From Yuukianura sp. NJ FZ-2021 (Eukaryota): a stretch of DNA of 64,000 nucleotides. Position 1 is the stretch's first letter. The number at the start of each line of letters is the position of its first letter. The notes under the pieces were generated by a model that was given only the letters and a program-made list of their open reading frames with translations, did no database searches and was not told where the DNA came from. Below are positions 1 to 64,000 of this stretch, one piece after another. Location of the stretch: NCBI GenBank assembly GCA_046563655.1, contig CM102286.1, forward strand, positions 1,736,001 to 1,800,000. Direction: 5' to 3'. A program made the translations under genes and the position numbers.

Positions 1-456
1 TGTCACGTCTTTCACGTCGAGATTAACTTTGTTCGTTATCCCTGTAGTGACAGGATATCTATGTATGGTTATCCTTATCCCCTTATCCTTATATCCTTAT
101 TTCCTTATCCCGCGTTGAAATTTTTGATTAACTACATTTTGTTCTTAGGTTTTACATACGGTTTGATTGATCTATATCGTTTGCTATGTAATGTAGAAAG
201 TCGAGGTTTCGAGATTTGTTAAAATCTGAGATTTTTCAAAATAAGTAGGACCTATTTCTATTTATTGTGTAGAATCTAAAAATAATTTTGTTAATTTATT
301 TTCCAAGTTTTAGTATCTTTTCAAACGAAAAGATAATAAAAACTTGATCGCTCACTTTTGGTTTCGTAAGGTACATTATTAGTATTAAGTTTGTTCTTTT
401 TTTTTACATTGTTGAATACTTGAAACTTCAAGTGTCAACAATTGAAGTGTTTTTAG

Positions 457-700
457 GAATTCACAGACTTGAATGTGGAACGCATGAAGTGTTTTTGAGT
501 TCCGTTGTTTCTACACGCAGTGTAAAACGAGACAACCGAAATCGGAAAGGGGATCAACTGAAAGCGGGTTTTTTGTTGGAGATTACGGTAAGCGAAAAGT
601 CATTTCTTGTAGGAATTAAATGGACTTTAGTCTTTTGTTGTTTTTGTTTTAGAGTAAATCGATCGACCATGACAAAGGCCGTGGAGGATGAGCTACCTTG
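457..700 (+). other. Candidate spliced exons (457-587 and 653-700) of an unresolved + strand transcript; ATG at 669 opens MTKAVEDELP
   Basis: ttttag|457..587|gtaagc and ttttag|653..700|gtgagt have strong splice signals; ACCATG context at 666-671. The downstream exon could not be assigned. Confidence 0.35.
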
Positions 701-3310
701 GTGAGTGAGAATTGCAATTTTAGTGATAAGCCTGCAAACAAAGAAGCACTTTGGTTCCAATGTCACTTTCACCTTGAACGTCAATATGTCATCTACTTCC
801 CTTCAGGGACGCCCAAATTAGGTCTAAAAATATACCTAATGTATCTGCTCTCCTTTCTAAAAGTTGCGATTAATCTATTGTTTGTGGCTAATTCCTTGAG
901 TTTGGTTACTTTTCAGGTTTTATAGGAAGGGATTTTAAATTTTTAATTACATTTTTAGTTACAATGATTCAAAAACATCTACTTTTTCGTTTTCAAACAT
1001 TTTTGAAATTGAACTTTTATGTTTTCGTTTTCGCCCTGAGGGCAGTGGAATGTCAATTACTTTTTCCCGGAATTCCCAATTTTCCAAAATTTGTTTTATC
1101 CTATAAGAAGCGGAAGTATTTTATTTCATTTCCTTTCATTAAATGAATGGATGTTTACGGACTGAAAGGAAAGTGAGTGAAATGTTCCTGAAATCAAATT
1201 TTGAAAAGTTAGCTACTTATTGAAATCGGATTTTACAATACAGTTTCTCCTTTTTGTTCAGATTTGATGAAAATTTTGAATTTTCATTTGCTTTTAATAC
1301 ATTTAATACTTTCACCAGTGGGAAAATTTTGGACGGAAACGTTATGTTATAAAATAGTTTCAAGTTACTCTATTTTGTGGACAGTTTAGCTCATGATTTC
1401 AGTGAAAAGTTTTGTTTTGTAAACTTTTGGAGTGAAAAGTGAAGGAACCATACTGTGAATACAGCTCGTTAAAATCCAAATCCGGAAGCTGTCAAAACTA
1501 TTTACTCGAAATTCCACAAATATCATTTACTACATCTCAGCATGAACTTCCAAAAGTTTAAAAACAGTTTGGCTCAATTTCAAAATGTAGTAAACAAAAG
1601 TTGAAGAGAAAAAAATTGTTGACTGTGTTTTTTGTAAACTTTGACAAAAGAGAGCTTCGGACTGAAAAAAAAATAATAAGCTCACAAACTTTACCGATAA
1701 CTATAACTGACAAATTGGATGGAAAATTTGTCAAACGATTTTCAAAATTTGTCGTTTGTGAAAAGAAAATTCAAAAAGTGGATTTGGACTATTGTAAGCC
1801 TTTTGAACACAAAGTTCTTGTGAAATCACTTTCACTCTGCTCTCCACCTTAACATTTTATGAATATTACTTTTTCAAGAAAAGTTTTTTTTTGTTATGGC
1901 ATCACCAAGTGAAAGTGGAAAGTCTGTGATGGAAAAGTTGCGCTTCATAAAGCAATGTCAGACACAAAAGTAAAATTTTATGAAATACTTTTCAAATTTC
2001 GAAAGTGGTTGTATGCCTGTAGGCACAAATGCTTCGAAACCATTTTTTCCCTAGGGCAAATCCTCTCTTTGAAAAAAAAACATGAAAAGTCTTGAGATAA
2101 AAAAATACCCGGATTTTTGTGTACTAAGTGCTTTTCGTTTTTCATTTCCGAACCAAAAATGCTGCTTTTCGATCATTTTCACTTCCAAAAGAAACGGCGA
2201 ATGTTAAGGTGTGGATTTTTTTTTGCATGACGGCGCTGAACTCGTTTTTTTGGCTACACAATGCTTTAGTCATAATTTTTTTAGCTAAATACTTTTGTTT
2301 CTTGATTTGAAATTTAAATTAGGACATTATGCAATTTTTGGAAATAAATTGTACATTCAAAAGCTATTTAAAACTTAAAAGCAGCGGACCTGAACGCAAA
2401 TTAGATCCAAACTTTTCTAAAAATAGGTTCCTTTTGTCATTATTCGCCAAATTAAAGTTCACTCATAAGGTTTTCACTAACTCCTCACAAGCATAACATT
2501 TTTACATAACTTTGTTTTCAAACTTTTTAACGACTTTTCCTTAAAAGTTGAAAACGACTGCTCCTTGAACTGAATTTGTTTAAACTTCGTACTAGCTAAC
2601 TAAAGAGTTATTTTAATCTACATTGTGTTTGTTACATTTACTTTAGCCTTCCAAAGTAAAGAAGTTACAAAAACAGCACAATGATAAAAAAAAAGTTGTG
2701 CAAATTTAGACCACTTTAGATGAATTCAAATTCTAAAATTAGAAACGCCGGCGTGTGCTTGAGCTTAAAATCACTTTTGACTGCAATTATCCTAAAAGTG
2801 GTGCCTAAAAAGCCAAGTTCCAGTTGAACCAGTTGGTTCCAGATTGTACCAGATCCAGAACAATGACAATTTCCATAAGAAAACTCCCTTGGCTTTTGAA
2901 AAAGACTAAAAAATATGTATTATTTATACCTTTATTACTCAAAAAATTTTTTTACTACTCAATTAAATACATTTTCAGTCCCGGCAGCTTTACGATCTGC
3001 TTTTGTCGTTTATTTCAACAACATTTTTTCTCAGGTTGCACATTTCACAGGATAGTTTTTTGCTAATTTTTTTTTGAAAATGTGTAGGAAATATTTTGAT
3101 TCAAAGAATACAATAATTGCTTAACTTAATTTTATTTTTTTTTAAATTTCTTTTTTGAAAAATAGGAGTATCTGTAGTACATGTTGCTGTATGGTCCCGG
3201 TACACAATTTTTTTTAAGAATTTAAAGTTTTAATTAATGCTGTTTGTGCAAATTCGTTTGCAGACTAGTAAAAATTTTGTATCAATTTTTGTTTTATGTT
3301 TTAGTTTCTG

Positions 3311-6300
3311 TTACATTTTTTTGACAATCCATGGAACCTTTCCGTTTCTTTTGAAGTTCCAGTAGTCGTATGTTACTTTCAAAATGACCAGAACGATACA
3401 AGTTGCAAGGAAAATGCTGAAAAGATCAAGCAGTTCAATCATTTGTGAAACTTCATCTTGTTTACACCAGTCCTCATTATCCATGTAACGAATCTACAAA
3501 AAGAGAAGAGGGAAAACCAAATTACTAATTACGAAATTTAATTAATTTTAATCAATTTTTCGTAATTAGCGAACCTGCGTTTTGGTCCTTTCACATCTTA
3601 CGTCTTCAATATTCTTTACAATGTTGGCATGTCGTAACAACCAAACCTAAACAAAATATTTCAAACACTCACATTTCAAAAACTTTTTGAAAATTTTAAA
3701 TTTTCAAAATTTGAAACGTAAATAGTCAAACCTTAAAAGTCGAAACTGTTCGACAATCACATTTCCAATTGTTCAGACTTAAGTCTATCAGGTACAGTCG
3801 CTTATTTTCACGGATTATGTTTTCCAGCATGTGAATTGGAATCTAAAATACAAAAATACTTTACAAAAAGGTGTAAAATCTAATAATCTTTCAAAATTTT
3901 GCAAAATTTTTGGTTTGCTTACATCCGTCACTCGATTATTTCGTAAACTAAAAACTTGAAAACTGTAGATCCAGTCTGACGTTTCAAGTAAATTGATATT
4001 TGATATTGCATTGTTCTCCAAATACAAATTTCGGATCCCAACATCATCATAACTCCGTACAAATTTGTCTATGGATTGAATCTGAAATTTTGAACAAAAA
4101 CAAAATTTTGAAACAAAGTGAACAAAACAAAATGAATTTTCGAAAAACAAATTAAGTAAAAGCTTCCTTCAATGTTTAAAAAAAAGTTTCAGACATTTGC
4201 CTTTTTTTTTATAAAAAGAATTTTTTTTCAGGAAAGAGGCAGATTTTTTTTTCAGAGACGAGTTTGCTGATTTGTAAAAGTGGCAAGTTAAACGTTTTTG
4301 AAATGTTTTTTTTCCGGTTTCCCCGAAATTTCGATTTCCCGTTCTGCCACTTTCGTTTTTTACACTTTCCATAAAAGTTAATGTTAAAAAGAGAGTGAGT
4401 GACTTGGACGATGATAGAATAGCAAAGATAATCCGTTGAGGGGATGAACTTTCTCTGTTGAAAGTCGCTTGCAGATAAAAACAAATCTGCTTTTCCGAGG
4501 ATTAAGGTGACTTTCTCCAACAACCTTAACTTTTTTTCTGCACTAGCTTAAGTTTAGTAACATTCGGTTTCAAAAGATTGACTTGTGAACTTACGTCGTT
4601 ACTGTTGAGGTAAAGTGTGTCAGTGGGATTGGGCAAATCTTCTGGATCGGGAAAATCGAGAAAACCACGGTTTGAGCAGTTGACGGCCGTTTTAGAGTGG
4701 ATCACTTTATCCTGTTCCCAAATGTAGTCAATCACACAGCTACAGTTGACGCGACACTCCAATTTCACTTTCTGAAAAAAAAAGTTCAAAAGTGAAGGTC
4801 AAAGGTCAACTTTATAATTTAGATGCTTTTGTTCAGTTTCTTGTAAATAATTTAACACCACACAGAAATTGTTGTAAATCATTTGAGAGAAAATTGAATT
4901 TGTCATAGGAGAAAGCAGAGTTTTGTGCCACCGAATTCTTAAAAACAGAAAAGGAGAAAACGTTACACAAAAATTCTTTGTTGCTGTAATTGAAACGGAT
5001 GTAATTCTCCTAATGAAGTTAATTGCCACTTATGTAATGCTTTTGATGTATTTGCCATTTACATAAATGCCACTTATGTACTATTGCTTTTGATGTATTT
5101 GACGTTTACATAAATGCCACTTACGTAATTTAACTGATGTATTGACATAGAAGCTTTTATGTTTTTATGATTTTAAGAATCGTCATTTTGTTTAAAAGTT
5201 GGCTGTTGAAAAGCAAAAAGAAAAGTTTGGCGTTTAGAATTTCCGGCTAAAGTGAAAGCAGTAAGAATTCGGAGAAAGTTGAAATTGGTTTTTACACTTG
5301 TTGCTTGAGGGATTTTGGAAAATAGGACTGCGTGGAGTCAATTCATGTTATTTGGTAGTGCTAAAACTTTGTTTTGTTTGTCTCGAGTAAACTTTCTTGT
5401 AAAATGGGAAATCTTGTAGACAGTTAAGGTTAGGCGGTAAGCGTAGGTGGTTAAGCGTAGGTGGTTAGGTGGTATAAGTATAGGTTAAACGCAGATTGTA
5501 CTTGGGGTTAAGGTCAACTAGTGAAGTCAACAAGAGAGACTCTTTTGACCTCATTTTGTAAAGTGAAGCCTGCAAACTATATTTTGATTGGCTGAAATTA
5601 ATTTGAAATTGTTACAAAGTGAACAATGAAGTTTGTTTACCTTGATGAGTCGAATTGTTTGTAAAATTGGTTTTGGCTTGTTTTGATGCGGCGGTTTTTC
5701 ACAAAAAGTATTTTCAAGGTTGATCAGTGTCAAGTTTGGATGATCCACCCACTCCAAGTCGGACGAAGTGCAGTCAAGTGGGTTCTCTGAAAACAAAACA
5801 CAAACAATAAGCTAATCAAAAAAAAAATTATGAAAATTTGAATTCAGGAAAAAATTAGACCAATTTGGACTAAATTTGAGCCATAGAATTGAGAATGAAT
5901 TAACAAAAAAAAAATTTTTTTTTGCCAACTTTGCAGTCATTTCACACAAACATTTATTTCAATAATTAGATTTAAAGAAACTTAGAAGTTAGTTCCAACT
6001 TGTAATTCTAGATTTTTTCAATTTATGATTTCTAATGTAAGTGTTGGAAAAAACTTTGCCAGAAAAGTTTTTCTTTGCTATTTAGATGATTATAGTGACA
6101 GAAAAAGTTTGAATTTGTTCTACTTTTGGAATCGTACGGTCCTTGGGTTTGACTTCATAGTTTTTAGACTTTCGAAGCCGAAAAGTTTCTCTCCACTTTT
6201 TTAAATTTTGATCTCACTAACACTCAAAGTTGCATTTCCACTTCAAACGGGTTTTGCTTGACTGGATCTTTCTTCCCATGTACTTCGATTTACATAAGGT

Positions 6301-8745
6301 TTTTTTTTTAACTTAGCAGTAAATTTGCTGAAACTTTTAGCCAATTCTTTTTTTTTATGCAAATGAAAATGTGTTTTTCTTTTTACAAATCTTTGTCAAC
6401 AAGTAAACTTTTGGCGAAAACTATGAGTAAATATCACCCAATTTTGATTTTCTTTTCTCAAAATAACTAAAATACAAAAACGTTTGCAGCATTCTTCAAT
6501 TCAAATTCCCGTTCTTCTTCGAAGTGCAAAGACAATTTTGTACGCAAACTTTTTATTATTCAAATTCTAAACACGTCAGCATTTCCAGAAAAAAACGAAA
6601 CTGAAAATTAATTTAATATGCGATGACTTAACCAAAGTCAAAAACAGATTAGAAGAAAGTGTTAAGTCGAAACCTGGCTTCGGGCGTTTCAACTTCAAAG
6701 TTTAATTCGATCTTGTCTAGATTAGCCTAACCAGAATAGCTTAAACCTAACAAGTTTGATTTGGAATGTGAAGTTTACGGTTTTATTTCCAGAGTGTTCT
6801 GAAGTTTCAAATCTCGCATTTCAAAATTTAATTACAGTTTGAAGAACGTAGAACGTTCTGGAGTAGAAGAAGTTAAGTACAACTTGAGAATCTCCATTTC
6901 TTTGTACACGTTAAACCTCGCTTTAGTCCATTCTTGAGTCCAAATGGAATTTAAACTACGCAGAGAGATCATCTTTTGTTGTTGACCTTCCAGAGATCAA
7001 GAGTGACCTTGAACACCCTAAGTCCAGACATACAAAGAAACTTAAAAGAAGAGCAGAAAGTGTTATGCCAGAGACTCCAATTTCAATTTTACTAAAAGTT
7101 TTAATTTTAAATGAACCAAAAAGCGACGTCTCATTTAGCCGCCGGTGAATTTATGAATAAACATAAAGAACTTTGTGTCATTTCCATTTTTGTTTTTTGA
7201 AAAGAGGAACAAAGGCAAGACATGGCATTTTGAATGGAAGATGAAAATGCTCAGAAGCACTTCTTCCATAATTTGATTTTACAATAAAAGAATTCATTCG
7301 AAACTACTTTGTTCAAAACGTGCAGACGAAAGGAAAAAAAGGAAAGCTAAAATTAGATGCTGCAACATGAATTTTTTGCATAGCACGATGCTAGTACTAA
7401 AGTGACGTCTTAAAATAAATGTTGGATAAAGTCATCTTAATTTGGCCTGGTTTCGTTCCAGATGAATTCAAAAAGCACCACACACAAAAATACTATATCA
7501 AAATTTAAACGGAATTTCAAAACCGCAACGGTTCAAAAACTTTTATGTAAACCGCAATTAATTTGTTTAAGTAAGTAAGTAGACGATTTGAAACAAACCG
7601 CGATTAAAGTAGCTCGCAAAAGCTAAACAAGCCAATAGCAAAATAATTCTAAACGTTTTGAAATGGATTAAACAACCTTTTCATTTCGATGTACGTAAGG
7701 AAAAAAATTTCAAAATTTTCGAAAAGACCAAATTCTAAAACTAGAAATTAATGTCATTTTTTGGATTTCAATTTGGAACAAAAAATACCAAAACCAAACA
7801 ACGCGGGCGTTATACGCCGATAAATAGGGTATTTTTTTTTAAATGCTTTGTTAGAAAAAATTGGCAGCAACGTTAAAAACAGTGGGAATAAAATTAAAAA
7901 TCAACCACACTTTGAATTTGCAACATTGTTTGGTTTGCTATTTTGCAATTTAGGATGCTATTTTGCTAAAATTTGAGTAAAGTGTGGCTTTTACCTGACA
8001 GATCAATAAATTTGAGTCTATTTTGGCTCATCTCTGGCAGATTTGGAAGTGTCATGATATTATTCTTATGAAGATTCAAAACTGACAAATTGGGAAACAC
8101 TTTGGTAAGCGTAAATGGAAAATGTTTGAAAGTGAGTTCATTTCCACTCAAATCCAACTTCCTAACAGACGGCCAAATGATAGTATCAGCTAAATTTCCA
8201 CCAATCACAGCACTGGAATTCACTTTGGCACTTCCACTCGTACTAGACTGTTGGGAGCCATATTGGATCCAAACGTCCCTTAGAAATTTCTGCGCAACTC
8301 GCGGACTGTCAACAAGGCTCAGCGATTCTAAATTCGGAAAAAGACTATGAAAATCCTGGACGCCAACAGTGAGGCTCGGATTGGCTGTAAGATTTGCAAA
8401 AGTCACATGACGAATGTTGAGGAATTCTGTTTGAAATGGCGGCAAATCCAATTTAGACTGGATTCCATAACACGTTAAAGTACTAAATATGTCATCTACA
8501 GAACAATATGGATTGACTTGAATCCAATTTGTAAACATATCACCCATATTCCCGCCATTTTGACTTTTAACAAAATCCCAGTCATCTTCGGTCCAATCAA
8601 CGTCAAGGTCATTGACCTGACCCGAATAAATTAATTGACCTTGCGAGGTCAAAGACGACTGCGCAGAGGCCGGCAACGTCTGAACAAAATTTAGCACAAA
8701 ACTCACAAGAACAATAGCACAAGTAATGAAAATTTTTGACACCAT
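3311..8745 (-). CDS. swi2: Singed wings 2 / halfway-family LRR single-pass membrane protein (7 coding exons)
   Basis: Exons 8745-7995, 5786-5641, 4771-4595, 4081-3923, 3842-3732, 3646-3575, 3493-3311 join in frame with GT-AG introns. Signal peptide MVSKIFITCAIVLV, LRRs (LDLSGN, LNLHKNNI, LYLENNAI), LRR-CT motifs (NPLDC, NNWKCDC), TM helix and tail YDYWNFKRNGKVPWIVKKM resembling the Swi2 C-terminus. Confidence 0.8.
5024..5145. repeat. ~45-bp tandem repeat, about 2.5 copies, in a swi2 intron
   Basis: Unit tgccacttatgta..tgcttttgatgtatttg...tttacataaa is repeated. Confidence 0.75.
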
Positions 8746-10147
8746 TTTCAAAATTTCACTCAAAGGTCACACGACTAAACGAGGCCACACTTTTAGCACA
8801 ACTGAACGAATACACGCCTTGTTCATCTTTAAAGTTAAAAATCTTCCTATTGTTCTCCTTTAAAAGATTCAGTTTTCACATTAGGTATAAAAATTGCACA
8901 ACCTTGTTGCGGTTATGGAGTCTGCAAACAAAATTACAATAAATTTTCCACTTGGAGCACAAGGTTATTAGAATTTTAAAGTTGCTGTAAAAAAAAAGTC
9001 TAACAAGCACAAAATAAATTTCACGGATTACGTTATGCAATATGCTGTTCAACTAGTCTAAACTAACTTTTTAGCACTTTTGTTACAAATTGTACTCCTC
9101 CTATGTTATCTGACTTGACCACATTTCAGTTGACCTTGAAAAGTCAAGATCCGTCCAGGTCAGAAGTCAAAGTGAAACTGAGGCAGAACAGGATGGTCAT
9201 TGGAGTTCATATAGTGGTGCATAATAAAACTTTGCTCCTTGGAAAGACGCTGCTGAATTGGCAGTTTTTGCCATCCCCTTACCACTACCATCCTCATTTG
9301 TCTTTATATCTTTACTTGTTTGGACTTGGATCATTGGACTATTTGGAATAAAATGGACGACGGAATAAGACGTAAGTTGGATCTAGAGATGAAAAGAAGA
9401 TGACGATTTGGGATTAAGTTGGGATGAATGGCGGACATCCGAGATGACCAGAGATTAATTTCTGGCGGCTCATCTCCGGATTTCTGTTTTCTCGACCAAT
9501 GAAATCAAATTACCAGCGATTCAAATTCATACTCTCAAGCGTTATGTCTCAAATGACTTTTGATGTTTGAAGTTTATTTTTAAACTTCATGCCAATTGTT
9601 GCGTTCAGTAATTCGATACGGGCTGAAAACACTAAAAAATACTTTTATTCATGCATCCGTCAGGTCCTTTTGCAAACAAAGAAACTGAAAAGTTAATGTA
9701 GAATGGGGATGGTAGTCGAGAAATTGGAATTGGTTAATTTTTTGTTAGCGTGATACTGATTTTTTACAAAAATTTGGTTAATACAATTAATTAATTACAA
9801 CATGGTTTCCAACTAAACTTCAAGATTTATTGTTTTAGAAAAGTTTGACTATTGTTTCAAACAATCATCGTGAATGAATAACTGTGTCTCAATTTTTGCA
9901 GAGTGGCGGGAACCTAGGGTAGATTCAAAAATAAAACTTCGATTCAAAACTTCCAAAATCAAAAAATGTAATCAAAAAACATTTTCATCAAAAACAATTT
10001 GATTAATTTGGAACTTTTTGCAACGATTTTAACTAACGGAGGGTAGTCTCCAATGGTCCAATAGTAAAGTTTGTTGTACGGTTTAGTTAAGTTATTAAGT
10101 AAGTATAACTTGAGTAAGTAAGTTAAGGTGGAAGGAGGGAAGTCGAG

Positions 10148-12547
10148 ATGACGAGTCTTCCTGTATCGGAACTGATTCGAATCAAGGATGATTCCGCTGC
10201 TGGGTCATCAGCCGAACCTCTGACAAAAAGCCGAGAAGAATGGAGGAAGGCAAAGGAATTGGAAGAAGCGCGAAAGGTAAGATGATTAAGTTAATTGCTG
10301 ATTACTGGTTACCTTTAATGGAACCATTAAACGACGTTATATCTATCTTTTCGTTCTGGTTTAGGCTGGTACGGCTCCAGCAGCTGTTGACGAAGAAGGA
10401 CGAGATATCAATCCACACATTCCGCAATACATTTCTACAGCGCCATGGTACATTGGAACAAGCGGACCGACGTTGAAGCATCAGAGGGAACCGGAAGAAC
10501 ACAAACCGAAGTTCGATCCCTTGGACGTTCGATATTTGCGTGGATCTGAACGGGTAAGATTGTCCGTGTCTTCAGAATCAGAAATCCCATGGAATTGTAG
10601 TTTATAACTTTTTGTTTTCTTCATTATCCAGTTGGTGCCAAAAGTCGTGACGAAATATCGTAAAGGAGCTTGCGAGAACTGTGGAGCCATAACACATACT
10701 AAAAAGGATTGTCTGGAACGACCAAGGAAAGTTGGAGCAAAATACAGCGGAAATAACATTGCTCCTGACGAACTTCCACAGCCGGAAATCAAGTTTAGTT
10801 TTGACGGAAAGCGGGATCGATGGAACGGTTACGACCCAAATGACTACCTTGCCGTTGTGGATGAATTTCAGAAGGTAAGGCTATTAGTTCTTTCTCTCTC
10901 TCTAACGTCTTCACGCTAAGCACAAACTAATATTTTTTTTTACTTTAGGTGGAAGAAGCAAAACGACACTTGAAAGCCGAGAAACTGAGCAAGGGAACCG
11001 GTGGAATTGAATTACCAGATAACATGGTCATGGATGAAGATGTTCCAGAGGAAGACGAAGACAAGTACGTCGACGACGTTGACATGCCTGGAACAAAAGT
11101 CGACTCCAAGCAGCGAATTACTGTTCGTAACCTTCGTATTCGCGAGGATGTGGCCAAGTATTTGAGGAACTTGGATCCGAACTCGGCTTACTACGATCCC
11201 AAAACACGTTCTATGAGGGACAATCCTTATAAGGACGCAGGGAAGAGTGCGGAAGAGTAAGTCAGTGACTGGTTTTTCAAAATCTTTTAATTCCATTTTC
11301 ATGCTAACTGAGTTCATCAATACTTTATTGCAGAGTTGATTATGCTGGAGAGAACTTTGTTCGCTTTACTGGTGACACGACAAAGCACGCCCAGGCCCAG
11401 ATGTTTGCCTGGGAAGCTCATGAGAGAGGAGTTGACGTGCATGCACTTGCTGAGCCCACGAAGTTAGAACTTCTGAAGAAAGCATTTGAATCCAAGAAAG
11501 ACGAATTCAAGGGATCACTGACGAAGAACGTTCTGGACAAGTACGGCGGAGAGGAACATTTGGAAGCACCACCCAAGGCGCTGCTGCTGGCTCAAACCGA
11601 GGATTACACCGAGTACTCGCGTCAAGGAAAAATCATCAAGGTAAGACCAATGTTACTACCTTCACCAGTGAGAAAATCAATTGAGTAATCCATAACCTAA
11701 AATTTTTGTTGTTGTTTTTAGGGAAAAGAGAAACCGATTATCCGAAGTAAGTATGAAGAAGACGTGTATCCAAACAACCACAGTTCCATTTATGGTTCAT
11801 ACTGGAGAGATGGTAACTGGGGATACCACTGCTGCCACTCCTTGATTCGGGTATGCTTCCCACCAAATTCTTTGAACCTTTTTAACTCAAAAGTTTCTAA
11901 ATACTTTGAATATTTTTGCATTCCAGAACTCATATTGTACTGGACAAACTGGACGTTCTGTAAACGACAATGTCCCACTGCTGACAACTATCAAATCCCA
12001 GGCAGAGGAACATCAACGCGAAGAAAAGGAGATGGAAGAAGCAAATGCCGCCAAAACCAAAGAAAACGAGTCAGATGAAGACAAGATTGAAAAATTACCA
12101 GCGTCAGCTCCGGCCAAGAAATCACCGGAAGCAACAACATCGTCGAAAGCATCTAAAAATCAGAAGAAAAATCAGAAACGCAAGGCTAGGATGAAAGCTC
12201 GAGGCTCTTCGTCTAAAAAACGTCAAAGCTCTTCCTCCTCATCCTCCAGTTCATCATCTGATTCTTCGTCTTCCAGCTCCTCCGACTCTTCTTCAGATTC
12301 ATCTTCATCTTCTGATGAAGAAGAAGATGAGGAAACGAAGAAGAAACGGGAACTGGCAAAAGCACTGGAAGCTGAACAGAAGCGACAGAGAGAAGCTGAA
12401 AAGTGGACAGACGATAGGAAGCGAAAGTACAACAGTCGCTATGAAGAAAAGAAACTAACGGATGCTGAATTGGAAGCTTATCACATGATGAGGCAACGTG
12501 AAGAGGATCCCATGCTGCAATTTCTTTCGAAAAAATCTAAAAAGTGA
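10148..12547 (+). CDS. SLU7: Pre-mRNA splicing factor SLU7 (about 7 exons)
   Basis: [25 protein letters not shown], zinc knuckle [55 protein letters not shown]-terminal Ser/Lys/Glu-rich tail ending [10 protein letters not shown]; short GT-AG introns. Confidence 0.96.
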
Positions 12548-12963
12548 AGAAGTTTAGGTGAATGTAAGGTTCACCATGATTTATGGACGAAGAAAATTGT
12601 TAATAGTACAGCGTAATATAATTTTAACGTAATTATATTCAAAGTTTAAGTCAAAGTAAGTTTCGAAACGTCAAATTTTTAAACGCTATGTTCTACAACA
12701 GTAACTACATTTTACAGTTGGTTAAAGCTTCAATTAGATAATAGAACTTATGTTAATTAACGTGTTCATGTTAATTAACATGAATCGCTTGAGAAGAACT
12801 ATAGCATGACTATGACACGGGCACCGAAGTTTTAAGTCATGAACACAAAAATAAATAAGTTTTGGTTTCAGGAAGGAATACGGTGTAAATGCGACTAATC
12901 TCCAACAATTTCGTGATTTACGTAAGTAACGTCGTCCGTTTTAGTACCTCGGCGATTCTTGAT

Positions 12964-14234
12964 TCAGTTCCATGCAAACCAGGAGCGGATGCCGCTGGCA
13001 GTAGATTCAAGAACGCTTGGCGCCGTTTTCTCGGGTGTAACAGGATGCTTTCCGGAAGTATTTCGTTCCTTGACATCCTGTTTTCCCGACTCCGGGACAG
13101 TCGCAGTTTCGTTGCCGTCGTCTTCTTCTGCCTCTCCAGCTTCGTCGACTTCGTCAGAAGCAGCTCCAGTATTTCCAAGCACTTTTACGTTCGTCTCTGC
13201 CTGCATTTTGGCTTCGTAGTTTCGTACATCGTCTTCAGTCATTCCGTACCATTCGTCGAGCCATGCAAAGGCTTGACGATGTCCCAGTAAAAGGATTTCA
13301 CGAATCGCCTAGAAGGACAAGGAGCAGTTATACTTACATTTGAACATGAAAGTACTGCGTAAATACTTGGAAGTAGTTAGTAGTTTGCAATTGATCAAGC
13401 ACATCCTAACCTTTTGTGCAAAGTCCTCCACTCGTGTCTGTAGTCCCCAAATCTCGAAACTGCAAGAGACGACTTTGTAGGAACACATGATCGGTTCCGA
13501 AGTGTCTCTCCAGCCAGGTAACAGCGGACCGCGATTAGTCTTTACAGAATGATACAATTTTGGATCCTCCGACTCCTTGTAGTGTTTCGCTTGTAATTCA
13601 TCTTCAGCAATGTCAATAAAATCTACGTTCCGGTTTACGAGTTCGTCTTCTCTCATCTCCAAGCACTGCAAACAAAGATCCTCAATTAGCATTTTAACAA
13701 ACAAGTTATCATGCGTGACTTACATTTTCAGTACTTCCGTTGTTATTTTCGTAACGAGTCTTGATAAATAAGTTGAACCGTGGTAAAAACGAGCACGTAT
13801 ATTCTGTCTCCGTGTAGGGATAATAGTTCCATGACTTTTCAGTAACGTAAAATACCCGTGGTATAAATGACTGCAGGAAATAGGGTAACTTGCTGCAACA
13901 AAATATAAAACTTATGACTTAAACTGTTTTGTAAAGATGACTCCAGATCTTTAATACCTCGATAAATGGATCCTTTTTTCAGTGTAACGTCCAGCACCGT
14001 GTATGTCGTCCATGTGGGGTACATTATGGACAACCTCGACTCCTTCTCCAGACTCCGACTGCTCATGACTGTGTCTTGAGATCATGAACAATTGCCCAAT
14101 TTGGTACTAAAAGGTTTATAATCAATCATTTATATCCAGAACCACAACAGCTACTAGTACGAATATTAAGTAATTAGCTTACTTACCTCGTCAACAGTGA
14201 ATGGCATCGGTATCCTGTACTCCGTTACCAACAT
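12964..14234 (-). CDS. rdgBbeta: Cytoplasmic phosphatidylinositol transfer protein (class IIB, rdgB-beta/PITPNC1)
   Basis: MLVTEYRIPMPFTVDE|YQIGQLFMI, TEKRIHLSSKLP, FYVTEKSWNYYPYT, MCSYKVV, WGLQTRVE, LLGHRQAFAWLDEWYGMT; 5 exons. Confidence 0.93.
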
Positions 14235-14378
14235 TTTGGGATTTGTTCCGAGTAATTACAACTGAATCAGAGCCGAGGTATGAATTAGACGAGGAGTTAG
14301 GCAAATTGTCTAAAACAAATGAAATGGAGAGTTACACTAAGTTACACATTAACAGTGTTATGGCTAAGCAAAAAAATT

Positions 14379-14618
14379 AAGAATTCCTCCGTAATCGTGT
14401 ACTTACCAGTAAATTGTCGGAAGTTGATAATAATTACTACGAAATTCACACTCGAGGTGAAGATTTGTATACTCAAACGCAGTCTCTGTTTACTTTCATG
14501 AAGAATTCATCCGTAATCGTGTACTTACCAGTAAATTGACGGAAGTTGATAATAATTACTACGAAATTCACACTCGAGGTGAAGATTTGTATACTCAAAC
14601 GCAGTCTCTGTTTACTTT
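14379..14618. repeat. Near-perfect tandem duplication (118 bp x2, period 122) covering the putative PITP 5' non-coding exon and its splice donor
   Basis: 14379-14496 and 14501-14618 differ at 2 positions by eye; each copy contains acttac (minus-strand GTAAGT donor). Confidence 0.93.
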
Positions 14619-14820
14619 GCTTTTAGTCAGGCGATACTCCAGTTTCCAACTTAAAAGGGCAAAGATCAATTCCTGTTTCTTTGCGGTTATGTGACGTCTG
14701 CTTTTACTCCGTAATGCGACAGCAACACCACAAGGATCTTCAAAATTTGGATTTTCCACAGGCAAGACTTCTGTTCAAACTCAAACGACTACGCAAAGGC
14801 GAGAGATTCCTCAGAAACCC

Positions 14821-14905
14821 GAAAAAACCGAAAACGGAACGAAACTCCCGGATTTTGGATTCAGAAAAAACCGAAAACGGAAAGAAACTCCCGGATTTTG
14901 AATTC
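14821..14905. repeat. 43-bp tandem repeat x2
   Basis: gaaaaaaccgaaaacgga(a/c)..gaaactcccggatttt(g/a)..ttc occurs twice in tandem. Confidence 0.85.
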
Positions 14906-15301
14906 GCGAGTTGCGAAACTCGGAATTTCCAACTTTTCAAATAAAATGGGAATCGCGCCTTTTCACTTTCACCGGAAAAAGTGACGCTGGAGTGAAAGTA
15001 GTCTGGAAAGGAATGAAAACCTTTTAAAATCTTACACTGCTTCTGATAATTTCTGTTTAATTTCACTTTAGATTTCAATTCACTAATTACTTTACTAATT
15101 AAATTTTGATCAGTAGATGAAACTTGAATAGGAATAGATTTTTTGGAGCATAAGCTTCTATTGAGCTCTATGTGTGAAGCTGGAACTTGTTGGAAGACAT
15201 GTGTTGCTGATAAGTGTTAAAATGTCAACACCTAATCTGCTTTCTGTTTGTTAATAGGTCAAAGGTCAACTTTTTTTTTCTTTGGAAAACCTTAGTTTGT
15301 T

Positions 15302-17654
15302 TTAGAGTTCTTTTAAACAAGAGTCGAAGGTTTCCAGGAATAGATTGGCGTGTACAGGCTGAAACACGAGTGTCGGTCGGAACCTGATTGCTCTGTCTCC
15401 ACATCCACCAGCTTGGATACCTAAAATTTCAAAATCCATTTTCAAAATTTGGTGTTTAAAAATTAAAAAAGTGTAAGTTCATTTTTTTTTACCTTTTGAC
15501 TTCAGTTTTGCAATAAGTTTGTCTCTGAGAGCAGAATCAGTGCAATCTATAGCACAGAATGTTCCTCGTCCTCGTGCAGCGTGCAAATGCTCCCGGTATT
15601 GTTTCTGAACAAAAAAAAAATTGAAAATTTTCAACCTTTAATCTCCAGTTTTTCTGAAAACTATCATTACCTGAAGCGACTTCAATCCAGTCAGTAGAAT
15701 GTCACCAGTGACCTGTGCATTTTTGAGAAGATTGTCCCGCTTGATCACTTCCAAAATTTTGCTCAAAACTTGAACTTTGCTTGGCTTAAGTCAAAAACCA
15801 AACAACAAAATAACTTCAAAATCTGCTCAATATTTTTAAACCTGCAAAAAACTAAAAAATTTTAAGAGTTACCTCTCCCATCCACGTATTGAAGATTCGG
15901 TAACTTTGATCTGGTCTGTTTAAAAAAGTTTCCCAAATTCAGCAGAAAATTTTTGAAACAAACGTTTGAACATTTGAATTTTTTTTTTGAAAACTTAGTT
16001 ACTTGTATTCTGGAAGATGGTAGAATCCACCAGTTTGCAATTTTTTGCTGAAGGTGACGATGTCAGGGGGAGACGGTAAATTGAAGTGTTCGTGACACCA
16101 CATTTTCCCTGTCGGTCCACCGCCTGTCTGCACTTCGTCCATAATCAAAGCCACGCCGTGCTGCAAATCAAAAAAAAAATTAAAGTTTGAAATTTTTGCC
16201 AATTTTTTTTTCAAAATTTCTAACCTTTTTGCCAATCTTTTGCAATCCCTGGAAGAATTCGGGCGATGCATGATGGTCTCCTCCCTCAGCCTGAATTGGT
16301 TCAACAATCATTCCCGCCACTGGCCTTCCTTTTCTTTTGAACTCTCCAATCAACTCTTCCACTTCAGCCAAACACTTTGAGTCCTCTGCATGGTTGACCT
16401 TGACATTATCCTCCAGGGGGTACTTGTACATGGGGAAGGGAGCAATTGGCCAATCAAAGGCGGGAACATCCAATTTATGAATTGCTTTTGAATGAGTCAC
16501 GCTCAGAGCTCCTAGCGTACGGCCATGGAAGGCGCCTAAAGCCAACAGTTAAAAAAATTTCAAAATTTGAAACATATTTTTTTTAAAAAAAGTTCAAAAT
16601 TTTAATATTTTGAATTTCATACCATGAAACGATAGGATTGAAAGATGAGGGCTACCGGGAGGTTGATTGATCATACAACTGGAGTAATCGTTGAGTGAAA
16701 AATCGCTGGTACCCCCACGTTCACGTTTCTGATGCCAAATGAAAACGGCCTTGAAAGCATTTTCGTTGGAACAAGATCCACTAAAAACAGTTAATCATTT
16801 AAGTTAACTAGAATTAATTAGTTTAATTATATTAATTTATTTTGAAATTAAAAACTTACCATGCCATGGTCTGTACATGCTTGAGTCCTGCTGGAGCTAT
16901 CTGGAATTTTGAACAAAAAATGAAAAACTTTCCCCTCGTAATTTTCTTTTTGAAAATTTTCTTTGTGAAAAAAGTATTTGTGTTACCGACAAAAGTGAAG
17001 TTTTCAGTTCTTCCACCCAAGATCCACTTGGGAAAACTCCAAGAGCGGGTCTGTTGATCAGTGTTCTCTGAAAACCAAAAAAATGGCGTCATTTCAAAAT
17101 TTAGTTTACAATTTTGAAATTAGTGTTTTGTACTTACAATATAGTGTGGATCCTTAAATAGATTGAGTAGTTCTGGATGATTGTAGCCAATGGGAATGGA
17201 GGAAATTTGGGAATAAATGTCCAGAAAAACGTTGCCATCGACATCAGCCAAGTAATTGCCCAACGATCTGTCGTAGTCTGCAAACAGTTGAACTCCACCG
17301 GCTTGCTATGACATACAAATTTTTGGTTTATGACCAAAATTTTCAAAAATTTGTGACGTCAAGGTCAAAGGTCACCAGTGCCATGTCGCTTAAACTCACT
17401 TGAATTGCCGCCAGTTGCTGCAAAAGTTCTTTGGACTTGGGTCCTGGCACGGCAGTTTTGACTGTTGGTGCCGTCGGTTCTCCAGGAATCAGCGAACTTG
17501 CAAATCCACGAACGCCTTGGTTTTGAAAATTTCAAAAATTTTAAGACTTTCAAAATTTCAGTAGAAAAAAAATACTTTTTTGTTTATGCGACTATGTGAC
17601 TATATTACCGGTGACTGCTGGTCTTAGTCGGAAGAGTCCTCTGGTTAGTGACAT
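15302..17654 (-). CDS. ABAT: 4-aminobutyrate aminotransferase (GABA transaminase), mitochondrial
   Basis: Mitochondrial-type leader [64 protein letters not shown] (PLP lysine), [28 protein letters not shown]; many short introns. Confidence 0.96.
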
Positions 17655-18467
17655 GGCCGATGACACTGGAATCCAAACCTTAGCTTGTTTTAAATGAACT
17701 GCTTGGCTTCAACTGATGTTTAAATTTTTGTTTAAACCGTTTTGAAATCTGGTGCTGAAGATTAGTCAAAGTGCATCCTGTTTCTAAGCTTCTGGAGGAA
17801 AGTTGAATTGGATCTGATTAAAAAGACTAGTGTATTCTGTTGAAATGGCCTCTCAATGTCAACTGGTTATCCACTTCCAAACACAATCCAGAACCCACTT
17901 ATGAAGTATAGCACTCACTTGTTCACTAGTTCATGAACACTCAAGGTCACTGGCACATCTCCATATCACAAAAACAAATTCTGAAATCAAGATCTGTGGG
18001 GTTCTGCTGGAGCCTAACTTTTAGCATAAGCTATGGAACGTGCTTCACAGACTTCAGAAGATCGATGCCGTTCAATAAAATTAGGACATAAGCAAGGCGA
18101 ATCCAAAATGCTACACTTTTAAAAAAAATTGTGGTTTTCAAAAAATAAAGTTGGTTTGTGGTTAATTACTTCAACATTATAACTCTGGTTTTAACTATTC
18201 ATTAGGTCATATCGCAACAATAACAGTTCTAGAAAAATGTGCGTTTTAACAAGTGTTTCTACACTTCTGGTTTGTCGGAATATCGATCCAGCAATACCGA
18301 ATCTCAGCAGCATAAGCAGCAGCATCCAACACAAAAACTTACGAAGGTGACACTACCATAAGTTCCAAAAAACGAAAATTCAAAACCGAAAAATGTAATT
18401 TCCAAAAAGTTTTGTTTGGCAACTACTGTGCATGTAGGATAGCGGAGTCAAGTTTAGGTCAAAGGTT

Positions 18468-18596
18468 GTGCCGTTGGTTACACACCATTGGTTCAACGCA
18501 ATTGGTTCAAAATAAAATGGTCCAAAAAATTAATACACATTCAACTTTGGAACACTTAAGCTGTTGAACTAATTCAATTTTGAACCTATGGCATGC
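18468..18596. mobile_element. Small MITE/fold-back-like element with inverted subterminal ttggttcaa-type subrepeats
   Basis: Left end gtgccgttggtt..ccattggttcaa..aattggttcaaaa; right end reverse complement gcatgccataggttcaaaattgaattagttcaa. Confidence 0.45.
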
Positions 18597-19051
18597 TACT
18601 TTTCAGACTCGTGCAACTTTATTTTTTGGTGGCCACATTCGGCTACTAAAAGCGAAACTGTATTTTTGGTTAAAAAAAAAGAGAGATTACGTAATGGAGG
18701 CTCGAAATTAAGTCTAAAAATTCCCAAAATTAGCATTTAGAAACGAATTTTGAGTTTCTTGATAAGAATAAATTACTTCAGTTAAAATGAATTTTAATTT
18801 TTCACGTTCTTGAAGATAGTTATAAGGATGATGAGAGTTGGGGTGGGGGTGGCATAAACAGAGGAACAATGGACGATCATCAATAGTGAAATGGAGGGGA
18901 ACAATGTTAACTTTTATGGAGGGTAGGTGTCAAAACACAATGCACTTTCAACTACTTTGCTTTAACTTTACTACTTGAAAGTTAGTCGAATTATAGCACT
19001 TGAATTGAAGTAAGATTAGTCGAGTAGTAAGTTGACATTGGAAGGAATTCG

Positions 19052-21209
19052 ATGGCTAGGAAAGGAGATGTTGTGCGTTTCGTAAAAAACAATTGTCTCC
19101 TTTTTGCAATAATTGTTGGAGTGGCTCTAGGGGTAGCTGCAGGTACTACCTCAATTCTTAATTTTATAATGTAATTTAACAATTTATGTAAAATGTATAA
19201 TATTTTAATATGTTTATGTTATGTGTTAAGGCCTCTCACTAAGAAGTCAGAAGTTATCGGACCAATGGATCCTGATTATCGGTTATCCCGGAGAAATTTT
19301 TACAAGAGCGTTGGAACTCATGATTCTTCCGCTCATAATTTCAAGCTTAATTGTCGGTAATTGTAATTAACCAAATTTTAATTAAGAATTTCAGTAAACA
19401 GTTAAAATTTTATTTACTTTTAGGTTCAGCGAGTTTGAATGCCAGAGCCAATGGGAAAATTGCAATGAGGACATTAATGTACTTTCTCATAACTTCATTA
19501 TTCAACGCTCTTCTAGGCGTTTTGTTAGTGTTATGGCTCATTCCAGAAACTCCAGATATCAAAACTGGAGCCAAAACTGCCATTGTTTTAGAAGAGAGAA
19601 AAAACACACTTTTGGACAATTTTTTGGATTTAGGAAGGTGTGAAATTACAACTTTACGGTTAAATTTTTCTAAAGGTTTTCACGAAATTTCACAATTTAT
19701 TTTCGAAATAGAAACATTGTTCCAAACAACATCTTCACCGCGCTATTTCGACAGGTAGAATTTTTTTTCCAGAAAAATAAAGTTAATTTCTAGCAAAAAT
19801 TAATGCATTTACGAAATAATTGGCAGTCTTTTCTAAATTTCAGACACAAACAAGTTATGAGAAAAACATAAATGATGATGGCACTGTCACCTACACACGC
19901 TACATTAACCAACAGTAAGTTATTCAAACTTCTTTTAGCATATTCCAAAAACAATAAAACCCAAAATTTCGAACTTTTTTTTTAATTTTTGAAAATAGGT
20001 ATGGAACAAATACACTGGGAGTTATTGGTTTTGCTCTAATATTTGGAATGGTGCTGGGTTCAATGGGAAGAGCAGCTCAGAGTCTAATTGAAAGCATTTC
20101 AATTGTGGACAAAGTCATTATGAGCATGGTTCAAGGAGTCATGTGGTACGTTTTAACTAAAATATATTATATTATTAATAATAACACATTTAAAGTATAT
20201 TTAATATTTAAAATGTTTCAGGTTAACTCCACTTGGAGTAGCAAGTTTAATTGCCAGTAAAATCCTAAGTGTAAACGATGTTGCAGAAATTACGCGTTTG
20301 CTTGGATTTTTCGTTCTGACAGTAGTTGCTGGAGTTCTGATTTACCAGTTGATCATTTTGCAGTTGATCTATTTGTTCATTACAAGAAAAAATCCAATCA
20401 AATTCTATGCCCAGATGATTCCAGCCACAATCACTGCTTTTGCAACTGCCTCAACGTAAACAAAACCTACACAGCATTTGGCTCAGAAATCAAAACACCG
20501 TTGTCCTCTTCCTATTATTATTAATTATTATTATTATATTTATATAAATTTATGTGTATTTATGTTTTAGAGCCGTGGCATTGCCTGTTAGTTTTCGATG
20601 TATGGCCAACGCAGGCGTAGACATCAGAATTGCACAATTTGTGTTGCCAATTGGCGCCACCGTGAACAAAGACGGAACTGCTCTTTTTGTCAGCATTGCG
20701 TCCGTATTCATTGCTCAACTCAATGGATCCTCACTCGGAGTTGGTGATTTGGCAACAGTCATGTATGTTTTTTCAAATTTTTTTTTTCGAAATTTCAAAG
20801 AAAAATCATTTTTGAAAAATTTTTCTGTCGTTCTTCAGAATCGCTTCAACAGCAGTTAGTATTGCCAGTGCGTCGGTTCCAAGCGCAGCCCTAGCTCTGA
20901 TGTTTATTGTCCTAAATTCAATTGGCGTTCCAACTAAAGACGTCGGTTTGCTATTTGCTGTGGATTGGTTTGTGTAAGTAATTTGAAAAAAAAAATCAAA
21001 ATTTTGAATTTCACGAAATTCTTTTTTTGTTTTTGAAAATCAGAGATCGTGTGCGAACAACGAATAATCATCTTGGAGATTGCTACGCAGCAGCAGTCGT
21101 AGAACATTTTTCCAAAGAAGAACTACGGTTGATGACCCCTGACTCAAATGGAAACATAAGAAATGACAACGGAAATCAAATTTTTCATTATCCTATGCAT
21201 CCAATATAA
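19052..21209 (+). CDS. Eaat2: SLC1 excitatory amino-acid transporter, insect Eaat2 (aspartate/taurine) type
   Basis: [96 protein letters not shown] (close to Drosophila Eaat2 DRIRTTNNMLGDCY as recalled); about 10 exons. Confidence 0.9.
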
Positions 21210-21425
21210 TGACATGCAAAACAAAGCCACTTCAAATGAAATTCACAATTTAGTTTTTCAAAAAACAGGAAAAGTAAATGAGTTCTAAATAAAAATTTTA
21301 ATAATTCAATTCCAACTTTTACAACTTTTCTTTTTGTTACGACTGTAGGATATGAACAGATATGTTGAGGTACTTTGGGAAAAAAAATCAAGTACGTTTA
21401 GGTACTGTCTGTGAGTAGCTCGTCA

Positions 21426-21786
21426 GTGCTCCATTGCAAATTGCTCCGAATGAATTATTACGAAACCAATTCCTCCGAAATGTGCATTGCTTCGAAAGTG
21501 ACGCTGTTTTGAAATTGAATGAGTTTACATTAAAGTGTTTAGAGTAAATCGGCTCGGTTCAAAATGTTAGGTTAGGCTACCAATCACAATATGAACACAC
21601 GCTTGAGTTGTTAATAAGTTATTCTCATTAGGCAAGGTTAGGTTAGCATATAAAACTATTTTCGGACTAATTTGGCGTTTGGAAGAATATGCCACTGTAT
21701 GTAATTGGATTCGTAAGAATTGGGTCGGATCAAGTCATTCTTAGCAATTCGCTTCGGAACAATTCGTTCGGAATAATGGCATGCAC
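21426..21786. mobile_element. Fold-back/MITE-like element with inverted arrays of ~14-15 bp subrepeats and a central GTTAGGTTAGG
   Basis: Left arm repeats aatt..tccgaa; right arm repeats ttcgga..aatt in the opposite orientation; termini gtgc...gcac. Confidence 0.55.
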
Positions 21787-22169
21787 AACCCTTAATGTGC
21801 ATACAGTTGACCTTGGTGAGTTTAAGCTCGCCAAAAAAATGCCGTTTTTGTAGACACAACTTGAACTGAGGTTGTGAACACAAAATCTTTGTTTTTTTGC
21901 AACTAATGATAAAATTTTACGTAGGTTCTATGCCGTTTGCTTTTTCATAACCAAAGTTCTTAGAATTCATGTGACTAATGTACCCTCTCAACGTCCAGAA
22001 AATATAAATACTCTAGCGTCAGTTTCACCACATCCATCGGAAAGGGAACTGCAAACACTAATCAATTCGGGCGTCACAAAATACTTTTCAGTACAAAATA
22101 AGTGCCTAACTTAACATTTTGTAAAATTTTTCTCAAAATTTTGGATTTTTGGAATTTGGCAAGATCATA

Positions 22170-23735
22170 ATGGAACCGCAATACCATTCACCAACTTCGG
22201 CCGTTGTGACTTTCAACAATCAAAATTCAATTTTGATGGCCATGTATCTCCGGCTGCCCCAAATTCTTTGTCTTTTGCACGACAACCGGATTTTTGCCTT
22301 TCAAAAAATTGGTGGCGACCAGTCGTCAACGGAAGAGCAAAATTTGATGTTGGCACTTCTCACTACCGCCAAATTTCGAATTATGGGTTTCCTGTACAGT
22401 GGTTATCACCTTGTTGATAACACTATGTTTCTACTCATCATCATTCTGAGTATCCTGAACAACGGATTCACTATGCCAGAACATCATGAAATTGCGCTCT
22501 TTGCTGCCATTGGTCTAGAGGGCTTCTATGACGTCATGCTCTTCACGCACCGCTATTGGATACTCCAGAGACTCTCGATTTTCATTGGTCTAGTGCTGTA
22601 CGTCCTTTACTTTGTTATTGTCGGTATGACATCAATAACTTCTGCTGGAGGTCATTTAGATAGACCAGCACATATTTCTATCATTGTCGTCTGGGCAGTG
22701 TTGGGCACGAGATTTGCTGCGTTTATTTTGGAGGAACTTGTGGACGTTGCAATTGATCTGCAATTGCACAACGATTTGGTTAAATTGAACAGAGAAAAAG
22801 ACCAAAGGAAGCTAGAAGCTGCTGCTGCGTCGGCGCACAATGTTCCAGGACCATCTCGGAAGGCAATTGTGCACAAAGGAACCCCTACTTCTTCTGTGTC
22901 GGCGCACAACTCTCAAGGAACTTCACAGTTCACAATTGTGAACGCAGGAACTGCTACTAATTCTGAGTCGGTGCACAACTCTGCAGGAACGTCACAGCAC
23001 AAAGGTACCACCAAAGAGACTGATTCTCCGTCGGCACACAACTCTCAAGAAAAGTCGAAACACAAAAGTCCAAAGAACAGAGATGGCGCTGCGGCTGAGT
23101 CAAAACAAAAAAGTGGAAATGAGAGTAAATTGAATACGGGTTCAGCACAGACCAGCAGTGCGCATGACGAAACTAGTCTTACGATTGGACAAGACAATCC
23201 TGCATATGACGAAACTTCAGACACTACTGCAGAAGATCAAAGTGCAAACCGCGCTACTTCTTCGCCCGCTACAACAGAATCACAAGAAACGGGTCAAGAA
23301 AGTATCGAATTCACGCAGGTCAATTTGAGTGACCTCGCAGTAGAAAGTGGCGTCGGGGTCAATGACCTTGAGGGGCTTGTTACCGGAGTCACAAAGCCAG
23401 CAGGGTTGCATAATCGGATGAAACGGTATTTGAACGTGAGCAATGCCGTGACAATGCCAGATCACATGACCTACGTGGGCTCTTTGTTTGCTTGGGGTCA
23501 AAGGTCAGTGTTTGACGAAGGAGTTTGGCGCAAGACAAAAGTGCCACAAATATGGTCTATTCTCCTTTGTTTCTTTCCGGCAATTCCAGCATCCCTTGTT
23601 TTGATTCCGATTTTGGCCCTATGTGCAGCCGCAGCGTTGGTAATTCTGGTCATGCTGCTTGTCATGTCAATTTTCTGTTGCACTTGTACTGAATTTTTCA
23701 AAAGAAACTACTGGGTTGAGCTACGTCGTCTATAA
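22170..23735 (+). CDS. Intronless orphan multi-pass membrane protein (~521 aa) with a repetitive Ser/Thr-rich loop
   Basis: 1.56-kb uninterrupted ORF in AT-rich DNA (first ATG 22170); 4-5 hydrophobic segments N-terminal, internal SAHNS repeats, long C-terminal hydrophobic stretch followed by CCTC. Confidence 0.85.
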   Translation: MEPQYHSPTSAVVTFNNQNSILMAMYLRLPQILCLLHDNRIFAFQKIGGDQSSTEEQNLMLALLTTAKFRIMGFLYSGYHLVDNTMFLLIIILSILNNGFTMPEHHEIALFAAIGLEGFYDVMLFTHRYWILQRLSIFIGLVLYVLYFVIVGMTSITSAGGHLDRPAHISIIVVWAVLGTRFAAFILEELVDVAIDLQLHNDLVKLNREKDQRKLEAAAASAHNVPGPSRKAIVHKGTPTSSVSAHNSQGTSQFTIVNAGTATNSESVHNSAGTSQHKGTTKETDSPSAHNSQEKSKHKSPKNRDGAAAESKQKSGNESKLNTGSAQTSSAHDETSLTIGQDNPAYDETSDTTAEDQSANRATSSPATTESQETGQESIEFTQVNLSDLAVESGVGVNDLEGLVTGVTKPAGLHNRMKRYLNVSNAVTMPDHMTYVGSLFAWGQRSVFDEGVWRKTKVPQIWSILLCFFPAIPASLVLIPILALCAAAALVILVMLLVMSIFCCTCTEFFKRNYWVELRRL

Positions 23736-24333
23736 AAAAAATTTTTGCGATTTTTTGAATTTGATTTTTGAAATTTTTGAAAATGTTTGTATTCGGTGGC
23801 TCAGAGCTTATTAGTGCTTGCTAAAAAAATTTTGTTTTGTGCTAACACATTTTACATGGTTTATTTCGTAAGACATTTGGTTCTTAAAATATTTTACTTT
23901 TGTTATCATTTCAAAATTTTAATTTCACTGAAAATCAATTTTTTTATGTATTTGCTTGTCAGTGTCGTTGTAAGTTTTGTTAAATTTTCTGGATTTAAGT
24001 TAATAATTTATTGGAAGTTGGAGCTTAGTTTTTAAATTAAACTAATTTCAAAAAATGACTTAGTAAGACGCTTTTTCAAAAAATCTTTTTCTTGTTGCTA
24101 GCATTACAGTCCTTGACTCAACGTGTAATCAAATACGGAATCAAAAAGAATTAAAAATAGCACTTTCAGCACATGTGGATAATTATAAAAGAAAAGTTTT
24201 GTCTAACTTTTGTGCTTTTTTGTTTCAGTGTTCATTTAGAACTCTTCAACACAAGTTGAACAAGTTTAGAAAAAGTTAGAACAAAAGTACTTAAAAAGAG
24301 AGATTTGATTAAATTAGCTTTCGTTTGCACAAC

Positions 24334-24805
24334 ATGTCACGTCGTGCCTACGATTATGCCGTAAGAACTTTCATCTTATAGAAGAAAATTTTTTCTCCAA
24401 AAAATCATTGAAATTTTGACAACTACAGTTTTTTTTTAAAACGACATCAATTAATAGTTTTTTTACTGTTGAAATCAGACGCCAAGCTTTGGAGGTGACT
24501 ACTGTTGTGTCCCACCGCCTTCAGCCGCTGCTTATCGTTCACTGCAAAAACAAAATTCAATTTTGCAAAGTTCTTTAAACCGAGCTGACAGCGGAAGCTC
24601 AAGCGCTGCTCGCGGAACGCTTAGTCGCATGGAGAGTTTGTCCAGAAATCCGCCTTTGAGCCGTGGAAACAGTGGAGCTTCCAGGACGGAGTCTTACTCT
24701 ACAACAACTACAAGTACTGGAGCTGGTGGCGTACCGACCACATTTTCATCAACCACCTACAAGTCCCCTTACGGTAACACCTACCGTTCCTGCTCCAAAT
24801 TTTAA
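24334..24805 (+). CDS. Small two-exon Ser/Thr/Gly-rich orphan protein (117 aa)
   Basis: ATG 24334, exon 24334-24360 (MSRRAYDYA)|gtaag...cag|24479-24805 in frame (TPSFGGDYCCVPPPS...YRSCSKF); AATAAA at ~24927. Confidence 0.7.
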
Positions 24806-25178
24806 AAAAGTTCAAAAATTTGACCCAAAATACCGTAAAACTGACATTAGCTGTCCTACTTTTCTGATTGGAATTTTGGCAAAAGTTTTAGTTCATTTTA
24901 GTTCCACGCATTGTTCCTAAATTCGCAATAAATTACTGACAATTCTGATTTTCAACAGCCGCGCAATTCAAATTCGTCTTTCTTTTGGCTTGGCTGTAGC
25001 CCAAATTTTTGTTTATGAAAAACTTTGTTTATTCGTTTGAAACAAATGTAACACTTTAGCAGTCAGTTTTTTGAAAAAAAAAGTAAGAAAGAGACAACTC
25101 CTACATTATAAAAAGAAAAAAGCAAGATTTAATGCGTCACGGTCACATGTTCAGCCTAGTTTTTATGTCAAGTCGTGA

Positions 25179-27247
25179 TTACATCAAAATTTGGAACAGA
25201 AACCCGCCAAATATTTTCAAAAAATTTGAAAAGTAACCTTGGCGGGAGTTTTGGCTGGAAGTGAAAGAACTTGAATTGAAATTTTCTTTGTTCAAAGCCA
25301 GTTCCACGTGATTTAGATGACGCTGTGGTGCAGTTTTCGATTTTTTGCTTCTGCGCAAGAGCTGATTTTGTTCTAAACATTTAAAATTGGAGTGATTCAA
25401 AAGTTGACATGGTCGGTCACTGTAACGGTGACCACAGCATCCAAGCTCCACACAGTCAAATTCAAGTCCACAGTCACATTCTTCTGAAGCTTCCAAAATT
25501 TCTGAAAAATCAAAATTTTAAGTTTTTTTGAAAACATGGACACTCATTTTTTGATTTTTAAATGTTCAAATGTTACTGTTTCCACAAAACGGAGAAGGAT
25601 CTTCCACAAAGCAAAGTTTTCTCCCAAAGTTTTCCAGAATGTCACGAATTCTTTGTTTCGAACAAGGACTGAACAGGAAGTTGTTTTTTTGAAAAACTTT
25701 TTTTTCTTGAAAACTAGTCGGCCACATTATGAACCTTGAACAACATTGAAATGTTAGGTTGAATAGCTTTATATTTGACCTAGTGACCTAATTTGGTTAA
25801 CCTGCCGTCAACGGGTTCAAATGATTTGAACGAGTGAATCCTAAGGTCTCCCTTTGGAAGTAAACTTGGATCGTGTCCAGAACACTGCCGCAGTTTTTCT
25901 AAAAAATCGGAGTTTTCGGGCCGTGACAGATCGACGTCATGTTTGGAACCGAAGGAATGCCCTAGTTCATGCAGCAACGTCATGTCCAACTGACTCTGAC
26001 TCAAAATTTTCCCGTTCGGTCCTGTTCCACTTATCAAAATCAAATTCAAACTTGCCGCTTCTCCGTCCGAATCGGGATCATTTTGGCGGTATTCACAAAT
26101 CCCACCAACATTTCTACCGTCACCTATGCAGATGAATTACTGGTAACAGCACTTCAATTTCAAAATTTTGAAACTTGGTAAAAATTGTTAAATTTTTCAA
26201 AAATTATGTTCAGTGACCTCTGATTGACACTGCCACTTCATTACGCAGAAGCGGACGCATCGTTAGACCTAACGCGATGCAGCAATCTCTGAAATCTGAT
26301 TGGCCAAAAACGGCCAGCAATCGTCGCCCATCTTTCTTTTCAAAGTATTTTGCTGGAGGTTCTGATGGCAAAAAGTTCCAGTTGTGCTCGACCTACCAAA
26401 ATTGTCAGAATTTCAAAAAATACTCAAAATTTTGAAAGTTTAAATTAGTTTTTTTTTTGATTTTGTACACTTTGAATTTTGAAACCAATGTTATCTGCTA
26501 CACCGTCTTGGTTCCAATCAACTGTCCGAAAAATCCAAGACGCTTTGTCGATCATTCCATCCAAACTGAAATTTCCATTGGACAAAAATTGCGACTCAAA
26601 TTCAGCGTCCACCAGAACACAAATTTCACAAACCAAGCCAGTTGATCTACAACATAAAAAAAATTCAAAAATTCTGGAAATTCTATGCATGTTTCCAAAA
26701 AAAAACCTGGTGGGTGAAAATAAATCCGAGGTGAAAGCACTCTTCTTTTTCCTCCTCCGAGGTTTAAATTCACTTTCACTTTTTCCAAATCTCTCAGTTT
26801 CTTGATCTACTTTTCCGTTCTCCGGTGAGTGAAACGTGAATTTTGATTTCGTTTTTGCTAGGAATTTTTTGGAAGTGGATTTTCTTCGAAAGGTTGAGAT
26901 TCCTCGTGTGTCGAATCTTTGATCCACAGAATCCGATTCTACTTTTAGAAAAAAAAAGGATGAGTGGACGTTTTCTTATTAATATTTAATAGAAATCCAC
27001 AAAATCTAGTAGAATCCTAAGAAAAATAAAAGTTGCCTTCAATTCCCGTGGAAAAGTTACAACTGCTTCCATTTTGTAATTCTGATGATCCCGACAATGT
27101 GTTGTTACAGTGCGGCTCAAAATTTTTTGAGAATCGTGAAAAAGTCGGAACTGCTTCGATTCTACTTATGTTGGCTAAAACTGAAAACGAAACTAGAATC
27201 AAAATTTCAAAAGCAATTGCTTCCGAAATCCAATTACTCGCAGTCAT
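25179..27247 (-). CDS. ADAM10/Kuzbanian-like zinc metalloprotease, short form (7 exons)
   Basis: Signal peptide, basic RRRKKK site, CEICVLVDAEF, NIGFKI, GGICE, HELGHSFGSKHD, Met-turn FIMWP, NNFLFSPCS, CGNKILEASEECDCG (start of disintegrin domain); exons splice in frame. Confidence 0.82.
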
Positions 27248-28229
27248 AACTGGGGTTGTAACAGCTAAAAATATGCGACTAAAACACGAAACCAAAAATT
27301 TCAGCCGTTTTCAAATTTGTAGAAACAAAACAAAGAATTTTGTGCCCATAATTTTTGATTTGGCAACTTAAAAAGCACTGAAGTCTTCCCAAATTCCAAA
27401 AATATTTCCATATTGCAACATTTGCCGTTTTTAAAAAGTCCATTTTCAAAATTATTTTTTAACGAAAACGTGGAAGCGTGTTATTTCATCTCAATTTCCT
27501 TCTCGAGTGAACCTAAGATTTGTCAAATCCTGTTAAAGTAGTGTGAGGCTTTCCATTAATATTTAATGGCAAATGTGATTTGAAAAATTTCTTTTTTCTA
27601 AAACGTTTTCCCATTTTGTCACTCAACTCAGATGCATTAGATGCTCCTTCTCAGCCATTTTTACAATTTTATAAAATTTGAGTACAAAATTATTTTTGAC
27701 ATCAATTTTCCAAATTTTGAGTCTCCGTATTTTATTAAATACTCATTTTCTGGAAGTGATGATGCGTGAAACGGTGGTGGTGCAGGTACATATAGCTTTT
27801 CTTTTTCATTGCAACAAAAATTTTGAACTTAAACAGAAAAGTGTAAAGTAAACTTAAATGTAAGAATTAACGTTGCAAGCAGAGCTTTTTTATGAACACA
27901 AAAGTTATGATTTTAGGAAAATTGAAGCAAGCGACCAAAACGAAATCCGTTTTTCTGAAAATTGCACAACCAAAAGGAACTTATCGTAAGACAATTTGTT
28001 TTTTGAAAAAATAATTAAACAGAACAAAAAAAAAGTTGAACATGAAAAAAAAGTGTTTTGTAATAATTGACGAATAGTTTTTAGTAGTGGAGGTCGAAAA
28101 TGAAAAATAGTGACAGTCTTGACCTTGCACAAGTCCGTGACATTTTTAAACTTAACTTTTCTTAATTGTAATTAGTTAAATAAGGTGTTAATTAGCTCAT
28201 AAGTTAATAAGGGGCAGATGCTGTTCAGT

Positions 28230-31200
28230 TTAAGTCAACACGTCTGAGTCGGTTGAACTTTTCGTACTTTCCGTATCAGCATGTTTGCGCAGAAGCGTAA
28301 TTGTGATTACGCCGCGTGTTTTTCGCATCATGTCAATCACTTCAGGCGTTTCCATATTTCGAATTGACTCGTTGTTTACCTAAGGAAGTTTCCAAAAGTC
28401 AAAATTTCAAGGTTCAAAAAAATTTGGAAAATCAAAATTTCAGAATTTTTACCATAATAACTTCATCACCAACGTGAAGGCGTCCATCTCTTCCTGCCAC
28501 GCTATCTTCATAAATGGCCGTAATAAAAGTGTGTCCACCGGAACCCTTGATGCTAAATCCTAAACGACTGCACCATTTACGACTTAACTGGACGGTAATT
28601 ATCTAAAACAAAAAAAAATTGAAAAATTTCAAAATTACGAAAATTAGTAATTTTTTGAAAAAGTTTTTGAAAGAGTTGCTACCTCTTCTCCATTGAAAAG
28701 TTCTGAACTGGAAACTTCGATCATGTTCATTTCGCCTTCATGGAACTCCCTGCCGTCTGGACTTTGACGTTGAGAAAGTCCCGCCAATTTTTCAACTTGC
28801 AGAAAACTGGAAGCTGTGGAGGTGGGTCTCGGTGGGGCCGAGTCTCCATCGCTCCCACCCAGCACTGGAGATCGGTGGGGCAGACTGCCATCAAGAGAAT
28901 TCAAATTGTCCTCCTCATCTTCTTCATCTTCGTCGTCTTCCAGGGGAAACTGAATGCCTTTCCATTTCGACAAGCCTCCTGCCTGTTACCATAAACATTA
29001 AATATAACGACACCAATTCAAAAATACGCGCTTCTTTTGTCTCCAAAAAGCGCGGTTTCAACATTTGTTTTTCGGAGCTCTGCTGAAAATGAGTAAGCTT
29101 TGGAGAGAATAGAGCCACATTAAGTTCCATTTCTCTCCCGGTCATGGTCAAATACTCACTTGTTGAGCCGTGGAAGCGGAATTGGGGTGTGACCAATCCC
29201 CAGAGTCGTCAGAGGTCATGACCCTTGGAGCTGTGCCAGAAGTGGTGGCTCGTGCCCCACCGGCCCCACTTTGTGCCCCACCACATTTCCTGTCATGTCC
29301 AAACTGCTCCACTTCTTCACGACTCAGACTGAGGTTCTTGCGTCCACCGCCGAGCCTGGGGCGACTGGAAGTGTTGGATGGAAAAACGGCACTTTGGTAG
29401 GCAGGTTGTCCAGGACGAAACTTTTGGTTTTCAGAACTCGTGCCAAAACTTCCTGGAACTGAGACGATACTGTCGTTCTGCAAAACAAAAGAAAAAAGTA
29501 ATTTGAAATTCGAAAAAATGCGGGCCAAAAGTTAGTTTGATTAGACAGTTTCGAAAAAGCTCCGTTTGAAGTTCAGCCCCCATAAATTGCAGTTTTTGAA
29601 ATTAAAAAAAGTAAGATAAGGTAGTGGTAATTTCAAATGATATATTTTTAAACCAACTTTTCAATTTGAGTCGTATAACTACGCAAATCAAAAAAAGTTA
29701 AATTAACTTTCTACATGACAAATTTTTGCAGAATTTTAGGAATCTTCCATTTCAGATTTTGTGAATTTCTGGCGTAATTTTTTCTTAAAATAATTTTCTT
29801 CAAATCAGAGCTTTCAAAAGCAGATTGAGAATCTCGGAAATAAAATCTTTTCAATTTTCGCTAAAGTTATCACAAAATTTCAATTGCAAATGACATCCTT
29901 TCACAAAAACCAATTTTAGTTTTACTCAAAGCTCTAAATTTCTTTATTTTTACCTCTAGCGATGCGTTTGACTCATTCAAAATCGACAAAAACATTTTTC
30001 TGGAAAAAAGTCTTATTTTTCTTTTGAAAAAAAATTGACGTTTACAGATTCTAGTCTTGCGATATTTTATCCAATTATCTCAGCTTTGTCGATCTCTCTC
30101 AATTGAATCTCGATATCGTTATCATTTGCGGAAAATTCCTGACGACTCCTGCTACAGAGATCGATTGGCACACTTTCTCTTTTGCTTTCTCCTCACTCAA
30201 TGACTCTTTCATTCGCTCCATTTCAAATGCTAATTTACTTAGTTAGCTCAAAAAGTAAGGAAAGTAGAGAGTATAGTAGCATTAAGGAACTTTTGCCTAG
30301 CTTTTAGCAGAACATGACCACCTAACATACCTTAACCACCTTGCCTAACATAACCGCCTACTCTTAACTTAACGAAAAAATCTTTCAGTCAAACTCCAAA
30401 CTTTAGTTTAGACTTTTGCAGATTTGACAACGGAATTCTCTACAGAAAGTAAAGTTCCTTTAGAATAATTTAGAGAATGCACCAGTACTTCTAGTCGAGA
30501 GAAAGTTTTAGCCCAAGGTTTTCAGGTTAGGCAATAGCCTAACTTTAGAGTTTTAATCTAACAGAGAATGTTCGTTTTAAGTTAGGTTTTGCTTTTTGGT
30601 TAGGTTTGGCTTAGTTCCATTGCTTTTGTAAAGTTAGAAACTGAAAATTAGGCAGAAAGTTTCTCACCACTTCGTAACTTCATAATGCTAGTAAGGAGCT
30701 TCAAGGGGTTTTGTTACACTCTCAAAGGAAATCCGACTATGCAAATGAGGCTTGAAAAGTAACCATGGTTACTTACTCTTTTAGTAACCATATCTAAGCA
30801 TCCGTAACCACTTGAACTATAGTTACTTTAACAAAAGAGTCACTCACGTGATTTAAATCAGACGAGTATGAATCATCTTCCAAACTGCTGATCCGATCCA
30901 AATGCATCGTATATTGCCGAAATGAGGGTTTTCTCCCGCCAACTCCACTTGACTCCTCCCCTCCAGAATCAGTTTCGGATTTTGAATTTCCCGCGTCCTT
31001 TGCGCCTCCCTTAGTTTTGTTTTGGTGCATAATGGTTCCAGCAGGAGTGGACTCTCCACTGCCAGAACTCCTGGCTTCCAGTGGACATGAGCCCTTAAGG
31101 GTCGTCGAAGTCCCTGATCCGGTGGGTTTGGACTTGAGTCGAGACAGTTCCGGAGTTTCATTGGATTTTGGAGTTGATCGGCCCGCGAAACCTTTGAAAT

Positions 31201-34200
31201 TGGATTAAACCATCGTTAGAAACCTTTGTTGTACTTATCACATAGAATCCTTACAAGAAAAACACTAAACTAAACTAAAAACTAAAAAAACTGGGGTCAA
31301 TGACCTCTGGTAAAAGCAGAGCGTCAAGGTCATTGACCCTTGAAAAGTCGCCGGGCAATGACCTTGAACCGTTTCAATGATATTGTACTATGAGCAAAGG
31401 TGATTGACCTGCGACTTCAATCACCTTTGCGCATCATAGTACAAAGTCATATGCGAATGTTCAAGGTCATTGACCTCTGCTCAAGTATATGCTAGAGGTC
31501 AATGACCTGACAAATTTTCCAGGTCATTGACCGTTTCGACTCCATTTGTTTCGTGTTGCTTAAAATTGAACCCACTAAAAGTTGCAAATCAAGGTCAAAT
31601 GACCAAGATTTGAATCGATTTACTTTTCCCACCGTTTTTGTTCAAAACTAGTAGAATATCGCTGAATAGGAGAAACGTGCCATGAAATCTGCCTTTGCGG
31701 GTTAATTCAATTGAAAATGTTAGGTTAAGGTTATTCTCTCGAGAGAACTCAAAATCCCGGGTATCGTCCGAAATACTTACGATCGAGAGCAGCCGAAATG
31801 ACTTCTGGTGAAGGCGTCATGCCCACGACCACTCCAGCACGTCGCTGCTTCGGAAGAGTCAATGAGCCATTAGCGTCCACTTGAGGTTGTTTGTAGCCTC
31901 TGACGAGCGTGGCACAGGGCCCCGTCCCTTGACCACTCGTCATGGACCCTGGAAGGGAGCCCTTGACGTCAGGCGAAGAGCTCATTTGCTTCCGTTCCTT
32001 CATTTCGTGAATCATGTCAATGGCTTCTTGCCTATAGTAAACATAAACAAAACACAGTTGAACATTTTCTAAACAAGGCACATAAAAAATAAACTACTCA
32101 AACTTTTTTCTGAAAAAAACGCAAAGAAAAAGTTTTAGTGAAAAGTTCAATTCATTCTAGCGCTAAGATGAACTTTGACCCCAAAAAACTTGTGTTCACG
32201 AAAAGCCTTTCACTGTCGTTTATTACTGCGTTGCGACGTCCCATTTTTTATGAGATTAACGCGTCAAACTACTCTTTTCACCACTTTTTTTTGTTTCGCG
32301 CTTTTTTTTTACATTTCCCTCTGCACGGGCGGGAACTTTTGAATTGCTAAGATATCTCTATCGTCCTTTTACAAAGAAAGTGAAAGCGATGAAGAAAGTT
32401 TAAGTGTGTTAAACTCCTTTATCTCAAGGTAAGGGCAAGAGGAATGCAAAGGAATGTAAGACTTCAGGGCAGTCATGTATAATGCATGGCCGTCTGATAA
32501 GAAAACCTCCATTTTCCCGCACTTTTTCTGCCGTTCAAAACCTTACGTTTGAGCATTTGAAACTTGGCGCTCCTCAACTTTTTATTTTTAGAGCACTTCA
32601 AATTATGCTGACTTCTGACACATGGAAAAAGCTGCGGGGGTAATGTGAGACTTTTGACATGACTTAAAGAGAAAGTTGTTTTCACTCTGTGAAATTTGAA
32701 CTCAGACAGAATTTCCCGCCCACATTTTTTGAAAATCTTTACAACATACAACATTTGAGTGTTTGTGGAGAAAGTGATGTGTATAAAACGCAGAGAGGGA
32801 ATATTTGAAATATTTCGAAATTGAAAAAAATGAGACAGAACCGGAAATAAGTTTTTCTTTATGTTTTCTCAGAAGGTAGAAAAGCTGATATGGAAAATAA
32901 TTCAAGGCGCTCGAATTTCAAATTTGGGGGGAAAATTTGAAATTCAAAAAAATGAAAGTTACCGATAAGTCTTGTCTTTGATGATGATTCGATGGGTTTC
33001 AGGCGGAGATAGATTTGAGATCGGTGTGGGGCAGGGGTCACGGTACAAACGCAATTTCACGAGTGCCGGACATTGACGTAGAAACGTAACCGCCTCGGCG
33101 TGACTCATTCCTTCCAGATCTTGAGAATTTACCTAAAAAGTAGTTTCAAAATTTTGAAATTTGAAATTTTTGAAAATGTGAATAATGGCTTACTGCAACT
33201 ATTCTATCTCCGGGTTGAATTCTTCCGTCACCCAGTGCTGGCGGTTTGACTAGTTCCCGGACATAGTGACCCAGTCGCCCGGAATCATCTTGACGAATAG
33301 TAAATCCTAAACTTCCGGCAATTTTTTCCAAAACAACTTCGAATTCCTGAAAAAATAACAAATTCATTTCAAAATTTCAAAAAAAGTCAAAATGCTGGAG
33401 GAATTTAAAAATTAAAATTTGACTGGCTCGAAGCCACATCCGGAGTATCCGGGTTCCAACAATTTTCATTAACCAGAAAATCATCATGTCAAAATAAATT
33501 AAGCTTAATTTAAACCGCGGGAATTTCAAATTTTGTGTGGTTTAATCTCCAGTGTCATCTTGCTTTCCGAATGAAAACAACGCCTTCTGCTCCTGCTTTT
33601 ATGAAAATTAGACTCTCCATGATTCCAGTTGCTTCCAGATACAAAATATAGTGATCAGTCTAACCTAATAACCTCAGTTTAACCTACTTTTGTCAGATTG
33701 TATTCAAAGTAAACCTAACTTTAGGCTACTAACCTAATCTCTGTTCCAAAAACATAACCTAACAAAGTCTTTGTATTAACGACTCATTTACGTTTACTCT
33801 TCCTACAAATTAATTTGTTCCTCCTCACCACACTCGGATGACTACTTTCACAGACTCCTCGTTTTCCAGACTAAAATTAATTCCGCGAATCTCATCAACA
33901 GCAACCTAATCTAAGCAGAAACAAAACCTAGCTTCCTTTTGTTAGGTTTAGTCACATCGAAGTTCCAAATTCAAAGCCTTTTGTGCAAACCAATTTCGAC
34001 TGTTTGCCAAAAACTTTCGTTTCCTGCCCAAAACGAGAAATAATTGACAAACCTTAACCTAATTCTGTTAAAAGCTCTTGATCTGCTGCTGGATGCTTTC
34101 CCGCAACCTAAAACCTCAACTTTGAACCTAACGAAAACCTAACGGAAAAGCTTGCTTTCACCAAATCTTTTGTTATTCTTTGGGCTTAACCCCAAAACTG

Positions 34201-37200
34201 ATTAAGTCATTTTCTCTGTTTCTGAATTAGTGCCAAAGTGGGTTTCTGGTGCGGTAAATTTAAATTTCCCGCGTTTTCTCTTATTCCTGAAATTTCTCTG
34301 CGTTTTCCATTCTTTCTCAAATTTTCCAGATTTTCCAGCACATTTTGCTATGAAAATTCCTAAATTTTTAACAAACTGCTCAAAAAAGTTCTTTTTTGTT
34401 TCTTAGTTAAAGTAACACAAAAAAAAAATGAAAAAGAAGCAAGATGAATACAAATGGTTTGATCAATTTGTTGTTGTCTTGTTACTTAAACTCCCTTAGG
34501 AAGTTAGCCGCTGGAAAGCGTGCTGGTTAACCTAACCTTAACCTAATCGTGTTCCACGCATGTTACATTATGTATAAGCTAAGTTTCGGATTGTGGAAGA
34601 AGAATAAGTTGGGGTTATCTGCGTAAACCACCAAAGTTCCACTGAGTCTCATAAATTAAGACAAAAAGAAAGGCCGACCAACCACTTTCTCTATCTCACT
34701 TTTACTTTCTCCCGCCTCCTCACTTTTCTCAAAAAAGAAGTCCAAAGTTACAAAAAGACTTTGACTTTTGTGAACAAAAAGCGTCAAAAAGGGAAGTTTG
34801 TAAACCCAAAAGGCTTGGAAGTGTCATCAACTAAATTAAAAGAGGCAATTCATCATCTTAAACATCCAAACCACCCTGTCTCCCTCCAGAATAGCAGGAA
34901 AAACAACCTTACCTAGCCTAATCTACGGGAAAAAACGCGCGCTCTCGTTCAAAATTGCAAAAATAACTTTGGATCTCATTAATCATTCATTCACAAACAC
35001 CTTTTACACACTTCGACAGTGTAGTAATTACACCTACCCGAAAAATTAATCTTCCCGAATCAAAATTTTGAAAAAAAAAACCTCACCAACATAACTTTTC
35101 ATCTAACAAAAATCTAATATCGACGTAACCTTAACTTTCCCAGCCTAATTTTATTAACTCTGCGCTCCCATTTTGCCTAAACTTTCTCCAAAACTTATAC
35201 TTTCACTTTTAAAATTTGTTTGAAAATTAACAAAAATTGAAAATTGGACAGTTAGAAATCGCTCTAACTCAAAATTTCTTACGTTTTTGTAAAAAGCACA
35301 ACAGCCGACATTAGGTCGCAGTTTTTTTTATATTTCTGTCGCCACAATGCGTTTTTGATTAATTTGAAGCTGAAGACCACCTCCGACGTTTCATTTTCTT
35401 TTAATAAAAGCGCTGAGTCCTCAGAAGTTATTAAATGAAGCAAAAATTCCTTCCAAAAAAAGCCTTTGTCTCGTTCACAATGTTTTCCTTGTGCTTTCTC
35501 CATTGTTTGTCTGACTTTTCTTCCAGCTTTCTCTCAACTTTTTCTCTTGTGTTATTTTTTGTTAGGGTATGTTTTTTGTTAGAGTTATTTTTTTGTTAGG
35601 GTATGCTTTTGTTAGTGTAACTTACCCCACTGGTAGTTGGAATGCTGGTAGTGTTGACTTTAGGGTTGAGACTAGAGAGTGACTTTGACTTGACCGAGGG
35701 AAGAGAGGCAATTGACGAAAATGAGTCTGCCATGGACCTTGGTTGTCCGGTTGTTACGGAATCCCTGGAATGCGGGTGGACTGGACATGGCGGAGGCGGG
35801 TAGTGGCGGGGAAGATGAGTGACGTGAACTGGGAGTCCACCGAATCCAGAACCCATGTCAGAACAACTCACAAGTTCTGGAAGGGGCGGCGGACGACAAA
35901 CAGTCAGCAGAGTGTCAGTCGGGGTAGTCCGAAGGACTTCTAGAGCTTCCTGTTTCGAACAAAACAACAATTGGATTGGAATTTAGAAAAGAATCATCTT
36001 AGACAATGAAATCAAAATGGAGAAAAAAGAAGTTGGGCGGGAAAAATGTTTTAATTTCTCGGTTGTATGCCTTTGTAACATTTCCCAATTGAATTACAAT
36101 TGAAGCAAACACGGAAGTAGCAAAAAAAAAAGTTAAATTGTGTTTGAACAAAGCCCAATCTTTTCAAAATGAAGAGCATCTCCCGCCACTTTCTTTTTTC
36201 CGCTCCTGCGAACTCAAATTAGGCCCACTGAAACTGTATTTTTAAACTTTTCTATTCGCGGATTCAAAAAATTCAACTTTTTTTTTGTAAATAGTAAAAT
36301 CCACTAAAAATTTTCGCAGCAACCCTATTCAATTTTTGTGCAAATTCTAAATTCTATAATGCTAAAAAGTGATCTAATTTTATGTAATATTATGTAATGT
36401 TAAGTTATGTAAGATCTTACATGATTGGTTAAGCCAATGAGTGAAGTTCCGTTGGCTTTGAGGATGATATCCCACGGTTGGAGTCTACCCGACTGGTAAG
36501 CTGGTCCCAGCGGAAAAACTTTCTTCACTCGAATCAGCCCAGCAAATGGCTCCTTAAAATATATAAAATAAATATAAAATATATAATACATAAAATAACA
36601 AAAGATAAGCCTAACACGCACAAAAAAACTTGCTCCTTTCTGCTAAAATCATCCTAACTTATAAGATAAACACAAACTGAAAAAATAAAAATTTTGAGTA
36701 AAAAATCTTGAAAGTAGAATTTCTGTTTTGAAAAAAAAAGTGAAACTTAGTAAATATCATGTAAAATATGTTACGTGACCCCGTGACACAATGATTCACC
36801 AAAAGTTAGCTTTTATCGCCTTTCTCCAGGCACAGTTGCATGAAAACTGGAGCTTAGAGAACTGTGGACTGTTAGATATTGTATCTATTTTTGGAAAAAG
36901 TGAAAGTAGGATTGTAGGTCTCTTGTGACACATATGGAGAGAAACAAAGCAGCTTAAGCTACCTGAATAGACTGACCTGGATAGAACAGAGGAGCCTAAT
37001 TGGCACGTTGGAGATTAATGAGGTCATGTGAGGTCAGAGTGAAGAGAAAAGTGTAGTTACTCCCTCCAGTGAAAGTAAAACAATAGTCTATAGTTTTGGA
37101 AGTGAAAGTGAAAGATAGTTTTCCATTTGGATGTTTCCTTAATTCGGAATTGGACCAAGACAAAGGGGGATTACGTGCCTTTGCTTTCACTTTGGCCAGG

Positions 37201-40200
37201 ATCACCCAACATATCATTTATTTTCACAATCACAAATGCTTTCCAATAACAAACCAAAGACAATCCAAAAACCTAAGTTGGGATATGCTAGTCGAACGGG
37301 GACTTTGAAGGAGGCGGGAAGATTTAAAGGAGCTTTGAAATCCTAAGTATGTCGCATGTCCAATTCCAGAAATTGTCTTATTTTTCTTCTCCAAGCTCAA
37401 GCTAACTAACCTAACCTTAAGATTCAATCTAACCTAACAGAAAAATAAGTTTAATCTAACCAAAAGTGAATCTAACTTTCGTAGGCTTAAATCACCCAAA
37501 TTGAAAAATCAGACTAAACTTGACATAGTAACTTTCAAAATTTTGAAAAAAAGTTAGTTAAGATTTTAGTTTTTTTTCTCACCTCAGTGTCAGCTCCACC
37601 AGAGACGCTAAATCCCAGTCCCAGTCCACGGTGATCCCGTTGAAGCGAAACTTGAAAAATTGCATCTGAAAGGAACAGAATTTATCAAACTTCAAAATCA
37701 GCGTCATAATTTTACTTTGAAATTGAATTTTCTCTTAGGGAGGGAACAGAACATGAACAAATGAAAGAAAAGTTGCCGCCAAGTTGAAACTTCAAAGGGA
37801 AAAATTCTTTTTCAAGTGAAAAAAAATCACTTTTTGCGACTGAAAGTCACACGACTGAAACAGTTTTGTAAAAAGCCTTGAGGCCAAATACTAATGAAGC
37901 ACCAGACCTGCATTAGCACGGTCGTGAACGAGAACAGGAAGACAGCATTTCGTACTGTGCAATTTGCAAAAAATTCAAAACTGTAACTGGTTTTGTCCAA
38001 AAAGAGCAAACTTAATCATGAATTTGCAAGAAATAAGTCACGATTGAAGATTGAAGAAGACTAAAATAATACGCTCTTCAAAAAATCTTTTGTTAACATT
38101 GTCAAAGACAACAATAGAGGGCTGATTTAATCAAACTACAGAAATTGTGCATACCAGTGCAGTGCACTGAAAGCTAAATTTGTGCAGTGCACTGAAAACT
38201 TAATTTGTGCAGTGCACTGGAAATTCAATTTTTGTTAACGTGAAACTAACCTAACAAACAAAGTAACGTGAGTTTTATGTAGCAGGTCATTATGGCGAAA
38301 ACAATACGCGCGAATTCAGTAACCTGGCAACAGTGGAATTGAACTTTATTGGAGTGAAGGGTAGGTTTCGCTGGAATGTAGATTCAGTGTTGCCAACTTG
38401 GAATTCGCGCTTATAGTTTTCGCTCTAATGACCTGGAACCAGTTTACCTTCAGAGATGAATGGAAATGCAGGATATGGATAGTCCAAGCTCATTGCAGAT
38501 CGGTGTCGAAATAGAGCCTCTTCACGATTCGTGCAACTCTGGCGCCGATGTTGTTCGAGTCGCAATTCCGTCCATGACTACACAAGAAAAAAATAAAATT
38601 TCATAAAAACGTGTAAGGTCAAGCTGTTTATGCTCATCAACATTCTCGTTCAGGGTTTCTAAGACAACAGCAGCGTTCAAATTTTAAAATAAAAGCTAAA
38701 CCGCGCCTGTTGTCACTTTCGTGGAATAACAACCGTTTCATTTCCACGACTTCCATTTGAAGTTTATTGGAAATCCTGAATGGAACGATATACAGTGGAC
38801 TTCCGTTTCCGCTTCCTCGAAGCATTGGAACGGAAGCGTTAGTTAATTAAAAACTAACGTTAGTCCTAATTAAAGCTAATCATTAGTTAGACTCAAGCAG
38901 AGTTTTATAACTAACCATTCTTCCGGTATTCTAAAAAATTCGAACTCTAATTTCCCTAAAAGCTAAACTCATCACAAAATTTTCACTTTTTTAAAGTTTG
39001 ACATTTCGCCAAAACTGAAACTTTAACAAAAATTTTGGCTACACTTTGACATTTTAAGAAAGGAATTAAAAGATTTCCGCTTTTTTGACTTCCACATTTT
39101 CTGAAAATTGAACTGCTAGTTAAAGTGTTAACTTTTTTGACATACACAGTTTTTGAAAATTTAATGTTTAAAAAAAATTCACTTTTTTGACTTCCACGTT
39201 TTCTGAAAATTGAACTTTTAGTAAAATTTTTTAACTCTTTTTGACTTCAACTTCCTCTGTTTTACATTTTCACTTTTTCACGACCAAAAATGGAGCACGA
39301 ATTGGAAACTCATGACATGAACTAAAAAGAATTCTCAAGGTCACGAGTTCACACATTTTACAGTAAATTTCACTTTAACCAAAACCAATAGCTTTTAAGT
39401 GCAAAGCTAAAACAGTTTTCGTGTAAAATGAATCTCCTCGTCTACTTTGGCAGTATGAACTGCTCCTTTGACAGGAAAGGTGTGAGAATACTGAGCCTTA
39501 ATTACCTTGACAAGGTAAAAATGAACTGGGAAATTCAAGTTGTATTCTTCCTACCTATGCAACTGCTAGAAAAAACAGTCTCTTACTGTAGTTAGGCTTA
39601 GTATAATTTTGTTCAAGGACAGAAATTGGTTTGGAATGGGAGTGGGAATAATTTTTTTTTGAATTGGCGTGGGTGGATCCCACTGCCCATCTTCAGCACG
39701 ACTCCAAATTACAAAAAAATAATAAGTTTACGCAAAAAGTTGGCATTGTTATGCAACAAGTTCATTTCGTTTTGGTTCAGTGTTTAGGCGGAATCGTGGG
39801 TGTGGCGCCATTGTCTTTCGAATGTGAAAAAATTTAACAAGGAAACACTCATACTGAAAAATACTGAAAAAAATTTCACCTCGCCCTACCGAACTTGTTT
39901 CTTCAAAAACGCGTTTAGAAAAAAATCGAAATTTTTCAGTTTTGCAGTGTTTACCAAAATACTCTTTTCAATAAAAATTGTGAATTTAAATCCTGAATTT
40001 AATTTTCTGAAAAACTCAGAGTTTTACCTCAACCATTCTCACATTTTTACTAAAAATTTTTAATTTCTTTAAGTTTGTATTCAAAACTTGTTTTTTGAAA
40101 ACATTTCAGTAGGGATTTGGCACTTTTTTTGAAAAGTAGAGCCGAAATTGGATATTCCTAGGAGTTGGCACCATTTTTTTTTTCAAAAGTAGCTCCGAAA

Positions 40201-43200
40201 TGTGTCCGGACGTGTTAGGCCGAATGCATAAAACGGAATTGATCAAATTCCAGCGGGAATTTTTGAAAAAGTGTTTGCCCATACCTGCCGACGTCTCGGT
40301 TGCCCTCCAGTGACACAACTTAGCGTCGACTGTCGCCCGTCAATGTCACTCCCTCGACAAGGAATGTCACCACCAACATTGTAGAGCACCGGTTGCGAAG
40401 CTCTAACGTTGTCACACTCATCGTAATTCCTTTTGACTGGCGGCGGAGTGGTGGATTCCTCTGCCCCACCACCGTGTTGCGTCACGTCAGGACAAGACGC
40501 TGCATACAATTTGGCTCGACTGCTGATTTTCTCTGGTGGATCCACAGTCCCACCACGTCCTCGGCCCCGCCCGCCTAGAATAGGAAACAAAAATTTCAAA
40601 CTTTCGCGCTCATTTTACGAGGTCATAAGGTGTCAACTTGTCATATGTCAAGGCAAGGTGGAGGTTGTCACAAGTATTACTGCTGTTGGGCTACGCTCGT
40701 AAATCAAAACCAAAAAATTTCGCGCCTTTTTTCGTCACCTCTTCAACGATTGTGATTTCCCGAGAGGTGCTTATAAGAATCGCTTGTGGAATGAATAATG
40801 AACGTGCAACAGAAATTCTTTGATCATTTTTCAAAAAAAAAATTTTTTTTGAAATTTTTTTTGCAAATGTTGATCATGATCTTGTTTGTAGCTGAGGAAG
40901 CGGAAGATGATGAGACAAAGGAATTTTATGTCTGCAACACTTCCTACACTGTGGACCGTGGAACGGTACCGCGGCGGTTCACTAACTTTTACTTGGCTTT
41001 GAACTATTTTATTAATATAATAATATATATTTTTATAATATAGAATTAGAAACCTCAAGAAACCGTGTCGTGCGGAGTAATCAAATCAGTTTTTGATCTT
41101 CTTGCCACCCGATGAGCATCACTAAAACACACGGTTCACGTCTTAACGTTTTCTTACACGCCCGAGTGACACCGCCTTTTCTCTATTCCTGATTACAAAC
41201 TTTCCGCCACAAAATTTTCAAAAAACAACCAAAAACAAGAAAAAACGTTATCTCAAATTTGGTTTTCGCCTCAGGCAACTTCGTTCTGCACAGAAGTATC
41301 CTGACGACGGCACAATTTCCGCGCCAAAAGCGCGTAAAATCAGAAAGTGAATGTTTTTTAAAGAATTTTTCTGTCAAGTGAATTTTTTCAATCAAATTGC
41401 TCACCTTTTTTGGACAAGTTGATCAGTGTTTCGAGTACCGGCATTTGCAGAAACCGGTTTTTTCGAGTCGGTTGGCCGTCGGTACCGACTTTGGAGTTTG
41501 TCCTTCGTCGGTACCTTGAAGGTGAATATGACTGTGAATTGGGCGGAAGGTCCCAGAGGTCGGCCGGAATAGAACTGCTCAGTCCGTTACCGGTACCACC
41601 GGAATGCTGTTTGATATCGTAGTAACCAATGTCTTCGTGACCGGAACAGTTTCGACGAACCGCCCGCGGCGTTCCGTTGTTATTCGAACTTTTCGTACAG
41701 TGAAGAGCATAGGTCGACTGACTCCGAGCTTTGAGACGCCCGTCCCCCCTTAGGTGGGGTTGACCTTGAGTTGCTCCACTTGCAAAAGTACTGCCGTTTG
41801 CACCCATGCCAAACTTATCTAAAACACACAAATTAGTTTAGTCGTTTGACCTTTTGAAAAGGTCAATGACCTATGAAACTTCTTGTTTTGACTTTTTCGT
41901 TCTTTTTAATCCTTTTGATCCGTAATTTTGAAAAATGGGAATGGAACACGGAGCTTTCAGTATTTCCTGTGACTGTGGGAGGTTTTTAGTAAAGTTCCAA
42001 AAACAAACTGCGTTTTGTCGTTCCATGTCACAGAGTCGAACATTATTAATTTTTGCTTGTCAAGTCACAAAAATTACTAGAAGTTGCTTATGGTTTTCTG
42101 CTGGTTTCCTTACAACTGGAAACGACAAGCAAAAAAAAAAGTTTTAGTAAACATGCAAGTGTAATTTGAATTAACCTGGATAAAACTTATCATGGTTTGT
42201 GTATGAAATATGAAAAACTCATGACTATGCTAAAGTCATGTCCATTTAACATAAAACTTCAGAAAAAAAATTTTTAGCTTGAGATTTTCTACAATTTCAG
42301 TTTTTGAGTTTAAGATAATTGCTAGTTTCTTATGTTTTGATAACAGTTGCAAAATCCCGTCCGCGGAGTGGGCGTCGGTGGGCAATTTGTCACGACGACA
42401 TTTTAAAACAGCGACATTTTGGTTTTATATGTTTTTAACTTTTTCTTATTTTAACTTTAAAGTTTTTTGGTGTGTTGGCGAATTGAGCTAGATTTTGACT
42501 TTTACTTTTTGAAAAGTTAATCTTTAGAATCCCATTGAAATCCGGTGGCTCCTATTTTTATTTTCCTGCAATCCTGTTTTTGAATGTTGTAAAAGAGCGA
42601 GGCGGAGGGAGTAACTACGGCATTTGGAAAGTGCTAACCTGGATTATTCACATTGGGTCGTGGTCCTTGTTCTGAAAAACATGTCATGACCGGATCCAGT
42701 AGAACACGCTCCACAGCATGACGTTCTTCCTGCTGCTCCAAATTCAAATTTCCCTCCTCCAGCGTCTTCGTCCAGTCGCACTTTGATCCAATTTGAATAG
42801 GAACTCCTGCTTTCCCGCTCAAATTAATTCTTTTCTTCTTCGTTCGATTGCAGCAAGGTGAAAGGTCAGCAGCTCCTACAATCCAGCTTTCTCCGTTTTC
42901 ACTAATGGGATCTAATGAGAACAAGAAACGAAAATTATGAAAATTAGTCGAAAAGCTTAATTTTAAAAAATGTTTCAATTACGAGGACTTTGTTAGAAAA
43001 CATGAAACTTTTTCCGTATTAATTTTTTTTCTAAAAAGGTTTTTTGCTGAATGCAGGCAGGAGAAAGTAATCTAGTGCTTTCACTTTTTGAAAAAAAAAG
43101 TTTAGTTTAAGTTTTTAGTTGGCTGAACTTAGGTAGCTACTAACCGTTTCCATTTTCAATACGAACTTTTTTTTCTAGAAATCGTGTTCTAGATTCTAGA

Positions 43201-46200
43201 AAGTTGAATTAGCTTTTCTTCCTCGTTTTTCTTTCCTTGTTTGATGAAAATTGAAAAAATTCCGCTACATTTTGTTTTCAAAGTTTATAAAATAAAGCGT
43301 GGGCTTAAACTTAAAGACTTTCTTTCTTCCTTTCTTTTTTTTTGTAGTAAAAGTTAAGGACTGGTGTTACTTTTTCAAATGTTTGAGAAATCCTGGTTTT
43401 GGAATTGAATTTTTTTTTTACAAATTGAAATTAGCTAGTTGAGTGCACATTGACAATTTTTTAAATTCAGTTGCTCAAAGCTCTGCTTGATTTTTTTTCT
43501 CAACGAACTAAAAAAAAAAAGAAATAGAAACGACATTTGAGCGTTTTTCAAAATTTTGATAAAAGTTCGAAATTATAATAACTAGTAAGAGAATAGTAAA
43601 AAAATAAGCAAGTGTTGGAAAATAAGGACTCCAATTTCCCAGAAATAGAAATTTTGAAATTTTGTGTTATTTCCAAAACTGGCAAATTTCAAAAATGGAA
43701 CTGTTGTGTAGTTTACGTTTCACATTTTTTGGGCGTGATTTTTTTTTTTCAAAAATGGCGAAAATGTAATTTATGACGCCAAATGTTGCTCCGCTGGGAC
43801 TTTTGACACTTTAACCTCCTTTACTGCAACTTCTAGTAGCATTTGCTGCTTTCCAATAAAAATCTAATATTTATTTATTATTCTTTCTCGTTTTCCAAAA
43901 TTTCCAATAATGCTAAATTATGGTTTTTGGAATAGAAGCCGAAAAAAGGATCTAAGTTTCAGAAAAAGAAATCAAAGGAAATTGGATTAGAAATTTTATA
44001 TGAAAAATGTCTGGTTCAATTCTTTTCAGAAATATTGAAAAAAATCAAATCCCCGAAACCATTTTCATCTTTTTGAAAATCTTCTTTTTCTCCTCTTTTT
44101 TCAAAATATGCTTTTTCTTTTTTTTTTTCAGTCCAAATGTAATACGATCTTTGTGGGAAAAGCTTTTTACAATATTGCAAACCACCGATATAATAAAAGC
44201 AAAAGATGAAACGTGTTCTAAAATTGAAATTTTAGAATAAAAAGTCAATCTCTCAAAATTTCCGAAACCGGTAATATTCAATTTCGAATTTGGCAACGTT
44301 TTTTAAAGCTTCCGCCGACTTTTCTAAAATTTCAAACAGAAAAATGTAATAAATCACTTCTATTATTGCAATTTTTGTTAAAGCTTTTTCTGTTCTGTGG
44401 ATCAATCGACTGGAAATTGGATTCAAAAGAATAAATCTTTAAAGCTTTTTTGTGACTTTCACAAAAATGTTCCTTTTTCCACAAAAAATGCGGTAAAAAA
44501 AGAAAGTTGGTGGCGGGAGATTTTGAAAAAGAAAAAAGAAATAGACTTACACAATGAAAAGAAAAGATCTTCTTTCACTTTCTGTTTCTATTGTTTCTTT
44601 TTAAACAAACTGCGAAAATGTTTCTTTCAACTTTCACCAACTCAGTATCAATCACATGTACCACGATTTTGACAAAATTCCAATTTTTCCAAACACAGTT
44701 TTATTTCTTGGATTCTATGACACTTTTGAAAAGTACCTGCCAAAAAGTGGAGCCAAAATTTCGAAAAACAAGGTGATTTTTGAAAATGGTTTCCGAGAAC
44801 CTCAGTTGACAAGGTACACAAGTCGATAGAGGAATCCTTGGGAGAAAGTGCGTGTTTGCACAATGTTTGGTAAAACGATGTTACCCGGGTAACACCAGAA
44901 TGCCCGGGAGTGGAGCAATAGAAGCCGATTGACTTCTGGAACCAGCTTATTTCTAACTCAAAGGCTTATTTGCATTTTTTTTTCGGAAAGTATCAAATCG
45001 GAACGGCAAATCAGAGTGCAAAAACTGCGAGTTCCAATTTTGAGCGCGAAGAAAGCCGATTTTTGAAAGTTTGAGTTTAATGGTTTCATTTTTTCCTCGC
45101 TTTTTACAAAAGTTAATGTTCCAGCTTTTACTTTTTAGAATTCAGATAACGAAAGGTTTTTGAAATTGTGAAAAGAATTTTAGAAACAAAAAGTTGGACG
45201 AAAATCAATACACTAATTGGCTCTTACTAGGGCACGACTGAATAAATCAAATTCAAAAACTCCCGCCTCGGTTTTGAATCCATATAACCTATACTTAATT
45301 TTACTTTTTCATATACATAGTAAACTAATTTGGGTTTTTGTTAAGAGAATTCAAAATTTCGAAAAATGAAAAAAGTGAAAAATTTTTTGTATGCTTTTAC
45401 ATATTTCAAAATATAAATGTGGATATTCGAGTTTGCTGTGAGCAAGGTCGGGATTTTTCACAAAAAAAAAGTGAAAGTGTAACCGCCATTTTTTTTACTT
45501 TTTGGCTGGAAGATTCAACTGGATCAAAAGAAAATTAAGACGTTCAAAATTTTTGTGCGCCAAGTGTGGGACGACATGCCTTGTTCCGGAATGCCAACGA
45601 TGTTCAATGTGTTACAAGGTTCACCACGTTCAGCCATTAAAACACTCGAAATGGCAATTCAACCTCCCTCTGGTTCTAAAAACTTGTGCGATTATAGGAG
45701 GATTTCTGGGAAATTTCAAAATTTGGGATTGAGCAACTCCCACTTTCTTCGTTATCGTTAAGTTTTTTGATGTCTCTCTCTGCAGAATGTAGTTTCAGAA
45801 TGACTTTATCCAGCAGGAAAGATTTGCTCTGTGCAAACACCTGCCTCCACTTTCTCCAACTTTCTCCTCCCTAACATAACCTAACTTAAAATAACATGAA
45901 ATAGCCTGATGTAAAGCAGAATTGGACCAAGGAGATGTCGCTATATAGCGACATCTCCTTGGTCCAATGTCTCCCCATGTCGCCTCTTAAGCTCCAACTT
46001 ATGATGAAAGTATCCAGAACATTGTTATTAATGCTCCAGAGAATCCTAGTTTCCTGGAAGGAGCCTTAATTGGTCCCTGTTCTGTATCAACAGCACCAAA
46101 TTTAAATTTAGGCTTTCTACTCTAATAACTAACTGGAGTGAGAACTGCGAAATTGAGAACATTTTTGCAACTGAAGCGAGAAAGCAAAGAGAAAATTATG

Positions 46201-49200
46201 AAATGGAGAAAGCAGAAAGCAAATAAAAATTAGGAAAAATTAAAAATTGCTAAATTCTTTTAAAAAAACCTTAGGAAAATTCTAAAACTCTTAAATTCTT
46301 TGATTCCGTGAAGTGTAAAGTTACACAACAAACTTTCTCCAAAGCATAACAGCGGCGGGATTCGAACCTTGAATCAGCGTTAGGAAAATAGAGATAGAAA
46401 AAATTCACACGCTTTTGGTAAGAGAGAGTTAAAAAATTTAGTTGCTGGATGTAAGGCTGATGTTGCTTCATTTAGCTTGAACAGACGCCAAAAATTCCTA
46501 TATTGCAGGATTTTGGTTCAATTTTTTAACTCTTAAAACTCGTGTTGCATTGAGTAGAATTTTTGGGCTGGAATTATTTAACATAGCATAGCGTGGCCGA
46601 GTTTAAGGCACTGGTCTCTTCGGAGGCGTCAGTTCGAATCCCACCGCTGTCACACTTTTTGTTCCAAATTTTACTTACCTAACCAACCTTAAAATTGTGG
46701 ATTTCTTTTTGGACGGAGAACACCTTTTAACACTTGATATAAGTTGCTTCTAATTTAAGTAACTAAAAAATTTTTTGGTGCTCTCCTGCGCATTGCGTAT
46801 GCACTTCTTCCACTACTTTACTCATGTCAAGGTCAATGACCTTTAGCTCAAATTTTTTTCCTAGTCTTGATAACACTACAGATGTCAAGGTAAGCCTCTT
46901 TACTTCCAATCATGGTTTAAGACATGAAAAATTTGAGCATCAAAAGTTGTTGGGCATAGAGTCATGAAAATGAAAGTACTTTTTTGAGTTGAGGAAGAAG
47001 ATGTTTTCCTTTGCTTAAATCTCTACCATCTTCATCTTTTCATGCAAATAGAATACACTTAAAAGTTACAGAAAATCTTCCTTAAGGTAAATTTCAACCC
47101 AACTTTGTAGTCAGAGGTAAGCGAACTCTGCAACTAAACAGATTCCACCTCATGGTTCATGAATCCCCTCAAAATCACATGGGAATTACTATTCACATTT
47201 CAATCTTAAAAACTACTTTTCCGAAATACGAAATTCAATTCCCAAAAGGAATTTCAAACATTTTACCTTCAGTTTGCTCAAACATTTCAAAAAATCCCAA
47301 AGAAAACTGTCTCCAAAAATACGTTCTTTGAAAAACCGAGCACACAAAGCTGTCACCTGTGCCACACTTTTGAAATTTTCTGTTCAATTTTCAACTTTTA
47401 AACAAATTGCCTTGGTTTTTGAAAATTCAAAACACGAAAAATCCCAAATCCGGAGAAAGTGATTCAAGAATGCACAATTTAAAAAAAACAAGAGAGCATA
47501 CGCTAGTTTTAAAAAATTGAAAATCCTCGATCCAGGGATAAAAATTTTTGACAAGCACTTGAAAAATTGGTATAAATTTTTTAAATTGATGAGAAAAAAT
47601 TCAGAAAATGGGAATTTTTGCATGTTTTTGAGAGCAAAGGTTGCTTGTATCATCCGACAAGGGCTTAAGGGAGGTTTATGTCGCTCTAATAAAACGAAGG
47701 CTTATGAGCTACGACTAAAAAAGGCGCCAAAGTACAATTTTTGCACAAACAGCCACGGTTGCAACACGGTGAAACCGTAGCATAGCGGATATGGATGAAG
47801 CCATATTTTTTGAACTTGTGTGCCATGAAAAGGTGCTTAGGTGCTGTGGGAATGGAGCGTGTCACACCTTTGGTTTTTACTTCATGGTTAGGTTTAGGTT
47901 TTTAGGTTATGTGCCTAGCCTAACATTAGGTCTATAACCTAACATTCCACAGCCTGAGTAATACCACAGTCGACAGAACTTCAGAGAGGATTTCAGTGTT
48001 AACTGCCTTTATAAATCCTTGCCCATCATGGCCCCTCCGGGCCACCAAATAAAATGAACTTTCAAAGCACCAGAGACACAAACCAAAAAAAAAGTTCAAA
48101 AAATGGCGGCTAAAAGTTGTGTAACTTCACCACAAAAAAAAAAGTGGAAAAGCCTATTATGGCCGTCAGTCCAAAAATGGAAGTGACCAGACATGGGAAT
48201 TGTCACCAAGGAAGTATTTCATTAAGTTGAAATTCTCACGCTCACGCTCATGCTTTGCTTTCAAAATTTTGAAAAAGTTTTTTGTTTGTTTTCAAAGAAT
48301 TTCAAAGTTTGGCGGTTAACGCTTTGATGTTAGCACTCAAAGTCAAACGTCATTCTACGCTGCCAAAAACATGGTTTGAGGCTTTTCTTTTGTAATTAAG
48401 GAACCAGAGCATAAAGTTTATGAGAATTTTAACGGTAATGACAATTGCTAACAGCCAAGAAGACGAGCTTACGACTGTCACTCTTCTTCTGGTGTTAAAT
48501 GAAAATCTGCGCGCCAAAATTTGGTCATTCAAATTCCGAAGAGGACCGTTTTCAAAATTACAGAGATTTTCAAAATTGAAAATCCCGGGCTGGGCCATAA
48601 CCTCTTCTTTTTTTTTTGAATAATCGTTTTGCTGTTTTTCACTTTTCTTTTTACACAGAAAGTAAAACTTTTTTTTTTGAAGTGAAACTCGTGATTAGAT
48701 TCGGAACCAAAAAGAATTCAAAAATTGGAACAATCGAATCTCTTTTTTTTTTTGAAAAAACAAGTTTAAACTGTTTACATGAGTCATGCGTAGATGCACA
48801 TGTATAACACAGCAAACTTGAATGACTTGACTATAAACCCATCAATCAGCAAAGCATTTAAGAGCAAATTACCATAGAAGGAAATACAAATAATTTTGCA
48901 ATTTCCTTTGTTGGCAATTTGTATCTCCTGATTGCAAAAAATGTCAATGACCAATAGACATTCTGTTGTTTGTTGATTTTGGCAACAATTGTTCACTTTC
49001 TGCTTCAAGATGCATCGTACAAATCTTGTGTAAATTTTGAACATGACAGATGAGTGAATTTAATTTCCGTAGAATTTTTCTTTAGATTTGGAGGTTACAA
49101 CAGAAAACTGCGCTGCAGACAGAAATGTTATTTGGTTGTTGAGAAATTGTGTTGAAGGAAGTGGAGATAACCTAGTTTGTTTTTTCAGTTTTTGCCAAAA

Positions 49201-52200
49201 AATGAGAGATTTCGTGGAGCCAAAACCATCAGACCAAAAGTGTTTGGTCTCTTTTTGGGAGTTAAACTTATTCTTATGATTATTTCCTCCGCTCATCAAA
49301 AGTCTTAATTGAATCTTTAGAATATTTCACTACACTTTTGGTAATGGTGGTCTGGTGGGGGTGTTAACCTCAAAACTTTAAGCAGGGTTAGCCAGTGCCC
49401 CACCGGGCAGGACTGGGTGGCTTGGTGGGTTTATTCTGGGCAGTGGGTCACCTGACACCAAAAAAACAGAAATGGCAAGTATTCATGCAGATTTACACAA
49501 AAAAAAAACGACTAAACTGTTTTCTTAGAATTTTTTTTTCTGGAAACGCCCGCGGCATTTTTAAAAAGTCAGCTGAAGGAAACTTAAAAAATTGCAAATG
49601 TGCACATGTCTAAATTATTTTTAATGATTTCAGCAGGATTAACAACGAAGGAATGCCGTATAACTAAATTTTTTTGCTTGTCTTTTGTCGTTTTTTGAAT
49701 CCTTAAATTTTGCCACTAAAAATTTGAATGTTTTGCCCATTTGAGAATTATGTAGAGAGCAAGCGAACCCTGAGAATGCAAAATATGGTCTTTTGGTCCA
49801 AATCCAAAGCCCATTTTAATTCTCGCCACCCGACTCCTCGTAATCATAACTTTTCTTTTAAATATCTGTCACTTGACTTTTTAGCCCAAGTAGAGACATA
49901 AAAACTTCCCTTGTTCAAAAACGACCAAAATAATACCACTAGCTCGTAAAATAACAATGGGATTAAAACCTATTATAAAAGACACTCGCAAAAAAAACAG
50001 GATAAAATCTACTGTGACAAAACAAAAATATAAAATTACAGCAGAAAACGAAAAAGAAAAATAAGAGAAATTTGGCACTAGGCTTTAAAAACTTTCAAGT
50101 GGAATTTGATTAAAGGGTTTATGCATTTTTTCCATAAGAAACCACAATACTAAACCACCCTACCACCAAAAAATCACTTTCTCTTCAAAAAAATTTTTTT
50201 TGAAGAAAACGCCCTGTTCTCAAATCACTGAAATTGAGGTGAAGTGTACCTAAACGTTCAATGTTCAACACAGACAAAAAATTTCAAATTGCAATGCAAT
50301 TGGCATAACATGCCTAAACCCTTGTAATTTTGTTACAGTTTCAACTCTAAATTGCAAGAAGACCTTGAAATTCTTTTTTCGCATAAAAAATTGAAAGAAA
50401 GCTTTGCAAATTCTGAAAAGTTTGAAAAATGTCACAAGAAAGTTTGCAAAACAACGAAGCGTCGTTGTTAACCTAATCTGTTACTACATTAGGTTAGTCA
50501 GTTTCAAAAGTTAAAGTTAGACTAAAGTTCAGGTTAGGCTAGCGTTAAAGTGACAATCAAAATGAAACTCTAGGGCTGTTTAACTTATACTGAAAGAAAC
50601 TTTTAATTAAATAAAGTCCCCAAGTGACATTCTAAATTGAACACCTTTTTCAGGAAAAAGTGCTCAATTTTACACAAATCCTGCTCAGAAAGCTCAGGAG
50701 TAGTGGAGGGAGTAACTATTTTGAGAAAATTCTATTTCCGTAATTCAATTAACTTGAACAAGAAGCAAATCTGAAAAGCTTCTAGGAAAAGTGAGTGGGT
50801 TTCATAAGATGAATGTTGTTGGCGACATTGGAGATGACAACAGGTAGTTAGTTTTTTGAATTACCTGCGCAAACGCAACTTCAATTGCCCATTGTTACTC
50901 CAATTGTGCAACTTCATTTCCACTTTGGAGTAACACAATCACAACAATAGGATGAAACACTTGACTTATTGAAGTTATGTCAAACCATTTAATAACATTC
51001 CTTTGTGACCTAAAGTTGCTTGCTCATTCTTAAATTTTAACCACTTTGACCTCAAATGACGCACCAAAATATTTTCTGCTCTCATTAAAACTTACGTTTT
51101 TTGATGAGTAATGGTTAGCACTTGTTATAATTTCAGGAATCAAAAAGTAAATACAGGAGAAAAGTGAGTGTTTTGTGATCCATTGTTTTTTAAAATGAAA
51201 TAGCACGTTGCTGAAGTCATTGCCATTGTTCCCTCTCAAATTTATTTTCAATGACATTTTCATGATCACGATTAGGTTCGAAAAAAAGTTGCCAAACCGG
51301 TAAATTTTAAAGTCCAAACTACAACCATAACTTACGCAAAAAAATTCTGGGAAATTTACACTAAAAAGTAGAGGGAGGATTACAGCAATTTTGAACAAAT
51401 TTGTGACAGAAATTAAAATTTAAAGTTTAGTTTCAAAATTTTAATTTATTACTCACCAGTTCCATGTCATATAAAAAAGGCCTATTTTGAGAAATTGTCC
51501 AAAATGTGTCACAAAAACCACAAAAATTGGATCACTTGCACTAAAATTTTAGGATGACTCACTTTCTGTCACTTTCCTTGTTAATCTTTTTGTTTGTGGT
51601 GACCGTGACCTTCGAAGGCTTTGTGGTAACAAAGTGACACTTGACAGATATAACTTTCCAAAAACTTGAATAAATAAACTCAAAATTTCACTTGAAGGGT
51701 GAAATTCTCAAAATCTTGAGAGACTCAAAATAAGAGTAAGATGAGACGAGTTTCACCGAAAAACGATTGTTTTTTCCTTGTGTTTTTGAAAATTACTATT
51801 CCAAGGAGCGTTTTAGGTCTGTTGAGAAACTGAATAAGACTAAAAACACTGAAAATTATGATGCAAGTCCAGGCTTTGTTGAAACGAAAGGAAAAGGAAA
51901 TGCGAAGCCTAGAGGCAAGTTAACTTCGGTGTTTCCAAAGTCAAGGAATGAAAATCAATGAGGCTCAGAACACTTACTGCTTTCTGGTCGTTGCCTTTGT
52001 GCAAAAAATGTTTTGCTAATTCCGTCACTCTTTGCAAAAAAATTGCTTAGGCTACTAACTTCCTTGGAACAATAACATATCAACTGAAGTTTTACTTCGT
52101 TTAGAGTCGTAAGACTAAAAAAAGTGACGACAAGTGTCAATAGTTGTCAAATGTGTCACTTCCTTTGCTGTTTATTCCACTCCTCGTTTTTTAGTCACTC

Positions 52201-55200
52201 CACTCACACCAGAAGTCACAAAATTTTCAAAATATGAAAAGAACCGTCTGGAAAGGAATTTTTCAAAAAAGTCACAACTTTTCAAAAAATTTTCTAAAAC
52301 TGATCACTTTCGTTTTTTCACAGCAACACGCACAGTAAGTGCCGATTGTCAACTTTTTTGGACTTCCAATTTTTAGCCGGTTTGCCGAACTATTTTTTTT
52401 TGTACCGGCGCACACTGTTCCAAGTTTAAATTTTTTGCCTCCACTAAAACACTGACTTTTCTGATCCCACTTTCACTTTAAAGTTAAGTTAACGTTTAAG
52501 TAAGTTTAAGTTAGTCACCTTAACGTCGCCCCACCTTGTGCTATGCATGAGGCTCACTAAAACACTGAATTTTCTCACACCACGACCATGTAACCTCTTT
52601 GACCCCGTCTTAAACCACTTCCACTTTTAAGTTAGATTAACTTTAGTCACCTTAACGGTGCCCCACCTTTGTGCATCTGCCTCTGAATAAGTTATGTGAG
52701 TCTACTTTAGGTGAGGGTGTTTACCTGTTGGAGGTTGGAAGGAACTGAAGTGGATTTTGGTGAGATGAATGTACAGGAAGAAGTGAATTCCATTCCAGAT
52801 ACTTCCCTCGAGGCTTTACAATAACGTTGGGAGAGGAGAAATAACAATACAAATTCCCCCTGGTACAGACAAGATGCGATCCAACGGACTTTTGCTTACA
52901 ACTTGGAACAGGTAAAAATTGAGAGGGGAAGGAGAGACTATAGCTTTAACAATTTCAATTTACAAAGTTCAACAATGGAAGTATTTTTAAACTTCTAGGA
53001 AACTCCCCGTAGAATGCAAGAGGGATGAATGGAATTCAAACAAAAGCGGGGAAGCGGGAGAGAGGTGAAAGCGACGCGTCTAGTCCAAACGCCCGCCAAA
53101 ACTCGACTGATTCAAAAAGATTTTGAGTGAGCGGCGTCTAGGAGAAAACTGGAACTCGAGAAAGTGAAAGTTCCGGATCATAGCTTTTCCTGGACCAAAT
53201 TGTGTTATGTACTGTTACACAACAAAAATTTCAAACTTTTTGAAACTTCCCGCACATTTTTGTTCAATGGAATGTTTTTTTTTTAAATTGTGAGCATGCG
53301 TTCCTGACTTGTGACCAAGGTTTGTTGACTTTCATTTTCTTTACCAGGTTGCGTGATACCTTTTGCAATTTTTTATTTCCGGCCATCGTAGTCATAACAA
53401 TATAGGTAGCCATTTTTTTCAACGAGCGAGGTAGTACTCAACCTGTTAAAGAAAATTAACTTGTTGATGTCAAGGAACCTTGCTAGTGACTAATCACGAC
53501 CTTCCCACAGTGGGGCCGTTGCTTGAAACAGGCGCCACGGTTGTCAATGGAAACGTTAAGTTGATTTTTAGAAATTACATTAAAAATGAATGCCAAAATC
53601 AGGATTTACAAAAATCAAATCGTCCAAAAATGTCCATTACCTACAGATAACCTGAATATCGTAATAAAAACTAGACAGCATCACGTACCAAGTCCGACTG
53701 CCACTTCTTGCCACTTTACCAATTTAGTATTTTTAACTGATTTTTGAAGTTGGTGTAAAATTTCGTCTATGAGGGGAGAACCAGTTCGTCAATCATAAAA
53801 ACTGAGCACAACAAGCTGCTGATTTGCTTTTTTTGAAAGTTTTATGACCTGAATAGTAATTATGTTCTCCGCCTAACAATAATTAGGACTTCAAAATTGC
53901 TTTTTTAGTAGTTTTCAGAAAAATGTACAGTATAAATAAGAATTTATTTTGAAAAGTTTGTTATTCAAAAACTTAGGCTGGGAAATGGGTTTCTAAATTT
54001 TGGAAATAGTTAGGTTAGTACATAAAAGTAGGTCCTAAAAGTGTGAAAGGTGGAAAAAAGCAAATGGTTTCCGATGTGAAGCAAGCAGAAGCTGAGAGGA
54101 AGAAGAAGTGGCGCGTAACAGTGAAGGCGGCGCGGGAAGATATAAAATTTGAGCAATGAATTAATGGTTCCTTTCCGCTCCTTTGCTTTTCTCAAGTGCA
54201 CAAACTACTATGAAGGTCTTTATGAACTGTTCGCACTCCACATTAGAGTCATTCACATGATTTGTTGGGTTTTTGTGTTCAAAGAACATAAAATAGAAGC
54301 CAAAAATATTATAAATTAGGTCCCGAAAATTCTAGACTTTTCAAAAAGTTCATTGAGACGCTAGGTAGAAATCGAAACCGCCCTGTGACAACAAATTTAT
54401 GGCAAATTTTGTGTCGCTTTGTCATGTATTAAACCAATTTTTCAAAAAAAAAAACACAAAGAATTTTTTTTTCCAACTTTCACTTTACACATTCTGCAAC
54501 AAAAAAAATTTTTTTATTTGTTCAGGTTTTCGAAATTATTTTCAAATTACTTTCAATTTAAATTTTCAGCTCACTGAAGTATTCTGGTAACAAATTTTGA
54601 AAGTTCGCTCACTTTTTTTTTCAAAATTTTCTTTTTCGTGTTTTTAGAACTGTAGTCTGTGTAATCGTAGTGAAAGTGAAAGCAAAACTTTTTTGACAGA
54701 ACATGACTTTTGGTGGCGGTAAATTTGAAAGCAAAAGATTTTTTCAAGGATTTTGATTTCGTTGTAAACGAAAGTCAAGACCAAAAAAGAACTTTCAGTT
54801 CTACTTACTTTTACTAACATTTTTTAGAAAAAAAAAGAAAGTTCAAGCAGCATTTTTTTCTTCGCAAAAAGTAAAAACTCGTTTCTTTCAACTTTCTCCG
54901 AAAAATTCTCTTGGTGGACGCACAATCCGGTGGTCCATGATTTAGTGTGTTGTAGACCATTTGAAGTCGAAACTCATTCATTTCCTGTTTGAAAGAAAGT
55001 GAAAGTGAAAGTAAAGTTTTGACAGAGGTGTGAAAAGCTCTTAACAAAAGATCAAGACTGTAACAAAAGCACAAAGTTTTGTACAGTTACTTCCCGCTTC
55101 CAGAAAAAATGGCGGGAAGTTTGAAACTTTAGTTTTCAAAGATCCAGGATGGAAGAGGGGGCGGAAATTGTCATTATTTGAGGCAGAAGGACTTCCGTAT

Positions 55201-56090
55201 ACAATTTAATCTTGAAGCTAATCTCAAGGGGAACATTTGGCAATGTTGCAAACTTTGCAAAGTTGCACAGTAATGTTGCCAGCATGTTTTTGGAGGCAAT
55301 TTGGAATATTTCAAAAACTTTGTAGCGCTATGGAATTTGTACTAAAAACTAAACGGTGGGAATTTCCGAAGTCCAAGGCCATTGTTTTCTAAGCCCTGCT
55401 GGGGCACAGATGCCAAAAACTTTTTTTTGCAAAATTTACTGCCTGCAAGTCTTCAGATTTTAGCATAAACAAAAAGTTGCAAAAAGTTTGGCAAATTAGT
55501 TGTGCTACGATACCCCTCAATGTTCAAGTTTTTTTTTAAACAGAAAACTTTTTTTATGCAGAACTTTTCCGGGTTTCAAAAAAACGTTGGACCAAAAACC
55601 ATCAAGTTTTTGAACTAAATGATTCTCGTAAATTCAAAAAAGTTGATGTTTTTCAAACAAAGTTCTAGTAAAAGTACTAAAATTTTGAAAATTTCGAAAT
55701 TTTACCTGAATTTTGAAATTCAGAGTCCTTGATTTTGTGTTTCTTGTGTCTTCTAGCTTTTCGCAGACTTGACATTTGAATGACATTGGCCGGGTCAATT
55801 GGAATGTCAAACGTGACAGCTTGGTCTCCGTCGTCATCCGAAGGACATTGGACAGCTCCTATCGTTTTTCCATTCAACGCAACGTTAACCCACTTTTCAC
55901 TTCCAGAGCGAGACTGAAGAGGAGCCCTTAAGGGCCTCTTGACCTGCGGTGACCCTGCGCATGCCGACGTTGACCCGGTAGAAGACGAAGAAGAAATTCT
56001 CCATGTCAGAGGTCGATGCAAGGTCACTTGGATTCGAACTGACGGCGAAGATGCTGACCTCTGCGGTCCTGTGATCACTGCGTCCGGCAT
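28230..56090 (-). CDS. Multi-PDZ scaffold (3 PDZ domains), arthropod PTPN13/FRMPD2-like
   Basis: Phase-compatible exons 56090-55706, 42911-42638, 41818-41405, 40575-40284, 38577-38448, 37665-37583, 36552-36421, ~35950-35625, 33346-33193, 33132-~32963, 32032-31781, 31191-30848, 29477-~29160, 28982-28683, 28602-28453, ~28379-28230. PDZ loops GLGLGFSVSGG, GSLGFTIRQ, SRLGFSIKG; RQEAIDM motif. The first-exon assignment rests on phase compatibility only. Confidence 0.8.
31294..31605. promoter_or_regulatory. Cluster of nuclear-receptor IR1 (EcRE-type) elements within a fold-back, intronic in the PDZ gene
   Basis: IR1-like sites at 31294, 31327, 31352, 31398, 31464, 31496, 31521 and an IR2 at 31592. 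Confidence 0.6.
38157..38231. repeat. 25-bp tandem repeat x3 with palindromic core CAGTGCACTG
   Basis: gtgcagtgcactg(a/g)aa.....aattt occurs three times. Confidence 0.9.
38283..38435. mobile_element. MITE-like element with ~55-bp imperfect terminal inverted repeats
   Basis: caggtcattatggcgaaaacaatacgcgcgaattc..tggcaaca versus right end reverse complement caggtcattagagcgaaaactataagcgcgaattc..tggcaaca; no clear TSD. Confidence 0.7.
45921..45968. repeat. Perfect 48-bp palindrome with no spacer
   Basis: attggaccaaggagatgtcgctat followed directly by atagcgacatctccttggtccaat. Confidence 0.97.
46346..46375 (-). pseudogene. tRNA-like 3' fragment (T-arm plus acceptor strand)
   Basis: Minus strand reads gattcaaGGTTCGAATCCCGCCGCTGTTAT, similar to the 3' end of the nearby tRNA-Leu relic. 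Confidence 0.45.
46586..46652 (+). pseudogene. tRNA-Leu-derived pseudogene or SINE head lacking the anticodon loop
   Basis: AGCGTGGCCGAG (A box)..TAAGGCACTGG-[deletion]-TCTCTTCGGAGGCGT (Leu variable arm)-GTTCGAATCCCACCGCTGTCA (B box and acceptor), then a T5 run. Confidence 0.8.
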
Positions 56091-56732
56091 TGTCAAAGTG
56101 TTTTAAAATTGACCTTTGACCTTTAGCCTACTAACTCCAAAAACTATATCTTGACTAGAACTGTTCCGTGTCTGAACGGCATCTGAACAAAACTTTGAGG
56201 AAGGCTCTGAACTGTGCCTAAGCAGTTATGGCTCCAACGTTCAAATGTTGAATGCAACCCGACTGTTCTAATGCCAAGTATGTCACTTCTCGGCTCACTA
56301 TTTTCAAAAAACTATTTCTAAAACATGTTTCAAAAAAAGTTTTTGGAAAACATAGATCTACTAATGTCTAGCTTATGGGTGGAACAGTATGTTCTAAGTT
56401 TGGCTCAAGATTAGACAAAGATGAAGTTGAGTTCTAAAATTAGACTAGAAATATAGGACTAAAGACTATAAATTCATGGGATTCCCCTCTCCACCACACG
56501 GAGGATAGTTTTGTCTTAGTTTTATGTACGCTAGATGATGACAGAAAAGTAGCAACATTGAAAGCTTCATTTTCAAAAAAAAAAAGAAGAAAAGAAGAAT
56601 TTTTTTTTTTGAAATTTTAAAAATAGGGTTTCCGCCGCCCTCTACTTCAATCAATCACTCTGAGTTTATAATTAGAAAGCTTCTTTTAAATTCAAATTGT
56701 GTACGAAAACGGTACGGTTTAATTTTTAAATC

Positions 56733-57490
56733 TTATGAAATTAGTTTATTAACGAAAATAAAAATGGCGGCAAACAGAAACACGTTTGAATTGGAACTAG
56801 GATGAGCGGAGTTACACAAATCCTTGCGACAGAGACAAGTTGTGGTGATGAATCCTTTTTGTTCGTAGACGACACAACCGTCGTTCAGCGGCACAATTTT
56901 CCCGCTTAAAATTCGAACCGGACCCCGCCCGAGACAGCCGCGCTGTGTAATCCGAGTTCCACTTTTTTCCTGGACGACTTTCGAACAAAAGAAACCGCGA
57001 TCGTTTGGACATCGAATTCTAAGTTAAAAAGACAGATTGATGTCGCTACTGCACCAAAACGTTTTGTCGATTTCAGAAAACGTTTTCAAAAGTGTTACCT
57101 TTGACTGTACTGTTCTGTTTTTCTGGCAAAGTGCCAAAGCGTGTTGTCACAAATGTTGTCCCGGTCTCTTGCCTCTCCTTTGCATTGGTAGCATAGCAAC
57201 GGCCTCGTTTTGGGAATACTTGAGTAGTTACTGGGGCAGTACGGGGTCTTCGGGTGACCTTGAACTTCAGTAGTATTTGCAGAAACGTTGACCTGTCGTG
57301 GGAATCTTTGAAGCAGAAACTTTCTGGTCAATTGAACTGCCGCGTCGTTTACGTCCAGTGTCGGTTTCGCTGTAGCTGACATGTTGACCTTGGAATCGTT
57401 TTCAGATTTTTTCAAAATGTAAAAACTGCCAACTTGTGTAAACAATAATGGCCCAATAAAGGAAACTGAGAAGAAGTCTATGATCTTCAT
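56733..57490 (-). CDS. Ly6/uPAR three-finger, quiver/sleepless-like, probably GPI-anchored protein (2 exons)
   Basis: Exon 57490-57099 (signal peptide...LLCYQCKGE...ICD) splices in phase 2 to 57018-56733: RIRCPNDRGFFCSK...TQRGC...GC...TCLCRKDLCNSA then hydrophobic tail VFLFAAIFIFV. The second exon frame is absent from the ORF track. Confidence 0.85.
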
Positions 57491-57901
57491 TGCATCAATC
57501 CAATCTAAAATGAAATCTCTGTATTTTCAAAAACCTGATAAGTTTTTGAACAAGCGTTTTTTAAAAAAAGTTGAACATTCAAAATGGTGTTTGTTTGTTT
57601 GTGAGAGAAAGCGAACTTTCACCAAGGCGCTTTTGAGAAATCGAAAAAACGACGCTTTAGAGATTTGAATTTTGCGACGGCGGGAAAAATTTTGACATTC
57701 CAGAAATTCCAAGCACAAAAAAAAAGAAAAAGTGAAAAAAGACGGACAAAATTCGGCTCATCTCATCAATCATCCTCCAGCTGCAGAAGAAGAAGACGAG
57801 GCACTTTAAAACTTGATATTTAATTGACTTATCAGTAATATTTAATTAATTGACGTCAATCAGTCAACAACTACGATATTGTACAATTAACTTCGGCGAC
57901 A

Positions 57902-59335
<1,434 letters not shown>

Positions 59336-59614
59336 TAGTCCCACTCTTATAGTAGCTTTTCACGATATGACTATCGTCAGACGACTAACGTAACGCCTAA
59401 AAAGTGCTATCGCTTTATTCTTCTAATGTAATGAACTTTTAAGATTTATATTTAGCACTAGATAATCAGCTGACCGCTGGCAATTCGAAATCAGCTGACC
59501 TTAAGCACTTTTGTTCCAGTAATGCACGATTTATTTGATTTAATGTTTGATTTAATGAATTGTATTTAAATTAGTATGCCAATTTAGATTAAATTGTTAG
59601 TATTTAAATGAATT

Positions 59615-61003
59615 TTAGTTCAAGATGAGTTTGTAGTCTTTTGGCTGCCAAGCAGGAGGAGGAAGAAGATGGAGTTTGACCCAATCAGCACCGCGGACAG
59701 GAAGATGTTTGAATAAGAAGTGGATTATATTAAGTACTACTGGATTCCGTGACTCCACTGGAATCAGTGCAATATTCCCTTCCAGAAGAGACATAAATGC
59801 TGAACGAAGTCCTCCGTCCTTCTTCAAGTCTTTAAGTGAAGTATCTTCTAAGAAAGTAATTAGCTGTTTGTGAAATGCATTAAAGTAGTCGCCGTAAAAC
59901 TTGGCTTCTTCTGCCGACATAGCAGCTCTCATTTCTTCACATGCTTGACGTTGTCCAGCAAACAGGCGACTCTGCTTCGGAAAGTTTCCTGGAAATGAGG
60001 TAAGAGAAAGAATTTTCAAATATGAATTCAAAATTTCAAAAATACTAATTCAACTTTTTTTAAGGTTGACATGACAAGAAATTTGTGCTGTCAACGCTCT
60101 CTGCCAAATACTTTGATCTTACCTGGCTGAAAACTTGTGACGCTGATTCCAAACTTGGCCACTTCGAGGCGCACAGCAGTGGCCCAATTCTGAAGAGCGG
60201 CTTTCGACGCCGAGTACATTGAGAGTCCTGGAAGCGGGTGGTCAGCACAATCGCTGGTAATCACAATCAATCGACCTGAAAAACCAAAGTTTATTACAAT
60301 TTTTGAAAATTATTTTGAAAAAACGGTTTTATGATGTTTCTCACTTTTGGAATGAAGCAACAAATGACGAAAACTGTTCACGAGATTCACGGTTCCCCAG
60401 AAGTTGACCTCCATGACCCTCCGAGACATAGGCTCCGGCATCCAGAAAAATTCACCAAAGCATCCAATGGCAGCATTGGGAATCACCGCCCACAACTCTG
60501 GTAACAACATATATGAAAATTTAGCATTAGATAACTTTATCTGGGGATAAGCGATACTTCATCTTGGGATAAGCGATAATTTATGTTGGGTTCTTACTTG
60601 TTCCGTTTTTGCTAGATTTCAATACATTCTGGCAAGTGACTCTAAAGTTCTCCAAACTGTCTGCCTTTGTCACGTCGAGCTCCGCCACTTGCAAAACGTC
60701 TTGAGAGAATCCATTCTTCAGAAATTTGGCTCCGTCGCTATCCAGACTGTAGCATCCAGCCAGCACTTTGTAGCCAACTTTTGCTGCCCAGTAGGACATG
60801 GCCAGACCCAATCCCGAGTCACATCCAGTGATCACCACGAGTCTTCCTGGACGTGAAGCTTCCAGTTCTCTGTTCTTCTTGTCATTTTTGAACCAAAGCA
60901 ATACTGGAACAGCGGTGGCCACCGTGACAGCGCCAATGGCCAACTTAGGATGGTCGGCTATTAACTGTCTTGCAATTAGCAGTGCTGTCGACACGGACTC
61001 CAT
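59615..61003 (-). CDS. Short-chain dehydrogenase/reductase, BDH1/RDH (SDR9C)-like, N-terminal membrane anchor
   Basis: ITGCDSGLG, LDVT, MEVNFWGT, catalytic YSASKAAL, YGDYF; 4 exons. Confidence 0.9.
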
Positions 61004-61419
61004 TTTTGTAAGAAGTAAGACTGGATTGCAACTTTTGGGAAATGTTGATCCCACGACTCCTCAAATGCAACTAAACTGCTTTTGTTTTTTACCGAACCTA
61101 AAATATCTAAAAGTCTGACGTCTATTCATATGAATGAGGTTGGATGTTAAACGCGATAAGAAGAGACAACCTTGCACAAGTTGAATTGAATTAAGAATTT
61201 TTAACCTTGGGACAGCAAAGCCAAAGGTCACGAGGTCAAATTGGACAATGGAAGGTTCAACCTTCTCGGAATGATAATTTATACTTCAGTAAGGCCAAAT
61301 AGAATTTTAGAACAGAATTTTTTATGACTCTCAAAATGTTGCTTCTACTATTCAAAAATTTTGGTTAACTTTAGATGTTTTTGAAATTGTTTCAGAAAGG
61401 AGAAAAGCTTTGATAAAAA

Positions 61420-61805
61420 TCAGACAACGACGACGACGTCTTCATGTGGATGCATTGGATCTGCTGGAACGTAGTACACTGGCTCTTCGTAGTAGTAAAC
61501 ACGACGACGCGAAAGAAGAATACAGTACCAGATGAACCTGCAATGAGTTAATTAATTATTTAAGTAATTAATTTATACTAATTAAAGTAGTTTATTATGA
61601 ATTATATTTTGTAATTAAGTTGTTCTGTATAGGTTTTGGCTCACCCGATGATAAGGATCAACGTCAAAAGGCTGCCAACGACGATACTGGCAATTCCACC
61701 ATGGGACATGCGCCGTCCGTCCTCATAGTAATGACCGCTATCATCTTCGTAGCAAGTATTCCAGCAGTGCCAGAAGTTGCAGTGACGCTCGCAGTAAACC
61801 GGCAT
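61420..61805 (-). CDS. Small single-pass membrane protein with Cys-rich N-terminus (2 exons, ~92 aa)
   Basis: MPVYCERHCNFWHCWNTCYEDD..GIASIVVGSLLTLILII G|gtgagc..cag|FIWYCILLSRRRVYYYEEPVYYVPADP..; exons 61805-61645 and 61537-61420. Confidence 0.75.
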
Positions 61806-62068
61806 CTCTTCAACAATTTGACCTTTGACTGACCTTGACCTCTGACCTCCTCTGTGCACTCCGTTTTAATGCCTAATCTTCAGCAAAAGTTTTCGAGCTT
61901 TCGAATTTTGCCGCCGTGTTAACAGTTTCAACACCTCGCCATGATAATTTCGCTCCATGGCAACTCCATGGTACTGATTTCACTAAATTTTAAAAGATTT
62001 TATTCAATTTTGACAAATCTATTTCGAATTTTGATGAATTTTTAGATCAAGGTTCCAAAATTTTGAAA

Positions 62069-62599
62069 CTATGGTCGCGGCGGCGGTCTGTTCCAGGAGT
62101 AGTCGCCTTTTTGAAGCACATGTGCTGCCGTTCCTTGGTTGCCATAAGTAAAGTGTGACGTTGCAGGAGGTGACTGTCCGCCAAACCCTAGGTATCCACC
62201 ACCAACAGGCTGACCGTTAACCGTGACTGTTTTCTGGGCTGGTCCAATGACGTTCCCGTAGTCATCAATTTCTTCAATGACAGTTTCCTGGACAGTCGTT
62301 GTAGTCGTAGTTACGTAGGAATCGTACTCTTGATCAATGCCTCCCCCGTGGCGACATCGTTTTCTCGCACAGTAGATCAAGATATAAAGTAAAGTCATAC
62401 CAACGAAAACACCAACGATAATGCAAACCAGAGTTGTGGTGTCCATGCGGTATCCACTTCCAGTACCGTAAGAACTTCCACTGTTGGTATGGTAGTACCG
62501 AGTACCGTGACTCCCGCCGTATCCGGAACCGACACTGCTATGGGAGGTCGTGGTTTTGGTAACTTTTGTGCTTGTTGTTACCCGGTACTTTTTGGCCAT
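62069..62599 (-). CDS. Intronless single-pass membrane protein, Gly/Ser/Thr/Tyr-rich (176 aa)
   Basis: One TM (LVCIIVGVFVGMTLLYILIY) followed by CARKRCRH; paralogous to the next gene. Confidence 0.8.
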   Translation of the reverse strand: MAKKYRVTTSTKVTKTTTSHSSVGSGYGGSHGTRYYHTNSGSSYGTGSGYRMDTTTLVCIIVGVFVGMTLLYILIYCARKRCRHGGGIDQEYDSYVTTTTTTVQETVIEEIDDYGNVIGPAQKTVTVNGQPVGGGYLGFGGQSPPATSHFTYGNQGTAAHVLQKGDYSWNRPPPRP

Positions 62600-62994
62600 T
62601 TTTCTGGACCAGGTTTCGGCAACAGCTGATGAGAGCGGTTCTGGGGCAAGTTGAGATTTGCTGTCCTCAAAAGTGGCTCTGCTGTCTCGTAATACTAATG
62701 GAAACGATACCGTAAATCCCCGAGTAGCTTATTTAGTTACCCCTGGAGTACTGATGGCAACGTTGACCTCTGGGAGGGGTTAGGATGTGGACTTGGCTTG
62801 AGGGCGTTATATTTGAAGATTTACGGTAACTTTACAACGATCTGCGTTTGTTTAGAAATTTTGATTGAAAAACTGCAGCGTATCCATGACCAAATTTTTA
62901 TCAAAAACGAAATTTATTCTGTCGGAATAAATTCCAAGTTCACAAAAATTTTTCTAAACCAATCAGAATTAAGGTAAGCATAGAAGTCTAGCTT

Positions 62995-63549
62995 CTATTT
63001 TCCGGAAGTATTCCTTTGGGTAACTCCAGTTGCGGTACTGCCCAATACTCCTGCTTGGTACTGGGTACTGCCCAATGCTGTTGTAGGATACTGCTGTCTC
63101 TTCGGAGGATCTAGGCCGTATGCCCTTGCAGGATTACCGTAGTTCCCTTGTAGAGGAAAGTGCTGTCCTCCATAAGCGTAGCTTCCAAACGTAGCGTAAC
63201 CAGTTCCAACACTCGGAGGTTCATCGGCCACCGTGACTTGTGGCTGGACAAGAACGTCTTTCTGAATTTGTTCAACTACAGGTTCATCTACAGTTGTAGT
63301 AGTCGTGGCTGTGATGTCGCCACCATAGACTCTATGTCTCCTCCGCGCTCTTTTGCATGACCAGATGACAGCAATAAGTATCATGACGACAACGAAGACT
63401 ATGGCAAAGCCCAGGATGGTCCAAGTGGCGCTGTCGGATGAGTTGGAAGTGTAGCTGGCTCTACCGGAACCACCTCCACTGAACGTACGCGTTTTATTCG
63501 TAGTATGCGTTTTATTCTTGGCTATACCTTTGGTACGTCTGTCCTCCAT
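62995..63549 (-). CDS. Intronless single-pass membrane protein, paralogue of 62069-62599 (~184 aa)
   Basis: ATG 63549 (MEDRRTKG); TM WTILGFAIVFVVVMILIAVIW then CKRARRRH; shares GG..TTTTT.V.E.V.E.I and P.VG.GY..FG..GGQ..YGN with its neighbour. Confidence 0.8.
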   Translation of the reverse strand: MEDRRTKGIAKNKTHTTNKTRTFSGGGSGRASYTSNSSDSATWTILGFAIVFVVVMILIAVIWSCKRARRRHRVYGGDITATTTTTVDEPVVEQIQKDVLVQPQVTVADEPPSVGTGYATFGSYAYGGQHFPLQGNYGNPARAYGLDPPKRQQYPTTALGSTQYQAGVLGSTATGVTQRNTSGK

Positions 63550-63605
63550 GTTGAAATATTTTCTAAACGAAAAGCCCACTTTTTCTGGCAATACTCACAA
63601 TTTGT

Positions 63606-63662
63606 AATATTTTCTTGCAATATTCGCAATTCGGAATATTTTCTTGCAATATTCGCAATTCG
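63606..63662. repeat. 29-bp tandem repeat x2 plus degenerate copies, upstream of the last gene
   Basis: aatattttcttgcaatattcgcaattcg occurs twice. Confidence 0.85.
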
Positions 63663-64000
63663 AAGTATTTTCGAGGAATATTTGTAATATTCTTGGATAT
63701 TCCTTTCAGCAGCTGAAGCGAAATAGAGTAAACCGCTAACTTTTTTTCTACTGGGAATTGAAATAACGTCGTTTTTGAAAGAAAAAATATCAAAATGTGA
63801 AATCTGGATTTGATGTTGATTTACGAAAAATGTGAAAAACTGATTTTGCGTAACTATACCACCGGAAATCTTGATGCTAAAAAATAGATTTTGAAAATTT
63901 TGAGTTCAAAATTACGATTATTTTTGGACTTTTTTTTTTATTGTTCCGTCGGAATCAGGTTTACAAAAATTTTGGTTATCCATTAAATTAGGAATAATTT

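What the first reader, a model, noticed from the sequence alone, without database searches (positions are those of the whole stretch)
20665..20679. SLC1 transporter with NKDG in place of the near-invariant NMDG cation-coupling motif
Seen: AAC AAA GAC GGA ACT = N-K-D-G-T. AAA differs from ATG at two bases, so a single miscall is unlikely, and the gene is otherwise intact. Known: the TM7 NMDG Met (M311 in GltPh) contributes to the Na2 site and to coupling; in LeuT-fold carriers a Lys or Arg replaces Na2 (ApcT K158, CaiT R262). The TM8 substrate Arg and Na1 Asp ([12 protein letters not shown]) are retained; the proton-carrying Glu is absent (TALFV), as in Eaat2. Inference: a built-in cation could give reduced Na+ stoichiometry, an exchanger or a channel-like mode. 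The usual IHPG after TM3 also reads LIPE.
Basis: partly seen in the sequence, partly recalled or inferred. Interest (0 to 1): 0.72.

Follow-up and report, generated by a model that had tools for sequence, protein, structure and literature searches.

The report
Built-in cation in springtail glutamate-family transporter
A springtail amino-acid transporter of the glutamate-transporter family carries a lysine where its insect and crustacean counterparts have the sodium-contacting methionine, a swap kept across distant springtails and made separately in some bacteria, so the protein likely supplies its own positive charge in place of one of the three sodium ions it would otherwise move.

Summary
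The gene is an intact, spliced 10-exon, 472-aa SLC1 gene and the only Eaat2-type copy among 7 SLC1 loci found in the genome. Lys342 aligns with GltPh Met311. NKDG also occurs in Folsomia candida, Orchesella cincta, O. dallaii and several unnamed relatives, which form one clade; 120 of 120 other arthropod Eaat2-type proteins have Met. All 24 coding variants listed among the best-supported rows are synonymous, and Lys persists across saturated synonymous divergence. An independent NKDG paralogue exists in Ignavibacteria (a single origin is rejected, p=9e-5); there it goes with TM8 Asp394Asn and a remodelled HP2. The Na1, Na3 and substrate ligands are intact in the springtail protein. Best reading, inferred only (0.45): the lysine ammonium fills the Na2 site, giving 2-Na+ symport, possibly with a proton, like ApcT K158 in another fold. 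Exchanger and altered-substrate readings remain open. No functional or ion-level structural test was possible. The LIPE motif is real but specific to this species. No report of NKDG or of a Met-to-Lys mutant turned up in the literature searches.

The parts
19052..21209 (+). Eaat2-type SLC1 gene, 10 exons (19052-19142, 19231-19356, 19424-19637, 19712-19754, 19844-19914, 19999-20145, 20222-20455, 20571-20762, 20839-20973, 21044-21209), 472 aa; the start codon is the first in-frame ATG and a further 5' exon is not excluded
20665..20679 (+). TM7 NKDGT motif; N341 and D343 are the Na1/Na3 ligands N310 and D312
20668..20670 (+). Lys342 codon (GltPh Met311 position)
20571..20762 (+). Exon 8 (end of HP1, TM7); joined to exons 7 and 9 in contigs of run X3
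   Evidence: tables 7 and 8
20855..20905 (+). HP2 stretch with the Na2 carbonyl donors S380, I381, S383 (GltPh 349, 350, 352) and the springtail-fixed changes V379 (A348), A392 (I361), F395 (A364)
21045..21080 (+). TM8 [13 protein letters not shown]419, R422, T423, N426 (substrate ligands D394, R397, T398, N401) and D430 (Na1 ligand D405), all retained
19492..19497 (+). TM3 T96-S97 (Na3 ligands T92, S93), retained
19314..19316 (+). TM2 E59 at the GltPh K55 position (K in 120 of 120 Met-type relatives, Q in 3 of 3 other springtails)
19537..19548 (+). LIPE in place of the (I/V)HPG after TM3; specific to this species

Best explanation
This is an intact, spliced, conserved springtail-lineage Eaat2 transporter gene whose TM7 lysine likely places its ammonium group in the second sodium site (Na2), so the carrier would move its substrate with two sodium ions instead of three. 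Shown: the Lys at the Met311 position, its conservation, splicing, and retention of the Na1 (G337, N341, N426, D430), Na3 (T96, S97, N341, D343) and substrate ligands. Inferred: (1) Na1 and Na3 binding flips the NKD loop inward as in GltPh; (2) the Lys nitrogen, about 2.5 A from the atom that corresponds to the Met sulfur (standard bond geometry, own knowledge), lands where Na2 sits, 2.8-3.0 A from that sulfur, among four backbone carbonyls; (3) HP2 closes over aspartate or taurine (substrate inferred from Drosophila Eaat2) without a third Na+; (4) for the empty return the lysine probably sheds its proton, because this side chain swings towards lipid in the apo state, which would make the cycle 2 Na+ plus 1 H+ per substrate. 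Step 4 is the weakest.
For: Met at this position touches the Na2 ion at 3.0 A in GltTk, and the site otherwise has only backbone carbonyls (PMC8431971). A Lys or Arg replaces Na2 in ApcT and CaiT (PMC6925253). Only the Na2 side-chain ligand is changed; the other ion ligands match 119-120 of 120 Met-type relatives. The Lys is fixed in a clade with SH-aLRT 100 and under purifying selection. In both lineages where Lys was fixed, HP2a next to the Na2 carbonyls also changed: A348V in 5 of 5 springtail-clade proteins (Ala in 117 of 120 others), and TGAAT in 21 of 21 Ignavibacteria-type Lys segments against AA(I/V)GT in 18 of 19 Met segments, one not matched. The protein lacks the described H+-coupling signature (hydrophobic 92, L311, N405; PMC12668577). 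The O. dallaii model folds as an EAAT (pLDDT 83, target TM-score up to 0.90).
Against: GltTk M314C and M314S keep 3:1 stoichiometry, so the site can hold Na+ without Met, although those residues are small and neutral. In apo GltPh and GltTk this side chain faces hydrophobic residues and lipid, which is costly for a charged Lys and favours the exchanger rival. Intact ion sites do not prove coupling: AncInt is uncoupled with its sites preserved. The HP2 co-changes are two events, each inherited within one clade, so they are not independent counts. About 15 other positions are also fixed in the springtail clade, so co-change alone is weak.
Confidence: 0.45

Rival explanations
1. Obligate exchanger or loosely coupled carrier. 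The charged lysine cannot flip out towards lipid, so the high-affinity state is favoured and the empty carrier cannot return; it swaps aspartate and taurine, or moves them with little Na+ dependence, as CaiT or AncInt do.
For: The apo state needs Met311 flipped out under a collapsed HP2. The Glu used for H+/K+ handling in EAATs is absent. CaiT, an antiporter, has Arg at its Na2 site. AncInt is uncoupled because the flipped-in state is populated without Na+.
Against: All Na1 and Na3 ligands are kept despite deep divergence. The Glu is absent in all Met-type Eaat2 proteins too, so that point is not specific to the Lys form.
Confidence: 0.22
2. Substrate-pocket role. The lysine turns to the substrate site, pairing with Asp394 or an extra anionic group, and changes selectivity (taurine, dicarboxylates) or stands in for a counter-transported cation; Na2 is still used.
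For: Met311 contacts the substrate. In the Ignavibacteria-type paralogue Lys goes with Asp394Asn in 21 of 21 segments, against Asp in 19 of 19 Met segments; Asp to Asn at this place gives dicarboxylate selectivity in the Culex transporter (PMC3737229). A cation site overlaps the substrate amino position at Asp394/Thr398. Met mutants keep 3 Na+.
Against: The springtail proteins keep D394, R397, T398 and N401 exactly as Met-type Eaat2 does, and two other bacterial NKDG proteins keep Asp394 (L094, L043). A Lys this close to Na2 would be expected to repel Na+ (inference).
Confidence: 0.18
3. Non-transporting form: a substrate-gated anion channel or a sensor that binds but barely cycles.
For: Smaller substitutions of this Met severely lower uptake rate in EAAT2/3. 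EAAT-type proteins have an uncoupled Cl- conductance. The genome holds six other SLC1 genes that could do bulk uptake.
Against: There is no positive evidence, and the bacterial paralogues beside an ordinary Met-type gene are more simply nutrient importers (inference).
Confidence: 0.12
4. Sequencing error or decaying pseudogene.
For: The window protein's branch is longer than those of other springtails (0.72-0.75 against about 0.5) and it has private changes such as LIPE.
Against: Lys is present in named species and unnamed relatives; spliced contig; 24 of 24 listed coding variants are synonymous although 76% of sites are non-synonymous; pN 0.18-0.20 with saturated pS 0.81-0.83 against two relatives.
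Confidence: 0.01

Closest known systems
Drosophila Eaat2 (dEAAT2), taurine/aspartate transporter of the SLC1 family
   Same: Same clade (SH-aLRT 100); same HP1 TAST, HP2 SVPSAA, TM8 ligands and missing TM7 Glu. Substrate label from PMC3737229 and PMC9823236 passages.
   Different: Met to Lys in the TM7 motif, plus A348V, I361 V to A, A364 L to F and K55 to Q/E, fixed in the springtail clade.
GltPh, GltTk and human EAAT1-3 (3-Na+ coupled)
   Same: Fold, Na1 and Na3 ligands, substrate ligands.
   Different: They have Met at 311, stated to be conserved in all known Na+-coupled SLC1 members (PMC8431971).
H+-coupled SLC1 members (E. coli GltP, B. subtilis DctA)
   Same: They also lack Met at 311.
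   Different: They have Leu there, with a hydrophobic residue at 92 and Asn405; this protein has Lys, Thr92 and Asp405.
ApcT (K158) and CaiT (R262), LeuT fold
   Same: A basic side chain at the place of a Na2 ion: the working analogy.
   Different: Unrelated fold and mechanism (rocking bundle, not elevator; own knowledge); these are Na+-independent, whereas this protein keeps two Na+ sites.
CuqDCT, mosquito SLC1 dicarboxylate carrier
   Same: An arthropod SLC1 repurposed by changes in near-invariant residues; its Asp-to-Asn change is matched by the Ignavibacteria NKDG paralogue.
   Different: It changes TM8 (D444N, T448A); the springtail protein keeps both residues and changes TM7.

Membership tests
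SLC1 / DAACS (PF00375) | SDF profile match above the curated cut-off | tested here: met
   Window exon 58.1 bits, orthologues 322 and 318 bits, cut-off 27.9
SLC1 / DAACS (PF00375) | EAAT/GltPh fold with HP1, TM7 break, HP2 and TM8 | tested here: met
   Model of the O. dallaii orthologue, not of the window protein itself; Foldseek E about 1e-28 to EAAT1-3
Pancrustacean Eaat2 orthologue group | Groups with Drosophila Eaat2 apart from the other SLC1 paralogues | tested here: met
   SH-aLRT 100 in two quick trees without bootstrap
Pancrustacean Eaat2 orthologue group | Transports aspartate and taurine | not testable with these tools
   Ligand residues are retained; no assay
Canonical 3-Na+ SLC1 carriers | Na1 and Na3 ligands ([S/T]92-93, N310, D312, D405) | tested here: met
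Canonical 3-Na+ SLC1 carriers | [M/S]311 at Na2 | tested here: not met
   Lys342; criterion from PMC12668577
Canonical 3-Na+ SLC1 carriers | Measured 3:1 stoichiometry | not testable with these tools
   needs a transport assay
H+-coupled SLC1 (GltP/DctA type) | Hydrophobic 92, L311, N405 | tested here: not met
   T, K, D
Vertebrate-type K+/H+-coupled EAAT | TM7 Glu (EAAT3 E374; role recalled) | tested here: not met
   Val349; Glu in 0 of 120 Eaat2-type relatives
SLC1 dicarboxylate carriers (CuqDCT, DctA) | Asp394 replaced by Asn or Ser, Thr398 by Ala | tested here: not met
   D419 and T423 are retained

The most novel reading that the evidence does not exclude
An unrecognised coupling class of SLC1 transporters, evolved at least twice (springtails, Ignavibacteria) and perhaps more often, in which a tethered, protonatable lysine replaces the Na2 ion and turns a 3-Na+ symporter into a 2 Na+ plus H+ hybrid. 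It would be a natural halfway stage between Na+ and H+ coupling, the first in the elevator fold and present in an animal transporter.
Probability: 0.3. Interest if true: 0.82.

Novelty: new variant of a known kind. Interest (0 to 1): 0.63.

Why it matters
The role of the Na2 site and its unusual methionine ligand is an open point in glutamate-transporter mechanism: small substitutions break binding cooperativity yet leave the 3:1 ratio unchanged (PMC8431971). Natural, selected Lys variants, each with a close Met-type control (insect Eaat2; the neighbouring Ignavibacteria paralogue at 55-58% identity), make it directly testable whether Na2 is needed as an ion or only as a charge that latches HP2. 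The bacterial pair suits purification, reversal-potential measurement and cryo-EM. It also qualifies the printed rule that Na+-coupled SLC1 members always have Met here. A lower Na+ cost could suit soil animals in salt-poor habitats, but that is speculation.

Tried and rejected
(1) K55 loss as a convergent partner of Lys311: springtails have Q/E, but both Ignavibacteria paralogues have Asn and L094 keeps Lys, so it is not a general compensation; it may still matter in springtails. (2) LIPE as part of the trait: absent from the other springtails. (3) A single origin or transfer of the Lys form: rejected, p-AU 9.4e-5; the test adding L094 did not finish. (4) A Met-type second Eaat2 copy in the genome: none among 7 loci (counts are lower bounds). 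(5) search for related loci in metagenomes: 75 candidates, none confirmed. (7) Pattern hits: of 132 loci, 14 are clear SLC1 genes, 1 is a weak fragment (L018) and the rest are unrelated. (8) The predicted model gave the fold only, no side-chain geometry. (9) The careful tree did not finish, so quick trees are used. (10) Earlier scan findings: nothing by sequence or words; one unrelated note by place. (11) Rosental and Kanner 2010 is not held, so whether Lys was ever tested there is unknown.

Full report
Observation. Window 20665-20679 reads N-K-D-G-T. A search over GT-AG junctions gave a 10-exon, 472-aa open gene at 19052-21209 with Lys at 342, identical to Orchesella dallaii P0004 at 285 of 473 aligned positions. 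The exon and two orthologues hit Pfam PF00375 above cut-off. The alignments to human EAAT2 and to GltPh (3KBC) put the Lys on the NMD methionine, Met311; window numbering is GltPh plus 31 through HP1, TM7 and HP2. The host is inferred from best hits and trees to be a springtail or a close non-insect hexapod.

Not an error. Contigs of one public sample cover the codon without a listed difference; this sample may be the assembly's source. In run X3, contig 17 carries the exon unchanged and continues with the end of the preceding exon, and two more contigs run into the next exon, so both flanking introns are removed. The run's library type is not on record. A retrocopy is unlikely because only one such locus was found.

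Conserved and selected. NKDG is in O. dallaii, O. cincta and three unnamed proteins among 35 hits, in Folsomia candida XP_021951336.1, in two intron-containing metagenome loci, L009 and L010, and in P0169 and P0216. In a quick tree of 57 rows these form a 10-row clade (SH-aLRT 100) inside the Eaat2 clade (100). In a 23-row tree the window protein lies outside Folsomia plus Orchesella (94), so the change predates their split. A comparison set of 120 non-springtail Eaat2-type proteins has Met in 120 of 120; it was drawn mostly from the best 120 of 1332 hits, with two long fused proteins left out. Among 120 listed shorter hits, 104 have NMDG, 2 NKDG, 1 NMNG and 13 lack the region. A profile built only from Lys-type segments returned, in its best 150 of 3512 hits, 141 NMDG, 1 double NMDG, 5 NKDG, 1 NSDG and 2 without the motif, so NKDG is rare. 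Of 41 differences classified (the 40 best-supported of 156 rows, plus 1), 24 are coding and all are synonymous, while 1078 of 1416 sites are non-synonymous; one Ile/Val allele at codon 373 is visible in an X3 loose end. Against L009 and L010, pN is 0.20 and 0.18 with pS saturated at 0.81 and 0.83 over 210 and 160 codons.

Genome context. Three searches found seven SLC1 loci (lower bounds). The window gene is the only one in the Eaat2 clade, so the Lys form has replaced the Met form rather than being a spare copy, as far as these searches reach.

Anatomy. Na3 ligands (T96, S97, N341, D343), Na1 ligands (G337, N341, N426, D430), substrate ligands (T345, D419, R422, T423, N426) and the Na2 carbonyl donors (T339, S380, I381, S383) are in place. 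The TM7 Glu is absent as in all 120 relatives. Changes fixed in the springtail clade near the site are A348V, I361 (Val in relatives) to Ala, A364 (mostly Leu) to Phe, G280 (Ala) to Val, and K55 to Gln/Glu; about 15 further fixed changes lie elsewhere. LIPE is private to this species. An AlphaFold2 model of the O. dallaii orthologue (38 sequences, pLDDT 83.2) matches EAAT structures; it says nothing on ions or the Lys rotamer.

Convergence. A pattern scan of prokaryote genomes, which stopped at 38 of 64 parts, gave 120 loci, of which 12 are SLC1 genes with NKDG: 9 labelled Ignavibacteria, 1 Bacteroidetes-labelled close relative, 1 Caulobacteraceae and 1 Spirochaetaceae fragment. In 3 of the 4 Ignavibacteria genomes examined, the Lys gene lies next to or one gene from a Met-type paralogue of 55-58% identity. 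Over 40 distinct segments (from the best 30 loci plus earlier loci, so biased towards the Lys type), 21 of 21 Lys segments have TM8 Asn394 and HP2 TGAATAPVAG, and 19 of 19 Met segments have Asp394. These reflect one duplication, not independent events. Forcing springtail and Ignavibacteria Lys proteins into one clade is rejected (p-AU 9.4e-5).

Mechanism. From print: the Met side chain touches the Na2 ion at 3.0 A, the other ligands are four backbone carbonyls, Met is conserved in all known Na+-coupled members and is Leu in H+-coupled ones, M314C and M314S keep 3:1, and in the apo state the side chain faces lipid (PMC8431971: passages and sections 12 and 13). Met311 couples Na1, substrate and Na2, and Met or Leu fills about 85% of homologues (PMC4051121: passages). 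An ancestral carrier with intact sites is uncoupled (PMC12668577: passages and section 4). Lys158 and Arg262 replace Na2 in ApcT and CaiT (PMC6925253: passages). Asp394Asn gives dicarboxylate selectivity (PMC3737229: parts 1-2 of 4). Drosophila Eaat2 is a taurine/aspartate carrier (PMC9823236: passages). Inference: the Lys nitrogen lies about 2.5 A from its delta carbon (own knowledge of bond geometry), close to the S-Na distance, so it can occupy Na2 and would exclude Na+. With Na1 and Na3 intact this gives two Na+ per substrate. The empty return then needs the Lys to lose its proton (2 Na+ plus H+), or it is blocked (exchanger). I put concentrative 2-Na+ transport at 0.45, exchange or loose coupling at 0.22, a substrate-pocket role at 0.18, channel or sensor at 0.12, and artefact at 0.01. 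None of these steps was tested.

Novelty. Searches for M311K, NKDG plus transporter (15 of 24 listed), springtail plus excitatory amino acid transporter, and M367K, M397K, M399K, M314K, NKDGT or Met311Lys returned no relevant paper by title and abstract. The library lacks most subscription papers, figures are not searchable, the Kanner mutagenesis paper was not held, and I did not open supplements; alignments or logos there could show Lys. It is an SLC1 member and an Eaat2 orthologue, fails the sequence test for both the 3-Na+ and the H+-coupled classes, and is rated a new variant of a known kind, interest 0.63.

Noticed in passing
L003 (G000:C7:3274364-3274546): Paralogue with NMNG (Asp312 to Asn, a Na3 ligand) and TALYLP; it belongs to a five-gene SLC1 expansion, L003-L007.
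   Followed up: partly
L005 (G000:C4:11422925-11423110 and downstream): Paralogue with TM8 DRVGT (Arg397 to Gly) and NMDGAAIG, likely a neutral-substrate carrier.
   Followed up: no
L074, L140, L146 (G001:C13:82413-88155); L142, L147 (G002): Ignavibacteria NKDG/Asn394 paralogue beside an NMDG/Asp394 paralogue, with a HAD-domain gene (resembles a P-type ATPase, recalled) between or beside them; a likely dicarboxylate carrier and a good structural target.
   Followed up: partly
L094:232-1602 (+) and L043:3-374 (+): Caulobacteraceae and Spirochaetaceae SLC1 proteins with NKDG and Asp394 kept; possible further independent origins, on long branches.
   Followed up: partly
P0029; P0270; P0106: A partial pangolin ASCT-like protein with NKDG and other degenerate motifs (probably decayed); an unplaceable 100-aa NKDG fragment; an Eaat2-type cluster of 6 members whose representative has NMNG.
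   Followed up: no
window 22173-23732 (+): Intronless 520-aa ORF just downstream, with hydrophobic segments at both ends and a Ser/Thr-rich middle; no Pfam hit.
   Followed up: partly
window 62069-62728 and 62995-63594 (-): Two neighbouring ORFs, each with one hydrophobic segment followed by Thr-, Gly- and Tyr-rich tails; they look like tandem paralogues.
   Followed up: no
window 20761-20762 with 20839: Ile/Val allele at codon 373, seen at a splice joint in run X3.
   Followed up: no
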